Positions 1 to 64,000 are shown, numbered from the stretch's first letter. The stretch: 64,000 nt of DNA from Candidatus Borrarchaeum weybense (GCA_019057385.1 JAHQJS010000006.1:517038-581037), one strand, 5' to 3'. Notes: generated from the sequence alone by a model not told the origin. Translations and numbers: made by a program.

Positions 1-3000
1 CAGTTGTTTTCTTGGTAGTTGTCGTTTCTTTATCTTTAGTTGATACGAAATTTTCGATTTTCTTTGTTGTCGTTTCTTTTGCTTTTCTTCCTTTTTTCTT
101 TTTTAGGGCGAGTTCTTCATCTTTTATCATTTCATCTATCATATCGTTGATAATTGGCTGAACAACAGTCATTATTTCAAGTTTTTCATCAATTATGTGT
201 TTAACAGTTTTTCTTATTTTTGTTATTGAAAATTCCTTCTTTATTGACTCCTTAGACACTTTTTCGAGTAGTAATCTGATATCTTCCTTTAGAATTGTCT
301 CGATTTTTGCCTTTTCGTTGCTTTTTTCAAACTTAGTTTTGATTTTCTGTTCATATTCTACACTCTTTGATGAGACGTCATCTACTAGGGTATCTTTTAC
401 ACTTGTATTGATATATTCTTTCTTAAGAGCAGATATTTTATTATAAACTGAATTTGGAAGTTTCTTTGCGATCGAATTTAAAATTTTCACATTTTTCTGC
501 TTAACTTGAATTAAAGAGTCATCGACAATTTCTACAACACTTTTTGCACAATCTTTCTGAGATATTTCTGCTACTTGTATGATTAGTTCATTCTTTATAC
601 GTTCTTCAGATTTTGTTGCGCATTCATTCAATTTTTCAGTTTCTATTTTGCCTTTCTTACTCTTTTTAATAGGAGTGATAAACTCGCTTTTAATCAATCT
701 TAATGAAGTAGATACAGCCTTTTGAATAGGCATATCAAACTTTTGAACAACTTCTTTTGTTAATTCTTCTTTTAACTTACCCAGTTTCAATTTATCTGTA
801 GTTATTTCAGTATTAATCATGTTCCTTATCACTTGATTGATGATTGAGTTTTCGTCTATCGAATTTTGCAGTTCTTCGATAAAATCAGCTCTACTTTTTT
901 CATTTATAATATTTTGAACATTTTCTTTGATTTGCACAATCAATGATTGTTCTAGATCCGCTACGATTTCTTTGCTGATGCCTCGCATGAATTTCTTTGT
1001 GAATTCTTTAGCAACCATTTTTGCAGCTTTTTCTTTTAAAGAACTAAGTATCTTATTTTGGAAGTGTTTTTTAACGAAATTGTTGATTTCAGCTCTAGCA
1101 GCATCTTTTAGCATTTTTGGAATGTCATTTTGCAGTTTTTCAGATATTGCAGTATCTTCAGATTTTATTTCCGCTTTGACACGATCCACTGAATTTTTAA
1201 TGGTTTCATCCTTGAGGAGTGTCAATTTTTCTATGAATGCCTCTTTGACTTCCTTTAAAATCGGTCTTTCAGTTTCTTTAAGAACATGCGATTTGAGATC
1301 GTTAAAAGACTTTTCTACGAATTTTTTACTGTTTTTAATCAGATTTTGTTTGAACTTTTCATTAACTTTCTCTACATAGATTTTAGAGGCATGAGTAATC
1401 TCCTCTTTAATAATCTCTCTTAGTATCTTTGTTGAAATCTGCCCCTTTCTTTCAACGCTAAGGGATGCATTTAATTTCCTTTCTATGTTGTTTAAAGATA
1501 TTCTTACACGTTCTAGTGAAATCTCTTTGGAATTTTGAAGAATATCAGGCTTAATTTCTGTAGCTATATTCGCAATTAGATTACCTTTGCCATTATTAAT
1601 GATTGTTTGAATAGTGTAGTTTACTATCTTATCGAGAATGTCTTCTACGTTGATATCTTCATCTAAAGTTTCTGGCAACTTTAGAATGAGACGAATCTGT
1701 TGAAGATCGATGTTTTGTTTAAGAGTGGTAAGTCTCTTTGTTGATAGTTGTGTAATTTGAGCCAGATCTTTATTCGGACATAAAAGAAACTCCTTGAGAT
1801 TGTTAATCTCTGCTTCCTTCAAAGGATCTATTAACTCAAGCGGTAATAGTAAATCAATTGGTGTTTCTGTAACTTCCTTAATGAGTTTTAAGTCTATTTG
1901 ACCTTTTAACTGTTGTATTTCCTCGTCAGTTTTCTTCAAGAGCGATGTTAAACGTTGGTTTGGCCAATAAATAAGCATTTTAATAGTTTTTATTCCATCT
2001 TTTTCTAGAGCTTTCCGATAATCCTTAGTCAGGTGAGGAACGATATGTATTGGGAGTGCCAAAATGTTCTTTGTTTCTTCAAGGACATTCCAGTCAATTT
2101 TTTCTTTGATAATAGCTTCTTCTTCAAGTGGAATCAATTCTTCATACGTTAGAACACCTAATCTGTTTATTCTTTTGATAATTGATTTTATTTCTTTTCT
2201 AGAGGCTGCCATTGTGGAAAGAGGAATGGCATGTTCTCTGATTTCTCGTATTTCTAACGGGTTCAAGAAGTCTTTTATTTGATCTATTTCTTGAATTGAA
2301 AGTTGTGTCAACTCTTGAATTGATAGTCCTGGTGTTTGAAGAAATTGTTTAATTGTAGTAATTTCTGCTTCGTGAAGCGATTCAATGACTTCTGGGAATG
2401 AAAATCTAAGTGCAGGAATGTAAGATAACGGGCAATTAAGTTTTTCCTCTATTATTGAGAAATTTAAATTGAGTTTTATAGAACTGATTGATTCTTTGCT
2501 AAAACCTGAAATTTCAGCTAAATCTTCAGCAGGCCAATAAAGGAAAGCTAATATGGATCTGACTCCCCGTTGAACTAAAGATGCAATTGTTTCTGATGAT
2601 TTTGAGTATAATTCGCCAATAAGTGAGACTGGAGAATTGAGCACAGCTTTAATATTTTGGAGAGTCTTCCATGTATCAGAAGGTAACTCATACATCTCTT
2701 GTGTAGCAATCACAACTTCCTCTAGGGTATCAATGTCTATTTCGCTGAGAATACGTCTAACAGAGGAATCTAGACGCGACAAAGAATCAATGGGAATGCC
2801 TTTTTTGATTCTTAGTTCCTTTTTAAACTGTATTATTCGTTCTGCATCTAAATTAGTCACTTGTGCTAGTTCCTCATTAGGCCAATAAAGAAATTGAAAG
2901 ATCGTAGAAATTCCTCTCTGAACCAATTTTCTTATTGCATGAACAGGAACATTTTCCATAATCATTACTGGAGATTCCAGTATTTCTTTAACCCTACTTA

Positions 3001-6000
3001 TTTTTTCCCAAGGAATGTGCGCCGTGAACTGTTCTTTAGTGAGAATGAAGCATTCATCAATTGTGAAAATTCCAGATTGTTCCAAGGCTTTTAGTTCCTT
3101 TTCATCAAATCCTATACTAAGAGGTATGGAAGTACCATACTTCATTTTTTCTTGCTGAATAGCTAAGGGATCTATCTGAATCTTTTTTCTCAACTGCACA
3201 ATCTCGTTGTCATTTACATTTGTTATTTCTTGTAAACTGCTTAATGGAGAAAGAATGAAGTGAATTATTGTCGTAATCCCATTTTTCAGTAATTTCTCTA
3301 CAATTTCAAGATGCTTTTTTAATGAAGGTAAAATTGTAATTGGAGCATTCAAAGTTTCTCTTATTTTGGAAATTAAATCAAGATCTGCACTATGATGTTC
3401 AAGCGTTTCATGTGGAGTGAAATATGCTTCTTCAATTGTATTAATACCCATTTTTTCGAGTTTCTTGAGGGTATTTGAATCTAGATCCAAAAAATTCAGG
3501 GGAGTTCCTTTTTGCTTATTTGAAAGAATTTCTTGCATATCTATTGAATCTTTTAGCGAATCTATTTCTTTTGAACTAATACCTAATTGTTCTAGTTCAT
3601 TTTTTGGCCAAATTAAAAAGTCAATGACCGAATTTATTCCAAATTGAGAAAGTAGAATCTTAGTATGAGGAATCACCCCTGGAAGTGTACCGATATGGGC
3701 GTCTAGGACATCATATATAGGCTTAATTTCTTTCCTTTTCGGATCATTAAGTACTTTAAGTAGCCTTGTTTTTGAGAAATAGAGATCTTCAATTGAAAAT
3801 ATATTGTGTGATCTAAATTCCTGCATTATTTCTTCACTAAAAAGCGCATCTTCAGATATTAAACTTTCAAAAGGCGTCCCGATATTCTTTTTTATTCGTT
3901 TAATCTTTGTAATTGTAAGTCCGTTTATTTTAGATAATTTCTGTACATCTGTAATAAGGAAATCATAGATAGTTCTAATACCTTCTTCTTCAAGGGCATT
4001 CTTGACATGAGGTTCTATCCACATCATTTCTGAGAGCGACTTTGGATGGGTACTATTAAGTTCCTGTACTACCTTTTCTTTAATGTATTGAATAATATTT
4101 GGAATTAAATCTTTGTCTCTTGCGAGATGGGAGTTTGGGTAAAGTAAAAAGTCAAGCTGTGTTAAGATTTTCCGTTTTGTAAACTTCTTATTGATACTTG
4201 ATGTATACCATTTAAATTGGCTAAGTTGTGGCATCCTTTCTTGAGAAATTTGAGCGATTAAATGTTTTTTAAAACTGTCAATGATTTTTAAAGCTATTCG
4301 ATCGATACTTTCGAGTTCATGGGTTGAGAATATGAGAAATTCAGAAACTGTACTAATCCCCATCTCTCTAAGTGAGTTTTCTATATAGTTATCCATCCAC
4401 TCAATTTCATGTATATCTATTTGATGGTCTTGGAAGATTTCCATTATCTTCTTTTTTTCGTTTTCAATCAAAATATGAATCAATTCAGTAACGAATGATA
4501 AATGTGAACTTGGTGTAATGATTAAATCAAGAATCGTGTGAATCTCCTGGCTTTTAAGCTTATTAAATAATTCTTGATCGATCCATGTGATCTCAGAAAG
4601 AGAAAATGAATAGTTCTTGTTTAGATTCTTAATGACATCCTGTTTTATGAAATTAATAAGTCTGATGTTTATTCCCGGAATTGAGGCAATAGTTTGATTT
4701 GGTGTCACTATAAAATCATAGATTGTCCTCATCCATTTCTTATTAAGATATACTTCAATTTCAGAGTCTACCCACTCTAACTGTGCGATACCAGGCGCAT
4801 CTGGGCTTTGTGAGAATATCTTTAGGTTATCACGTTTTACTTGTTCAACGCGATGTGGTGTAAATTTTTCTATTATCGTCAGTTCTTCAGTGGGTGTAGC
4901 TAAGAATTCAAATGCTGATTTGATTCCTATTTTTGATAATTCTTTTTTAATACCGGGATCAAGCCAGTAACCAACATGCGATATGGGTGAAGAGACTGGA
5001 TGTTTTCGTTCAATAATAAGTGGATACCCTGTCATTAACGCCTTTTCAATTTTCTTAGCTTCACTTGACAAATCAACAGGAAGAGTGGTCGGATCCTCTT
5101 GAGTGATTGCAAATAGATTTTGAAGAGTTATACTTGCCCATTTTTCAAATTGAGATGATCTTTTTCTCTCTCGGCGAGCACGCTCAATTCTTGAAAGAAA
5201 GATCCTTACTTGTCTTCCGAGGGCCTGAAGTGCCTTGGTGATTTCATCCCTAATTTCATCTACATCAGCAATATATTCTTTTGAAGTCTCAGGAAATGGA
5301 ATCTTAGTAGAAACAAGCGATACTGCAATGGCCAGAGGATTGTTATCAATATTTATTTTGTACGTTTTCCACTCGACTTCTTTATGAACTACTTTGGAAA
5401 TTACGTCATTCCCTGCACCAAAAAGTAATGGAATTCGATTTGCATATCGATAAATCGTCACACCACTCTTGAGATTGCCTCCGTAAGCAAGGGCAGCTTC
5501 AACAATAAAGGGATGTCCTGCATATGCTGATGCTGGCCGAGTAACTGCAGCAACGAATTCAGGATTGACTCTTTCCTTAAGTCCCTTTTCCAGATTTTCT
5601 GCTGTAAGTGGTGAGAGAGCTACCCCTTCAGGGCTTAAGAAAGTAAATTTTCTTTCAGTTTTTTCTTTTTCTTTTTTAATCTTTTTTTCATCAGGCTTTG
5701 ACTGCAAAAATCCGTCATGAATTATCCTTCGGATCTCTTCACTTGTTAGGTCTCTTGGGTTTTTATTAGGATCGACATTAACTAGTGAAAGAAATTGTTC
5801 TGCCTTTTTTTTACTAACACGTTGGAAATGACGCATCAAAAATTCAATCATATTAGTTGTACCTGTAATATGCGTCGCTGCAATTTCACGTTTTAGTTGA
5901 GTTATATCACATCCCCATGGATGTATCTTTGTGAGTTTTGGATAGGGCGGCATTTCATCAATAACACATTCATAAACGATTGGCTCTTCCTGATCTGGAG

Positions 6001-6766
6001 TTTGAATTTCAAAGCCAGCATAGGGGGTAATAATTGCCAATTCATGAAAATATTCTAGAACCCATTTTTTAGCAAGACGCCAGGAGCCAGTAAACGTGAC
6101 CGTTACTTCAGTTCCTGGTTCACTTAATGCTTCAGGATCTGTTACATCAAGCTTATTTCCTGTGCCTCCTACGATAATTGGTTCATTTTTAGCAAGGTCT
6201 ATCAGGATCTTGAATTTTGAGGTAAATTTTTGAGAAAAATGCCTGCTTTTTACTCTTATGGGAAGATCAACGGTTGCCATGGCATTTAATAAAACCATCT
6301 TTACGCCTAGTCCAAACCTACCCCTTGCCTGTCTTGCACCATAATTAGACCCAGTCAAGACTCGACCAAATAAAGTGGGTATATCGTTAAAAGGCACGCC
6401 AATACCATTGTCTTTTACTGTAAGTTCTAAAAAGTCGAGATGACTCTCAAGGCCCCGAAGTTTGTCTACTTTCAGCAATTCTGCTACTTGATGGCTCTCA
6501 AGAATTTTTAAATTAACGTAAATATTGGGTCGTCTTTTAGCCCATGTTACTAGTTCCTCAGGGATTGCTTTTTCCTGTTTTTTTAATGTTTCGAGCTCTT
6601 TCTCAGCCCGTGCAACTGCTTTTTCAGCAGCATCCAGACCATTTTCAACGAGCTCACGGACTGAAGTAAAAACGCACTTCATGCTGTTGTCGAAACCGGC
6701 GATTGCTTTGTTATCATGGAAGAAATCTGCCGCACTTCTTATTTGAACTTCATCTAATAAGGCCAT
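1..6766 (-). CDS. top6B: Giant DNA topoisomerase VI subunit B paralogue (>2255 aa, runs off the window start): GHKL ATPase and transducer, about 18 tandem HhH/alphaCTD-like repeats, then a long helical tail
   Basis: Absent from the ORF track, consistent with no stop inside the window. ATG at 6766 follows AGAGGA. It reads MALLDEVQIRSAADFFHDNKAIAGFDN..SVRELVENGLDA..VKDNGIGV..TGSNYGARQARGRFGLGVK..YRYANRIPLL..PFPETSKEYIAD. The frame was open in every segment I translated and is still open at position 2. Confidence 0.88.
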   Translation of the reverse strand, partial: MALLDEVQIRSAADFFHDNKAIAGFDNSMKCVFTSVRELVENGLDAAEKAVARAEKELETLKKQEKAIPEELVTWAKRRPNIYVNLKILESHQVAELLKVDKLRGLESHLDFLELTVKDNGIGVPFNDIPTLFGRVLTGSNYGARQARGRFGLGVKMVLLNAMATVDLPIRVKSRHFSQKFTSKFKILIDLAKNEPIIVGGTGNKLDVTDPEALSEPGTEVTVTFTGSWRLAKKWVLEYFHELAIITPYAGFEIQTPDQEEPIVYECVIDEMPPYPKLTKIHPWGCDITQLKREIAATHITGTTNMIEFLMRHFQRVSKKKAEQFLSLVNVDPNKNPRDLTSEEIRRIIHDGFLQSKPDEKKIKKEKEKTERKFTFLSPEGVALSPLTAENLEKGLKERVNPEFVAAVTRPASAYAGHPFIVEAALAYGGNLKSGVTIYRYANRIPLLFGAGNDVISKVVHKEVEWKTYKINIDNNPLAIAVSLVSTKIPFPETSKEYIADVDEIRDEITKALQALGRQVRIFLSRIERARRERKRSSQFEKWASITLQNLFAITQEDPTTLPVDLSSEAKKIEKALMTGYPLIIERKHPVSSPISHVGYWLDPGIKKELSKIGIKSAFEFLATPTEELTIIEKFTPHRVEQVKRDNLKIFSQSPDAPGIAQLEWVDSEIEVYLNKKWMRTIYDFIVTPNQTIASIPGINIRLINFIKQDVIKNLNKNYSFSLSEITWIDQELFNKLKSQEIHTILDLIITPSSHLSFVTELIHILIENEKKKIMEIFQDHQIDIHEIEWMDNYIENSLREMGISTVSEFLIFSTHELESIDRIALKIIDSFKKHLIAQISQERMPQLSQFKWYTSSINKKFTKRKILTQLDFLLYPNSHLARDKDLIPNIIQYIKEKVVQELNSTHPKSLSEMMWIEPHVKNALEEEGIRTIYDFLITDVQKLSKINGLTITKIKRIKKNIGTPFESLISEDALFSEEIMQEFRSHNIFSIEDLYFSKTRLLKVLNDPKRKEIKPIYDVLDAHIGTLPGVIPHTKILLSQFGINSVIDFLIWPKNELEQLGISSKEIDSLKDSIDMQEILSNKQKGTPLNFLDLDSNTLKKLEKMGINTIEEAYFTPHETLEHHSADLDLISKIRETLNAPITILPSLKKHLEIVEKLLKNGITTIIHFILSPLSSLQEITNVNDNEIVQLRKKIQIDPLAIQQEKMKYGTSIPLSIGFDEKELKALEQSGIFTIDECFILTKEQFTAHIPWEKISRVKEILESPVMIMENVPVHAIRKLVQRGISTIFQFLYWPNEELAQVTNLDAERIIQFKKELRIKKGIPIDSLSRLDSSVRRILSEIDIDTLEEVVIATQEMYELPSDTWKTLQNIKAVLNSPVSLIGELYSKSSETIASLVQRGVRSILAFLYWPAEDLAEISGFSKESISSIKLNLNFSIIEEKLNCPLSYIPALRFSFPEVIESLHEAEITTIKQFLQTPGLSIQELTQLSIQEIDQIKDFLNPLEIREIREHAIPLSTMAASRKEIKSIIKRINRLGVLTYEELIPLEEEAIIKEKIDWNVLEETKNILALPIHIVPHLTKDYRKALEKDGIKTIKMLIYWPNQRLTSLLKKTDEEIQQLKGQIDLKLIKEVTETPIDLLLPLELIDPLKEAEINNLKEFLLCPNKDLAQITQLSTKRLTTLKQNIDLQQIRLILKLPETLDEDINVEDILDKIVNYTIQTIINNGKGNLIANIATEIKPDILQNSKEISLERVRISLNNIERKLNASLSVERKGQISTKILREIIKEEITHASKIYVEKVNEKFKQNLIKNSKKFVEKSFNDLKSHVLKETERPILKEVKEAFIEKLTLLKDETIKNSVDRVKAEIKSEDTAISEKLQNDIPKMLKDAARAEINNFVKKHFQNKILSSLKEKAAKMVAKEFTKKFMRGISKEIVADLEQSLIVQIKENVQNIINEKSRADFIEELQNSIDENSIINQVIRNMINTEITTDKLKLGKLKEELTKEVVQKFDMPIQKAVSTSLRLIKSEFITPIKKSKKGKIETEKLNECATKSEERIKNELIIQVAEISQKDCAKSVVEIVDDSLIQVKQKNVKILNSIAKKLPNSVYNKISALKKEYINTSVKDTLVDDVSSKSVEYEQKIKTKFEKSNEKAKIETILKEDIRLLLEKVSKESIKKEFSITKIRKTVKHIIDEKLEIMTVVQPIINDMIDEMIKDEELALKKKKGRKAKETTTKKIENFVSTKDKETTTTKKTT
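1700..4995 (-). repeat. About 18 tandem 55-60 aa protein repeats inside the giant Top6B (HhH-type, RNAP alphaCTD / RadA-Rad51 N-domain-like)
   Basis: Recurring pattern P(I/L)..l...d....k.L...GI.TI..FL..P..eL..i....i..iK, e.g. KKELSKIGIKSAFEFLATP, KNALEEEGIRTIYDFLITD, KKLEKMGINTIEEAYFTP, RKLVQRGISTIFQFLYWP, RKALEKDGIKTIKMLIYWP. Boundaries are approximate. Confidence 0.8.
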
Positions 6767-6791
6767 TGTATTTCCTCTTTAATTAACACGT

Positions 6792-9698
6792 TTAATCAAT
6801 TTCTTCCTTATTATTATCAACTTTTTTCCTTTTTGCTCGTTCTCTTAAACGTTTGATTCGAAAAGCGAAATCTCTGAATTCTTTTTCTCCTTCAAGAATC
6901 TTATGCATGGTCGAAAACTCTTTTCCACGAGAAATCGAAAGAAGTACTTTAGCTATTTCTTTTTCTCCAATTTTTAAAAGAGCAATTTTCGCATTTTCAG
7001 CGATTTCTTTGGGTTCGTTAAGAGCATGTAAAAGAGGTATTATTGATTTAGGTGTCATTTCAGACAATAAGGTTATAAGAATACGTTTTAAATTCGTTGA
7101 ATCCCCTTCAAATGCATTAATTAATGAAGGTATACTGTCTTCACCCATTTTATAGAGAATTTTCATCATATTTTCTTTTATTTCTTTGCTTTTCTCTTGC
7201 TCTAGAGAGGAGATAAGTGGCTGTATAGCATCATCACCTATATTATACAGAATGCGCATTGCATTTAGTTTGATGGTTTCATTTTTATTTCCAAGCGCTT
7301 TGATTAAAGGTCCACTTGCATTTGAATCAAAAGAAGTCAATATTTTCATGACATTTTCAATAAATTTTTTATCTGGATGGTCTAATGACTTGATCAAAGG
7401 TCTAATTGCAGGTGTGCCAATCTGCGATAAGATGTCCTTAATATGCTCAAATAGGGTCTCATCACTTTCTTCTAGTTGTTCTATAAGTGGTTTGATCGTG
7501 TCTTTGCCCAGTTTCACTAAGGTCATTTTGACATTTTTTGCGGAATCAGTATCTTCCACTTCTTTAAGCGTCTCAATAAGAGGAATGATTGTGGGATTAC
7601 CAATTTTATCTAACGCATAAGATGACCAAAGTGCAATATTTTCGTCTGAATCCTTCACACCTTCAAGTAAAGCATCTATAGTATCCTGATCACATTTCTT
7701 TCCCAGTCCTATGACACTCATCCAACGAACATGTTTTTCGTAAGATGGATTTTTTATTCTATCCGCAAAGAAATTCAGGACTTTTTCGTTAATATGATTT
7801 CTTAAGCTCCATGCAGTTATCCAACGAATACGAGGGTTTATATCTTCTGCCATATTGAGTAGATATTGGGTTATTTTTGCATCTTCAAATTTACCTAGAA
7901 GTAAAATCAAATTTTCTCGCAGGTAGTTTAGTTCGGGAAATACATCATTAAGGAATAAAAAGAATTCTTCTTCTTCTTGAATATTAAAAATATCCATTAG
8001 TTTGTAAATTAATTGCTCATAAGTTAATTTACCCATTTCATATTGCTGACATGATTCCTCTAAAGTATCAAATAATTCAAACTCAGGGTACCTCTCCATA
8101 ATCAGTTGCTTTTTTGAATCTGTAAGTGTAATTCTTGGCTTAGGCGGGTCTTGAAGTATTTTAATTAACTTTTCAATAATCACATCCTTATCTAAAAACA
8201 TACCATCAAAATGATAAATGACGTCTTCCTCAGGTAAGTTAAGTACAGTTCCAATCTCTTTAAGTAGCCCCTCGCTTGAGATGCTTCCTGTTTTGTATTG
8301 TTTGAGAATATCTTCAATCGATGGAAATTGCTTGAACTCAGGGAAAATCTTTAAGATAATTTCTTTTTTTTCTTCGACTGAACGGAATTTATCTATTCTT
8401 AATCGAGACACAACGTCTCTCGCATCAGCTCGTATCTGCCATGAGGGCGAATCTAAAAGGCCAATAAGTGGATCTAAAACAATTGGCTCACCGATTTCTC
8501 CCAAAGCTTTGATAGCGCATCTTTGAACATCTATATCATCACTATAATGAAGAAATGGAAGTAATGTATTAATTGATTGACTTACAATCTGAGCATTAAC
8601 TTTAGCGTCCGTTTTTATTTCTGATGGGGCTTCTAGATCATTTAAAAAGACTTGCGTATCCTTTGAAGAACTTATTTCTCCTAATAAGTTAATAGATTCT
8701 ATAAGCTTATCGCTTTTCATTGAAGTCTTTTCACTCTTTTGCAGACTCTCGACCAATGGTTTAATGCCAATTTGACCCATTTGTCGAATGATGTTTTTTG
8801 CGAGAGTTGAAACATCCTTATCCTTATCTTTGACAACATTTAGTAAAAGGGGTGTACTGGCTTCACCTATATGAAGAAGGAGTTTCTCTACATTCCGCCT
8901 GATTATCGGATCAGGTTCTTTCAATCCTTTGATAAGTGTTTTAACACCAGTCTCTCCTATTTCTAGTATAATCTTCTCAATTTCTTCCGCGGTTACATTA
9001 GAAAGACTAGGTTCTTTCAGGACATTCATTAAAGGGCGTACTACCGGTTCTCCGATGTTGATTAAAATTTCTCTAACATCTTGCTTTGTTTTTTGTTTTG
9101 CTATTAGTAGGAGTTCTAATAAAGGATCTACTGCTGGTTTGCCAATTAGAGTCAAGATTTCTTTCGAAGTGTTTCTGATTTCCACACTAGGGTCATCTAA
9201 TGCTTGTATTAGTGATGTGACCCCTGGTTTGCCAATTTGGGTCAAGATTTCTTTAGAAATATTCCTGATTTCTACATTTGGATCTTCTAATGCTCGTATT
9301 AATGAAGGAACTGAAGTCTTTCCTAATTGAATCAAAATGCTTTTTGAAGAATTCCTAATTTCTTCGCTTGGATCATCTAATGCATGTATAAGAGGAATAA
9401 CTGAAGGTTTTCCTATTTCCAATAAAATATCTACAACATTAACATAGATTTGATCATGTGATGTGTTCAAGACTTGAATATAAGTATCAACTGCAAATTG
9501 CCCACGTCTTATGAGGAGTTTTTTAATCCGTGTCACAATTTTTTCATCTTTGTTTTTTAACTCATCAATGAGCCGTTCAATAGTTGAGATATCTTCTTCT
9601 AAGAGTTTCTGTTCAATATCATTAAATGACAAAGCCTTAGGAGATGATTGTTTTTTTTCCGACTTCATTTCATCATTTGACAATTTAAAATCACACAA
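6792..9698 (-). CDS. Large HEAT/PBS-lyase-type repeat protein (968 aa)
   Basis: Many 31-aa repeats such as LIxALxDPxxEIRNxSKxILxxIGK. Sits between top6A and the giant top6B on the same strand. Confidence 0.9.
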   Translation of the reverse strand: MCDFKLSNDEMKSEKKQSSPKALSFNDIEQKLLEEDISTIERLIDELKNKDEKIVTRIKKLLIRRGQFAVDTYIQVLNTSHDQIYVNVVDILLEIGKPSVIPLIHALDDPSEEIRNSSKSILIQLGKTSVPSLIRALEDPNVEIRNISKEILTQIGKPGVTSLIQALDDPSVEIRNTSKEILTLIGKPAVDPLLELLLIAKQKTKQDVREILINIGEPVVRPLMNVLKEPSLSNVTAEEIEKIILEIGETGVKTLIKGLKEPDPIIRRNVEKLLLHIGEASTPLLLNVVKDKDKDVSTLAKNIIRQMGQIGIKPLVESLQKSEKTSMKSDKLIESINLLGEISSSKDTQVFLNDLEAPSEIKTDAKVNAQIVSQSINTLLPFLHYSDDIDVQRCAIKALGEIGEPIVLDPLIGLLDSPSWQIRADARDVVSRLRIDKFRSVEEKKEIILKIFPEFKQFPSIEDILKQYKTGSISSEGLLKEIGTVLNLPEEDVIYHFDGMFLDKDVIIEKLIKILQDPPKPRITLTDSKKQLIMERYPEFELFDTLEESCQQYEMGKLTYEQLIYKLMDIFNIQEEEEFFLFLNDVFPELNYLRENLILLLGKFEDAKITQYLLNMAEDINPRIRWITAWSLRNHINEKVLNFFADRIKNPSYEKHVRWMSVIGLGKKCDQDTIDALLEGVKDSDENIALWSSYALDKIGNPTIIPLIETLKEVEDTDSAKNVKMTLVKLGKDTIKPLIEQLEESDETLFEHIKDILSQIGTPAIRPLIKSLDHPDKKFIENVMKILTSFDSNASGPLIKALGNKNETIKLNAMRILYNIGDDAIQPLISSLEQEKSKEIKENMMKILYKMGEDSIPSLINAFEGDSTNLKRILITLLSEMTPKSIIPLLHALNEPKEIAENAKIALLKIGEKEIAKVLLSISRGKEFSTMHKILEGEKEFRDFAFRIKRLRERAKRKKVDNNKEEID

Positions 9699-9734
9699 AT
9701 CTTTTTTTGTTTAATTTAATTAGAGTAACGCATT

Positions 9735-10898
9735 TTATATCCAATCTGCACTTTCAAGTTTTTGAGGTAGATATTGTTCAGTCATATATTCGAAACCTTT
9801 TGAGGCGAGAGCTTGAATTTCGGCTTTCACACCACTTTTCAACATTGTTTTCAGTTGTTCTGACCATTTTGGTTTATTTTGTAGCCAGGTTTCTTCCAAA
9901 AGTTCTTTTCCTTTTTTCTTGTCAGCGTCCGTTAGAGGAATATAAACCTCTTTCGGTATTTTGTAATTTTCCATATCCTCTGGACGTAAACCTAGCCAGT
10001 ACATATTTTCTGTGACAAGCCAAGGGGTTTCATAACCCAATGCTTTACTCCCAAAGGTATAACTGCGTAAAATCTCAAGTCCGTAAGGATCTGCATCCAT
10101 AATAGCAAATACAGGAATTCCTGTTTCATTTACGATCTTTCGAAGCATCATTCGTGTAGCAATGTCTGGTTGCCCAATGCCAGTTATGAGTATGCATGGA
10201 TATCTCTCATAGATTTTTGCTTCTGAAAGACTCATAAAGGCCGCGTCTTTCTCTACGAGAAGCACAAATTCAGCATCAGTATCGATATTTTCTATTTGAT
10301 CCTGAAATGGTGTGATAGCTTTTCCGCCTGTTCCCATTTTAGAACAATCGATAAGATCACCACTTTCAACAAAACTAATTCTACCAATAATTTTCCCTTT
10401 GGCAGATGCAACAATATTAGTAGCATTTCTAATAGTTCTCAAGGTGACTGCAAGATCTTCTATCGCACGATCGCTGACAGTTTGATCTTCGAAAAGATTT
10501 ACATCGGTATAAAAGAGTTCACGTTTAGTAGAATGACGTCCTAAAGTGAGAAGTTCATGAATTCCATCAGCTACACGAATCAAAACAGCTAATTGCCTAA
10601 CACTTGCTGGTGTTAGCGATCGAGTTACCATATTATGACCAAGAAAAATATGTCCTGTCTCTTCATCAACAATTGTATTCTGTGCACTTCTAATTGGGAC
10701 TGATACACGAGGTTTTTCATCAAAGTCAAGTAAACTTAATAGATTTAATGCAATATCCTCGATACTCTGTTTTGTTTCTTCTAGTGAAAGTTCTTGGATT
10801 TTCAATGCATCTTTTGGTGCCTTTATCATTTCTTTTTCTACTTGTTTTAATTGCTTTATTCCTTCAATTAACTTCAAGTTTTCATCTGAATGGCTCAT
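9735..10898 (-). CDS. top6A: DNA topoisomerase VI subunit A (Spo11 family)
   Basis: STKRELFY (catalytic Tyr), TOPRIM motifs VEKDAAF and DADPYG, KAEIQAL. Overlaps top6B by 4 nt. Confidence 0.96.
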   Translation of the reverse strand: MSHSDENLKLIEGIKQLKQVEKEMIKAPKDALKIQELSLEETKQSIEDIALNLLSLLDFDEKPRVSVPIRSAQNTIVDEETGHIFLGHNMVTRSLTPASVRQLAVLIRVADGIHELLTLGRHSTKRELFYTDVNLFEDQTVSDRAIEDLAVTLRTIRNATNIVASAKGKIIGRISFVESGDLIDCSKMGTGGKAITPFQDQIENIDTDAEFVLLVEKDAAFMSLSEAKIYERYPCILITGIGQPDIATRMMLRKIVNETGIPVFAIMDADPYGLEILRSYTFGSKALGYETPWLVTENMYWLGLRPEDMENYKIPKEVYIPLTDADKKKGKELLEETWLQNKPKWSEQLKTMLKSGVKAEIQALASKGFEYMTEQYLPQKLESADWI

Positions 10899-12568
10899 GA
10901 ATACTCACTCTCGATTATTTTAATCAATTTTTGATTTATTTCAGATTCAGACATTGGTATTCCTTTTGTTATTCTTGCTAAGGATATTGCTAGTTGATTA
11001 GCATGATCGATTAGTTTTTCAAGTTCTTTTTCTTTCTTTTTTTCGGCCTCTTTACGTGATATGTATGTCTTAACGCCCCTGAAAGCCTTTTGCATGCTTA
11101 ATTTGATTGTTTCGCGTAACTCATCATAATCTGCAATGAAATCTTTCGCAGCATCTTGATAGGGTATTCTTGTTGACACAACACTCACCATAACTGTGAC
11201 CCCGTGCACATTTATGTCGATATAGCGTTTAATGTTAGCCTCTTCAAGTGCCTTATAGCAAACATCACTTCGCTCTTTGAAGAGAAGTGGAATTCGATTC
11301 GCAAATCTATAAAGTGCGACACCAACTGGAATTTTGCCTCCCCATGCTACGGAAGTAGTAATATGCACAGGATGTCCTTTAATAGAAATAATTTTACCCG
11401 TAACACTGTTAATGTATTCTGGCTCTAAAAGATAACTCGCTGCTTTTTCTAAACTTTCATGAGGCAAAATTGAAAGACAACTGCTATCTGGAGCTGGAAA
11501 ATCTTCGTAAGAGGACATTGCTTGTGACAATTTAAAAATATGAACGTCATTTAATTCATTAAGAGGCATATTTGGATCTATTTCTACTTTGTAACGCAAG
11601 AATTTTTTTGCTGTCCCTTCTCCAATGCCTTGGAAATCAAGCATGAGAAACTCTGCTAAAGTAGGGTATCCCTCTTTTTGTTCGCTTTTAAAAACATATT
11701 TTTTTGGGTATCGTTTCACCATTTCTTTCAATTCTTCAATATCAATTCCATGTGGATGAGATTTCGTTTCTGTCGGGAGAGGGGGAATTTCATCCGTTAC
11801 TCGTCTAAAGAGGTACTTCTCATCACCAATCACTAACCGAAAATTTACATAAGGTGTAACTAGAGCTAATTGCCTAAAATATTCCAAAATGCGTTGCTTC
11901 GCCCAAACCAAATTGCCACCGAAGTATAGTCGCATTCTTAAGCCATGCCAAGGTTTGTCTGGAATAATGCGTTGTGCTGAATAAATCGGAGAATTCGATT
12001 TAAGATCTATTCTGATACGAAAATAACTTTCTTCTGCCTCTTCTCTTGTAGCCGACCAGATTTCCGTATCCAAACCCGTTGTTCTTTGAGCATGTATCAT
12101 CGCCATCTTAGCACCCATACCAAACCGTCCTCTTCCTTGTTTGATTCCGTATTTCGTGCCTGTAAAAACAGTGCCAAAGACTAAGCTAACGAATTCATGA
12201 TGGATTCCAGGGCCATTATCTTCCACTTCGATAACATAGTTTTTTTCACTTGGATCAAAATCAGTCTCGAATTCCTCAATGCCGTCTAAGCCCGACCCAG
12301 ATCCAATATCATCCAAGTTTGCTAGTATTTTTTTACGAATGAGTTCATGACTGACTGGTTGGATGACAATATTGATGTTTGGATATATTATTTCCTCTCC
12401 GCGTATCTGAAGCTTTTGAATATCTTCGTCACATGCATCTAGACTGTTTTCGACCAATTCTCTTACACTAGTAAAAGTGCTCTTTCCAGGATTGTCAAAA
12501 CCTGCAATTTCGGAATTTTCTTTAAACCATTGGGCTGCCGATAGGGTTTCTACTTTATTCGAAGTCAT
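10895..12568 (-). CDS. top6B: DNA topoisomerase VI subunit B (canonical length)
   Basis: ELVENSLDA, EDNGPGI, GTKYGIKQGRGRFGMGAK, YRFANRIPLL, and transducer Lys motif AAKDFIAD. Confidence 0.95.
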   Translation of the reverse strand: MTSNKVETLSAAQWFKENSEIAGFDNPGKSTFTSVRELVENSLDACDEDIQKLQIRGEEIIYPNINIVIQPVSHELIRKKILANLDDIGSGSGLDGIEEFETDFDPSEKNYVIEVEDNGPGIHHEFVSLVFGTVFTGTKYGIKQGRGRFGMGAKMAMIHAQRTTGLDTEIWSATREEAEESYFRIRIDLKSNSPIYSAQRIIPDKPWHGLRMRLYFGGNLVWAKQRILEYFRQLALVTPYVNFRLVIGDEKYLFRRVTDEIPPLPTETKSHPHGIDIEELKEMVKRYPKKYVFKSEQKEGYPTLAEFLMLDFQGIGEGTAKKFLRYKVEIDPNMPLNELNDVHIFKLSQAMSSYEDFPAPDSSCLSILPHESLEKAASYLLEPEYINSVTGKIISIKGHPVHITTSVAWGGKIPVGVALYRFANRIPLLFKERSDVCYKALEEANIKRYIDINVHGVTVMVSVVSTRIPYQDAAKDFIADYDELRETIKLSMQKAFRGVKTYISRKEAEKKKEKELEKLIDHANQLAISLARITKGIPMSESEINQKLIKIIESEYS

Positions 12569-12635
12569 AGCATTACCTACTTTAATTGACTATCTTGAAA
12601 GTAGTTATATGTGCTTTTAATCAAAAAAATGAGAA

Positions 12636-13340
12636 CTATACTTCCTTAGAACTGTTATCATCCTCTATTTGAACCTTAAAAATCTTACTAATGAGATTTG
12701 CTCTCGCATTTAGAATGTTCTCATCCCATAGCCTATTAACAAAGAGCTTAAACACATGTTCCATCGCATATGCTACATGTCCTCTTCCAATAGTCCTTCT
12801 TTGAGTGAGAAACATAATACTAACCAGTTCTTGACACAAAGCATCAAGCATTTCCTTAAGGTATTGGTCAGAAACCTCTATAAGTGCCTTTTTAGCCTCT
12901 CCACTTGTGTAGAAACTTGTATTAGCTATATCTGCCATTTTTGCTCTCACATAATTCACAATTGGTGACATAAATACAAGGCGGCGAGTGAGTGCTTCCT
13001 CATCGAATACATCTTCGTCTAATTCTAAACTGAGTTCATCATCAAAATCAATGTCAAAGCTGGATTCCTCTGTTGATGCTTCACCATCCAGAGGTAACTC
13101 ATCGCCTTCTTTCAATTCAGATTCATCAGGTATCTTTTCATCGGTGTGAAATTCTTCATTGTTATTTGAAATTCTATCCACCTCCACTGTTTCAGAAACA
13201 TATTGGATATAAACACCAACATTTATCAAGTTTCCGCTCTGAAAACTAATTATATCTGGCTTGTAAACGAGTTTTTCAATTAAATCTCGTATATCATGCA
13301 CGTATATATACTTAGAAAAATGAAGAGATGCTATGAGCAC
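12636..13340 (-). CDS. Histone-fold protein with an acidic N-terminal extension (true start probably near 13170)
   Basis: LVFMSPIVNYVR...SGEAKKAL...ELVSIMFLTQRRTIGRGHVAYAM resembles the archaeal histone pattern (P...I...S.eA..AL...A.RKTI...DI..A). It is preceded by a D/E-rich tract, and a GGAGGTG SD-like motif lies near 13180. Confidence 0.6.
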   Translation of the reverse strand: MLIASLHFSKYIYVHDIRDLIEKLVYKPDIISFQSGNLINVGVYIQYVSETVEVDRISNNNEEFHTDEKIPDESELKEGDELPLDGEASTEESSFDIDFDDELSLELDEDVFDEEALTRRLVFMSPIVNYVRAKMADIANTSFYTSGEAKKALIEVSDQYLKEMLDALCQELVSIMFLTQRRTIGRGHVAYAMEHVFKLFVNRLWDENILNARANLISKIFKVQIEDDNSSKEV

Positions 13341-13544
13341 GATAGAGTTCGTATTTTCAATCTTAGACTATGGGCTTCCTCTGATGATTTTAGGGAAACC
13401 CCTTTCGAATCGTGATTCTATTCATCTTTTAAAGCATTTATTATTTCATAAAATAAAAATACACTTCTAAACGAACATATAATTCATTGAAATCGCCTCT
13501 GGAGATTCTTTCCTTGTAAGGTGGAGAGGAAAGAGGCGAAGAAA

Positions 13545-14747
13545 CTAAGATAAAGTGAATAATAACCCTTTTCTATATTTTACCAACTTCACGTTTGTAA
13601 TTGAAACACTTGGATTTTTTCCTTTAGGATTCTGCAACATAACCCGTTTTCCGTAGCAATGGACACCTTTCACTCTATATGTTCTATTTCTAAACTTGAC
13701 AAGGTCATACGGTTGCAATTCGTATCGCTGTCTCCTAATAGACGGCTTAAAACCTTTTCTATTCTTCTGGAGCGAACGATTATTGCGCCTGACTTGAATC
13801 ACCTCATAAGAACGACACCGTTCTTGATTCGTTCCTTCAGCAATAACAAACGCATCATTAATATGCGACTTTTCCAGCCCTAACTTGTTACGCTGACATT
13901 TGGTAACGTATCCGTAAGTATGTTCTGCCCCTAACTGCTCTACTATCCTCCAACGGATGATATTCAGACAGGCAGGTGCTTTAAGAGGTTGCTTTGCCTT
14001 GTGCTGGATGTGAGGATAGCCAAACTCCTCGGCGGTCTGATCTCCTTTCTTTTGATTGCATGTTCTATATGATAACGTCAAATTCGATACTCTGTCAGTT
14101 CCACCTCGGCTCTTAGGGACGATATGCTCGACTTCTAAGGGAACGGTTGTTTTACCACAATAGGCACACTTTCGCTCCCATTTGTCTAACAGATATTCTT
14201 TGACTTCGTAGCCCTGAAGTTCACCCTGCTGATATGCTATTCCTGTAATTTCTGGGTGCTGCATTTTCTGAGTGTCGAAATTGGCTACTTCTACTTTTTT
14301 ATAGCTTATCGGAAGCAGCTTTGCAAGCCTTTCAACTAATCGAATATGTGAGTCATGTCTATGCTGAGTACTGGGGGTTAACCATCCTTCAGGGCGATTT
14401 CGATTATTAAAGCGAGATGGGCGATACCCTAATCTACCTCTACGCGCTCTACGATACATCCGTTTTTCGTCTAGCTTTTTAGAGACATCCTTGCGTAAGG
14501 TCAGCATCCCGCTGATGAGTTCTAACTTATCGGTCTTGGCACTAAACCCGAGTTTCGTATACCCGATGTCCACTCCTAGTTTAATCGGTTGCCTAGTTTC
14601 TCCGGTTGCATAGTTCAACTGAATGGTAAAAGGGCATCGCTGAAAAACTTTTGCCTTTCCTTCCTTTAATAATTTCTTTCCTTTATGTTGTGTGGTAGGC
14701 ATGAGCGGTTGCCCTCTGATGTTTAACACATAGATAGGTACTCTCAA
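13545..14747 (-). CDS. iscB: RNA-guided endonuclease IscB
   Basis: GQPLMPT (PLMP), GVDIG (RuvC-I), RRARRGR bridge helix, EVANFD (RuvC-II), HNH CAYCG..EVEHIVPKSRGG..N, HINDA (RuvC-III). Confidence 0.96.
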   Translation of the reverse strand: MRVPIYVLNIRGQPLMPTTQHKGKKLLKEGKAKVFQRCPFTIQLNYATGETRQPIKLGVDIGYTKLGFSAKTDKLELISGMLTLRKDVSKKLDEKRMYRRARRGRLGYRPSRFNNRNRPEGWLTPSTQHRHDSHIRLVERLAKLLPISYKKVEVANFDTQKMQHPEITGIAYQQGELQGYEVKEYLLDKWERKCAYCGKTTVPLEVEHIVPKSRGGTDRVSNLTLSYRTCNQKKGDQTAEEFGYPHIQHKAKQPLKAPACLNIIRWRIVEQLGAEHTYGYVTKCQRNKLGLEKSHINDAFVIAEGTNQERCRSYEVIQVRRNNRSLQKNRKGFKPSIRRQRYELQPYDLVKFRNRTYRVKGVHCYGKRVMLQNPKGKNPSVSITNVKLVKYRKGLLFTLS

Positions 14748-14754
14748 GTCCTAT

Positions 14755-15020
14755 CTCCTCCTTTAACGTGTGTTAAAGTAGTTTGGTTCTCTTCGCCAAG
14801 GTTATCAGTCAGTACTATACGATGATCACTGAGAGTTTCCTCTCTGTTTAAACCACCATTTACAGAGCAAGGGACTAGAGAAGCATCCCTTGGTGTGTTC
14901 TTGAACTCTCCTGATAACATAGATACCGCCATAAATTATATGGCCTCTCTTAGGCTAATCAACTAATTACTCTTGCTCCTCACGGAACAAGCCCCATCCT
15001 TTTAGGGTGGGGTAATTGAC
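14755..15020 (-). ncRNA. omegaRNA scaffold of IscB
   Basis: About 265 nt upstream of iscB, with typical blocks: GTCAA..CCCC..GGGGCTTG, TAGTTGATTAG, ACACC..GGATGCTTCTCTAGTCCC..GCTCTG, TTAAACAG, AACCTTGGCGAAGAG. The guide would come from the flank at 15021-15040. Confidence 0.85.
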
Positions 15021-15742
15021 TTTAACGCAATACCTTGTCCTTCTGTTATACTGAAATCTGTATATCGCATAGAATGCTCTTTGTCTCTCATCTTTTTTAT
15101 TAAAAGTCTGCGTTTTAGCCCTTCATCTGTTTTTATCAATCCCAATTCGATCACACCATCTACTAGAAATTGTTCCAATTGTGGATGGTCATTAGTTGTT
15201 TCTACCTCCGTGAAAATGACAGTTACTCCTTGATTTTTCAAGAATTCGCTCATCCTGATTAAAGCTGTCCTTTGTTTGATTGTTTGTCTTTCTACCCCTT
15301 CTTTACTCTTGCTTGAAACAGTGCGTGTTGGAATTAACAGTGATGTAATGCTATCGACAACAACTCTACTTGTACCACTTTTTTTTATCATTGGAGCGAT
15401 TTTAAGTAACAGATAATCAACATCTGGTCTTGTTGTGTTGATTTCTTTGCTTTTTATACCGATTCGCGGATAAAAACCATCTATTAGTGTAAATAATCCT
15501 ACATCTTCCAGATCCTGTAAATCCCATCCCATTTGTTCTGAGCGTCTTCGCAATGCATTTGGCTTTTCATCAAAAGTGACATATATTCCATGTCTCCCTG
15601 CATTGCATCCTTTAAGAATCCATTGAAGTGAAAAACAAGTCTTGCCAGATCCCTCTGGACCAGTTAAAAGTATACTGTAACCACTTGGAATTAATTCAGT
15701 TATATCCATCGCCATTAGTGATTCACTCCTCAATTTTCTCAA
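15002..15742 (-). CDS. KaiC/RAD55-family RecA-superfamily ATPase
   Basis: Walker A GPEGSGKT, YVTFDE, Walker B VVVDS, FLVDGVIEL, KKMR. The last five residues (SITPP*) are read from the IscB element end. Confidence 0.9.
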   Translation of the reverse strand: MRKLRSESLMAMDITELIPSGYSILLTGPEGSGKTCFSLQWILKGCNAGRHGIYVTFDEKPNALRRRSEQMGWDLQDLEDVGLFTLIDGFYPRIGIKSKEINTTRPDVDYLLLKIAPMIKKSGTSRVVVDSITSLLIPTRTVSSKSKEGVERQTIKQRTALIRMSEFLKNQGVTVIFTEVETTNDHPQLEQFLVDGVIELGLIKTDEGLKRRLLIKKMRDKEHSMRYTDFSITEGQGIALKSITPP

Positions 15743-15751
15743 TCAATCTTG

Positions 15752-16513
15752 TTAGACAATTCTTTCCTTTGTGTCAATTCTAACTTGATAATTATCAGAG
15801 ACGACAATCGGATATTCCCTTGCACGTTGCTCTCTTAAAATCCGTGTTCCTAGTTTCGGAATTTGAATAAAATTGGCAACTCTCTCTCCAGATTGTTTTT
15901 GACGGAGACTAAAAACTACATCTGCAAAATGGGCAATTGTGTTTTCAATATGTTCTTCTTGAAGTCCTCTTGTCATAATCCAGAAGTGAATACCGTCTAT
16001 CTTTGTAATCCGGTGGGTAAATTCCTTTATGAATATCGAATATAAGTCATCTATATCAACACCCCATTCAGGAATTTGGTGAAGGAACGTGCTCAAAGAA
16101 TCAATTACTGATACTATTCGTCTACTTCCTACTACCTTTTCGTTAAAACAATCATCCATATATTCAGAAAGTAAAACTGATAATGGGTTCATTTCTAGTA
16201 TGTCTGGAATGGGCTCCTCTTTGTACATATCAATAATTTTCCATCTGTCCTCAGGAAGATTTGAAATATCCATTCTGATTTCCTTAAATATGCTCTTAAG
16301 TTCTTCAGCTGTATAATCATATAATACATATTTAACTGCCGTATTTACTGATTGATCTCCTGAAAGGTGATACACAATACTCTGTACAAGTAGTCTATGA
16401 ATATAACCAACATCTCCCACAACGAGCACTAAAGAACGATTAGGGATACCACCTTCGCCTATTACCACATCTAAAGTTCGAATTCCAGTAGATAATACCG
16501 TGTTTCCTTCCAT
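15752..16513 (-). CDS. KaiC/RAD55-like protein with a degenerate Walker A (probably inactive)
   Basis: STGIRTLD..GGIP..SLVLVVGDVGYIHR (no GKT), VIDSLS, HFADVVFSL. Confidence 0.8.
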   Translation of the reverse strand: MEGNTVLSTGIRTLDVVIGEGGIPNRSLVLVVGDVGYIHRLLVQSIVYHLSGDQSVNTAVKYVLYDYTAEELKSIFKEIRMDISNLPEDRWKIIDMYKEEPIPDILEMNPLSVLLSEYMDDCFNEKVVGSRRIVSVIDSLSTFLHQIPEWGVDIDDLYSIFIKEFTHRITKIDGIHFWIMTRGLQEEHIENTIAHFADVVFSLRQKQSGERVANFIQIPKLGTRILREQRAREYPIVVSDNYQVRIDTKERIV

Positions 16514-16735
16514 TTTGTTGCCTCCTGAAAAATTAAAGTCATCATTGTATTGAATATGATGTAATAAGGTATGTTACTCATCGTTTTGGATCTTATTAAA
16601 TATATCTCAGTTTGTTCTTCTTAAAAATAATGAGCGATAGAGTCACGGCGCTAAATCTAAGGTGCTTTAAAAAGAGTACTTAGAGCTCTAAACGTATACA
16701 ATAATAGTACGCTCACAAAATTTGCTCTAAAACTT

Positions 16736-16774
16736 ATCAAGAAATCACCAATGCTTTAGCACGAGGTAGCCCAC
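16736..16774 (+). mobile_element. Tiny IS200/IS605 end remnant
   Basis: GCTTTAGCACGAGGTAGCCCAC matches the right end of the 24537-24740 element (GCTTTAGCACGAGGTAACTCAC). Confidence 0.55.
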
Positions 16775-16785
16775 TCTAAAACTTG

Positions 16786-16820
16786 GAAAAAGAAAGAAAA
16801 GAAAGAAAAGAAAGAAAAAA
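16786..16820 (-). terminator. T-rich pyrimidine tract, likely terminator of gldA
   Basis: GAAA/GAAAA run on the + strand about 25 nt past the gldA stop; reads as oligo-T blocks on the coding strand. Confidence 0.45.
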
Positions 16821-16842
16821 AGGGTGAAAATGTAGGATCTGC

Positions 16843-18177
16843 TTAGTAGGATCCAGGTGTGGACAAAGATTTCATGCCAGTATACTCTGGATGACTGATG
16901 TCTGGGAATGCTTCACCCATTGCATTGACAGCTTTCATAGCATCGCGTATTGCTGTCCATGGGTAGAAGTGCCCCTCAGCATCTGGCTCTGGGTATGCTC
17001 TGTTCATGGTTGATAAGAGCACGTCTTTTGCACTAGCATGGGCTGCTGCTTCTATGTCATTCTCGGTTATGCCTTTCAAACCTATATCTGCCCAGGTTGA
17101 TGGTAGACCAACAGTCTTGCAGAATCTCATCACGCTGCGAATAAACTCGGAGTCTCTGTCTTCGAGTACCATTTCACACTGCGTACCGAAAGCTACAAGC
17201 TCACCATGCATCGGGGGTCTCTTGAGACCGGCATAATCGATGTCTTTCATTTTGGCTTCTAATGCAGTCATACCGTTGTGGATACCATGTGCTGCTGAAA
17301 GTCCTCCAGATTCGAATCCGAGACCGCTAAGCAGGATGTTTGCTTCAACTACCTTTTCCATCGCTGGGGTTGTTGCATTTGCTTCAACCGCTATTCTAGC
17401 TTGTACACCATATCTCAATAATGTGTCGAAGCAGAGTCTGGCAATAGCTAGAGCGGTCATTGGCGGACTGCCGCCTGGCATGTTCACACCATTGGTTCGG
17501 TAGCACATATCTGCCTCAAACCAGGTGGCTAGAGCGTCACCCATACCGCTTACTAAAAAGCGCGCAGGAGCCGAAGCTATGATGTTTGTGTCTACTGCAA
17601 CCATTGTTGGGTTGGTCGGATACACAAGGAAAGTCTGGTATACATGTTCCCAGCTATACATAACCGTAAGTGCGCTGCAGGGCGCGTCGGTAGCCGCAAT
17701 AGTAGGCACAACGATCTTTGGTACATCTGCACCAAATTTAGACAGTTTTCCTTGTAACGAGTATCGTTCTAGCTTGTCTTTGGGGAAACTCGACATTCGG
17801 TTTGCAGGAACTACACCGATGTCAATAGCAGTGCCAGTTGCCGCTGCTTTACCAGCATCAATTCCTTTACCGCCACCAATTGAGATGATGGCGTCACACT
17901 CTTTTGATACACATACTTCGGCAATTCGTGCGACTTCGTCATAGGTACATTCACGTTTAAATTCTGTTGACTCAGTTTCGATACCTTTTTCAGTACAGCC
18001 TGCATCAATAAGTGGCTTTGAAACGCTTAAACTCGTTGGTCCTCCCATAAGGAGCGGTCTTTTGATCCCAAGTACTTCAAGTTGTCCAGCTAGCAAACCC
18101 AATGCTCCAGGTCCTTGTACATATCGGCTTGGAGCAATTAAGATTCGTAGAGGTCCAGCGTCTTGTAATCCAGTCAT
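16843..18177 (-). CDS. gldA: Glycerol dehydrogenase family (Zn/Fe-containing alcohol dehydrogenase)
   Basis: APSRYVQGPG, IGGGKGID, VPTIAATDAPCSAL, GMGDALATWFEA, GLGFESGGLSAAHGIHNG, HGELVAFG. Confidence 0.9.
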   Translation of the reverse strand: MTGLQDAGPLRILIAPSRYVQGPGALGLLAGQLEVLGIKRPLLMGGPTSLSVSKPLIDAGCTEKGIETESTEFKRECTYDEVARIAEVCVSKECDAIISIGGGKGIDAGKAAATGTAIDIGVVPANRMSSFPKDKLERYSLQGKLSKFGADVPKIVVPTIAATDAPCSALTVMYSWEHVYQTFLVYPTNPTMVAVDTNIIASAPARFLVSGMGDALATWFEADMCYRTNGVNMPGGSPPMTALAIARLCFDTLLRYGVQARIAVEANATTPAMEKVVEANILLSGLGFESGGLSAAHGIHNGMTALEAKMKDIDYAGLKRPPMHGELVAFGTQCEMVLEDRDSEFIRSVMRFCKTVGLPSTWADIGLKGITENDIEAAAHASAKDVLLSTMNRAYPEPDAEGHFYPWTAIRDAMKAVNAMGEAFPDISHPEYTGMKSLSTPGSY

Positions 18178-18786
18178 TTCATATTACCTCATATATTTTT
18201 AGATATTTTTTTTGTAGAAATAGATACCTTTTAAGGTATGTGAATCACAATATTACACATAGGTTATATATAAATATTAATAACTGAGTCTAATAAGCTC
18301 TGAAAGACCCGATATTAAAACGCGCCGTTTGTAATGCGACTAAAGGTTAATTTCCTTTTGCTTATTCTCTATATGTTAAATTATATTTTGTATCAGCCTT
18401 TTCAAATGTGTGCTACGCTATGATATGTGCATCAATTGAAGTTGTGATGTATCTTAAGAGCCAGTGTTCTGAATAAATACTACAAATAAATTTAGTATTC
18501 TACTCTTTGTAGTCTCAAAAGTTAGTTATCCTCAATTCTAACCATAGAAAAATAGAATTAAAAACGATAATAATTATTACTCTCGATTAATTCATATTTA
18601 GAAACCTAAAATAATGCAATTGTTATTTTTTAAGAATATGTTCCGAAAATACAACTTAAGGCTAAACATAAGGCGAAAAAAACAAAAAATATTGAAAAAA
18701 TTGAATAATAAAGAAATAAAATCAATCATAGGAGTTCAAAATGGATAGAGTCGCATGTATTTGGCATATCAAGTTTTAAAAACGAG

Positions 18787-19344
18787 TTATTGATAAACTG
18801 CCTCAAGAATATGATCTATCAACCTTGCCGCAATTTTCGGGCTGAATAACCTGTGAATTGAGGTAACAACCTCATCTATACGACGTTTTTTGTTGATGAT
18901 AAGTTCCTGAAATGTTTTTCCATATTTTTCCAAAACATACTGCCAAACGATGTCATCCAATTCTTTATAAAACACTTTAAAGACGCTTAAATCACCTGTA
19001 TATTCTTCAATATCGGTTCTATGAGCCTCCATGAATTTGTTTTTAATTTTACGAAGTATAAATTCAATTTTTTTGGAATCTTCTTCGCGATCTACGCAGA
19101 CAGCGAAAATTATTGGATCTTGTGTGCTGGTATCTAAAGCGTAAACGAATTTCATATTCTTCATAATAAGGCTTTCAACGCTTTCCGCACCTATTTCCTC
19201 TGCAAAGCTAGATATCGCCGATAAAAAACCAGTAATTAGAGACTCATCTACTTCAATGCTTCCATAGTAACTATGGAGAAGGCTTTCTCCAGTTTTTTTC
19301 AGAATGTAGACATTATGAATCAACTGTGATGCGCTTCCTCTCAC
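18787..19344 (-). CDS. Longin-domain protein (Asgard type), paralogue 2
   Basis: IHNVYILKKTGESLLHSYY..DESLITGFLSAISSFAEE, the typical longin beta-beta-alpha signature. The start may be the TTG near 19323. Confidence 0.82.
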   Translation of the reverse strand: MRGSASQLIHNVYILKKTGESLLHSYYGSIEVDESLITGFLSAISSFAEEIGAESVESLIMKNMKFVYALDTSTQDPIIFAVCVDREEDSKKIEFILRKIKNKFMEAHRTDIEEYTGDLSVFKVFYKELDDIVWQYVLEKYGKTFQELIINKKRRIDEVVTSIHRLFSPKIAARLIDHILEAVYQ

Positions 19345-19516
19345 ACCTCACTAGTACGATAATATGAACTCTATGTATTCTATTAACTCTATAATATATC
19401 TAATGGGTGCTGTTCTAGGTGGGACATCAGAGATCAACAAGAGAAACAAATACTTGAAAAACTAACCTTGTGAGTTTTTTAAACAGAAAACAGAATTAAG
19501 GGGTCTGTTATTGTTG

Positions 19517-20056
19517 CTATTGTACGATCTTCTCAAGAATTTGATCTATTAGTTTTTGCGCAATTTTCGGGGAGAAAAGATGATAGATCAATGAAATAAC
19601 TTCGTCAATAGTTTGTTCTTTATTCGTAACAAGTTTATGAAAGGCTTTTAAGTATTTGTTTACGACGTATTCCCATACAATTACGTCTAGGTCATTGTAA
19701 AATGGAGCAAATGCCTTTATATCTCCAGTCCAATCTTCGAGGTCAGACTTATGTTTTCCAACAAAAATTTCTTTGATTTCGATTAGTATTTCCTTAATTT
19801 TCTGCTCGTCTTCTTCACGATCCACACTCACTGCAAATATTAGAGGATCGTCTGGCAAGCTTGTGTCCATTGCATAGACAAACTTCATATTCTTCATCAC
19901 AAGGCTTTCAACGCTTTCCGCACCTATCTCCTCTGCAAAAGACGATATTGCAGATAAAAAACCAGTAATAAGGGTCTCATCTACTTCGATAGATCCATAA
20001 TACCCATGAATCAGGCTTTCCCCTGTCTTTTTTAGTATATAGACGTTATGAATCAT
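19517..20056 (-). CDS. Longin-domain protein (Asgard type), paralogue 1
   Basis: MIHNVYILKKTGESLIHGYY..DETLITGFLSAISSFAEE; clear tandem duplicate of 18787-19344. Confidence 0.82.
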   Translation of the reverse strand: MIHNVYILKKTGESLIHGYYGSIEVDETLITGFLSAISSFAEEIGAESVESLVMKNMKFVYAMDTSLPDDPLIFAVSVDREEDEQKIKEILIEIKEIFVGKHKSDLEDWTGDIKAFAPFYNDLDVIVWEYVVNKYLKAFHKLVTNKEQTIDEVISLIYHLFSPKIAQKLIDQILEKIVQ

Positions 20057-20300
20057 CTGTGAGTCGCTTCCTCAGACCCCTCAAATTTATACTTTATAGT
20101 ATTTTACACATATAACTCTTTAGTTAATACTGTGTTCGGTCATATTTATAATTTCTCTGTGAGAACTTCCCCCAACGTGTTGGGGGGATAAATTGCGTGT
20201 TTTGCTTGTTTCACTTTCATCGTAGTGTCCCCTAACTTTAAATAGGTTTTTGGGATAGTAACCCTAGTGACATGAATCTCAGGGGAACATAGGGATAAGT

Positions 20301-21455
20301 GTGATGAAACGGACTTACCTATTTCGCTTGTATCCAACCATACAACAGACTACTACATTAATTCAATGGCTCACTACCTGTCGCATGTTATATAATAAGG
20401 GTTTGGCAGAGCGAAGAAATCAATGGGAAACTCATCAATACTCAGTTAACTATTGTGAGCAAGCCACTCAACTAACGGCTGCGAAACAGACTAACCATTT
20501 TTTGAAAGCGATTCACTCGCAAGTACTTCAAGACGTGCTGAGAAGACTGGATAAGACCTTCAAGAACTTCTTCAGGCGTATTAAGAAGGGTGAAAAAGTA
20601 GGATACCCACGCTTCAAAGGGAAAAACAGGTATGACTCCTTTACCTACCCTCAAAGCGGTTTTGTTCTTGAAAAGAAGAAACTTCGTCTCTCGAAAATCG
20701 GGGCTATTAACATCAAACTACACCGCTCGATACCAGCTGAAGGCGTGATCAAGACTTGTACCATTAAGCGAGATGTAGACCACTGGTATGCTTGTTTTTC
20801 GGTAGCACTTCCCGATCCCGAGTCGCAGAGGGAAATCCAGACAGCGATAGGGGTGGATGTCGGGTTGAAGAGTTTACTGACATTAAATAATGGGGGCACC
20901 ATAGCAAACCCCCGCTGGTTCAGAAACTCAGAGAAAAAATTAGCGAACGCACAACGAAGGAAAGATAGGAAAGTTATAGGTTCAAATAACCGTCACAAGC
21001 AGAACAAAAAGGTAGCACAACTACACAGGAAGATACGCCATCAGCGAAAGGATTTTCATCACAAGCTCAGTAGGAAACTGGTCGATAGCTATGACCTGAT
21101 CGTGTATGAAAACTTACAGATTACAAACATGGTAAAGAGCCATCATGTGGCCAAGTCGATTAGTGACGCCGGCTGGGGACAACTCATGTGTTTTACGGAG
21201 TACAAAGCGGAGGAAGCTGGTACTCTAGTAGAATATGTGAGTGCCTATAATACCACACAACTGTGCAGTAGTTGTGGGAAAGTTGTTCCGAAAACACTAG
21301 CAACACGTATCCACAGCTGTCCTTACTGCGGTCTTGATATAGCGAGAGACCATAACTCTGCAATCACAATTTTACACCGATCCCGCTATTATGGAGAATC
21401 ACAATCACAATTATCATCATCATCAGGGCAGGGACTGCCCGTAGAGCCTGTTTGA
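20301..21455 (+). CDS. tnpB: RNA-guided endonuclease TnpB
   Basis: RTYLFRLYPT HTH, GYPRFK, GVDVG (RuvC-I), VYENL (RuvC-II), SISDAGWG, CSSCG..CPYCG zinc finger, RDHNSA (RuvC-III). Confidence 0.96.
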   Translation: MMKRTYLFRLYPTIQQTTTLIQWLTTCRMLYNKGLAERRNQWETHQYSVNYCEQATQLTAAKQTNHFLKAIHSQVLQDVLRRLDKTFKNFFRRIKKGEKVGYPRFKGKNRYDSFTYPQSGFVLEKKKLRLSKIGAINIKLHRSIPAEGVIKTCTIKRDVDHWYACFSVALPDPESQREIQTAIGVDVGLKSLLTLNNGGTIANPRWFRNSEKKLANAQRRKDRKVIGSNNRHKQNKKVAQLHRKIRHQRKDFHHKLSRKLVDSYDLIVYENLQITNMVKSHHVAKSISDAGWGQLMCFTEYKAEEAGTLVEYVSAYNTTQLCSSCGKVVPKTLATRIHSCPYCGLDIARDHNSAITILHRSRYYGESQSQLSSSSGQGLPVEPV

Positions 21456-21516
21456 CATATCCCGTTGGGGAATGAATGATTCAGGAAGCCAGCCTACTTG
21501 TAGGATGGTAGTTCAC
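21420..21516 (+). ncRNA. TnpB right-end RNA (omegaRNA) scaffold; guide from the flank starting at 21517
   Basis: Hairpin GGGCAG-GGA-CTGCCC, then AGCCTG..CAGGAAGCC..TAGTTCAC, overlapping the tnpB 3' end as in known TnpB loci. Confidence 0.7.
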
Positions 21517-21674
21517 TAAGTTACTTATTTTCGCACGCTAATCTTCTATGGCATTATAAGATACTGATTTATTCTTTAACTTCTGTTTTAAAGACGTTTG
21601 AAGCATATGTAATCTAAATAGTCAATTAACTTCTTTCATATTAGATTCGTCGGCATGTCATATAATTGGAATGT

Positions 21675-22178
21675 TTAAAAATATCTTTTAAGCACGAAGC
21701 TAATATTTTCTTTGAAGAATTGTTTAAGTTGTTGTCTTGTTCTCAGCCCATGGGGAAACTCCTCAGTTAATGTGTCAACCAAATCGTCTTGTAACTTCTC
21801 TTTGATTTCTTCTGCTGATTGCATCCCTTTTTTTTCTTTCTTGGATGGTTTTTTCGTTAGTTCTTTCTTTAGTTCTCTATTTTCTTTTTCTACATCTCTC
21901 AGTTTTTTATTTTCGCTTTCAAGTTTCGCAATACGCTTTTTTAAATCCCCATTTTCGTCGCTAACTGTGGCTGATGCTTCAGAAGATCCTCTTCCCCAAA
22001 CAACAGCTATACGGCTGACGGTTTTTGATCCAAATTTATCAGGATTGTCTTTAAGCAATTTTCCAATTATTTTCTTAAGTTCTGGACGTGATTTCGTTTT
22101 TGTCAGTTTTAGCAATTCGGTATACGAGAAGGGTTCACCAGGATGCTCTTGTAAGATTTTTATAAGCAGTTCTTCCAC
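21675..22178 (-). CDS. Hypothetical protein (possible N-terminal winged helix plus coiled coil)
   Basis: 167-aa ORF with an SD-like AGGTG before the GTG start; K/E heptads (LKKRIAKLESENKKL). Confidence 0.6.
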   Translation of the reverse strand: MEELLIKILQEHPGEPFSYTELLKLTKTKSRPELKKIIGKLLKDNPDKFGSKTVSRIAVVWGRGSSEASATVSDENGDLKKRIAKLESENKKLRDVEKENRELKKELTKKPSKKEKKGMQSAEEIKEKLQDDLVDTLTEEFPHGLRTRQQLKQFFKENISFVLKRYF

Positions 22179-22365
22179 ATTTTCACCTTCTAATCTAATT
22201 CAATTTTGTCACTAAGTATTTGTGCTGTACTTTAGAATCTAGTTGTTTTATTTTTTTCTAGATTACACGAATCATGGAAATAATTTCATGGTCCAAATAT
22301 CTAAGTAGAGTCTTTGTGGATATGAATGAAGGAAAAAGAGTTGAGTATTGAAACAGAATCTAATT

Positions 22366-23403
22366 TCATTTGAGTTCGGATACCCAAGAGATGAAATTTT
22401 TCAGTCCTGTATGAAGATCTACCTTTGGAGACCAATTCAATATCGTTTTTGCCTTTGTAACGTTAGGACATCGTCTTTTTGGGTCACCTTCCGGTAATTT
22501 GCTAAATACGAACTCTGAGTCTGAGTTTGTTTGTTCCTTGACTATTTTGGCTAGCTGGAGGACTGTCATTTCCTTATCATTTCCAATGTTGAAAATTTCC
22601 CCAGAAGCACTATCTAAGATTGCAGCACGAAGAATACCTTCAACAGTATCTGTGGCATAACTAAAACTTCTCGTCTGAGCGCCGTCGCCGAAAACAGTAA
22701 TCGGGTCGCCAATTAAGGCTTGGTTAACAAATCGAGGAACAACACGCCCATATACTCCATCCGCACGTATTCTTGGACCGTATGTATTGAAAATACGTAC
22801 GATTCGCGTATTAATTCCATATTGACGTAGATACGCTGCCATAAAAGCCTCACCAGAACGTTTTCCTTCTTCATAACAACTTCTTATTCCGGTGCTAATG
22901 ACGCTTCCTGCGTAAGTCTCTGGTGTCGGCACAAACTGCGGGTCAGGATCTCCATACGTCTCCGAAGTCGAAGTAAACAGAATTTTTGCGTTAGACCGCT
23001 TAGCTAACTCAAGGGTGTTCATTGTCCCTATCGTATTTGTGCTTAAGATGGCAATAGGATATTTCTCAAATTCCATAGGTGCAGCGCGACTAGCAAGGTG
23101 AAGAATTACGTCAAATTGATCCTCAATTTCTAAAACAGATGCATCTACAATATCTTGTCTCATAAATGTGAATTGGTCTTCTTTTTGGTCAATTAAATCT
23201 TGAATATTTTCAAGTCTTCCACTTGAGAGATTATCAACACAAAATACTGTTGCACCCATTTCAATTAGAACATCACAAATGTAACTGCCAAGAAAGCCTG
23301 CGCCTCCTGATATAAGAACGCGAAGTCCTTTATAATCAATAGATGAATCTTTTAGCGAATTAATTATTGTTTTCACGTCTTTCTCTATCTGCACATTGTT
23401 CAC
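22366..23403 (-). CDS. UDP-glucuronate decarboxylase (UXS)-like extended SDR
   Basis: GGAGFLGS, STSETYGDP, RSCYEEGKR (YxxxK), RIFNTYGPR, GDGAQTRSF. Confidence 0.9.
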   Translation of the reverse strand: MNNVQIEKDVKTIINSLKDSSIDYKGLRVLISGGAGFLGSYICDVLIEMGATVFCVDNLSSGRLENIQDLIDQKEDQFTFMRQDIVDASVLEIEDQFDVILHLASRAAPMEFEKYPIAILSTNTIGTMNTLELAKRSNAKILFTSTSETYGDPDPQFVPTPETYAGSVISTGIRSCYEEGKRSGEAFMAAYLRQYGINTRIVRIFNTYGPRIRADGVYGRVVPRFVNQALIGDPITVFGDGAQTRSFSYATDTVEGILRAAILDSASGEIFNIGNDKEMTVLQLAKIVKEQTNSDSEFVFSKLPEGDPKRRCPNVTKAKTILNWSPKVDLHTGLKNFISWVSELK

Positions 23404-23580
23404 CTATAGCTAATTATGATTAGATTGAAACCCCTGTTGATTAAATATAGAGATATCGATACCTGTAAAACTGAGTCTTATGAATTTTGCTGTTTCATAA
23501 TCTCACCAAATAAATAACAGCATTATTCCAACACAATCTTCATTTTTTTTCTTTTTCATTTTTTATACGATTTAAAGTTA

Positions 23581-23940
23581 TCAATCTGTCTTCCAAAGTT
23601 TCTCAAGTTCTTCAATGGCTTTCGCAGCTTGTGTTGTAGCCTTTGAAATTGCTGTTGAAATGAATTCTACTGCCTCTTCCGCTTTACCCACCACAAACGC
23701 TTTTTCAGCACTACTAATTAATTCTGTGATAGCCATGATATAGTCTGTCTTATTCACGTTTGATAAGAGTGTGATTTCACTTATTAACGCCTCTAAAAAC
23801 CAGTTTATTACCTCTTTACCATCAATATTTTTAATTGGAAGACTTTTATACCTTAAAAGAACATTGGATGCAATAATAAGCAGAGATTTGATTCTATCAC
23901 CGATGCTATAGTCAATTATGTTCTCTTTGATTCTGACCAT
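23581..23940 (-). CDS. Hypothetical helical protein
   Basis: 119-aa ORF with an ATG start and protein-like composition. Confidence 0.6.
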   Translation of the reverse strand: MVRIKENIIDYSIGDRIKSLLIIASNVLLRYKSLPIKNIDGKEVINWFLEALISEITLLSNVNKTDYIMAITELISSAEKAFVVGKAEEAVEFISTAISKATTQAAKAIEELEKLWKTD

Positions 23941-24053
23941 GATTTTTCAACTCTTGATTCAATACTTATGTAGATGAGATAGTTGTCGGTTATCTTTATA
24001 TTTCCACTTATGTACAAGAAATAACGAATTCTAGTAGATGGTGATAAACCTCA

Positions 24054-24506
24054 ATGACTAAAGAAGCAGGTGAGATAATCAAAGATATTAAGAAACGCTA
24101 CGATGAGGATAAAGACGATTGGAGCATACTTGGTGGCAAAGACTCAAAAGGACATTATGATACGTTTATAGCACAACCTCCCCGCCTTTGGCAGATAAAA
24201 TCCGAACCTATCAACCCCTTTCAGGCTATTGGTCTAGGTGTCGGCCCTACACGTAATATTGATGAGGAGATTCAACGCGCTGTAATGAAACTAGGCAAAC
24301 CTATTAATTTTCATGCACTTTTCCCGCAACCTAAGGATGACAGCGCTATTTTCGTGAGAGGTATTGAAAGGTTTTCAACTACTGCGACAAATCGGTTGAA
24401 GAAAGAGTATGATAATAAACAAAACAAAGTGGACTCTAAATTAACTAAAGAACTTGAAGAACTGGTTAATAAGAAATACCCTTCCCGTAAGACAATGTAT
24501 CTTTGA
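24054..24506 (+). CDS. Hypothetical protein
   Basis: 150-aa ORF with a GGTGA SD 8 nt upstream of the ATG. Confidence 0.7.
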   Translation: MTKEAGEIIKDIKKRYDEDKDDWSILGGKDSKGHYDTFIAQPPRLWQIKSEPINPFQAIGLGVGPTRNIDEEIQRAVMKLGKPINFHALFPQPKDDSAIFVRGIERFSTTATNRLKKEYDNKQNKVDSKLTKELEELVNKKYPSRKTMYL

Positions 24507-24536
24507 GATACACAGATTTTAAGGTTATTTACTTAC

Positions 24537-24740
24537 AAGTAGCTAAGCAAGAAAGCACCACAGCTTCAGCGTGGTGATGAATTGCGTTAGGTTAATATAG
24601 TTTGTTATCAATAGAGGTTTTAGTACCTACGGGGCGTAGGTATGTTAAGCCTGTGGAGATAAGACCTCCGTAACCCGTCAAGGGGATCGAGTCTGTCGTA
24701 GAAGCAGAAAGCCTCGAGGCTTTAGCACGAGGTAACTCAC
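24537..24740 (+). mobile_element. ORF-less IS200/IS605 derivative (left end, omegaRNA scaffold, right end)
   Basis: Preceded by TTAC. Left end AGTAGCTAAGCAAGAAAGCACCACAGCTTCAGCGTGGTGATGAATTGCG; about 120-nt scaffold ending GAGGTAACTCAC. Near-identical to the inverted copy at 32189-32502. Confidence 0.85.
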
Positions 24741-25366
24741 TGTAATTTCAGTTCATTATCAAAAGCAACAAAAACATCCTTTTGAAGTTCAATTAAATCT
24801 ATGCTTTCAAGGAGTCTTTTTGCCAAACTTTTGAACTCTTTAACTTTTTCATCCACTTCAGGTGATTCTTGCTGATTTGCAAGTTCCAGTAGCGTAGTGA
24901 TACCTAGTTTTTGAAAACGATTATTATATCTTCCTGCCTCAATGAGTCTGAAATCAACTAGTTGTTCTAAAGGTAACGCAACAGGTATTTTAATATCTAG
25001 AAGTTTGCTCGCAGCAACATATGCATGTTTATCCAAGTTATGCCATTCGTCAACTAAAATAGCATAATCACCATTAATTTTTATTGTAGCGAATTTATTG
25101 CGTGCAGCAGGCAGTATAGTCATCTTAAAATGTGAGCACTCACAAGCATAGCGCAAATATAATGTTCCTTTATAATGTTCCTTTGCAACCCATACGAGGT
25201 ACCCTAAACTGGTTTCGCTTTCAATAAGAGCTCTAGAAAGATTTTCTGAGTATTTTGTAACGCTTATCATCCTCCGGGTTGCAATATCTTTCCATCGTTT
25301 ATAGTCAATATAAACTTTAGAATACGGTATCATAACCCAGTTTTTTCTGGGAATTTTCCCATCCAA
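24737..25366 (-). CDS. Hypothetical protein with a SWIM-like Zn motif and a C-terminal HhH-like motif
   Basis: YACECSHF...LDKHAYVAA and RFQKLGITTLLELAN. The stop codon is supplied by the adjacent IS end. Confidence 0.6.
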   Translation of the reverse strand: MDGKIPRKNWVMIPYSKVYIDYKRWKDIATRRMISVTKYSENLSRALIESETSLGYLVWVAKEHYKGTLYLRYACECSHFKMTILPAARNKFATIKINGDYAILVDEWHNLDKHAYVAASKLLDIKIPVALPLEQLVDFRLIEAGRYNNRFQKLGITTLLELANQQESPEVDEKVKEFKSLAKRLLESIDLIELQKDVFVAFDNELKLQ

Positions 25367-25469
25367 CTACGATCCACACGCCCTGCAATTCAGTTTTACC
25401 AGTTCATTCCTTTTCATTAAGGCGCCATTTTGAAAAAATCATAAATTCAAAATTTTTCTATAACTGTTG

Positions 25470-25506
25470 GTTATATATATAACTTATAAACGGACTTTAT
25501 ATACCA
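25470..25506. promoter_or_regulatory. Putative divergent archaeal promoter region (TATA boxes) between the SWIM-like gene and tbp
   Basis: TTATATATATAA and TTTATATA boxes lie in the intergenic space between two divergent genes. Confidence 0.4.
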
Positions 25507-25609
25507 TTACTCCAGCGATCCATACTAAGTTTTTTCTACGGAAACTTAAAATCATGGTGGGGATTCTTAGCAAAAAATCAACAGTTTGTAGACATTTAGT
25601 TAAAAGTGG

Positions 25610-26274
25610 GTGGTTCTTATTACAAAACCAATAATTGAAGTCCAAAATGTAGTTGCTTCTGGCGAATTCGATCAAAAAATTGACCTTCTACATATAGCAG
25701 CATCATTAGACAGAGCGGAGTACAATCCTGAGAGCTTCCCAGGCTTAGTCCTGCGAGTTTCAGACCCCAAGGCGGTCTTTCTGCTTTTTAGCACAGGCAA
25801 ACTCGTCTGCACATTTAGGAGCCATCAGTTCTTAAAGCAGAATGGAGGTAAAAGTAAGGAAGACGTCTATGCGGCAATAGAAACGCTTGTAAAACAACTG
25901 AGAAGTATTGATATTAATGTAAATAGCCCTCCGAAGGTAAAAATCCAGAATATGGTCGCATCTGTTACCCTTGATTTCAGCATAAATTTAGAAACGATAG
26001 CACTGACTCTGGAGAACAGTCTATACCTTAAGAGACATTATTCTTCCTCTTAGGGAGGCAGATGAGCCAGAGCAGTTTCCAGGACTCATTTACAGGATGG
26101 CAGTGCCAAAGGTTGTTATCCTCATTTTTGGATCTGGAAAACTCGTCTGTACATTTAGTAGGTGTATTGCTCCTAAAGCAGAATGGAGCTAAAAGTGAGG
26201 AACAAATACACGAAGCCGTGGATATTCTTGTAAAAGAATTAAAGGAAATCGGAGCAACAGAAGAACCTAAATAG
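25610..26274 (+). CDS. tbp: TATA-box-binding protein with 4 exons (25610-25812, 25843-26024, 26062-26152, 26184-26274), 188 aa after splicing
   Basis: Both TBP repeats are present: [26 protein letters not shown]|GGKS and QNMVAS..ENSLY|[19 protein letters not shown]|GAKS. 665 nt minus 30+37+31 nt gives 567 nt, or 189 codons including TAG. Confidence 0.93.
25813..25842 (+). other. BHB intron 1 of tbp (30 nt, in frame)
   Basis: CTGC-ACA(bulge)-TTTAGGAGC-catca-GTTCTTAAA-GCAG-AAT(bulge). Cutting after the 2nd nt of each bulge gives TGC AC|T GGA (C-T-G). Confidence 0.88.
26025..26061 (+). other. BHB intron 2 of tbp (37 nt, contains an in-frame TAG)
   Basis: GTCT-ATA(bulge)-CCTTAAGAG..CTCTTAGGG-AGGC-AGA(bulge), with exon stems CA/TG and CTCTGG/CCAGAG. 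Splicing gives CTA T|AT GAG CCA (L-Y-E-P). Confidence 0.88.
26153..26183 (+). other. BHB intron 3 of tbp (31 nt, frameshifting)
   Basis: CTGT-ACA(bulge)-TTTAG..CTAAA-GCAG-AAT(bulge). Splicing gives TGT AC|T GGA GCT (C-T-G-A). Confidence 0.88.
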
Positions 26275-26411
26275 GAATTATTTAACACATTATTTCTTTT
26301 TTTTTATTTTCATTGCCTTACATTTTCATATACGCAAAATGGATAGATTAACTCCCCTTATTTCTTGTTTGAATTCAAAACCCTGTATTTTTGCATTTTT
26401 TTAGAGTTTTA

Positions 26412-27266
26412 TTAAGTGCGTTCAATTTTGTTTCCACAGTTAGGGCACCACAAAGAATCGAGAGGGATTTTTATACCGCAATGTGGACAGAACATAGAAC
26501 TCATTGGCTCTTCTAGAGGAATCTTTATTGGCATTTGTGTGTCTTGATTTTCCATCAGTTCATTTATTTGAAATTCTATAAACATTTGCTCCTCTTTGTA
26601 TTGTTCGTACAATTTTGAAAATTCTTCAGCGCCAATAGTTCCTTGATCAAATTTCGATTCCAATTTCTTCAAAATGTCTTCGATAACTTGTTTTCTTTTA
26701 ATTAGACCGTCAACAGATTCAACTTCTTCTTCTTCTTGTACTTTTTCTATGAAGTCTACTGATGTTGTATCTCTTATAAAACAAAATTCTGCAGGTTGCA
26801 AACGTGATATCGCTAATGGGATCTTGCTTTTTTCAAGCTGAACAACAATCATGTCTCCAGGCGACACAGGTATCCCCATCAATTTTCGCTTCAGGATTTG
26901 CTTAAAATCATCTGACCGCAGTGGAAGTGCTGTTAAACGGAATGATATACTCTGGGCAGGTATTGGGCGCACTCGCCTTACTGAAACATACTCTCCTACG
27001 GAAACTCCACAATTCTTTCGAATAAATCTGTCCATACGAATTAAATCTTTAGCTGTTTCTGATAAGAATAAGGGTCGTACAATTGCGGCAGTTACCTTCC
27101 TTCCGTATAGCCCTACAATACCTCCTGAACTTTTAATTCCTAAGATCTTTAAGATATCATCATTGATCCGGACCTTAAACTTTCCAACATCTTGTGGATA
27201 AGCCTCTTTAACTTTGAGCTCAACAGATCTTGCATTTTTTTTATTTCCCATTTGATCTACGCTCAT
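26412..27266 (-). CDS. CDC48/VAT N-domain protein without the ATPase, fused to a steadiness-box-like helical hairpin and a double zinc ribbon
   Basis: LKVKEAYPQDVGK..IRMDRFIRKNCGVSVGEYVSV (CDC48_N); VIEDILKKL..GTI..F.K; CPHCG..CPNCG. Confidence 0.8.
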   Translation of the reverse strand: MSVDQMGNKKNARSVELKVKEAYPQDVGKFKVRINDDILKILGIKSSGGIVGLYGRKVTAAIVRPLFLSETAKDLIRMDRFIRKNCGVSVGEYVSVRRVRPIPAQSISFRLTALPLRSDDFKQILKRKLMGIPVSPGDMIVVQLEKSKIPLAISRLQPAEFCFIRDTTSVDFIEKVQEEEEVESVDGLIKRKQVIEDILKKLESKFDQGTIGAEEFSKLYEQYKEEQMFIEFQINELMENQDTQMPIKIPLEEPMSSMFCPHCGIKIPLDSLWCPNCGNKIERT

Positions 27267-27501
27267 TTTTTTAATTCAAATCTCTAGAATCAGTGAATTG
27301 AGCAACGAATTTCTTTACAATGCTTTTGAATTGTTTATTTTCTCGTTCTGCCAAGAGCTTTAACTTAATTACTGGGCTATGTTTTTTTATTTTAGCATAT
27401 AAAAAATGGAACTAGGGTTTATATTGGTTAAGAATCTTAAAGAGAAACGTACACTCTTGCTTATTGGGATCCATACATCAACAAAAGGAGGAAAAAAATC
27501 T

Positions 27502-28116
27502 ATGATGGATGCCGTTAATGTAAAGGTCTTTGTTAGTGATGAGACTAAATGCCCATTTTGTCCTGATGCTATTAGTTTAGTCAACCTAGACACTAAAAAC
27601 TTATCCAATGAACTCAAGATAAATCTTGAAGTCATCAATCTCGATCAAAATCCTGAACTCACTGAAAAATACAATATATCTGGTGTACCAACGATTCTAA
27701 TTGGAGATAACATCAAGTATGTGGGCTTGCCTGTAGGATTGGAACGGCGTGTTTTCACAAATACTCTAAAACTGGTAGCAGGAGGAGGAAAAGGGACAAG
27801 AGTAACACAAGAACAGAAAACAAAACTAACGGGGATAAAAAACCCAGCTACTGTCAAAGTAATAACGACTTCAAGTTGCCCGTATTGTCCCAAGGTGGTG
27901 TTTATGAGCAACACGCTTGCGGTTGCTTCTGATGGAAAGGTAACCTCAGAAATTGTTAATAGTACGGAACTGCCAGAACTTGCAGCAAAATATCGTGTGA
28001 CTGCAGTACCTACAACAGTTATTAATGAAAAGGTACGATTTCAAGGAGTACCTCAATTAGACGCGTTTATCGAGGAACTTACCCGGAAACCTCCTGTCCT
28101 TAGTTATTACATCTAG
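27502..28116 (+). CDS. Protein disulfide oxidoreductase (two thioredoxin folds)
   Basis: CPFC and CPYC, cis-Pro motifs GVPT and AVPT, AGGAGG SD before the ATG at 27502. Confidence 0.88.
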   Translation: MMDAVNVKVFVSDETKCPFCPDAISLVNLDTKNLSNELKINLEVINLDQNPELTEKYNISGVPTILIGDNIKYVGLPVGLERRVFTNTLKLVAGGGKGTRVTQEQKTKLTGIKNPATVKVITTSSCPYCPKVVFMSNTLAVASDGKVTSEIVNSTELPELAAKYRVTAVPTTVINEKVRFQGVPQLDAFIEELTRKPPVLSYYI

Positions 28117-28129
28117 GTAGGTGAAAAGA

Positions 28130-28309
28130 ATGAGCGAAAAAAAGATTGTTCATGAATTGGAATTGGAAAAGGACATGAAGGTAATAGTAACTGTTTTCAG
28201 AGAAACTGTATGCGTTGAGTTGGTTGATCCTATTAAAGAACTCACCTGTGTCAATTACTTCAAATTGGATGCGGCAAAAAAATTAGGAGAACTTTTAAGT
28301 TCTCTCTGA
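28130..28309 (+). CDS. Small hypothetical protein
   Basis: AGGTGA SD, then MSEKKIVHELEL..; co-oriented with the oxidoreductase. Confidence 0.6.
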   Translation: MSEKKIVHELELEKDMKVIVTVFRETVCVELVDPIKELTCVNYFKLDAAKKLGELLSSL

Positions 28310-28354
28310 ACCTACATTCCCGAATTAAAACTCTAGTGGCTTGGGGTTAAGCGA

Positions 28355-29809
28355 TTGAATAGAAATAACCCGATATCTTTAAAAGAACTCAACATGCATT
28401 CAGTTGAAAAAATGAAGAACCTGCTAAGTGAAATACTTCTATTTGTCGACGAACTTCGAGTTCAGCCACTAAGTCCTTTGGAAATCGCTGGTATTCCTCC
28501 CGAAGAACTTCGAGAATACCTAAAGCCAGGAAATGTCTTCACACTTGACAAAATCACGAGATTTTTTGAATTTGTACCAATTCTAGATCAAATTAGGCGT
28601 TTGAATGTTGACTACCCCACCATAGAGTCATTAATTAAATCTGGAAACTATGCCGATGCGTTTCAAATGATTATACCTCTTCTAAATGATTTTCATCAAG
28701 CCCTTTCATTAACCCTTCCAAAAATAAAAGATGAGAGTGTTCGCCTTTCACTAATGAAGTTTGTTACACATCTTTATGTGCCTGTATATGTATTGGCGGG
28801 GATTACTAGCGGTCTTTCTGGCAATTTAAATTTTGTATTGAGTAATTTCGAAAAATCGGTTGATTTATCATTGTTATTCCTCTCTAAGAAACGAAATTTC
28901 CATGCTGAGGCTGCCTATCTTTTAGCTAGAGCCATGTCTGCTTTAGAACATACCCCACAGAGAGAAGAATCAACCTTGCCATGGCAATCTATATTTCGAC
29001 TAAAACAGGCGATTATTTTATTTACAAATACACTTAGATTGGCTGAGGATTTTAATTTTCCATGGCTTCAAATAAAATGCCTCATTGGTATAGCTGATGC
29101 TTATTTTGATCTAAGGAGTTTTGAAGAGGCAGAATATATTCTTGAAGATGCGATCGAACGTGCAGAAGATATGAGCAAAGAGTTGATAGATGTCCTCTTG
29201 AATTATGGAGATGAGAGGTATCGTTTAGTTGACTCAGAAATTGCATCAATTTATCTTTCAAAAGCAGTTAGTACAGCGTTTGCCTTAAAAGATCTCAATC
29301 TCATCAGTAAAACGCTGACCAAACATGGAGACTCATCTAATATCGATGAGTATATTGAGCAAGCGATAGAGTTAGCGGAAAAGGCCGACCGGCGAGAGTT
29401 TGTAGTGCATTTCAAACTAATTAAAGAAAAACGAAAGATTCCACAAAAGCCGTTTAAATATTCTTTTAACAACTATACGGATGTAGGTGAACTACCCGAC
29501 GATCTTCAAAACTGGATGGTATTTTCACGGACTCATAAACTAGATGAAGATCAAAAAAATGTTCTGGTTGTTTGCTGGAATGGTAAACTTGGTTCTAATC
29601 TCGCAATATATGAAACTGAAGAGCGATTGAGGGATCTTCTTGCTGTTAAATCACTGAAAATGATTAGATTGGATGAAGGTGATTATAAAGTCAAGGATGC
29701 TCCCGATAGCCTAAAAAAAGAATATAGAATCCATGCACTGATTCAGCCAGGAAACGATGCCAAAATCAGTGTGAAAACAGAACAGGAAACATTTGTCATT
29801 TCCATCTAA
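28355..29809 (+). CDS. TPR-like helical repeat protein
   Basis: TPR-type segment CLIGIADAYFDLRSFEEAEYILEDAIERAE in a 484-aa ORF. Confidence 0.65.
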   Translation: MNRNNPISLKELNMHSVEKMKNLLSEILLFVDELRVQPLSPLEIAGIPPEELREYLKPGNVFTLDKITRFFEFVPILDQIRRLNVDYPTIESLIKSGNYADAFQMIIPLLNDFHQALSLTLPKIKDESVRLSLMKFVTHLYVPVYVLAGITSGLSGNLNFVLSNFEKSVDLSLLFLSKKRNFHAEAAYLLARAMSALEHTPQREESTLPWQSIFRLKQAIILFTNTLRLAEDFNFPWLQIKCLIGIADAYFDLRSFEEAEYILEDAIERAEDMSKELIDVLLNYGDERYRLVDSEIASIYLSKAVSTAFALKDLNLISKTLTKHGDSSNIDEYIEQAIELAEKADRREFVVHFKLIKEKRKIPQKPFKYSFNNYTDVGELPDDLQNWMVFSRTHKLDEDQKNVLVVCWNGKLGSNLAIYETEERLRDLLAVKSLKMIRLDEGDYKVKDAPDSLKKEYRIHALIQPGNDAKISVKTEQETFVISI

Positions 29810-29877
29810 ATTTGAAAAACCATCATCGAAAATGAAAATAAAAATAAAAAAAGTGTAGTGGCTTTAGGCACTGATTC

Positions 29878-30189
29878 TTAATCCTCGGATTCTTCCATTT
29901 CAAATTCTTCTTCAAAGTCTTCTGCGTCTATTGGTGCAGGCGCAGGGGTAGTAGCCATAGTCCAGCCGATCCATGCTGCAATAAGTAGGATAACTAAAAC
30001 AGCAATGTAAACTGGGATACGAATCGCCCAGATTGAGTTTTCAGCTGTCAAGAATGGAATCCATGCTGTAAGTCCGATACTAGGGAAGATTGGTAGTATA
30101 ATTGCCCAATACGAGTAGCCCAGAAGGATTAAGATCGATATAATAAAGATAATGCCTCCATAAGCTTTGTCCTTGGCCAGCTTTGTCAT
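29878..30189 (-). CDS. Small two-TM membrane protein, DPM2-like, with an acidic tail
   Basis: D..YG..I..IS..I..GY..W.IILP...F....AIRIP.......WIGWTM resembles the pattern of eukaryotic DPM2. Confidence 0.6.
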   Translation of the reverse strand: MTKLAKDKAYGGIIFIISILILLGYSYWAIILPIFPSIGLTAWIPFLTAENSIWAIRIPVYIAVLVILLIAAWIGWTMATTPAPAPIDAEDFEEEFEMEESED

Positions 30190-30263
30190 CTCCTTGTTTT
30201 CTTTTATTTGAGATCGGAAAGATCGTCTTTCTTTTTTTATTGGTTGGAAAGATCGTTTCTCCC

Positions 30264-30292
30264 TTGTTCATTTGCAATTTGTTCATTTGCAA
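30264..30292. repeat. Short tandem repeat TTGTTCATTTGCAA x2 upstream of the DPM2-like gene; GGAAAGATCGT also occurs twice at about 30216-30256
   Basis: Directly visible repeats. Confidence 0.6.
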
Positions 30293-30497
30293 CTGTTTTA
30301 AGTCCATCATTCACAAAACAATATTAAAAAGTATCGATTTTTGAGATCTCTACTGTTTTAGTCAGATCCAGAAAGAGAGTTTGTGAAAACAGTTAGTTAT
30401 AACAAGAATGTTTAGTTGCCAATTTTCTACCTAAAAGTAACATTATAAAAAACAATCCAAATATTATTTTTACAAAAATTCCTAATAACTGATAGTA

Positions 30498-32192
30498 TTG
30501 GAGGTTATTCTATTGTCTGAGAAGGAAAATCTATTTAATACCCTTCTTAATTCCGTACAATCCCTTAAATCACCTTATACTCAAGCAATTACGTTAACGC
30601 ATATTTCTGAACAATTTTTAAAAATGAATGATACAAGAAGTGAAGAGTTTTTTAATCAAGCACTCAGTATTGCGGAACAGATGCCTAATAATTTAGAACA
30701 ACTTGACGTAATGCAAAATCTGATAGGCACTGCAGTTAGCGCAGTTAGAGCTACAAATGATATTGAAAAAATTGAAACAACAATAAATATTGCCAAATCA
30801 ATATATCTCCCTTATAACAAGTTCTATAATCTTGTAGATATTCTTAAGGTATTTTTTCATCTCATAGGAAAAGACAAAACGCTGAAGCTTATTAACGACG
30901 ATATATTGCCGGCAATTGATGAAATTACCAGTAAATCGTATCGGTTTGAGATTTTAAGCGAAATTATTACTGTTTTAAGCGATATGAGCGCTGCTTTCAA
31001 TGATATTGAATTAATTAACCAAGCACAACAGAATCTTGATCTAATAGAAGTATCCTCATTCTACTATATCGCTTTAATCTCGATTGCAAAGGCATTTTTG
31101 AGTTATGCTGAAGCTAATCAGGATCAACATTGGATTTCAAATGCTCTTGAATCTCTGATGAAATTACCTGAAATGTCCTCGCTTACGACTGCACTTATTG
31201 ATGTATCAATTACCTTGCTAAGGATGAAAAATGAAAAACAAGCTGAAGAAATAATTGAAAAAGCAATTAATTATACTGAACAAATCGAGGAGTCTTCAAG
31301 ACAATCTGTTGCGCTTTCATACATTGCTAAAGCATTCATAAAATTTAATGAACCCAATAAGGCAAAACAGCAACTCTTAAGAGCTGTCGAAGCAGCGTAT
31401 ACTATAACAGATCAGAAATTGTTAAACTTGGCATGGCAAAGTATCATTGAAGCACTAAACGAACTAAGTTCCAGTGATAAACTCTCTTTAATTCAAAAGA
31501 TTGTTGAAGCAATTGAAAACTTATCAAACATTACACTACGTGCTTTTGCCTTTAATCACATAATTACAGCGCTCAACAATGGTGGTCAGAGTGCGAAATC
31601 ATTTTTTCAAGAAATACTACAAAAAGCTGTTGCTACAGTTAAATCTATTCGAAACAAATTAGTTCGCGAAACAGCAGCAATAACTCTTGCAGACATTTTG
31701 ATAGAAAAAAGTTCATCAATAACAGATATTTTTCTTGTGAACTTAATCTATGAGTTAGCGAAGGAAATAAAAGATCCGAAAAACTCAATTTATCTTCTTA
31801 TGGATATTGCGAAGATAGAACATTCACTTGAACGAAAAAAAGAGGTTAAAGATTTATTAGACGGCACGAGACCATTTTTAAATCTGATTTCTAACGTTTT
31901 TGAGCACTTCTACGCACTTCTTTATGTAGCGAAAGGATGTTCAGAACTCGGGCTTCAGGATAAATTTAACGATTTAATTGCAGAACTCACGGAATTAGTT
32001 AACGAAATCAAAGCACCAAAGGAACTTGCTATCGCTTTAACTACTATTGCAAAATTACTTGCCCATAGTAATGAAAAAAATCGTGCACAGTTATTGCTTT
32101 ATCAAGCATTAGAAGTCTCAAATGAACTTCCAAACGAACTTGAAAAAATGGGTGCGCTAACTGCTATAACAGAAGTTGTGTTATCTCTGTGA
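30498..32192 (+). CDS. Alpha-solenoid (TPR-like) repeat protein
   Basis: Repeats such as ALSYIAKAF..A...L..A..AA..I. The likely start is TTG at 30513 after GGAGG. The stop is supplied by an IS end. Confidence 0.75.
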   Translation: MEVILLSEKENLFNTLLNSVQSLKSPYTQAITLTHISEQFLKMNDTRSEEFFNQALSIAEQMPNNLEQLDVMQNLIGTAVSAVRATNDIEKIETTINIAKSIYLPYNKFYNLVDILKVFFHLIGKDKTLKLINDDILPAIDEITSKSYRFEILSEIITVLSDMSAAFNDIELINQAQQNLDLIEVSSFYYIALISIAKAFLSYAEANQDQHWISNALESLMKLPEMSSLTTALIDVSITLLRMKNEKQAEEIIEKAINYTEQIEESSRQSVALSYIAKAFIKFNEPNKAKQQLLRAVEAAYTITDQKLLNLAWQSIIEALNELSSSDKLSLIQKIVEAIENLSNITLRAFAFNHIITALNNGGQSAKSFFQEILQKAVATVKSIRNKLVRETAAITLADILIEKSSSITDIFLVNLIYELAKEIKDPKNSIYLLMDIAKIEHSLERKKEVKDLLDGTRPFLNLISNVFEHFYALLYVAKGCSELGLQDKFNDLIAELTELVNEIKAPKELAIALTTIAKLLAHSNEKNRAQLLLYQALEVSNELPNELEKMGALTAITEVVLSL

Positions 32193-32502
32193 GCTACCTC
32201 GTGCTCAAGCATCGAGGCTTCCTGCTTCTACGACAGACTCGATCCCCTTGACGGGTTACGGAGGTCTTATCTCCACAGGCTTAACATCTCTACGCCCCGT
32301 AGGTACTGCTAACGATGGGATACAATCGGAGTATGCACCTTGTCTACAAGTGTGCGTAGTAGCCCTCCAATTGTTGTTGATACCTTCCTCATTCCACCTA
32401 TATAACTTGAGGGAGGCCTCTCAATGCAAGTGTTGAAAGTGAATACTACTCACGCAATTCATCATCACGCTGAAGCTGTAGTGCTTTCTTGCTTAGCTAC
32501 TC
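32189..32502 (-). mobile_element. ORF-less IS200/IS605 derivative, inverted sister of 24537-24740
   Basis: Same left end and omegaRNA/right-end blocks (GTACCTACGGGGCGTAG..AAGCCTGTGGAGATAAGACCTCCG..GAGGTAGCTCAC). TTAC target at 32503-32506 on the minus strand. Confidence 0.85.
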
Positions 32503-32549
32503 GTAAACGACCCCACCCTAAAGGGAAGGGGTTTCCAGAGGCGAGAGTC
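32503..32549 (+). mobile_element. 47-bp IscB-type end-only mini element
   Basis: GTAAACGACCCCACCCTAAAGGGAAGGGG resembles the IscB left end. It is joined to CCAGAGGCGA, shared with the IscB right end, and followed by GTGA. Confidence 0.7.
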
Positions 32550-32557
32550 GTGAAGAA

Positions 32558-33721
32558 TCATAGCGTAGGACCAGCTCTCAAGATTGATAGTTCGTCAAGA
32601 CCCAAAATCTCTGCTTTGGTTTTCTTTCCAGAAGCAACAGCAATTAGTTCTTCAAATAGTTCCTTACCAGTTTCTTCAATGGTTTTCTTTCCTTGAACTA
32701 TTAGGGATCCGTCAATATCCATGATTTCTTCACTAATTTTTTGTGCATTCGGATTACCTGTCAATTTGAGAGTAGGTACTAACATAGATGCCGTCGGGAT
32801 TCCACGGCCAGTAGTTACAACCATTGCCTGAGCCCCAGCAGCAAACATACCTGTTATTGACTCGGGATCACGACCTGGAGTGTCCATAACGAGCAAACCT
32901 TTTTTTGATGGACGATATGAATAGTCTAAGACTTCCTGAAGTGGTGTGGAACCAGCTTTCTCAATTGCACCAAGTGATTTCTCCTCAATAGAACTTAGTC
33001 CTCCTGCAATGTTTCCAGATGTTGGTTGACTTCCTCGTATATCAACACCCATGTTCTTCGCGTTTTCCTCGAAACGATTTACGATCCGAATGAGATCATT
33101 AGCAACTTCTTCATTTACAGCTCTTCGCGCAAGAATATGTTCTGCGCCAATAATTTCTGTGGTTTCTGAAAGTATTACAGATCCACCTTCTGTGACGACC
33201 ATATCTGACATTACGCCTACAGCAGGGTTTGCTGCTATTCCAGATGTGGTATCACTTCCTCCGCATTGAAGTGCAATTATCAATCCACTAAGATCCATTG
33301 GTTCTCTTTGTAGTGTTGATGCTTTTCGAACCATTTCTTGAGCAATTGCAGAACCTTTTTCAATGCTCTTAAGCAGTCCACCCGAATCTTGAACGATCAT
33401 CCATTCTACTGGAAAATCACGCATAGATTTGATCTTTGCGGCGAGTTCGTTAGCGAGGACATTTTCGCATCCCCATCCAACAACTAGAATCGAAGCCAAA
33501 TTAGGGTGCGTTCCTAAACCGACTAAGGTTCGAACTGTTTGTTCATAGTCAGCCCCAATTTGAGCACATCCCTCTCTGTGAGTTATAGGAAGTGTGCCAT
33601 CCACCGCATCTGTAATCTTTTGTACAACACTATTCGCGCAGGTAACACTCGACATAACACCGACATAGTTCCGGATACCAACCCGACCATCCTCTCTTTT
33701 GTATCCCCAAAATTCCGCCAA
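32558..33721 (-). CDS. UxaA family dehydratase/lyase large subunit (altronate/galactarate dehydratase or SuyB-like)
   Basis: GYKREDGRVGIRN, HPNL..VGWGCE, LQCGGSD..SG..ANP, GGLSSIEEKSLG, TTGRG. Confidence 0.9.
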   Translation of the reverse strand: MAEFWGYKREDGRVGIRNYVGVMSSVTCANSVVQKITDAVDGTLPITHREGCAQIGADYEQTVRTLVGLGTHPNLASILVVGWGCENVLANELAAKIKSMRDFPVEWMIVQDSGGLLKSIEKGSAIAQEMVRKASTLQREPMDLSGLIIALQCGGSDTTSGIAANPAVGVMSDMVVTEGGSVILSETTEIIGAEHILARRAVNEEVANDLIRIVNRFEENAKNMGVDIRGSQPTSGNIAGGLSSIEEKSLGAIEKAGSTPLQEVLDYSYRPSKKGLLVMDTPGRDPESITGMFAAGAQAMVVTTGRGIPTASMLVPTLKLTGNPNAQKISEEIMDIDGSLIVQGKKTIEETGKELFEELIAVASGKKTKAEILGLDELSILRAGPTL

Positions 33722-33737
33722 AACTATGCCTCCTTAG

Positions 33738-34028
33738 TTATAGGTCACCTCTACCTCTTAAACTCTCAATGTTCTGAATATGTGCATGTTCTCCGATAGT
33801 AATAGGGGCTGTTGCTCGTCCAATTACTTCGCCATATTTGATTATTTCGTCACCTTCTGTGATCGACTTAACGGCGAATTTGTGACCAAATTTAATGTCG
33901 TTTATTACAGTCACTTTATCTTCTGAATCCCCCATTCTTACAATAACGATATCTCCTGCCTTAACGTCTGATATTAAAGTTGCTACGTTATCTTTTTCGT
34001 TAATAACAATTGCACGCTTTTCTGACAA
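33738..34028 (-). CDS. SAF-domain small subunit of a UxaA-family enzyme
   Basis: DNVAT..IKFGHKFA..I..G..IIKYGEVIGRA...I..GEHAH..N. Confidence 0.9.
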   Translation of the reverse strand: MSEKRAIVINEKDNVATLISDVKAGDIVIVRMGDSEDKVTVINDIKFGHKFAVKSITEGDEIIKYGEVIGRATAPITIGEHAHIQNIESLRGRGDL

Positions 34029-34188
34029 AAAAACTCCTCCTGTATAAGATTATTTTCTACATTATACCAATTTAACAGACTTTGAATGCATTTCAAACTA
34101 TTATTATTAAATAAATTATGCTTAAGTCTTCAAAATAACTTACATTTTTTTAAATTTAAATTGAGTTTTTCTGGTTTGAGGTGATCTT

Positions 34189-34590
34189 ATGGGTGAAAAA
34201 TCAAAGAATGGATATTTGGATTTCGAAATTGATCTTAAACTTAAGGAGTCTCCATTTCAGTTTGAAGTGGATTTCAAGGTGCCAGAAGTAGAAAAATTTG
34301 TTGTTGATGAACCACCAGACACTGGAGGCGAAGGTAAGGGATCAAATGCATCACGCCTTCTTGCATCGGCAACAGGATTCTGTTTAAGTGCAAACCTTGC
34401 TTTTTGAATGAGAAAATCGAGATTAGAAGTTGAAGATCTGAAAACAAAAGCACGTGATACCATCGTGCGAAATGAGGAAGGATATTGGAGAATATAAAGC
34501 ATTCAGGTGGAGGTTTCTCCCACTATTAATCCTGAAGAGGAGACTAGCAAGATCGAAAGATGCAAAGAAATATTCGAAAAATTTCTCAAA
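34189..34590 (+). pseudogene. OsmC/Ohr-family peroxiredoxin-like gene, disrupted
   Basis: DEPP..GG.G.G..ASRLL..A.G.CLSA.L.F, then TGA (34405-34407) in frame with MRKSRL..RNEEGYWRI, then TAA (34495-34497), then ..ERCKEIFEKF without the usual following Cys segment. Confidence 0.7.
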
Positions 34591-34619
34591 AATTTATCAT
34601 TTCTCCGCAAGAAGATCCC

Positions 34620-34979
34620 CTATTCCTTTAATTTCTCTTTTCTCGATTTAGGAAAACAAGTAAGTTCTGGTTTATTCCTTAAAGTTATACAGACTTCACA
34701 TATGTTTTGTGCGACTTCTGATATTTTTTGTTCATCACCTTTATATTTCATGAAAAACTCTTCAATTGAGTTAATTAACTCTTCATCTTTGCTGAAATCA
34801 GTTAATCCACGTTGTTCTTTGATGTATCTTGAAATAGCAGACTGAGTAAGCCCGAGTTTTTTTGCTGCTTCTTCTTGTGTCATACCCTGGTTTTCGACAA
34901 GTTCTTTCGCGAGAAAGGCACGAATCATTGGTAAAATATATTTCACAATCGTTTCACATGGAGGGCGCAAGTGTATCAC
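34620..34979 (-). CDS. Archaeal HTH (XRE-like) transcriptional regulator
   Basis: PPCE....ILP.IR..LA.EL....GMTQEEAAKKLGLTQSAISRY....RG, with a C-terminal CxxC. Confidence 0.85.
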   Translation of the reverse strand: MIHLRPPCETIVKYILPMIRAFLAKELVENQGMTQEEAAKKLGLTQSAISRYIKEQRGLTDFSKDEELINSIEEFFMKYKGDEQKISEVAQNICEVCITLRNKPELTCFPKSRKEKLKE

Positions 34980-35085
34980 TCTTCCTTTTTATTAGGATAG
35001 CAATGATAGTATTCATTTATGCCTATGACATATAAATGGTTCTATTTGACTATACTTATTTTTCTTTCTCCAACAAATGTGTTGC

Positions 35086-35420
35086 GTGAACTACCTCACG
35101 CTAAAGCAGTGAGGCTTCCTGTTTCTGCGACCATTTGCCTTAACGTAGGCTATCTGATTCAGATACTCCAACGCTAACGTAGAGGTATTAGTCTCCGCAG
35201 GCGTGACTTCGGTAGGTCCCCTACCTAGGGTTTTATATGCTTCGTGTTCTAGTACACAACTGCTGTTATAATCACGGTCTATCACCAAACCGCAGTGATG
35301 ACACACATAGGTGCGTTCGGCTAAACTCAACAAAACTTATTAAGAAGTTTGAAACGTAATATTTTGACCCAATTCATCTCTAGGCTCAAGCTATGGGGCT
35401 TTCTTTTGTCTTAACATTTA
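35086..35420 (-). mobile_element. Internally deleted IS605/tnpB element with left end, tnpB 3' fragment and right end
   Basis: On the minus strand: TTAC target, then AAAGCCCCATAGCTTGAGCCTAGAGATGAATTG (left end), the fragment LSLAERTYVCHHCGLVIDRDYNSS (TnpB Zn finger/RuvC-III), and GAGGTAGTTCAC (right end). Confidence 0.82.
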
Positions 35421-35525
35421 GTAATAACAAAGCTTTTTACAGTTTGGTGAATACTTATATTGTAATTGTCAAATAAATTATAAATCATCACAATACAAGT
35501 ACAAATTCTTAGAAGGGGAAAACAA

Positions 35526-36785
35526 ATGGCAGATAACCCTAAAAAAGAAGAGAAGGATGAACTTGAGGAGAATGAGTCTAGTTTTGTTATGCTCTCCAAT
35601 TCGCTTGCTCAGATATTCAAAGATTTTCATGATAACCAAGTAACACTTACAAAAGAGCATGACGCTCTAACTAAAGATGTCTCGTCTCTTGATAAAAATT
35701 ATGCGAGCCTTTCAAAGGATATTACAAAATTGAATAAGGATGTTCTTGATAGTTTAAAAGAACTTAAAAAAAGTACTGAGACGGATGCAAAGAAATCAAT
35801 TGAAAGTCTTGAAGCACTAAATGAGCTAATCAGCAATGTTACTTCAACAATTGAAGCTAAACTTGAAGATACAAGCAATAGTAGTTTACAGGCGCTAGAA
35901 GTTAATAAGGAAGAACTTATTCAAAATATAGGGATATTAAAAGAGTTTATTTCCAGCAATGTTGAAACTATGATTACTGAAACAAAGAATACAAAAGAAA
36001 TTGTTCAAGAGCAGATTGATGCGTTGCCAACTTCCGTAGATGAAGTTCTACAACAAATGAAACAAGATTATTCAGCTAGATTTGAAAAGCTTGAAAAAGA
36101 CTTTGCCGAAGTAATGACACCTCTAAATGAAAGAGTTGATAATATAAAGAGTACACAGGAAACATTGACGGAACATGTTACAGATTTACATGCTGAATTA
36201 GCTAAGTCAGTTACTGAGAACAAAGAAACTTTTGTTGAAAAGTTTAATACCCAATCTGAAATTATAACAGAAATGAGTCAGAATTCTACCGAAAAACTAG
36301 GAGTAATTGGTTCAGAAGTTGAAAAACTGAAGATCGCGTACTTTGATAGTGTGATTGGACAATTCGATGGTCTCTCAAAACGCATAGGTGAACTGGAGAC
36401 AGCAATTAATGAACTAAATAAACGGGATACGACGCCTCCCACAGAGCTTATGAGTCGCTTGGAAGCAATTGAAAGAATAATTTTACCAAGAAGTGACTTT
36501 GAGAATAATATCGAGGCACTAACCAAGAACCTCTCTAAACAATTAAGTGCCATAAAAGTTGCAATGATCCGCGCATTTCCGGAAATAGAGGGTAAAAAAG
36601 AGGACGTAGTTGAGGAAGACGAAGAGGAAACAGAAGAAGAGGAAACAGAAGGAGAAGAGGAAACAGGAGAAGAGGAAACAGAAGGAGAAGAGGAAACAGA
36701 AGGAGAAGAGGAAACAGAAGGAGAAGAGGAAACAGAAGACACTCCTACAAAAACACGACGTGGCAGATCAAGAAGAACTAGTTAA
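35526..36785 (+). CDS. Long coiled-coil protein with acidic EEETEG repeats and a basic C-terminal tip
   Basis: 419-aa heptad-rich ORF ending ..EEETEGEEETEDTPTKTRRGRSRRTS. Confidence 0.8.
   Translation: MADNPKKEEKDELEENESSFVMLSNSLAQIFKDFHDNQVTLTKEHDALTKDVSSLDKNYASLSKDITKLNKDVLDSLKELKKSTETDAKKSIESLEALNELISNVTSTIEAKLEDTSNSSLQALEVNKEELIQNIGILKEFISSNVETMITETKNTKEIVQEQIDALPTSVDEVLQQMKQDYSARFEKLEKDFAEVMTPLNERVDNIKSTQETLTEHVTDLHAELAKSVTENKETFVEKFNTQSEIITEMSQNSTEKLGVIGSEVEKLKIAYFDSVIGQFDGLSKRIGELETAINELNKRDTTPPTELMSRLEAIERIILPRSDFENNIEALTKNLSKQLSAIKVAMIRAFPEIEGKKEDVVEEDEEETEEEETEGEEETGEEETEGEEETEGEEETEGEEETEDTPTKTRRGRSRRTS
36621..36738 (+). repeat. Coding minisatellite GAAGAGGAAACAGAAGGA (18/15-bp units, about 7 copies)
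   Basis: Directly visible; encodes EEETEG/EEETE/EEETG units. Confidence 0.9.
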
Positions 36786-36822
36786 TCTTGAAGTCAAAGA
36801 TTTTATTTAGGCAAGAATAGAA

Positions 36823-36868
36823 GTCAATTACCCCTCCCTGACGGAAGGGGTCTTCTCGCTGATATCAA
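36823..36868 (+). mobile_element. 46-bp IscB-type end-only mini element
   Basis: GTCAATTACCCC.CCCT..GGA.GGGG matches the IscB left end (first 12 nt identical). Followed by ATAAA. Confidence 0.7.
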
Positions 36869-37089
36869 ATAAATTCTAAGAATTTACTCTTCATTATTTT
36901 TTATTGCTTAGCTGAAAAAGAGATTCCCTTAGGTGCAGAACGGTACTACAGTATTTAGAAACTTTGAGAATTATGATGATAGATCTTTAACATTTCAGGT
37001 GTATCGACATTTAAGTTTAAAAAGGCAACTTACTACACATCTCAATTAAGGAATCTTATCACATGTAACAAACTTCAATCATATTCGAG

Positions 37090-37737
37090 GTGAATGATGT
37101 GATTATAACTAGCAAAAAAAACATTGAAGACATTTTAGAAATGTTAAAACCCTATAATAAGATTTTCGTGGGTGGCTGTGGCACTTGTGCAACAAGCTGT
37201 ATGACTGGTGGCGAAGAACAGGTCAATGAAATGGTTGAACTTCTTGGCGATCGCGCTGTTGCTGGCTATGTGTTTGAGGAACCTTGCGATATTAGGCTGG
37301 TCAAACGCGACTTGAAAGAAGTAAAAGATAAGATCGAAGAAGCAGAAGTTATTTTGGAACTTAGCTGTGGCGCAGGCGCTCAGGTTGTATCAGAGGCTAC
37401 TGAAAAATTTGTCTTGCCTGGTTGTGATACTATTTTTCTTGGCGAAACCATAAGGATCGGACGCTTCCAAGAACTGTGTAAGATGTGCGGTGAATGTGTA
37501 CTTCATGAAACTGGTACTATCTGTCCTCTAACTCGTTGCGCGAAAGGACTAATTAATGGTCCTTGCGGAGGTTATGCAGAAGGAAAATGTGAAGTCGGAA
37601 ACTACGAAAACGACTGTGCATGGTGTCTGATCTATGAACAACTCAAGAAATTTGATAGGCTTGATTTGTTTGTGAAACCGACGTTACCACGTGACTGGAG
37701 CATTAAATCATCACCACAAAAGATTATGTTGCGATGA
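37090..37737 (+). CDS. metV: Methylenetetrahydrofolate reductase Fe-S/Zn subunit (MetV-like)
   Basis: GCGTCATSC.TGG, LSCGAG.Q, CKMCGEC.L..TG.ICP...CAKGLINGPCGG...KCEV....CAW. Confidence 0.88.
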   Translation: MNDVIITSKKNIEDILEMLKPYNKIFVGGCGTCATSCMTGGEEQVNEMVELLGDRAVAGYVFEEPCDIRLVKRDLKEVKDKIEEAEVILELSCGAGAQVVSEATEKFVLPGCDTIFLGETIRIGRFQELCKMCGECVLHETGTICPLTRCAKGLINGPCGGYAEGKCEVGNYENDCAWCLIYEQLKKFDRLDLFVKPTLPRDWSIKSSPQKIMLR

Positions 37738-37747
37738 GGTGAAGAAA

Positions 37748-38686
37748 ATGAGAGAAGCATATAGCGAGTTAATGAAAAAAATAAATGCTGGGGAGTTCGT
37801 GTTCACGGGTGAACTTGAACCTGAAAAGACTACTGATCTACATGAGGTCATAGAGCAAGCAAGAGCACTTAAAGGTTATGTGACCGCCTGCAATGTAACT
37901 GATAATCCAAAATCATGTGCATACACATCTCCCTTAGCAGCTTCCTACATGGTTCAGAGGGACTCAGGAATGGAGGCAGTATATCAATGTACAGTCAGAG
38001 ACCGAAATAGACTTGCTTTAGTGTCTGATTTGCTTGCTGCAGGCTCTTTAGGTCTAAAAAACGTTCTCGCCTTGAGCGGCGACCATACTACTCTTGGTGA
38101 CAATCCTGGGGCGTTACCAGTCTATGATGTTGATTCACTTGGATTAGTGTATATGGCAAGAAAAATGGTCGTAGATGGGACTGACTTAGTAGGTCTTGAA
38201 ATAGAAAAACCACCAAAATTTAATATCGCCATGGCTGGAAATCCTAATGCTGATCCTCTAGAGCCAGAAGTGCTTAAGTGTGAAAGAAAAACACTTGGTC
38301 TTGGAGAATATGGGGCAGATTTCATACAGACCCAGGTCGTCTTTGAAATCGAAAAGGCAAAAACATGGCTTAAAGAGATTGAATATCTCAATACGCCGTG
38401 CATCATCGGGATTTTCCCCATAAAATCTTACGGCATGGCAAAATTCTTCAATACCGCAATCCCTGGTGTTTCAGTACCTGATTTCCTAATGGAAATGTTT
38501 AAAGAGGCTAAGAAAACCGAAGACAAACAGAAGAAAAAAGAAAAGTATCTAGAGATCAATATCGAATATTTCACAGATTTTTGCAGAGAGATCTACAAAA
38601 CAACCAAAGCCGCGGGTATCCACATCATGGCAGTCAACTACGTCCAGTGCACACCGCCGCTTGTTGAAGCAGTATTAAAAGCTTAA
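37748..38686 (+). CDS. metF: Methylenetetrahydrofolate reductase
   Basis: FTGELEP, NVTDNP, TVRDRNR, LALSGDH, GADFIQTQ, GIHIM; GAGGTGA SD before the ATG at 37748. Confidence 0.9.
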   Translation: MREAYSELMKKINAGEFVFTGELEPEKTTDLHEVIEQARALKGYVTACNVTDNPKSCAYTSPLAASYMVQRDSGMEAVYQCTVRDRNRLALVSDLLAAGSLGLKNVLALSGDHTTLGDNPGALPVYDVDSLGLVYMARKMVVDGTDLVGLEIEKPPKFNIAMAGNPNADPLEPEVLKCERKTLGLGEYGADFIQTQVVFEIEKAKTWLKEIEYLNTPCIIGIFPIKSYGMAKFFNTAIPGVSVPDFLMEMFKEAKKTEDKQKKKEKYLEINIEYFTDFCREIYKTTKAAGIHIMAVNYVQCTPPLVEAVLKA

Positions 38687-38712
38687 GGGATTCCCTTTCC
38701 TTTTTTTGTTTT
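38685..38712 (+). terminator. Hairpin plus T-tract after metF
   Basis: AAGGG-GATT-CCCTT followed by TCCTTTTTTTGTTTTT. Confidence 0.5.
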
Positions 38713-38869
38713 TGAAATTTTGATTTTAGGCTTTGTTTTTGATTAAAAAAGTCAATAATGTTAAGTTACAACTTATACAAGACGATTAATATTCACAAGA
38801 TAATATGTGTTCTTATGTCGCGATATATTTTTTCTAGTGTTCATATACAATTGATTAAAAATTCTTAAC

Positions 38870-38912
38870 TAATCGGTGGGAAGCCCCCATCCTCCAGGGT
38901 GGGGTAGTTCAC
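38870..38912 (+). mobile_element. IS200/IS605 right-end remnant
   Basis: GGAAGCCCCCATCCTCCAGGGTGGGGTAGTTCAC has the same architecture as the tnpB right end at 21516. Confidence 0.65.
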
Positions 38913-38969
38913 TGAAGCATTTAAATATCCTTGCGATTACTATGAGAAAACCTATTATAATAGTCTATT

Positions 38970-40646
38970 TTGGTGAATGGTATGTCAAACCGTGAAAAAA
39001 GTGAACCTCGACTTGAAGGTATAGAGTCAATACATCATCGTGCGCTTTATAGGGCAACAGGGCTCACTGATGAAGATTTTAAGAAGCCGTTTATTGCCGT
39101 TGCAAACTCATGGAATGAGATTGTACCAGGTCATATTCATTTGAATAAACTTGCAGCTAAAGTTAAAGACGGAATTCGTGATGCTGGTGGAGTTCCTTTT
39201 GAATTTAATACGATTGCTATTTGCGATGGAATTGCCATGGGCCACATTGGTATGTCATCTTCGTTGCCTAGTCGTGATCTTATAGCAGACTCTGTTGAGC
39301 TGATGGTTTCTGCACATGGATTTGACGGTCTAGTGTGCCTAGCTAGCTGTGATAAAATTGTTCCCGGTATGTTGATGGCAATTGCCCGTCTTAATGTACC
39401 TTCTATCGTGGTCACAGGAGGCCCTATGCTTCCAGGCAGATTTAAGGGTAAGCCTGTAGCAATAACTGACGCCTTCTTAGCAACTGGCTGGGTTAAATCT
39501 GGGAAAATGACTTTGGAAGAGGCTGATGCCTTAGAAAAAGCAGCGTGCCCGGGTCCTGGCTCCTGTGCAGGTATGTATACTGCGAATACCATGTCATTAA
39601 TTACAGAAGCTCTTGGTCTCAGCTTACCAGGAAGTGCCACTGAGCATGCAATAGATGTAAGAAAAGAGCGAACTGCTCTTCAAAGTGGTCGCCAGATCAT
39701 GAAACTAATAGCAGATAATATTACAGCACATGAGATTATGACAAAAGACGCGTTTGAAAATGCAATTCGTTTAGCTTTAGCTGTTGGTGGATCTTCCAAT
39801 ATTATACTTCATCTTCCTGCAATAGCTAAGGAAGTTGGATATGAGTTAAAATTAGAGGTTTTTGACGAACTGAGCAAAGACACACCTCATATTATCGATA
39901 CTGTTCCTGGTGGACCTTATACACTAAAAGACGTAGATGAGGCAGGAGGAGTTCCTGCGATATTAAAAGTACTTGGAAATAAAATTCATCTTAATTCACT
40001 CACAGTGACTGGCAAAACTATTGGAGAGAACATAGAAGATGCCAAAGTGTTGAGATCTGACGTAATAAGACCCCTAGAAGATCCTGTGCATAAGGAAGGA
40101 GGCTATGCTATTTTGAAAGGGAACTTGGGGGTAGCAGTTGTTAAACAAAGCGCTGTCAAATCTGATATGATGGCTCATAAAGGACCTGCAAAAGTTTTTA
40201 ACTTAGAAGAAGATGCGCTCGCTGCAATTCTTGATGGACGCATTCCCAATGGCTCAGTTGTCGTAATTCGTTACGAGGGACCAAAGGGAGGTCCTGGTAT
40301 GCGTGAAATGTTAGCCCCTACCTCCGCGATAGTAAGCATGGGTTTAGATAAAGTTGCACTCATCACTGATGGACGATTCTCTGGAGGAACGAAGGGCCCT
40401 GCGCTAGGACATCTATCGCCAGAAGCTGCAGAGGGCGGAACTATTGCGGTAGTCGAAGATGACGACCTTATCGCTATAGACATTCCTAATCGAAAATTAG
40501 AACTTCTTATCTCCGATAATGATCTTCAGGAACGCCTCGGCAGATGGAAACCTCCCAAGAAAAAGATTAGAAAGGGTTATCTGGCTCGATACGCGCTACT
40601 CGCCAACTCTGCGGATAAAGGTGCCTATCTGCAGGACAAAATTTAA
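38970..40646 (+). CDS. ilvD: Dihydroxy-acid dehydratase
   Basis: PGHIHL, ICDGIAMGH.GM, SCDKIVPG, CPGPGSCAGMYTANTM, YEGPKGGPGMREM, ITDGRFSGG. The start is probably ATG at 38982. Confidence 0.96.
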   Translation: MVNGMSNREKSEPRLEGIESIHHRALYRATGLTDEDFKKPFIAVANSWNEIVPGHIHLNKLAAKVKDGIRDAGGVPFEFNTIAICDGIAMGHIGMSSSLPSRDLIADSVELMVSAHGFDGLVCLASCDKIVPGMLMAIARLNVPSIVVTGGPMLPGRFKGKPVAITDAFLATGWVKSGKMTLEEADALEKAACPGPGSCAGMYTANTMSLITEALGLSLPGSATEHAIDVRKERTALQSGRQIMKLIADNITAHEIMTKDAFENAIRLALAVGGSSNIILHLPAIAKEVGYELKLEVFDELSKDTPHIIDTVPGGPYTLKDVDEAGGVPAILKVLGNKIHLNSLTVTGKTIGENIEDAKVLRSDVIRPLEDPVHKEGGYAILKGNLGVAVVKQSAVKSDMMAHKGPAKVFNLEEDALAAILDGRIPNGSVVVIRYEGPKGGPGMREMLAPTSAIVSMGLDKVALITDGRFSGGTKGPALGHLSPEAAEGGTIAVVEDDDLIAIDIPNRKLELLISDNDLQERLGRWKPPKKKIRKGYLARYALLANSADKGAYLQDKI

Positions 40647-40680
40647 AGCAGTTAGAAAACTCGATGGGCTTCTATAAGCC

Positions 40681-42060
40681 TCATTTTTTCACAATTATTA
40701 GGTCTCTTGGCTTAGTAACAGAACCCACGAAGAATATATTTTTTCGTATGAATTTCTTCTCTTCCTGAATTTCTCCTTTAATCCAATGACTGGCTAGCAT
40801 CTTGTTAATGACTCTTTTCAGCTGTTCTTCGCTGAAAACATTCGCCATTAATTCATTTAAATAGATCTGATGCTCTTGCTCTCTTGATAATTGCTTAAGA
40901 ATTTTTCTTATAATTTGTTCTTCGTCTGAATTCAAAGAGTACAAAAAATCTTCCAACAACTCTTTTTCGTTTACTACTTCCACGTTTATGCCTTCACGAG
41001 ATAACTGTTGAACAAGATTTCTGACAAAACTTGCGGATACGTTGTATTTCTTTGCTGTTTTAGAGAGCAGATATCGCCCCTTCTTTTTCAGCAGTTGTTC
41101 TTTGATTTTCGGCTTCGCGAAGTATTCCAATGTTCTCGCAATGAGACGCCTGGTTTCTTTTTGTGTGGTTTTACGTTTTAGTTTAGTCAATTTTGAAATG
41201 ATGTCCTTTTCCATATGAGGATAACTCTCGTAAATATCAATAACATACGCATACGCCAGTTCTCTTATTCTTTTTTCTTCGTCTTTAAAAAGCTCAAGAA
41301 TGAGAGGGGCAAATTCATCAACTTTTTCATTTTGCTTCTGAAGGATTATATTGATACAATTCATGGCAGAGAGTCTTACTTCAAAAAATTTCTCATTTAA
41401 TCCACTCTTTACCATGGGGAGGACGTCCTCTTTTAAAATATCTCTTGACCATAGTTGGCAAAATGCCCAAAGCCCTCCTTTTCTCATCCAAAAATCATCG
41501 GATTCCAATGCCTTTTTAAGTAACTTTTGCGCTTCATTTAAGTCCTCATCATTTTGCTGGAGATAATCAACAATTGCTCCAATTGTAAAGTATCGGGTCC
41601 AACTATCTTCGTTCTCCATTTGTTTGGCTAGAAGTTGAAAATCCGAGATACCCTCTTCGTCTTCTTGCATATATTGGGTTCTTAAAAGATCAAAAAACTT
41701 CTCCGCCGCTATATGAGGAAGATATGGGCTTTGAGATCCAATAGTTCCAAGCGCATAGAGAGCATTTTCTTGAACCTCTGCATATTTATCATTTAGGCTG
41801 GTTAAGAGCTTAGGAACCGCTATTTTAACCAGATTAGGCTCTTGTAAACCAATATCTCCCAGAACCCTTGCGATTGTAGCCCTTATGTAACTGTCATCAT
41901 CATTTAGAGTTTCTACGAGTTCTGGTATAACCTCCTTAATTTTAAGAGGATCCTCTTTTCCTATTTTTCCAATAGTCTGGGCAGAAATTCGTCGTTTTCC
42001 AACATCTTCATCAGAAAGTCCACTTAATAGTTCCTCAACATCACTTTTCAATTGATACAA
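40681..42060 (-). CDS. HEAT-repeat protein with a C-terminal PCI/winged-helix-like domain
   Basis: HEAT repeats (LNDDDSYIRATIARVLG); C-terminal LNEL....SEEQLKRVINKMLASHWIKGEI resembles a PCI winged helix. Confidence 0.75.
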   Translation of the reverse strand: MYQLKSDVEELLSGLSDEDVGKRRISAQTIGKIGKEDPLKIKEVIPELVETLNDDDSYIRATIARVLGDIGLQEPNLVKIAVPKLLTSLNDKYAEVQENALYALGTIGSQSPYLPHIAAEKFFDLLRTQYMQEDEEGISDFQLLAKQMENEDSWTRYFTIGAIVDYLQQNDEDLNEAQKLLKKALESDDFWMRKGGLWAFCQLWSRDILKEDVLPMVKSGLNEKFFEVRLSAMNCINIILQKQNEKVDEFAPLILELFKDEEKRIRELAYAYVIDIYESYPHMEKDIISKLTKLKRKTTQKETRRLIARTLEYFAKPKIKEQLLKKKGRYLLSKTAKKYNVSASFVRNLVQQLSREGINVEVVNEKELLEDFLYSLNSDEEQIIRKILKQLSREQEHQIYLNELMANVFSEEQLKRVINKMLASHWIKGEIQEEKKFIRKNIFFVGSVTKPRDLIIVKK

Positions 42061-42187
42061 CGTCCCTTGGCAAATTTTAAGTTTACATCACTCTACTTGA
42101 TAGGTAGATTTTCATTAGATCCTATGGTAAGTTAATTAGATTTACTTTTTTCTATTAAATTTAGTAAGTTATTCTTAAGGTGATAGG

Positions 42188-42430
42188 ATGAATATTTCAC
42201 GGGAGAAGATTCCGCAATTTCAGGAAAGGGAAGGTATTGCTCAAGACTTGAGCAAAGCATGGGAAAATCATTCAGATTTTTTGAAAAGATTCCCTTTTAG
42301 AAAAAATCCTGATTCCACCTAAGAATGACTAAAGAGAAACTTGGGAAGACAGGCTCTGAAGATTTTTTCTTTTATTGGCTGCAATACCCCCTAGGTTGGC
42401 TTGGGTTTTATACTGTTTGGGAAGCTCTGT
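42188..42430 (+). pseudogene. Broken gene remnant, possibly a McrB-like N-terminal domain
   Basis: GGTGA SD and ATG, then ..FLKRFPFRKNPD, stop/frameshift, TKEKL..GSEDFF, frameshift, YWLQY. Resembles the F...FP....lt.e....dsF.YWlE pattern from memory. Confidence 0.3.
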
Positions 42431-42475
42431 GAAAGATAATAGCGGGAAAAAGATTTTAGCGAAGATAAAGAAGAG

Positions 42476-43972
42476 TTAAATAACCTTTCTTAACCAATTG
42501 GTGAGATTGAAGAAATCTACGGCGTGCACATTCTTGTATTTTCTCACTAATGGGGTATATTTTGTCACGACACATGCAAATACTTTATATGTTTCTCTTT
42601 CACCGCTTATTGTGAGTTCTTCCTTAAATTTTTCAAAGTTATTTTTGAAAAATTCAACACGTTCTCGTTGTTTCAACATTTGATCTAGAAGTCTCTTTTT
42701 TTGCAGCAATTCCTGTTCTATGAGTGTCCATCCAGATATCGAAGATGGTGAAATGTCCCAATATTTTGCTTCCGCTAATACAATAGTCTTTTCGGTTTCT
42801 TTTATGGCAATTGCATCATACTCAGGACTATCTCTCGAAATTTTAACTGGTTTATCGGGAACGCTGTATCCATTTTCCGATAATAACTCTCTTACACGTT
42901 GCTCAAAGACCTTGGCGGCTTGTTGCTTTTTTTGTGCTATTGACTGTGAGGGATCATTCACATTTTCATCGTTTAAACCAAGAAGATGAAACAAAAGAAA
43001 TAGTATTGTACTAGGGTCGCAAAGGATTTGGTCTCCTTCTATTAGAACCAAAATTGGTGCCCTCGCTTTTGAAACCATATATTCGCGTAAAAAGGCATCT
43101 ATATCTAATCCATATTTTTCATAATTGAGTAAGTAACTTTTTATTCCATTTACCGTCCATTTACTCCTATTGGAAAAAAATAATCCAAGTAGCGCCGCTA
43201 TGTCTGCACTTGAAACATCATATTTAACTTGCTGTGCTGTGCGGTAATATAGACACAAAGCATATTTCGTGCGTATAATGTGTTCAAAAAATTGAACGAA
43301 GTATTTTTCAAGTTCCATGCCTTGTTCCAATTGAATATCCTCTCTTACTTGTTGATCTATTTCTGAATATCTAAATACGTCCTCAGTTATTCCAATAGAA
43401 CTACTAATAAGCCCCCAATTTCTAAGCATTAAAAATAAAGCATCCAAATACTTTATTTGAAAAACCTCATTGTCTGAGACCCTGATTAAACGACGTCTGT
43501 TTTCAAGGTCATCGATAAAATTTAATCTAGTCACATAATAGCTATATTCTTGTAATAAAGACTCAAAGTCTGGATTGGTATTGGAACGACCAATCGATGG
43601 AGAAATTGAATTGAGATCTATAAACATTTGATTTGTTGTGAAGAACTCATTTAGTATCATTCCTTTTCCTGCAAAAAATCCATCTATGAGTTTTTTACGA
43701 TAGGAAAAAATAAGAGTTTTCAGTATAGTCTCATTAAATTCTTTCATTTTGGCTAACAGGCTATTTTTCAGTTCATCGATTTCATTTTTTAACTTTTGTG
43801 CTCCTTTAACATTATAAAATTCAATTCCAACAGGAAAAAGGATGCATTTCGGATTTACACAAATTTCTTCTTTTGTGTTGAGTCCTAAATACAGTAAATG
43901 TTTACATTCTGTACATAGATAATCCGATATGGTCTCCATGATTTTATGCCATGGGTAAAACTCACTCACCAT
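42476..43972 (-). CDS. Hypothetical protein with an N-terminal Zn finger and a C-terminal PD-(D/E)xK (NERD-like) nuclease
   Basis: CTEC..CVNPKC; FEQRVRELL..GY...EYDAIAI...IVLAEAK. Confidence 0.75.
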   Translation of the reverse strand: MVSEFYPWHKIMETISDYLCTECKHLLYLGLNTKEEICVNPKCILFPVGIEFYNVKGAQKLKNEIDELKNSLLAKMKEFNETILKTLIFSYRKKLIDGFFAGKGMILNEFFTTNQMFIDLNSISPSIGRSNTNPDFESLLQEYSYYVTRLNFIDDLENRRRLIRVSDNEVFQIKYLDALFLMLRNWGLISSSIGITEDVFRYSEIDQQVREDIQLEQGMELEKYFVQFFEHIIRTKYALCLYYRTAQQVKYDVSSADIAALLGLFFSNRSKWTVNGIKSYLLNYEKYGLDIDAFLREYMVSKARAPILVLIEGDQILCDPSTILFLLFHLLGLNDENVNDPSQSIAQKKQQAAKVFEQRVRELLSENGYSVPDKPVKISRDSPEYDAIAIKETEKTIVLAEAKYWDISPSSISGWTLIEQELLQKKRLLDQMLKQRERVEFFKNNFEKFKEELTISGERETYKVFACVVTKYTPLVRKYKNVHAVDFFNLTNWLRKVI

Positions 43973-44397
43973 ATTTCAACATCCAAATTAAAAATGATAA
44001 TCTAGATTTCCATTAGTATATTCGTAATTGACTAGTAATATCGGTTTTTTTGTTTTCATTTTTTACTTGAAAGATTGAGTTTCATGTATAGACGATTGAT
44101 AACACTATAGAACAAAGATTTGTCGATTAATCTCGCTGCCTTTAAAGATCTTTATGAAACTATTTTTTTCTTGTTTCTTCTTCTGTATCTGACCATATCT
44201 TCCTAAAACATTCAAACGGATGGATAAAGGTTTTATGCACTTTTTTGTCATAGTTATCATTAGATTGAGGAGCAATAAAAGTAAAACAGCATTCCAGAAA
44301 AACGAGGATCAAAACAATGAGTAATCACCTAATGAACGTAAGCAAAAACTTGAACAATGAAAAACGGAAGAAATCCGGATAATTTTGTAAAATAATG

Positions 44398-45105
44398 CTA
44401 GATCTTTACAATATTCATCTCTCTTTTTCTATATATTTTCTTTTTCTCATATCTAAAAAACATTCCATATATAATAGAGCTTGCCACCAAAATAACAACT
44501 ATGATGATAATCATCCATAGAAGTGAAACGTAATCTGAGATCCACAACCAGTAAAGACTAAGAAACACCAAGATCAAACCCCAGAAGCGTCGTCTAAACC
44601 AAATCAAAAACCGTATTTTATGGCGTTCGATGTATGATTTTAAGAAGGTATGAATGCCGAACGTACTATCTCTTTGATAACTACTCATTTTGGTAATCCT
44701 TTTTTCAATACCTCGAACACGGGCATAAGCTATATCATCAAGACGCTTTGTTGTATAATGCACACCGAATAACCATATGGAATAAAGAAATATCGAGGCC
44801 AAAGCATCAACTAAATGAGTCTTATTCCCATTGCTTTTGATTAAAATTTCACTGAAAGTTTCACTAACAATAAGAAAGGCGGCAGCTACTAATATCGTTC
44901 CTACTACAAGCGTGATATTCTCCCTGCGCTCTATTTCATTATTTGTGCATTCATAATCTTTCAATAATACATCGATTTCGATATTCTGATTTTCATTAAA
45001 ATGATACTCGAATAAACTTGGTTTTCCAAACTCAAGTATCACGATATAGATCATTGAAAGAACAAATCCAATTACTGAAATCACAAATGTCCCCAAATCA
45101 GACAC
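44398..45105 (-). CDS. Multi-pass membrane protein of unknown function
   Basis: About 5 hydrophobic segments; Y.....EI.RR..TM..TM..R...IEK layout. Confidence 0.65.
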   Translation of the reverse strand: MSDLGTFVISVIGFVLSMIYIVILEFGKPSLFEYHFNENQNIEIDVLLKDYECTNNEIERRENITLVVGTILVAAAFLIVSETFSEILIKSNGNKTHLVDALASIFLYSIWLFGVHYTTKRLDDIAYARVRGIEKRITKMSSYQRDSTFGIHTFLKSYIERHKIRFLIWFRRRFWGLILVFLSLYWLWISDYVSLLWMIIIIVVILVASSIIYGMFFRYEKKKIYRKREMNIVKI

Positions 45106-45182
45106 AGAATATCCCCCAGCCTATTAATGGCATTTGTCTAAAATAAGTCTGCTTGTAATAAAAAAAACTTAGTATCTTTTAA

Positions 45183-45329
45183 TTAGAGTGCGTTTTCTTT
45201 TAACCATAGCCGGATAGCTTCTTCAACGGCTTTACTTAAATAACCTCTTCTAAGACCGAATTTTTTCACTCCTTTTTCACGTAATTGTTGTTCAAGGTCA
45301 TCTGGTATGGACACGCTAATACTTCCCAT
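45183..45329 (-). CDS. Ribbon-helix-helix regulator, divergent from the RAMP operon
   Basis: MGSISVSIPDDLEQQLR....FG..RG.LSKAVEEAI..WL, with a GGTGA SD. Confidence 0.85.
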   Translation of the reverse strand: MGSISVSIPDDLEQQLREKGVKKFGLRRGYLSKAVEEAIRLWLKENAL

Positions 45330-45516
45330 GCTATCACCTTGTGGACCTTTTACAGGTAGCCTTTTCATGTTTCACATATACTTTATACTATAAAACAAAC
45401 ATTCTTTTCCTTTAAAAGTATTATTATTCCACACAAAATATATAAGATAAAAGATATATGTTATAATAGATTTCTGGCAAACTAAGAGATGCTAGAAAAA
45501 TCGCGAGGTTGTAAAC

Positions 45517-46350
45517 ATGAAACAAACAAAAAAACAGATCGTGATTCGTGCCTATACACCCATAGCTAAACCTCTCAATGCGTCTATTCAAAAAAATGCA
45601 ACTATGCTTCTCCTCGGCGAAATTCCCTATGAGAATGGGTCAAAAGTATTCAATACTAAACTTTATTACATCAAAGGTGTACGTGGGATGCTGAGACATG
45701 CTTGTATGAAGTTAGCTCAGGCTTGCGGTATTGAAGTGTGTCATAGCAGTGAAAAAACGGAACTCAAAGACGGAACTAAACTTATTTCTTCGGGTTTTCA
45801 TCCGCTTGGTGCATGCAATCCTCCGTGTATTCTCAGGCGCCTTTTTGGTACCTTCCGCGAAGAGTCCTCGATTTCTGTCTTGGTTGATCCTATCGCCTCT
45901 ATCAGGCATAAAGAATATACTACTGAGGTAGTTGTTCAAAAAGTTCATATCTCCAGCGAGAATAGGATTGCCCTTGCCTATGATCGAACTCCCATTCAAG
46001 ATTTTCGTGAAAGCTATTTCAGTGGTTATTTTAGCTTCTGTATTGACGTAACCACTTTAACTGATGATGAAATCAAGTTTCTCATGGAATCACTGCTCTA
46101 CATTGAGATACTTGGTGGTGGCAAAAACGCGGGTTATGGGCGTGTCAAAATTCTGGATTTCGAAGTCCAGAAGATTGGTATCGTAAGAAACATCGAGAGA
46201 GATAATGGCGCCTACAAAATTAGTGAAAAAACTGAAGTGCAACCAATACTGCTTGAAAACATCGAGGAGTGGAGGACTGCATATATGGGAGAAAATTTGG
46301 CAGCGGTCGAACAAGAACAAATCTCTGCCCTAGTTAGTGATAAAAAATGA
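45517..46350 (+). CDS. Cas7-like RAMP-superfamily protein
   Basis: IKGVRGMLRH, Zn-type C-H..C...C.L.RLFG, thumb ENRI...FRE, and C-terminal glycine-rich loop LGGGKNAGYGRVKI. Confidence 0.85.
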   Translation: MKQTKKQIVIRAYTPIAKPLNASIQKNATMLLLGEIPYENGSKVFNTKLYYIKGVRGMLRHACMKLAQACGIEVCHSSEKTELKDGTKLISSGFHPLGACNPPCILRRLFGTFREESSISVLVDPIASIRHKEYTTEVVVQKVHISSENRIALAYDRTPIQDFRESYFSGYFSFCIDVTTLTDDEIKFLMESLLYIEILGGGKNAGYGRVKILDFEVQKIGIVRNIERDNGAYKISEKTEVQPILLENIEEWRTAYMGENLAAVEQEQISALVSDKK

Positions 46351-47150
46351 CAAAAAACTGGATAAAATTATCGGGTATAACTAAAACACCTGTTGTAAGC
46401 AAGAGAAAACGTTTTTTTCATAAATACGGTGTAATTACTATTAATGGTCGTCCTAGAGCATTTGGTAAACTTACAAAAGGAGAGAAACGCGCTCCTATGA
46501 CATTTAGAGCTAGATATGGAACAGTAGAGTTCGTTGTTCCACAGTCTAAACTTGAGCAAGCATTCACTGTTGATACCATCGGGAGATATACCCATGAAGG
46601 AATGGGGCAAATTGTCTGGAGAAGTGTGAAGCACCTCCAAAAAAAGCCCCTCTACGCTCCAAGAAAAATTAAGATTCGTAAAATGCTTCCCAAACTCTCA
46701 GATGCACAGAAAAATCTACTAAAAGCCTTTCTTTTACATGATTTCGTGCATACCGAAAAGCATCGAAGTAAAATCTACAATGAGATTGACATAATTGATG
46801 AAGAAGTTTACAAATTAGCAAAAAATCATCATAATTACAATTTTGACGAAAGAGAATTGCCTCTCCTCTCTACCCTTCACTATTATGATCGCCTTTCCGC
46901 GATGATTTCTCGAAAATTCAGATGGTCTGCCTCCTCGCGTTATCGTGTGAATGTTCAAAAGGAAATAGATTTCGATATGCTAAAAAGAGAGATAGAATCA
47001 CGCCAATATTCTCTTTGTGCCCTTTATGGTTATGTGTACAAATCTTGTGTACTTAACAAAATCAATGAGGCGCTAAAATTTGGTTTCTCTTCTTTGAAAA
47101 ACCATCTCTTATTAATGGTTAATCTCTATATTGATGACTTTCATAGGTGA
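46347..47150 (+). CDS. Cas5-like RAMP domain fused to an HD-family nuclease domain
   Basis: N-terminal glycine-rich loop IGRYTHEGMGQI; C-terminal LLHDF..H...HH..YDRLSA. ATGA overlap with the cas7-like gene. Confidence 0.75.
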   Translation: MTKNWIKLSGITKTPVVSKRKRFFHKYGVITINGRPRAFGKLTKGEKRAPMTFRARYGTVEFVVPQSKLEQAFTVDTIGRYTHEGMGQIVWRSVKHLQKKPLYAPRKIKIRKMLPKLSDAQKNLLKAFLLHDFVHTEKHRSKIYNEIDIIDEEVYKLAKNHHNYNFDERELPLLSTLHYYDRLSAMISRKFRWSASSRYRVNVQKEIDFDMLKREIESRQYSLCALYGYVYKSCVLNKINEALKFGFSSLKNHLLLMVNLYIDDFHR

Positions 47151-47330
47151 GCCCATATGCTTCAAATCATGATATTGGTATTCCTCTTTGCAGGCAAATA
47201 CACTGGATACAAGGCGGAATGTTCTTCGCACCACGCGGAGAACACGTTCTTGTGCATGAGACTGAACCCGAGAGGTCCCACGCCTCAGATGAAGGGAATG
47301 AATGACAGGCAGAGGACGAGAAAAGTGATA
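47151..47330 (+). ncRNA. Candidate structured RNA directly downstream of the Cas5-HD gene
   Basis: GC-richer than its flanks. 10-bp hairpin TGTTCTTCGC/GCGGAGAACA (47220-47244) extended by ACAAG/CTTGT, a CC-GAGA-GG tetraloop, and an outer stem TCCTCT/AGAGGA (47182-47187 with 47311-47316). Confidence 0.5.
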
Positions 47331-48292
47331 AGCCTTAGTAACTTGTTTATTATCTTATCTGCTGTTCGTGTGTCTTCTGGATTTTCTTCAACGACATCTT
47401 GGTTCAACTCAAATGATGGCAAATTTGCAAGTACAGCTACGATACTTATTATACTTTGTTTTGCGACCCAAAGATTAGATCCTCCACTTAATAAGACTAC
47501 GAGGTTATCATCACAGCTATCTTTAGCTGCTTGTGTGATTATTTTAGCCATTTCAGGAAATGCAGAGGTCGTCAAGTTGAAACCGCCATAATCCGCGTGA
47601 TGGGAGTCATGCCCAAAATTCCACAAAATCATTTCAGGCCCGAATTTTTCGGCAAGGAATGGAGTTAGTTCTTGTAAAACTCTCAGAAAGCCTTTATCAG
47701 AGATATTTGAGGGCAGAGGGATGTCAAATTTATTGGATTTTATTAAATCGTCACTAAATGAATAGCCATCGGAAAAAAAGTTTAGATGTACCACATTTTC
47801 GTCACTCTCAAAAATATTCCGTGTGCCATCTCCTGGATGGGGATCTGTGTCGATTATCATGAATCGTTTGACATTGTAAGTGTTTCTAAGATGTTGAATA
47901 AGTAACGCAGAATTGTTAATGTAGCAAAAACCCCAATATGAATTACGACTTGCATGATGCCCAGCAGTTCCAGTAAAAACAAAGGAATTTTTTACTTTCT
48001 TCGTCCAGACCATTTCTCCTGCCAGTAAAGCTCCTCCCGCTGACAGCCGTGCGGCCTCATAACATTCATCTTCTTTGACTCTTGCAAGATGTTGCGTAGT
48101 ATGTATTTGAAGAATTAATTCTTCTTTTACTCTCTCAGGTGTTTGAATAACTACTCTGTTGTCTCGGTCGTTTTCTTTTAGAAAATCCATTAAAGAATTG
48201 TATGCGGGTGCTAATCTTTCTCGTAAAAAGAGATTTCCATGCGTTGCAAACTTCGGGTGATAAATCAAGCACGTCTGGGGCATTTTAATCAA
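47285..48292 (-). CDS. Histone deacetylase (Rpd3/HDA/AcuC-like Zn amidohydrolase) family protein
   Basis: AGHHA, WGFCYIN, IDTDPHPGDGT, NFGHDSH..D; the usual EGGY appears as SGGS. Confidence 0.88.
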   Translation of the reverse strand: MIKMPQTCLIYHPKFATHGNLFLRERLAPAYNSLMDFLKENDRDNRVVIQTPERVKEELILQIHTTQHLARVKEDECYEAARLSAGGALLAGEMVWTKKVKNSFVFTGTAGHHASRNSYWGFCYINNSALLIQHLRNTYNVKRFMIIDTDPHPGDGTRNIFESDENVVHLNFFSDGYSFSDDLIKSNKFDIPLPSNISDKGFLRVLQELTPFLAEKFGPEMILWNFGHDSHHADYGGFNLTTSAFPEMAKIITQAAKDSCDDNLVVLLSGGSNLWVAKQSIISIVAVLANLPSFELNQDVVEENPEDTRTADKIINKLLRLITFLVLCLSFIPFI

Positions 48293-48349
48293 AATGGTAT
48301 GTAAGGCAACTCCTTCCTAAAAAATCTAACTGCTAGGAGAGGGTGACCT

Positions 48350-49036
48350 CTAATCTTCGATTAGCCTTTTTGTCATCAACATCTTTTCTAAAAGTTTGAT
48401 ATCTAGTTGTCTCGGAATTACTTTATTTTTTATAGCATACACCATCACACTATCATCAATTTCTTGCGCAACCAATACTCCGTAAACTTCATCGACTAAA
48501 ATGTAACTAGAACTCAAATCTACTCGACCTCTTTCTTTTATACTCTTCACATAATCCAGTATTTGATCCACGTCCTCTTTTTTAGGTTTTGTTTTCTTAA
48601 GTTCGATAACAGCCAGTTTGTTCATGGGATCTTGGGCTAAGATATCAATCCTCTTACCTTCTGATAGAGTGACTTGTCGACCCAGCACTCGATAATTCTC
48701 ATAAATAATCCCTGTCAATAAGGTTGGGTATTCTGCTAGAACTTTCTCTATATCTAATTCTGTGAAACCTTCAGTCTTGATATTGAAAGGTTCAAGATTT
48801 ATCTTATAAATTCCTTTCAACTGTTTTGCTCTTTTTATATATTCCCTTGCATGCTCATAACATTCATCGTAGAGTTTACTGTCCACTCCCATTTCCATTA
48901 TTTGAGTCAATGTTTCTGCAGCCTGCAAATAAAGTCTAATAGCTGTTTTTTTGTCGCTTTTTTTGTCGACCTCGATTGCTTTTTCTGCTGTTGATTTTGC
49001 TGTCTTTAACAGCTTTGAGATTTGGTTTTGAGACAT
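48350..49036 (-). CDS. MIT domain fused to a NucS/EndoMS-like PD-(D/E)xK nuclease domain
   Basis: A...A.KAIEVDK....AIRLY..AAE.L...EYIKRAKQLK (MIT); E..IE..L...P...GRQ..L..GKRIDIL..D....VIELK...Q..DY. Confidence 0.82.
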   Translation of the reverse strand: MSQNQISKLLKTAKSTAEKAIEVDKKSDKKTAIRLYLQAAETLTQIMEMGVDSKLYDECYEHAREYIKRAKQLKGIYKINLEPFNIKTEGFTELDIEKVLAEYPTLLTGIIYENYRVLGRQVTLSEGKRIDILAQDPMNKLAVIELKKTKPKKEDVDQILDYVKSIKERGRVDLSSSYILVDEVYGVLVAQEIDDSVMVYAIKNKVIPRQLDIKLLEKMLMTKRLIED

Positions 49037-49149
49037 TTCAATCAGTTACTTTCTAGTAGGAAAGAAGGTGATCTTTATATTTTTTGGAAGTTAATTTGTA
49101 AGAACAGGAAAAGAAGTTTTTTCAAATAGCTATTCTAGGTTGGATTCTT

Positions 49150-50775
49150 ATGAATCACGATTTTATAACAAGGAAAGTTGCATTGACTCATGGAAATGTA
49201 ATTACTATGGACGAGACGAATCCGAGGGCTCAAGCGGTTCTTGTGATAGATGATAAAATCTTCAAGGTTGGATCCGATGCGGAGATCGAAAGACTGATTG
49301 ATGGAGATACGGAGGAACTGAATCTTGAAGGGAAGACATTGATTCCAGGATTTGTAGACTGTCATGCGCATCCTATAAACTTTGGACTTGCACTCATGGC
49401 AGTTGACTGCAAGACGCCATCTGTGAATTCCATTAAGGAGATAGTGGACAGGATTCAATTGACAGCAGAAGATAAATCAGAGGGAGAATGGATAATTGGC
49501 AGAGGTTATGACGATTTCAAACTGTCTGAGAAGAGACATCCTAACAGATGGGATCTAGATGAGGCTGCACCTAACAATCCTGTCATAATTACTCGATTCT
49601 GTGAGCATATTTCAGTTGTTAATAGCCTAGCTCTAGAACTTGCAGGTATATCAAAGGATACAAAGGATCCTGAAGGAGGGCAGATTGATAGAGATCCTAA
49701 GACTGGTAAACCAACTGGAATTTTGCGGTGGGGTGCTAAGGAATTGGTATTACGAATTATTCCTCCTCCTAGCGTAGCACAATTGAGACAAGCTATAATT
49801 TTGGCTTCCGAGCAATTTCTGGCCAAAGGAGTAACTTCAGTGTCCGAAGCCGGCGAAATAAATGCCTCGGCTATGAAAGCATATCAGACTGCAATATGGG
49901 ATGACGACGTACCCCTTAGGGTTAACTTGATGATGCCAATGAGCATGCTTGGTTTTTTACGGAAACTTGGTTTTTCAACAGGTTTTGGCAATGATAAACT
50001 TCGAATAGGACCAATAAAGATCATAGCTGATGGATCAACATCAGGAAGAACTGCTGCCCTATCTGAACCTTATGAAGATTCACCTGAGAATATCGGCATG
50101 ATGTATCTTAGTCAGAATGAGTTAAATAGCATAATTCTCACCGCTCATAGCGCAGGATTCCAAGTAGGTGTTCATGCAATCGGAGATAGAGCTATTTCAG
50201 CAGTTATCGACGCAATTGAGTTAGCCTTGGAACAATTCCCAAAAACTGATCATAGACATCGAATAGAACATTGTGGAATAAATAGTTCAACCATTGTAAC
50301 AAGACTAAAGAAACTGGGCATTATACCTGTTCCGCAACCCATATTTCTTTATGGTGAGGGTGAGAGTTACAGGGCAGGCTTGGGCGAAGACAGGGTAAAA
50401 TGGGCGTATCCCCTAAAGTCGTATATCGAGAGTGGAATCACGACACCTATGAGTTCAGATTGCCCCTGTACTTCTGGATCCGAGTTAATAAGCCCCCTTC
50501 TGGGTATTTATGTAGCCATTACTAGGATGACCGATGCCGGTAGAGAAATCGGAGCTGAACAAAAAATTGGAATAAAAGATGCCCTCAAGGCATATACCCT
50601 TAATAGTGCTTATGTAACCTTCGAAGAAGGTGTAAAAGGATCCATCGAGCCAGGTAAACTCGCTGATTTTGTTGTACTATCGGATGATCCTTTTAATGTA
50701 AGAGATAATGAAATTAAGGACATATACGTGGAAATGACTATAATAGGTGGCAAGACTGTTTATGAGAAACCATAA
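49150..50775 (+). CDS. Amidohydrolase 3 (YtcJ-like)
   Basis: PGFVDCHAH, KIIADGS..GRTA, HAIGDRA, HRIEH, SSDCP, GSIEPGKLADFVVL. Confidence 0.92.
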   Translation: MNHDFITRKVALTHGNVITMDETNPRAQAVLVIDDKIFKVGSDAEIERLIDGDTEELNLEGKTLIPGFVDCHAHPINFGLALMAVDCKTPSVNSIKEIVDRIQLTAEDKSEGEWIIGRGYDDFKLSEKRHPNRWDLDEAAPNNPVIITRFCEHISVVNSLALELAGISKDTKDPEGGQIDRDPKTGKPTGILRWGAKELVLRIIPPPSVAQLRQAIILASEQFLAKGVTSVSEAGEINASAMKAYQTAIWDDDVPLRVNLMMPMSMLGFLRKLGFSTGFGNDKLRIGPIKIIADGSTSGRTAALSEPYEDSPENIGMMYLSQNELNSIILTAHSAGFQVGVHAIGDRAISAVIDAIELALEQFPKTDHRHRIEHCGINSSTIVTRLKKLGIIPVPQPIFLYGEGESYRAGLGEDRVKWAYPLKSYIESGITTPMSSDCPCTSGSELISPLLGIYVAITRMTDAGREIGAEQKIGIKDALKAYTLNSAYVTFEEGVKGSIEPGKLADFVVLSDDPFNVRDNEIKDIYVEMTIIGGKTVYEKP

Positions 50776-50882
50776 AAAGTTTTTATCGTCGTATATCTCA
50801 CTCTAAGTCCTATTTATTTTGATGGCACGCACAAAGGAAAAGTTTAAAGGCATTAAATTTACATATTTATATTATAGGTACT

Positions 50883-51911
50883 TTGTTTTTTCTAATAGAG
50901 CTGACTGAAATGTTTAGAGAAGATATACGAAAACGTTCAGAATACGGAGATGAATTCGTTCGATTGTTTATTAAAGATGGTCTTCAAGATCGTCTACTAC
51001 CTTTTTCAAAAAGTGCCTTAGAACTGTTTACAAAGTATTGCTTTGAAGAATGCAATGACTCAGACCGTCTTAAGTGTATTTTACGCCCCTGCACTGAGAT
51101 TATTGACGGAAATAATCGCCGGCTTTTAGATCTCTATATTGATTCAGGTATTAAGAAAAATGAGCTCCCTCTTTTCTGTTACAGCCAACGACAACAAATG
51201 ATAACTAAAATTCTTACTGGAAAAGAACGAAGACGAGGAAAAAATATTGACAAGAAGGTTTTTTTAGAAGATTTCCTCGATATATTATTTCCAAAAGCAG
51301 CAAAACCATTGAAAAGGGCATTACAGAGAAAACAAACGTTCATCAAAACATTCTTAGGAAGACTTGATGAAATGGATGAATTCACGCTATATTCTTCTCA
51401 AGACGATTACCTATTATTCTCAAATAACCATGACATTTTTTTTATGGACTTAAATCGAAGCATTGTAACATTGAATCCTGGTGAACACAGAATAAATGAA
51501 ATGACCGAATTAACAGGCTTCACTAAATTCTTTTCTCACAAACATGATCAACAGGCTGAATTAATTGAAAATGGATTTGGATGGAACCATATTCAATTTC
51601 AAGTTTATGAATCTAAAGAAGATTTTACTAAAGAAGAAAAATCTCGACTTCAAAAATTTCTAATAGAACTCCGTAAAGACGACACAGGCCTCTTTTCCGC
51701 ATTTTATGTTGCAGATAAGACGATACAGATCAATACAGACGTTTACTATCATAATTATGATCCTGAAGTGTATTTGACTTATAATGACAAAAAATTGCTA
51801 GTCAGATCTTTAGAGGAAATATTTTCCTCAATGAAGCGCCTTCAGGACGATATTGCACAAAAACTCATTGAAAAATCTGAGGATGTTACTAAGGAAACCT
51901 CTTCCGAATAA
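50883..51911 (+). CDS. Hypothetical protein with a Cys cluster near the N-terminus
   Basis: 342-aa ORF containing CFEEC..C..PC...FCYS. The start may be ATG at 50910. Confidence 0.7.
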   Translation: MFFLIELTEMFREDIRKRSEYGDEFVRLFIKDGLQDRLLPFSKSALELFTKYCFEECNDSDRLKCILRPCTEIIDGNNRRLLDLYIDSGIKKNELPLFCYSQRQQMITKILTGKERRRGKNIDKKVFLEDFLDILFPKAAKPLKRALQRKQTFIKTFLGRLDEMDEFTLYSSQDDYLLFSNNHDIFFMDLNRSIVTLNPGEHRINEMTELTGFTKFFSHKHDQQAELIENGFGWNHIQFQVYESKEDFTKEEKSRLQKFLIELRKDDTGLFSAFYVADKTIQINTDVYYHNYDPEVYLTYNDKKLLVRSLEEIFSSMKRLQDDIAQKLIEKSEDVTKETSSE

Positions 51912-52020
51912 ATTTATATAATAAGTGGTTCATTTTCTTCCAATAGATTTTTCGGAAATTGACAGAATTTATTATTTAATTGTGTTCTAAACAGCTATTA
52001 ACTATCTTAGAGGTTAAACT

Positions 52021-52719
52021 ATGACCGAACCGATAATAACTTCCATGGACGACTCAGATACATTTGCTAGAACACTTCTCGCATTAGAAGTTCTCGTGGT
52101 TGCCACATTTTTTGGTATCTTTCAAGCATTAATGTTTCAAGAGAGTTTATATCTCATGTTAATTGGAATTGGATTCGGTATCGCTTGTTTCATTTTATTT
52201 GGGCGTGCTATTACTCAGATGAGTCTAAAAGAACTTGGATTGGTCAAAACAGCATTAAAAAACAATGTATTTTTCGGAATTCTTATTGGAATAATACTTC
52301 ATCTAGCTTTTAGCGCATATTATTTCATTGCTTATGAAAAGGTTCTTTTCTTGTTACCTTATCGCAATTTTGTTATTATCCCAATTGCATTGCTTGTTGT
52401 ATTTTCAGAAGAATTGTTTTTTAGAGGATATATGCTTCCGAGACTGGAAGGTGCCTTTAAATCATATGCGACTGTTTTAGCGGTATTAATCAATTCCATT
52501 TTGTTTATGTTCTATCATCAAAACTCAATCTTCAATTTGATTCTTTTTGGTCCTTACTACTCTACGATAGAGACAATGTTAATCAACTTTGCTGGAAGTG
52601 TAATCCTTTCTATTATTTTTGTAAAATTCAGGAGCTTAATTTCACCAACATTAGCCCATGCTGTGTTTGATATCCTCTTCTATATTCATTTTACATTTCC
52701 GTATTGGCTAATACCTTAA
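52021..52719 (+). CDS. CPBP (CAAX protease/Abi) intramembrane metalloprotease
   Basis: EELFFRG, LFMFYH, AHAVFD motifs and multiple TM segments. Confidence 0.9.
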   Translation: MTEPIITSMDDSDTFARTLLALEVLVVATFFGIFQALMFQESLYLMLIGIGFGIACFILFGRAITQMSLKELGLVKTALKNNVFFGILIGIILHLAFSAYYFIAYEKVLFLLPYRNFVIIPIALLVVFSEELFFRGYMLPRLEGAFKSYATVLAVLINSILFMFYHQNSIFNLILFGPYYSTIETMLINFAGSVILSIIFVKFRSLISPTLAHAVFDILFYIHFTFPYWLIP

Positions 52720-53090
52720 CTTTAACGTCCATCGGGATTCTTTCACAAGCAATCGTTTCCTGATAAGAATTTTCAAAAAATTAAATAAAAATGCACAGAA
52801 AGAAGTACATATCTTGATTGAGACAAGTATCTGAATAATATATTTTTGTAACTTTCATAAATCTTAAATATCGTTGTATTGTTGGCACTACAGGCCGTAG
52901 TAGGTGCGTCTTGTAAACCAGTCATTTCAACAGCTCCTATTTATTAGCCCTACTACGGTTTAAATTAACAATTTTATGAAAAGTTTTAATTCAACTAACA
53001 TCCTATAATGTTTGAGTATTCTGATTTATAAGAAAACGATCTTGCCTAAAAAAGAGGGAAGGGCATTAATTTATAGATATGTAGGAAGGA

Positions 53091-54101
53091 GTGTATAACG
53101 AAATGGATGAAAATGTAGACGTGTGGATAACTCAATCCTTAAATTCTGTGGGTATTATTGCAAATGAATATTTACCTGTAATGGGAGGTCTTCTCGTTCA
53201 CGTTAAGCGAGAAGGAATAATATGGATACCCCGTTCAAGGGTAGCTGGGATTTTATCTAAGAGTGGTCTTTTAGACACAATTGCGAGGCATGGACAGATC
53301 GTTTTTAGTGCAATAGGGTTCATTTTCGCACCAGTTGCGACAGCTTATTCACAGTTTATTCGTCGAGGGCTTAGAATACCTCCAAATATTGTAACCTCAT
53401 ACAGTAAGTCCATCATAGAACGCGTTTTGTTAACACGTCCTACCCTTTACCAAAAAGCAGCTCAGACTCTAAGTGGAGTTAAAGAGAAATTAGTAAGTGT
53501 CATCAAAAGAGAGACTGATGAAAAAGAGGAAAAAGAGGTTACTTATTACGCACTCCGGATCATAGTAACGTTAGAAGAAATTAAGGTAGATGAACTTGCT
53601 GAATCAAGTTTCATCTCTAAAATGGAAAACGCAATTATGAGCAAACTAGAAGGCGAAGAGAGTCTTCCTGAAACACTAGAAACATTCGAAACTTCAGAAA
53701 AATTTGAACCATCTGTCGAAACCGAGATCACATCTACAGTTAATGAAGAAGATGAAAATACCGGAAAATTAGAAAAACTCTCTAAAGTCAAAGATAAAGC
53801 TGTGGAAAAACTAAAAAATGCAGGCTCTATCGCAAAAGAAAAACTCCAAGATACAGGAGCTGTTGCAAAAGAGAAATTAATAGATGTGGGTTCATACGTA
53901 GGTGACAAGATAAGTAAAATCGAGGTTAAAAAAGTTATAAGATGGCTTCAGGGCTACCCCCTCTTTCGAATACGTTTAACTGAAAGTGAGACAGATAAGT
54001 TACATAGATTTTTAAAGAGCCTACAAGATGACGGAATTGAAATAAATTCTGCTTTGGAACTTGAAGATGAATTATTAGCAGAATTTGACATAGAAAGTTA
54101 A
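53091..54101 (+). CDS. Hypothetical protein with an acidic linker and LEA-like 11-aa repeats
   Basis: KDKAVEKLKNA / AKEKLQDTGAV / AKEKLIDVGSY; AGGAAGGA SD. Confidence 0.7.
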   Translation: MYNEMDENVDVWITQSLNSVGIIANEYLPVMGGLLVHVKREGIIWIPRSRVAGILSKSGLLDTIARHGQIVFSAIGFIFAPVATAYSQFIRRGLRIPPNIVTSYSKSIIERVLLTRPTLYQKAAQTLSGVKEKLVSVIKRETDEKEEKEVTYYALRIIVTLEEIKVDELAESSFISKMENAIMSKLEGEESLPETLETFETSEKFEPSVETEITSTVNEEDENTGKLEKLSKVKDKAVEKLKNAGSIAKEKLQDTGAVAKEKLIDVGSYVGDKISKIEVKKVIRWLQGYPLFRIRLTESETDKLHRFLKSLQDDGIEINSALELEDELLAEFDIES

Positions 54102-54285
54102 TATTTGCAAACAAAAACCTTGTAATTCAACAATAAGATATCTAAAACATTTTTGCGAGAATCTTAATCTATATATAGATCTTTTACACATAAATGCTTT
54201 ACACTTTTTTTAACTCAAGCAATTTTGAGTTAGGAAGAGACACTTCCGAAATTTTAAATAATAAAAAAATGTTAGGAAGAGACAC

Positions 54286-54891
54286 TGCCAAAAACAGCGC
54301 TAATAATTATAAATATCGTTCCAAAACGACTTTTTGAGTGAAAAGGGAGCACTGGCAGGAGCTGGAATTTGGAAGAGGGCAAAAGATCACAATACGGTAG
54401 GAAAAATGAAAAAAGTACTTGAAGCTGCAAGGAAAGCAGGACCGGACAAATGTTTGATAATACATTCACCGATTGGTTTTAGAGAAGGCTACCCAGAACT
54501 TGCAAAAACGCATCCGGGTCTACTTAAAGGAGCTGAAGAAGCTGGTGGGTTCAAAAAAGGCGAATGGGGAGCTGAAATCACTGATGAGCTTAAACCACTA
54601 TCCGACGAGACTGTGCTAGATAAGCGTCGGTTATGCGGTTTCACTGATACGGAACTAGATGGCCTGTTAAAGAATTTGGGCGTTGAAAATCTGATGATAG
54701 GCGGTTTTGTAACCAATTGGTGTGTAGAAGCTACTGGTAGATCTGCATATGATAGGGGTTATCACCCAGTTTTTCTGAAAGACTGCATGGACGCTTTCAC
54801 TGATGAAGAACAAAAGTTTGCTGAAGAAAAGATCTTTCCAGTAATTGGAGAAGTCTTAACATCAGACGAAGCAATGGCGAAGTTTCTATAG
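54286..54891 (+). pseudogene. Isochorismatase-family cysteine hydrolase with a probable 5' frameshift
   Basis: The body has QNDF, GEWGAEI, DKRR..GF..T.L and GFVTNWCVEATGRSAYDRGY. The N-terminal KTALIII strand is in another frame, joined at ATC G TTC CAA, so the acidic catalytic codon appears lost. Confidence 0.6.
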
Positions 54892-54961
54892 TCGAAAATA
54901 GAGCCTTCGTCTTTTTTTTTTAATAACTTATATTTTTCTATATCTCTTTTTCTCTACTTTT

Positions 54962-55384
54962 TCAATCGTCACAAGAAACCTTGTCAAGTTTTGGAATGTA
55001 AGGTTTAATATCTATTAAAGGCGTGCCATCTATTGCGTCAATACCTCTTACTGTCAAAACATTCCCCTTACGTTCAATCAACTCTGTAGTGCATATTCCG
55101 ATAGGATTTGGTCTACCTGGTGATCTTATGGAGAATACGCCTCGCGGAGTTGGACTATCGGGTGTAGGCGTTATTAAAGTGCCTCTGTTTGCTTGATGAA
55201 GCCAATATATCAAAATAACGTGCTTACGCTTTTCAATGTCCTTTAATCCTTCAGTAAACTCAGGAAATATTTCAACAGTTCCCAATGTTTGTACAAGTCT
55301 TCCTTGTCTAGGTGCATCGCCTTTTGTTTTATAAGGTGACCTGATAATACCAATTGGTTTCAAAATAATCTCCGTTGTCTTCAT
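54962..55384 (-). CDS. trmO: tRNA (t6A37) N6-methyltransferase TrmO/TsaA family
   Basis: PIGIIRSPY..APRQG, RGVFSIRSPGRPNPIG, DAIDGTPLIDIKPY; AGGAG SD before the ATG at 55384. Confidence 0.9.
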   Translation of the reverse strand: MKTTEIILKPIGIIRSPYKTKGDAPRQGRLVQTLGTVEIFPEFTEGLKDIEKRKHVILIYWLHQANRGTLITPTPDSPTPRGVFSIRSPGRPNPIGICTTELIERKGNVLTVRGIDAIDGTPLIDIKPYIPKLDKVSCDD

Positions 55385-55500
55385 AATAAATTCTCCTAAA
55401 GGTAGGTCTTTTAGTTTTTCTACTATTCTTCCTAACACGCTTAATATCAAATGAATTTTCATAAACTAAAATTAGAATTGAAAAATACCTCTATATATGT

Positions 55501-55974
55501 TTAAAACTCTTCCAATTCTTTCAATAATTTCAATAGTCGGTCTTCTGCTCGCGTAGATATTTCTTTTTCATCGGCATGAAATTCTCTCAGTGCACGTCCA
55601 AGCCGTTTAACATTTTGTTTTATTGTAAAGCGGACAACTCCGATATTAACGGAGGGTTCTGCAATAACACATAGCACAGCTTCCTGATTAATACCTGCTG
55701 TAAAAATAACCCCAGTATCAAATTCGGAAACAACCAAATTTAAATTCCCCTCGATCTCAGTATGCTTCCCCTGTGTTTCACTGGCACAAAAAACGGCATT
55801 GCCTATGGCACCAAGACCGTCAACATCTACAGGGCGTGCGTCAAATTTTGTTACATGACCCAAAGTTAAACCTGTGCGATCTGTTAGAATCACTGTTCTA
55901 ATGGCATGGTCAGCTTTAATGAGTCCTGAAAGAACTCGATTTAATGCCTCAGATAGAGCTTTACCATCCCACAC
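55501..55974 (-). CDS. Roadblock/LC7 (MglB-like) domain protein
   Basis: IRTVILTDRTGLTL..LGAIG...E...G.I...INQEAVLCVIA....NIGVVR. Confidence 0.85.
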   Translation of the reverse strand: MWDGKALSEALNRVLSGLIKADHAIRTVILTDRTGLTLGHVTKFDARPVDVDGLGAIGNAVFCASETQGKHTEIEGNLNLVVSEFDTGVIFTAGINQEAVLCVIAEPSVNIGVVRFTIKQNVKRLGRALREFHADEKEISTRAEDRLLKLLKELEEF

Positions 55975-56208
55975 TAGAACTGCCTCTCATAATGATGCTA
56001 TGTGATGCTTATTGATATCCACGATAATAGAGTATTTCAAGGATTCGGTTGTTAAGCTAACTCGAAATCTCTACAATGCATTGTTTATATTGCAGATGCT
56101 ATTTTTTTAAAAGCTTCTCTACGAAGATTTGTGAATCCATTTTCATATAATAAAAAAAGAGAGAAAGCTGGCACGTATGCGGTGATTCATCTACATATTT
56201 TCACTGCA

Positions 56209-57090
56209 TCATGCTTTTTTAATCGGTTTTATATCAACAACGGCACGTGGCACGCCCATTCTCGCGATCTTTCTATTTAGAGCTTTCACATAGCGTCTGT
56301 GAAAAGGAAGATAGAAGAATAGAGTCCATACAATGGAATGCGAAGCGGTGCCAACTGCAATTAATATAATTAATGCTACTTGCCCTGCAAATTCTGGATT
56401 TGGTGCCGTTGCTAGTTCTATAAAGAATTTCACGAAGCCCAATATGGCAGAACCACCAACGAAGCCTTCAAGTAGTCTTTGTCCAAACCCAGAAGATTTC
56501 TCGACCTCAAGATTGCCTTTTACTCGCTGGAAATAGTAAAGTGAATAGTCCCTTAAGATAAAGAGTCCTGGCATGATTAGGCCTAAAATCACTGGGCTAA
56601 CGAAGAAAATTATTATGTTTATATTAATTAACAACTGTAAAGCTTCTTCCTGAGTGACTTGAGTTATTGCTGGGAGGAAGTCTGCGAATTTAAGTAAATT
56701 GATTGCTAGTGAAATAAGGAATAATATAGGAATCCATGGTCTTACAAGACTTTGACGTACATTACCCCAAAAACGAGTCCTTCGTGATAATTCTTCTTCG
56801 ACCAATTCTTCCTCCTCTTCTTCTTCTAAGATGAAATATCCCTTTTCTAGGCTTTCAAGATCTTTTAGATCAGTATCCGCAAGTCCTGCAACAGTACGTC
56901 CTCTAAACCATAACACAAAGCGAATGACACTTGCAGAGCTGTACACCTTACCCATCGCCACCCAGACTACAATGCCCACCAGCGTAGCTACGAGCAGGAG
57001 CAGTGCTAAAGCAGGAAGAATTCCGAATACAATGAGTCCGAAAATTAATGCGAGTATTGTAGCTAGGATCTTTGTGATTTCACTTGTCAT
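56209..57090 (-). CDS. Hypothetical multi-pass membrane protein
   Basis: Several TM segments and a poly-Glu loop. Confidence 0.75.
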   Translation of the reverse strand: MTSEITKILATILALIFGLIVFGILPALALLLLVATLVGIVVWVAMGKVYSSASVIRFVLWFRGRTVAGLADTDLKDLESLEKGYFILEEEEEEELVEEELSRRTRFWGNVRQSLVRPWIPILFLISLAINLLKFADFLPAITQVTQEEALQLLININIIIFFVSPVILGLIMPGLFILRDYSLYYFQRVKGNLEVEKSSGFGQRLLEGFVGGSAILGFVKFFIELATAPNPEFAGQVALIILIAVGTASHSIVWTLFFYLPFHRRYVKALNRKIARMGVPRAVVDIKPIKKA

Positions 57091-57260
57091 AGTCCATTAC
57101 TATCCTTTTTGGTTCTTAGAATCTCCTACGTCACGGTCTTATATGAAGCATTCGGTTATATGATAATAAGTATACGTAGAAGGAAGTAAATATCATAAAG
57201 GAAAAAATTAGAAATAAATTTTATTTTTTCGTGCGTTTCATCGAAGATTGCATCAAAAAA

Positions 57261-58547
57261 TCAGCGTTTAAGCGTTTCTTTTATCTTAATCAAAACAACA
57301 AAAAAACCTACTGCAGGCAGGATCGACATCAATAGAAACATAACTTGCATGCCTACAATTTGTGCAATTATACCGCCAAGAAGTCCGCCTACAGCACCGC
57401 CTCCAAAGATACATGTTGTTAGAAGCCCCATAGCCTCTGCTCGCTGTGTTTCAGGTGTAACGTCAGTTACATAACAGTTGTTGCCGTTCTCAAGGCATGA
57501 GAATGTAAATGCCAAAAGAAACTGAGTTGGGATAATCCATAAGAAATTAGGACTTAAAGCATAGAAAATCTCCACCATTGAAGTACCAGCGAGTCCTACA
57601 AGAATCATTGGCTTTCGTCCGATTATATCGCACAATTTTCCAGCCAAAGGTTGAAAAAACGCTCCTGCAAGCACAAAATTGATCGCTATTAATATCCCAA
57701 CCCAAAAATCGCTAGCACCTAGTATAGTACTCAGATACACTGCAAATAAGGTCCATATCCCCCAAAATGAAATATAGCGAATAAAAGTGACGCTAAAAAG
57801 AACGTGTAGATTGCCCTGCTTGACATAAGATTCACTAACATTAGTGGGAATGAATTTCCTTTTCAATATACTAAAAACTTGCCTTGGATTTAATGGAACA
57901 CTTATGACTTTGCTGTCAACACGCCTTAAGAAAATTAAACTAATAATCGCTCCTGATCCTGCCAAGATCGCTGCCAAGACCACACTCATCTGTATCGAGA
58001 TATATTGTGCAACAAATCCTCCAGAAAATGAACCAATAGCATATCCAAGAGATGTTGAAGCTGTAAGAAAACCGAAAAACTTTCCTCTCTCTCCAGTCGA
58101 AGCCAAAGAGCCAACTATCGCTAATACTGCCGGACGGAATGCAGATGCTATAAATCCGAATAACGCCATTAAAAGTACCACAATAATTGGTACTTCGACA
58201 ATTGAAGTAATGAAGAGGACAATAGCACAACCAATTAGACTTGAAGAAAGAAATATCTTCCTTTTTCCGAACGCATCAGAAAGTACTCCCCAAACAACGC
58301 TAAATATTGTGGTAGTAATATAATAAAAAGAAATCACTAATCCGGTTACTACAAGACTTGCTCCTAGTCTATTGACATATAACGGTAAAATAACAAGAGG
58401 CAAGAACGTAGCAAATGAATACATCAGATTAGTCGTAATTACTGTAGCAAAACCCCTGCGCACTTCATAGATCTCCAATAATTTCACTGTTGGGTATAGG
58501 TAGAAATTGCTTGAGGGAGAAAAGAGTACATAGTTGTACTTCTTCAA
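57261..58547 (-). CDS. MFS transporter
   Basis: Motif A copies GVLSDAFGKRK and GKLCDIIGRKP; about 12 TM segments. The true start is probably about 100 nt downstream. Confidence 0.92.
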   Translation of the reverse strand: MKKYNYVLFSPSSNFYLYPTVKLLEIYEVRRGFATVITTNLMYSFATFLPLVILPLYVNRLGASLVVTGLVISFYYITTTIFSVVWGVLSDAFGKRKIFLSSSLIGCAIVLFITSIVEVPIIVVLLMALFGFIASAFRPAVLAIVGSLASTGERGKFFGFLTASTSLGYAIGSFSGGFVAQYISIQMSVVLAAILAGSGAIISLIFLRRVDSKVISVPLNPRQVFSILKRKFIPTNVSESYVKQGNLHVLFSVTFIRYISFWGIWTLFAVYLSTILGASDFWVGILIAINFVLAGAFFQPLAGKLCDIIGRKPMILVGLAGTSMVEIFYALSPNFLWIIPTQFLLAFTFSCLENGNNCYVTDVTPETQRAEAMGLLTTCIFGGGAVGGLLGGIIAQIVGMQVMFLLMSILPAVGFFVVLIKIKETLKR

Positions 58548-58708
58548 CAGGTATGGAGTGCACTAAAAAAATCAATCCTCAAATACTTTTTCCTTACATT
58601 TTCAAATGGTAGGTAAATATTAAATTCAGTTTTAATAACATTGTGAATAACTTTATGAGTATGAACTGTCATTGAACTGCATCTAAACAAAAAATTGTTC
58701 AAAGCTTG

Positions 58709-58878
58709 GCTAGACCGAAAATCTAGCTATACATAACAGATGAAGGGTGAGCAGAGACGGTGGTGGAGAGTTTTAGTTTTATTAAAACTAGTGCCGCCTC
58801 TGCTCATGAGTTACCCTATGCGCATATATATGACTATTTTGGTAAAACTCTCCTCTTAGTCTGGTAAAACTCTCCTCT
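58709..58878. promoter_or_regulatory. Structured, repeat-bearing intergenic element between the divergent MFS and htpX genes
   Basis: Stem TGAGCAGAG/CTCTGCTCA with an inner TAGTTTT/AAAACTA stem, and a 17-bp direct repeat TGGTAAAACTCTCCTCT x2. Confidence 0.45.
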
Positions 58879-58991
58879 ATTTAAAAATAGTGCGCGCAAA
58901 ATATTTATAATAAGAAGAGCGGATTATAAGTGCATAGTACAAAAAGGAAAATACAACAAGTTTTAACAAAAATTACACAAGGGGAAACAGT

Positions 58992-60011
58992 ATGGGAGTT
59001 GCTTTGCTCAGATTGAAGTCATGGTTTTATCTCTTACTACAATTTGGATATGTATTCCTTGTTATTCTTTTTTTAGGGGTTCTTTTTCTAGGAATGACAA
59101 ATTTACTCGTTTATTTTGTGTTTGGCATAATAATTTTCGTGTTCTTCTATTTGATCTCAAATTATACTATGAAAAGAAGAATTAAAAAGAATGGAATTCA
59201 TTTAGAAGGAGAGGCACTTACACGTTCTGTGGGAGGCGGCTATACTGGAGGACAGATTTTTGACATGGTCAGCGAAGTATGTACTAAAAGCAATAAGCCT
59301 ATTCCACGGAATCTATATGTCCTAAGAGACTCAAGTCTTAATGCATTCACTTTCGGTGGAGGCAGAGGGGCATGGCTAGTAGTTCACGAAGGACTTCTGC
59401 GAGGATTACGAGAAGATGAAATAAAGGCTGTGATTGCTCATGAAGTTGGTCACATTCGCCACGGCGATGCTCGAATGATGATTGCCCTTATGGCGATTCC
59501 TTTTATTGTGGGGCTCATCGCAAGAAGTTTACTTTGGGGAGGTATTTACGGAAGTTACGGCGCTCGTAGGCAACGAGGAGGTGGAGCGGCTGTTGCAATG
59601 CTTATTGGTGGAATATTATTAGTGTCGGTATTCTTTCTCCAACTGCTCAGCTTAGCTTTTTCGAGATCTAGAGAATACTTAGCGGATGTTCATGGAGCCC
59701 GTGTAGCGGGACCAGAAGCTATGTCTAATGCCTTACTACGTATAAGTAACGGTATTTCAGTAAATGACATTGCTGCACGTCAGAGTTCAAAAATGGCAGA
59801 TTCGCTTCTCATAAGTCCACGTTACCTTTCCCATGGGCGAGAAGGTAGCTATTGGGCATCTTTTGATGTCGACAGATCGGGGGCTTTGGATACAGAAGAA
59901 CTTAGAAATGCAGCATCTCGGACAAAAAGAGTCGGTGATGGTGTTCTTTCAACACATCCTGCTATACACAATAGGATTCTAAATATCGCGAAAAATGTCT
60001 TAATGACATAA
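58992..60011 (+). CDS. htpX: M48 zinc metalloprotease HtpX family
   Basis: NAFTFG, AVIAHEVGH, FSRSREYLAD, STHP...RI. Confidence 0.92.
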   Translation: MGVALLRLKSWFYLLLQFGYVFLVILFLGVLFLGMTNLLVYFVFGIIIFVFFYLISNYTMKRRIKKNGIHLEGEALTRSVGGGYTGGQIFDMVSEVCTKSNKPIPRNLYVLRDSSLNAFTFGGGRGAWLVVHEGLLRGLREDEIKAVIAHEVGHIRHGDARMMIALMAIPFIVGLIARSLLWGGIYGSYGARRQRGGGAAVAMLIGGILLVSVFFLQLLSLAFSRSREYLADVHGARVAGPEAMSNALLRISNGISVNDIAARQSSKMADSLLISPRYLSHGREGSYWASFDVDRSGALDTEELRNAASRTKRVGDGVLSTHPAIHNRILNIAKNVLMT

Positions 60012-60061
60012 AAATTCGTTTTTTTCTTTTTCTATTTTTAATTAAAAAATAAAAAAGAGGT

Positions 60062-61885
60062 TTAATCGACAATTTGTAAACGTCGAAGCGTTTCCTGCTT
60101 TGGAATTCCGTTTTGATCCCACTCGCGTAGATCATAGTATTCGCTAAGCATCGTGTTGAAGTTTTCTTTTCCAATAACTTTTCCAGCAGCTGGGCCATTA
60201 GGCAATGGTTCTTCGAGGATTCTATAAGGTATTTTATCATCCTTTCTAGATACTCCTTGTTGTGTTGCAATATACCTCTCTGTATTGCAAATTCTTTCAC
60301 CTATCTCGCCTAGATTCCAGCTCTCGGTTCCTGTAATTGCCTTAAGGAGTGCAATGATCATATCTTCGGGAACTGCCCTGCTTCCTATTACGCAGACAAT
60401 GCAGCTATCTAATATGCTACGGAAGTGTTGCAGTCCTATCACTAAACCTGCCTTTCCGTCTGTGGAAAACCTGTCATACTCACCAGTTAAAACTTCTGCA
60501 CCGATAGTCCATGATTTCAAATGACACGCCCCCCTAGGCGATGTAGCATACCCCAATGCCATCCCCCAGACTGCGCGTGGGTCGTAGGCTGGAAATTCCA
60601 GTCCCTTCACTTGGAGTGCAAAATTCATTGAGTCTTGACCGACTTTTTCAGCGCATGCTCTCGTTCCTTCCGCAAGAACATTACCGAATCCTTCTCTATT
60701 AGCCATCATTTCAATAAGCTTTAAAATTGATTCCTCATCGCCCCATTTTAGTTCAGGCAGTTCTGCTTTCCAGTGATCTAAGTAGCCCTTTTCATAGCAT
60801 TCTAGCGCAAAGCCAGCAGTTACACCGGCAGAAATAGTATCCATTCCATATTCATCACAGAGAATGTTCGCCATAAGAGTTCCATTGAATTCATTCATAC
60901 CGCAGTTAGTCCCCAAACTCCAGAAACTTTCGTATTCAGGTCCGTCAGCAATTTTTCCTTTATGTTTTCCTTCTTTAATCTCACTTAGTTTGCCACAGAC
61001 TAGTGTGCACCCATAACAACCTGTATTTTTCGTAACATAATTAGCTACCCATGTTTCAGCGTCAAATTTACCGATGAGATCCATTTGTGCAATTTGCCCA
61101 TTTTTGCCTGTATAGACGCCGTTTTCGCTCATTGATGCAATAAGTTGAACCGTACCCAATCTATGAAAGTTTTGAGCAGCTGGATTCTCTTTTGTTTCGC
61201 GGGTCACATCTTTAATCAAAGCCTTTAATTTATCTTCGTCATGTAATTCTGGTGTTTTTGAGCCTTTTGCAACCATAGCTTTAAGGTTTTTTGAACCAAA
61301 AACCGCTCCAAGTCCTCCTCTTCCTGCTGCCCTATGATTGTGTGCTACTACGTCAAACACTGAGGCAACTTCTACTAATTTTTCTCCCGCAGGCCCTATC
61401 ATTACAGCGCTAGGAAAATTTTCCTTTTCTTCAAGTTTCTTCCGTGTTTCACTTACTTTCAACCCCCATAATTGTGAAGCGTCTTCGAAACGTATTTGAT
61501 CATCTTGAATTGCTAGATATACTGGCGTCTCTGAAGCACCAGTGAGCATTAAACCATCGTATCCACTTCGTTTTAATTCGACACCGAAGCGTCCACCAGT
61601 GTTCGTACAAAGATATATGCCAGTTAACGGACTTTTACTGACAAATTCATACCTTTGACATACTGGTATCATAGGTTTTGTGCCAGTAAATGGCCCTAGC
61701 ATACAGAAAATGGAATTTTCGGGTGAAAGTGGATCAACGTTTGGTGGAACATTGTCTAACATAAGTCGTGCGCCTAGTCCACGTCCTCCTATATAATGCT
61801 TTGCCAGTTTTTCTTCTAACGGAATTTCTTTTATCGCTTTATTTGTGAGATCAATGCTTAAGATTTTTCCCATATAACCTTTCAT
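60062..61885 (-). CDS. aor: Aldehyde:ferredoxin oxidoreductase (tungsten AOR family)
   Basis: GYMGKIL.IDL, KSPLTG, IGPAGE, AAGRGGLGAVFGSKNLKA, CYGCTLVC, GPEYE, GMDTISAG, RGACHL. Confidence 0.94.
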   Translation of the reverse strand: MKGYMGKILSIDLTNKAIKEIPLEEKLAKHYIGGRGLGARLMLDNVPPNVDPLSPENSIFCMLGPFTGTKPMIPVCQRYEFVSKSPLTGIYLCTNTGGRFGVELKRSGYDGLMLTGASETPVYLAIQDDQIRFEDASQLWGLKVSETRKKLEEKENFPSAVMIGPAGEKLVEVASVFDVVAHNHRAAGRGGLGAVFGSKNLKAMVAKGSKTPELHDEDKLKALIKDVTRETKENPAAQNFHRLGTVQLIASMSENGVYTGKNGQIAQMDLIGKFDAETWVANYVTKNTGCYGCTLVCGKLSEIKEGKHKGKIADGPEYESFWSLGTNCGMNEFNGTLMANILCDEYGMDTISAGVTAGFALECYEKGYLDHWKAELPELKWGDEESILKLIEMMANREGFGNVLAEGTRACAEKVGQDSMNFALQVKGLEFPAYDPRAVWGMALGYATSPRGACHLKSWTIGAEVLTGEYDRFSTDGKAGLVIGLQHFRSILDSCIVCVIGSRAVPEDMIIALLKAITGTESWNLGEIGERICNTERYIATQQGVSRKDDKIPYRILEEPLPNGPAAGKVIGKENFNTMLSEYYDLREWDQNGIPKQETLRRLQIVD

Positions 61886-62021
61886 TCGTGCTCACCTTTC
61901 AATTCTAATCATTTCGGTTCTTTTAGAAATCCTCTTCTTTATGTTTGTCGGTTTCTTTTTAATTGTTTGCAAAAGTAAAGTATGAAAAAGTATATTTTAG
62001 AATTAAACCACAAATCTTGAA

Positions 62022-63476
62022 TTAAATTGAACTAAAAAGAATAACAACAACTGAAATGACAAGTCCGCCTATTAATGCAACAATCACGCCCGATTTCATC
62101 AAATCCTTTCTATCTATTACACCAGTGTTAACAAGCAAGGCATTATTTGGTGTACCAAAAACAGTACAGAGTGCAAGAGATGCTGCTAATCCCACAGCCA
62201 TAACTGTGACACTTGGATTCAAGCCTAAAAGAAGTGCTATGCTTATGGCAATTGGTGTGCAAATAGCAACAGTTGCAGTATTTGCCAGTACATTGGTTAT
62301 TAAAATAGTTACAAATGTGATTAAAATAACTACTGCAAAAAGTGGAATCCCAGCTAAAGGTTGGATGAGGAGAGTAGCGATCCAGTTTGCGGTGCCAGAC
62401 ACTAAAAACGCCTTGCCTAAAGCTATGCCTGCGCCTAAGAGCAAATACATACCAAAAGCTCCCAGACGCGCATCGTCCCACTCTAACGCCCCTATGGCAA
62501 AAAGTATCACTGCAGCTGCAATACCCACCACTGCGACACTAAGGAGTGTTCGTGGCAGTCCGAAGGCAGCCTCAATCTCTGAACCTATAATCCATAGAAT
62601 CACCGTAGGTATAAACACACCTAATGTCTTTTTCTCACCATTTGACAAAGGAGGTAGGTTAGAACGCTCTTGACGAATTTCTGAAATATTTATGGAGGGT
62701 AGTTTGACAGGAAAAAGTTTTAATAAAACTAGAAGAGTTGCGATCATTATAAGAAGTGCAGATGGAAGTCCAATTTTCATCCAATCAATAAATGTAAAGG
62801 TTGTAACTTCTTCAATAAATCCTGATGCTAGTGCGTTTGGACCGGTTCCTGTAATTGTTGCCATACCGCCTAAAGCAGTACCGATGCTTGCACCAACAAG
62901 CAGTAAAATAGTTAAGTTTTTTTTATCTTGTGGATCTTCTATCTTTTCAACAATTACCAAAATTATTGGAATAAAAATTGCTAGTACTGCAGTATTTGAT
63001 ATCCACATACTCAAAAAGGTAGTTACAAATAAAAGTGCTAGAAGAACGCTTTTAATAGACCCTTTTATATTAGAAAGAATCATTAGAGAAAGACGACGAT
63101 CTAGACCATGTTTTCTTATTGCTTCAGCAATAATAATCGATGATAATAAAATATAGATTACTGGATGTGCAAAGGAAGCAAATGCTGCAGTTGCACCTTC
63201 CTCAAACACTCCATAAGCGACCAATAATACAGGTACTATAAGAGATGTAACGGGAAGAGGTAGTACTTCAAAACTCCACATAAGTGCCGCAAAGAGAAAA
63301 ATGCCTAAAGTCCATTGTATTTTCTGAGGGATCGGAAGAGGAAAAAATGTAAAGAACATCAATACAATAACTGAAATAATTAATTTCAATTTCTTCTTTT
63401 CAGTTTGGAGACGTCCTTTAAGTGCCTCTTGAAAATAACGTCCTGTAATCTTCTTTACGTCATTATTTTCTGTCAT
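62022..63476 (-). CDS. DASS/SLC13 sodium:di-/tricarboxylate or sulfate symporter
   Basis: LSMWISNTA, GGMATITGTGPN, TNVLANTA, GTPNNA. Confidence 0.92.
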   Translation of the reverse strand: MTENNDVKKITGRYFQEALKGRLQTEKKKLKLIISVIVLMFFTFFPLPIPQKIQWTLGIFLFAALMWSFEVLPLPVTSLIVPVLLVAYGVFEEGATAAFASFAHPVIYILLSSIIIAEAIRKHGLDRRLSLMILSNIKGSIKSVLLALLFVTTFLSMWISNTAVLAIFIPIILVIVEKIEDPQDKKNLTILLLVGASIGTALGGMATITGTGPNALASGFIEEVTTFTFIDWMKIGLPSALLIMIATLLVLLKLFPVKLPSINISEIRQERSNLPPLSNGEKKTLGVFIPTVILWIIGSEIEAAFGLPRTLLSVAVVGIAAAVILFAIGALEWDDARLGAFGMYLLLGAGIALGKAFLVSGTANWIATLLIQPLAGIPLFAVVILITFVTILITNVLANTATVAICTPIAISIALLLGLNPSVTVMAVGLAASLALCTVFGTPNNALLVNTGVIDRKDLMKSGVIVALIGGLVISVVVILFSSI

Positions 63477-63609
63477 ATCATTTCAACATTAGGATGTAAT
63501 TTTTATATTAAAAAAGAAATTTTAAGCTTTAATGCATCAGAAGAACTCAATTAAACAAAACAGTGACAAGAATTAGAGTATGAAATTAAGAATTATGAAT
63601 GAAGGTGAA

Positions 63610-64000
63610 CTAACCTCGATCTTCTATAATTCTTTTGGCAATTGAATACTTTGTAAGCCGATCAACAGTTTTTCTGCTGAGTACACCAACCAGTTTACCT
63701 TCGTCGTTCACAACCACTAATCTGTGCACTTTTGATTTCAAGAATTCATCATCAGAAATGTCTAAAGCGTTTTTATTCTCATGGACTGTATGGACTGGCT
63801 TCACCATAACGTCACGCGCCAATAATATAGTTGGGTTCTTCCCTTCCGCAATTAGTTTAAAAATAATACCGTCAGTAACGATACCTACTGGTTTTTCATT
63901 TTCTAAGACGACAACACTACCCACCCAATTATCTAACATCATTTTAGAAACCATGGGTATACTCTCATCAGGTCTACAGGTTACAACATTGCGCCGTGCT
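63610..64000 (-). CDS. CBS-domain pair protein (5' end outside the window)
   Basis: NVVTCRPDESI..VGSVVV..PVGIVTD..ARDVM..HRLVVVN..GKLVGVLS; the frame is open to the window end. Confidence 0.88.
   Translation of the reverse strand, partial: ARRNVVTCRPDESIPMVSKMMLDNWVGSVVVLENEKPVGIVTDGIIFKLIAEGKNPTILLARDVMVKPVHTVHENKNALDISDDEFLKSKVHRLVVVNDEGKLVGVLSRKTVDRLTKYSIAKRIIEDRG

Follow-up and report, generated by a model that had tools for sequence, protein, structure and literature searches.

ARAMP (Asgard RAMP) and HRAMP loci were reportedly described by Makarova et al. in 2020 (CRISPR J 3:156). As summarized in reviews, ARAMP systems are array-less and type III-derived, usually have a distinct Cas1, and work by an enigmatic mechanism "distinct from those of CRISPR"; ARAMP and HRAMP are treated there as array-less CRISPR derivatives with a mechanism that is perhaps non-programmable (PMC8730458, PMC12669027). 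The ARAMP summaries in these two sources mention no RNA component, and no description of the element RNA presented below was found among the papers searched, which cover ARAMP through these two summaries.

The stretch of DNA analyzed here, referred to as the window, comprises 64,000 nt of Candidatus Borrarchaeum weybense (GCA_019057385.1 JAHQJS010000006.1:517038-581037, i.e., G000:C6:517038-581037) and has a gene content, including MIT and HEAT domains, consistent with an Asgard host. The genome to which it belongs (G000, hereafter the own genome) has 4.18 Mb in 8 contigs. The genes under study are the known ARAMP set: a diverged Cas7 (Pfam RAMPs, 5.2e-07) and a diverged Cas5 with a nuclease domain, of type III affinity, lie at a locus without an array, and Cas1 is present here as a fusion to an SF2 helicase in six of the ~10 units of the own genome. 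In contrast to ARAMP as summarized, every unit here has one to three structured elements of ~125 nt with guide-like tails, and the unit of the window is minimal, with an RHH-like gene and no Cas1. The features of the locus are as follows.

40681-42060: HEAT-repeat gene, adjoining the HDAC gene in the congeners G004 and G002
42092..47334, no strand: DNA missing from the syntenic site of these two congeners (blastn vs G004 and G002)
[quoted passage not shown]
45517..46350, plus strand: Cas7-like RAMP gene, 277 aa (Pfam RAMPs, E 5.2e-07)
46347..47150, plus strand: Cas5-like RAMP fused to a Cas10-type HD domain (Cas5-HD), 267 aa, its start overlapping the Cas7 stop
47151..47207, plus strand: linker from the HD stop to the conserved block, kept among closer paralogues only and holding ATG 47157
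47208..47328, plus strand: predicted structured scaffold (covariance model 147.8 bits for the window copy), with the 3' end GTGA (47325-28)
47329..47376, plus strand: candidate guide tail of ~48 nt, of which 47329-47334 belong to the insert; from 47335 on it is host DNA antisense to the HDAC 3' end
47285..48292, minus strand: convergent HDAC-family gene (Pfam Hist_deacetyl, 2.5e-51), its last 15 codons inside the element

In its arrangement the locus resembles OMEGA systems (TnpB reRNA, IscB omegaRNA of IS200/IS605-type elements): a structured scaffold is found at the end of the mobile unit on the strand of the effector gene, directly flanking DNA follows as the would-be guide, and conservation drops sharply at the edge. 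While OMEGA relies on a single RuvC protein, the effector here would be a Cas7 filament with Cas5-HD, and no match to RuvC or RRXRR was obtained within the ARAMP unit of the window. The element also lacks an Rfam match to any omegaRNA family, the guide would measure ~48 nt with a 6-nt register instead of ~16-20 nt, in most ARAMP loci there are internal scaffold copies with tails that match the locus's own promoter, and no TnpA-type transposase is encoded in the unit. An earlier reading of the DNA made from the sequence alone (the sequence-only reading) had called the system OMEGA-like and modeled it on TnpB. The comparison is retained as an analogy of logic and not as membership, given a multi-subunit class 1 effector and no RuvC protein, and the internal copies of most loci, with their fixed self-matching tails, are not what a TnpB-style model would predict. 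Elsewhere in the same window, an IscB-type protein of 400 aa (13545-14747, minus strand; Pfam RRXRR 2.9e-59, plus HNH) has a HEARO/omegaRNA (RF02033, 134.9 bits; 14781-15020) directly upstream; this IscB system is unrelated to the ARAMP element.

With type III, IV, and I crRNPs the locus shares Cas7-like and Cas5-like proteins, an HD domain of the Cas10 kind, and a 6-nt periodicity in the guide and in guide-target mismatches, the periodicity being a sequence signature only. It differs from them in the composition rule at the positions that would be flipped, and from CRISPR arrays in that the "repeat" is an elaborately folded ~125 nt, as opposed to 24-48 nt, and that the one to three copies of a locus have genes or 35-375 nt between them in place of regular spacers. 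As in CAST homing crRNAs, tracr-L, and CreA (cf. the review PMC8730458), a guide-like sequence beside the effector genes matches a fixed cis site. In ARAMP the matched site is not foreign but lies in the promoter of the same unit or next to the insertion, and whereas the guides of CAST, tracr-L, and CreA lie in a recognizable, if degenerate, CRISPR repeat, none is found in ARAMP.

Gene set and borders of the inserted unit

The Cas7/Cas5-HD pair is multicopy, with ~10 copies at 64-78% amino acid identity in the own genome and more in relatives; for the Cas7-like protein, 10-11 paralogues at 67-78% and one at 44% amino acid identity are found in the own genome. Pfam gave no match for the 267-aa Cas5-HD protein of the window and a weak HD match in 7 of the 15 members of the RAMP-HD family, a PDB sequence search with a profile of these 15 proteins returned one row at chance level (E 5.3), and Foldseek against the PDB gave none at E<=0.001, the top rows being Cas6 (E 0.05-0.2). 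The label Cas5-HD is nevertheless reasonable on the strength of fold matches of an AF2 model (profile-based AlphaFold, pLDDT 83), in which the HD domain of Csm1/Cas10 is matched by residues 118-267 (6ifk_A, Z 8.9, rmsd 3.2 for 136 residues; 6mua_A, Z 7.2), and residues 1-105 align with middling scores (Z 5.0-5.8) to Cas5-type RAMPs of types I-A, IV-A, and I-D. Residues H131, D132, H139, H161, H162, D181, and H253 are invariant. In the fold search the likeness to Cas10 is limited to the HD domain, and neither Cas6, the Cas10 Palm, nor Cas11 was found among the ORFs of the window's unit or of the larger paralogous units. Tandem Repeats Finder detected no CRISPR array in the 64-kb window, where the unit has a single element copy. 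Upstream in six of the ~10 own units lies a gene for a 1336-aa protein that joins an SF2 helicase to a Cas1-like domain (Pfam Cas_Cas1, 1e-07); Cas1 is absent from the window's own unit, so that any mobility function would need help in trans.

The proposals that the 3' end of the HDAC gene was the landing place of the module, and that the last HDAC residues are read-through into foreign DNA, are both borne out by empty sites in two congeners, G004 and G002. In these genomes the HEAT-repeat gene abuts the HDAC gene, which identifies 42092-47334 of the window as inserted DNA. By blastn, positions 415-1509 of the G004 locus L115 correspond to 41000-42091 of the window and positions 1520-2517 to 47340-48340, and G002 gives the same picture. 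The HDAC orthologues of G004 and G002, which lack the module, have a different C-terminus and stop three residues after a shared ...KLL(K/R), and the last 15 residues of the window's HDAC are a reverse-complement reading of the element. Homology to the host DNA resumes at 47335-47340, placing the right insertion edge 6 nt 3' of the element, where a boundary had been predicted (near 47325-47335).

The inserted DNA appears to be composite. Units of the window type are found elsewhere at G004:C21, at G002:C6, and on two metagenome contigs, and their homology to the window is limited to 45193-47331, which makes the ARAMP unit a discrete segment of ~2.15 kb. Delimited by these comparisons, the ARAMP unit proper is ~45179/45193 to 47334, and the ~3 kb of 42092-45178 are probably a separate insertion beside it. 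The RHH region (45193-45500) is 87-89% identical among units elsewhere (L008, L111, L112, L139), above both effector genes. Within 42092-45178 there are a 498-aa ORF (42476-43972, minus strand; weak DUF234) and a 235-aa membrane-like ORF (44398-45105, minus strand), and on the other side of the insertion, beside the HDAC gene, 48350-49036 (minus strand) encodes a fusion of MIT with a NucS-type PD-(D/E)xK nuclease (Pfam MIT 2.4e-09, NucS_C 1.6e-08).

Target duplications vary from unit to unit. A solo element of the own genome (C4:562853) is what an internal deletion has left of a unit, namely the RHH region and the element; its site is empty in G002, G003, and G004, and it is flanked by an A/G-rich duplication of ~13 nt, which is suggestive. 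Likewise suggestive, 45168-78 of the window matches 47334-44 at 10/11 positions. No clear duplication was detected in four other window-type units, and a general target-site duplication is therefore not claimed; for the units at own C4:1003 and C4:753 no clean empty site was obtained. In a further locus of the own genome (L127, C4:336000-351000; unit C4:339), a helicase-Cas1 ARAMP unit lies within a 10.3-kb insertion in an FtsY/SRP-receptor-type gene (locus positions 2793-3345 and 13295-13420). The FtsY-type gene is now headed by a 68%-identical replacement N-terminus, its original N-terminal coding piece having been left behind at the far end of the insertion. The terminal element of L127 is abutted by a 34-nt fragment of the FtsY-type gene with a 28/34 match, whose mismatches are spaced by 3 nt (read as third codon positions) and thus look like synonymous divergence, not like a Cas7 register. 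A different mobile DNA, probably an insertion sequence, is seen at L021:2786-4533 (own C4:999786-1001533): this multicopy element of ~1.7 kb with a 391-aa ORF is found many times over (77-84% identity) in each of the four congeners and is missing from the syntenic site of G004:C42.

A conserved element with a covarying fold

The segment between the Cas5-HD stop (47150) and ~47334 has a GC content of 0.46-0.47 vs 0.32-0.37 in its flanks, and the convergent HDAC ORF extends into its 3' part, in agreement with the sequence-only reading. The ~180-nt element that it had postulated from the HD stop onward is shorter when judged by conservation. Alignment of the 330 nt 3' of the HD stop in ten own copies reveals a block that is shared by eight, ends abruptly, and is followed by unrelated sequence; the conserved part amounts to ~125 nt (repeat unit 125-130 nt; 47208-47334 in the window), not the full 180 nt, and 47151-47207 is conserved only among close paralogues. 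The sequence 3' of the Cas5-HD homologues, singled out beforehand as the place to look, is hence conserved, covarying, and sharply ended. The same block sits between the Cas7 and HD genes in other own copies, and the window's unit is devoid of an internal copy because its Cas7 and Cas5-HD genes overlap.

Altogether, 27 copies of the element were detected in the own genome with nhmmer, most of them directly 3' of a Cas7-like or Cas5-HD gene and on the gene strand, as is also the case on metagenome contigs. With a covariance model the element is detected in each of the four congeners and in a single genome from a different family, and in none of 55 other genomes of the phylum; a motif scan returned a further 33 metagenome contigs carrying it, and the model has 95 matches in the collected loci of relatives and metagenomes. 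Terminal elements are 81% identical at the nucleotide level (84% without P1), vs 69-71% in the genes and 43% over the 60 nt that follow. Rfam 15 gave no match on either strand of 47100-47400, neither at gathering scores nor at E<=10.

Between one and three copies are present per locus, tandem copies being separated by 35-375 nt or by whole genes. A regular CRISPR-like array was rejected, the tandem intervals being uneven and several of them containing TATA-like boxes or genes. Since TATA-like boxes separate tandem copies, some copies may be stand-alone RNA genes. Locus L020 has a third gene-plus-element cassette, whose short ORF (own C4:903578-903951) follows the second element, precedes the third, and resembles GIY-YIG by eye. 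In G005, a genome of the same class and another family, there are 32 model matches on many contigs, mostly solitary and intergenic and many of them near contig ends, and the RAMP-HD gene was found as fragments only with the query used; the G005 elements may be relics, may be served in trans, may be able to act without adjacent effectors, or may reflect an assembly effect.

As regards structure, the single-sequence fold is no better than that of shuffles (z -0.18 on the plus strand, +0.45 on the minus strand), and folding energy was dropped as support, the window sequence folding at chance level on both strands. RNAalifold applied to 25 own copies gives a hairpin P1, a long-range helix P2, two short inner helices, and a hairpin P3, located in the window as follows.

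47220-47244, plus strand: hairpin P1, 9/9 pairs with compensatory changes in 81 distinct sequences
47245-47250 with 47313-47318, plus strand: long-range helix P2, varying mostly from U·G to U·A
47255-57 with 47302-04 and 47262-63 with 47295-96, plus strand: inner pairs
47272-76 with 47282-86, plus strand: hairpin P3, with G-C to A-U changes in 14 sequences

In the 81 distinct sequences, in an alignment that was fitted to the covariance model, 92.7% of cells pair vs 83.2% in shuffles and 38-57% with the partners slid, 18 of the 25 pairs show double-sided changes, and 0/500 shuffles do as well as the real alignment. Pairing is 96.7% when 18 post-HD copies are aligned independently with MAFFT. 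Most of the covariation is carried by P1. The conserved U·G pairs are kept on the plus strand only; they would be C·A mismatches on the other strand, so that the functional strand should be the gene strand. Covariation thus supports a fold made of hairpin P1 and a closed multi-helix core, and conservation together with covariation supports the earlier proposal that the module encodes its own scaffold RNA.

The individual helices drawn by the sequence-only reading fared unevenly. Its long hairpin (47209-47253) keeps the core, P1, in which all nine pairs covary, and loses the outer extension (47209-13 with 47249-53), which never varies informatively, is missing from the copies after Cas7, and competes with the better supported P2. 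An enclosing stem (47182-87 with 47311-16) was abandoned, with 59.8% of cells pairing and no covariation. A GAGA tetraloop hairpin gives way to P3: many copies have 3-nt insertions that break it, and its G's are part of P3, which covaries. On the evidence of its sequence conservation and covariation, the ~125-nt element is a conserved folded component that travels with mobile array-less ARAMP modules.

The six-nucleotide register of the tails and the proposed role of the element

Sequences 3' of the element (tails) were compared after anchoring them behind the terminal GTGA-type tetramer, with 59 dereplicated, non-internal tails. Over tail positions 7-48, G occupies 23/413 (5.6%) of the phase positions (7, 13, ..., 43) vs 425/2065 (20.6%) elsewhere (Fisher p 1.4e-15), and over positions 19-48 the counts are 19/295 at phase vs 301/1475 elsewhere (Fisher p 8e-10). 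The register is gone in positions 49-96 (77/472 at phase vs 432/2360 elsewhere, Fisher p 0.32); at the family level it spans positions 1-48 after the anchor. C is enriched at the phase positions (p 1.6e-07), while the position that follows each of them is enriched in G and depleted in C. Codon usage does not explain this pattern, as the period is 6 and not 3. A 6-nt periodicity is expected of Cas7-bound guides, in which every sixth base is flipped out; a base preference at the flipped positions (no G, more C) is not known to be a property of CRISPR spacers.

The tail of the window, with the phase bases T, T, A, T, T, C, T, T, C (47329, 35, 41, 47, 53, 59, 65, 71, 77) and no G, conforms to the register and is uninformative by itself, such a tail having a chance of ~0.13; no second-site target for it was found in the own genome. 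The tails of internal copies are more telling. Of 54 tail positions, 38-44 agree with a site that lies 90-40 nt ahead of the Cas7 start in the same locus and spans a TATA-like box. Their mismatches fall at positions 1, 7, 13, 19, 25, 31, 37, 43, and 49, with 39/56 phase cells mismatched vs 7-13/56 for each of the other phases. A simple promoter duplication would not be expected to diverge in such a phase-locked pattern, whereas a guide-target pair read by Cas7 would. We infer that the register and the phase-locked mismatches are the mark of a Cas7-bound guide, although the register could instead reflect another periodic binder or target-site choice at the DNA level.

The reading favored here, to which a probability of about 0.6 is given, is that the element provides a scaffold RNA and that the DNA next to it is read as the guide, which in the window is antisense to the HDAC 3' end. 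That the guide might come from flanking DNA had been suggested earlier: the position of the element and its sharp edge agree with the suggestion, and use of the flank as such would follow from the 6-nt register, present in tails family-wide. With the unit (RHH-like, Cas7-like, and Cas5-HD genes and element) as a discrete segment inserted at the HDAC 3' end, transcription of the element would follow the gene strand, the Cas7/Cas5-HD transcript probably ending in it, and the RNA would fold into P1 and the closed multi-helix core supported by covariation. It would then act as a handle for the assembly of Cas5-HD and a filament of approximately eight Cas7 subunits, covering the ~48 nt 3' of the scaffold. 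For a terminal copy, the family-wide register suggests that these ~48 nt are adjoining host DNA, so that the putative guide of the window would have the sequence of the plus strand next to the insertion and would be the complement of the final ~45 nt of the HDAC mRNA.

Such a terminal guide may serve homing or retention, host-gene control, or defense. The leading idea is that recognition of the unoccupied site would lead to homing or retention, as in TnpB/IscB, with the helicase-Cas1 acting in the larger units; alternatively, the guide would regulate the neighboring gene or interfere with it. In the internal copies, the tail would be a fixed guide to the unit's own promoter. The unit of the window, which has neither the internal copy nor its target and carries an RHH-like gene instead, would fit an autoregulatory role of the internal guide.

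The same sequences might instead act as DNA, and this we regard as unlikely. The element would be the right-end or recombination site of the mobile unit, recognized by the helicase-Cas1 or another integrase, possibly as folded single-stranded DNA, and the internal, tandem, and solo copies would stem from repeated integration at existing ends or from direct-repeat deletions. Such a role would account for insertion edges that coincide with the 3' end of the element in the two tested cases, for the frequency of tandem and solo copies, and for the solo copy that is a deleted unit flanked by the ~13-nt A/G-rich duplication, and six of the ~10 own units carry the 1336-aa helicase-Cas1. However, the left ends of the units have no repeat of the element, direct or inverted, and target duplications are inconsistent across units. 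Strand-specific U·G pairs and conserved unpaired bases fit an RNA better, and a 6-nt period in the flanks and in tail-promoter mismatches is unexpected from a binder of double-stranded DNA. The DNA-level role and the RNA role do not exclude each other and may coexist.

An equally low rating is given to a cis-regulatory UTR element lacking a guide function, i.e., a 3' processing, stability, or termination module that also offers a Shine-Dalgarno-like GGUGAU leader to the downstream gene. Among 73 unique tails, eight have the ATG of a real host gene, independent in each case, exactly 6 nt past an element ending in GGTGAT (L045, L050, L056, L098, L110, L041, L035, and own C4:1262888); these genes include an acyl-CoA dehydrogenase-like one and a phosphohexomutase-like N-terminus. 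The element appears to supply their ribosome-binding site, and as such genes would need both its transcription and this site, they indirectly indicate that transcripts extend out of the element into the flanking DNA, a point in favor of the scaffold reading too. A UTR role would also agree with TATA-like boxes between tandem copies and with one copy after each gene of a locus, including the GIY-YIG-like cassette at C4:903578-903951. Yet it leaves unexplained the 6-nt register that reaches ~48 nt into unrelated flanks, as well as the phase-locked mismatches between internal tails and Cas7 promoters, and the element of the window faces the 3' end of a convergent gene, with no downstream gene to serve.

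That nucleotide conservation stems from a small protein, read from ATG 47157 with a hydrophobic N-terminus and then a conserved Cys-containing stretch, is highly improbable: the ATG, 7 nt after the HD stop, is kept in 16/18 post-HD copies, the first 17 codons vary in a coding-like manner by codon position (0.28/0.12/0.36), and most copies, those after Cas7 among them, keep the frame open across the element, but the conserved core is flat across codon positions (0.10/0.09/0.10), the changes in P1 are compensatory in RNA and radical in protein, 1-nt indels give different 3' frames and two own copies have stops, the copies after Cas7 lack the hydrophobic start, the ORF of the window (144 aa) continues antisense through the HDAC gene, and Pfam gives no match. 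The segment 47157-47207 and its equivalents in post-HD copies (alignment A4, columns 12-62) show an ATG followed by ~12 hydrophobic codons and may be a leader that precedes the scaffold or the coding sequence of a small membrane peptide; such a short hydrophobic product, encoded ahead of the block, cannot account for the element itself.

Implications for ARAMP units and their mobility

Taken as a scaffold RNA with a guide from the adjoining DNA, the element may be the missing RNA partner of the array-less ARAMP systems. A more far-reaching proposal, which we consider tentative and rather doubtful, is that ARAMP units are RNA-guided mobile elements built from class 1 parts, in which the flank-derived guide promotes homing to the empty allele or retention, and the internal guides repress the promoter. 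The Cas7/Cas5-HD complex, together with the helicase-Cas1 of autonomous units, would then drive homing or retention, and such units would be a class 1 counterpart of TnpB/IscB.

For the locus in the window, the odd C-terminus of the HDAC is explained, and an antisense, effector-bound RNA over the HDAC 3' end is predicted. A defined candidate RNA, a predicted guide length of ~48 nt, and candidate targets are now available for bench tests. If the favored reading is true, ARAMP is RNA-guided after all, by means of a structured RNA with guide-like tails, and a class 1 effector uses a long scaffold with a guide taken from neighboring DNA. This combination is so far known only from the single-protein OMEGA nucleases and their class 2 descendants. 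The finding would then bear on the relation among guide RNAs, Cas1 integrases, and mobile elements, and, should the units also prove to be RNA-guided mobile elements, a possible picture is that of Cas1, RAMPs, and guide RNAs cooperating outside CRISPR arrays.
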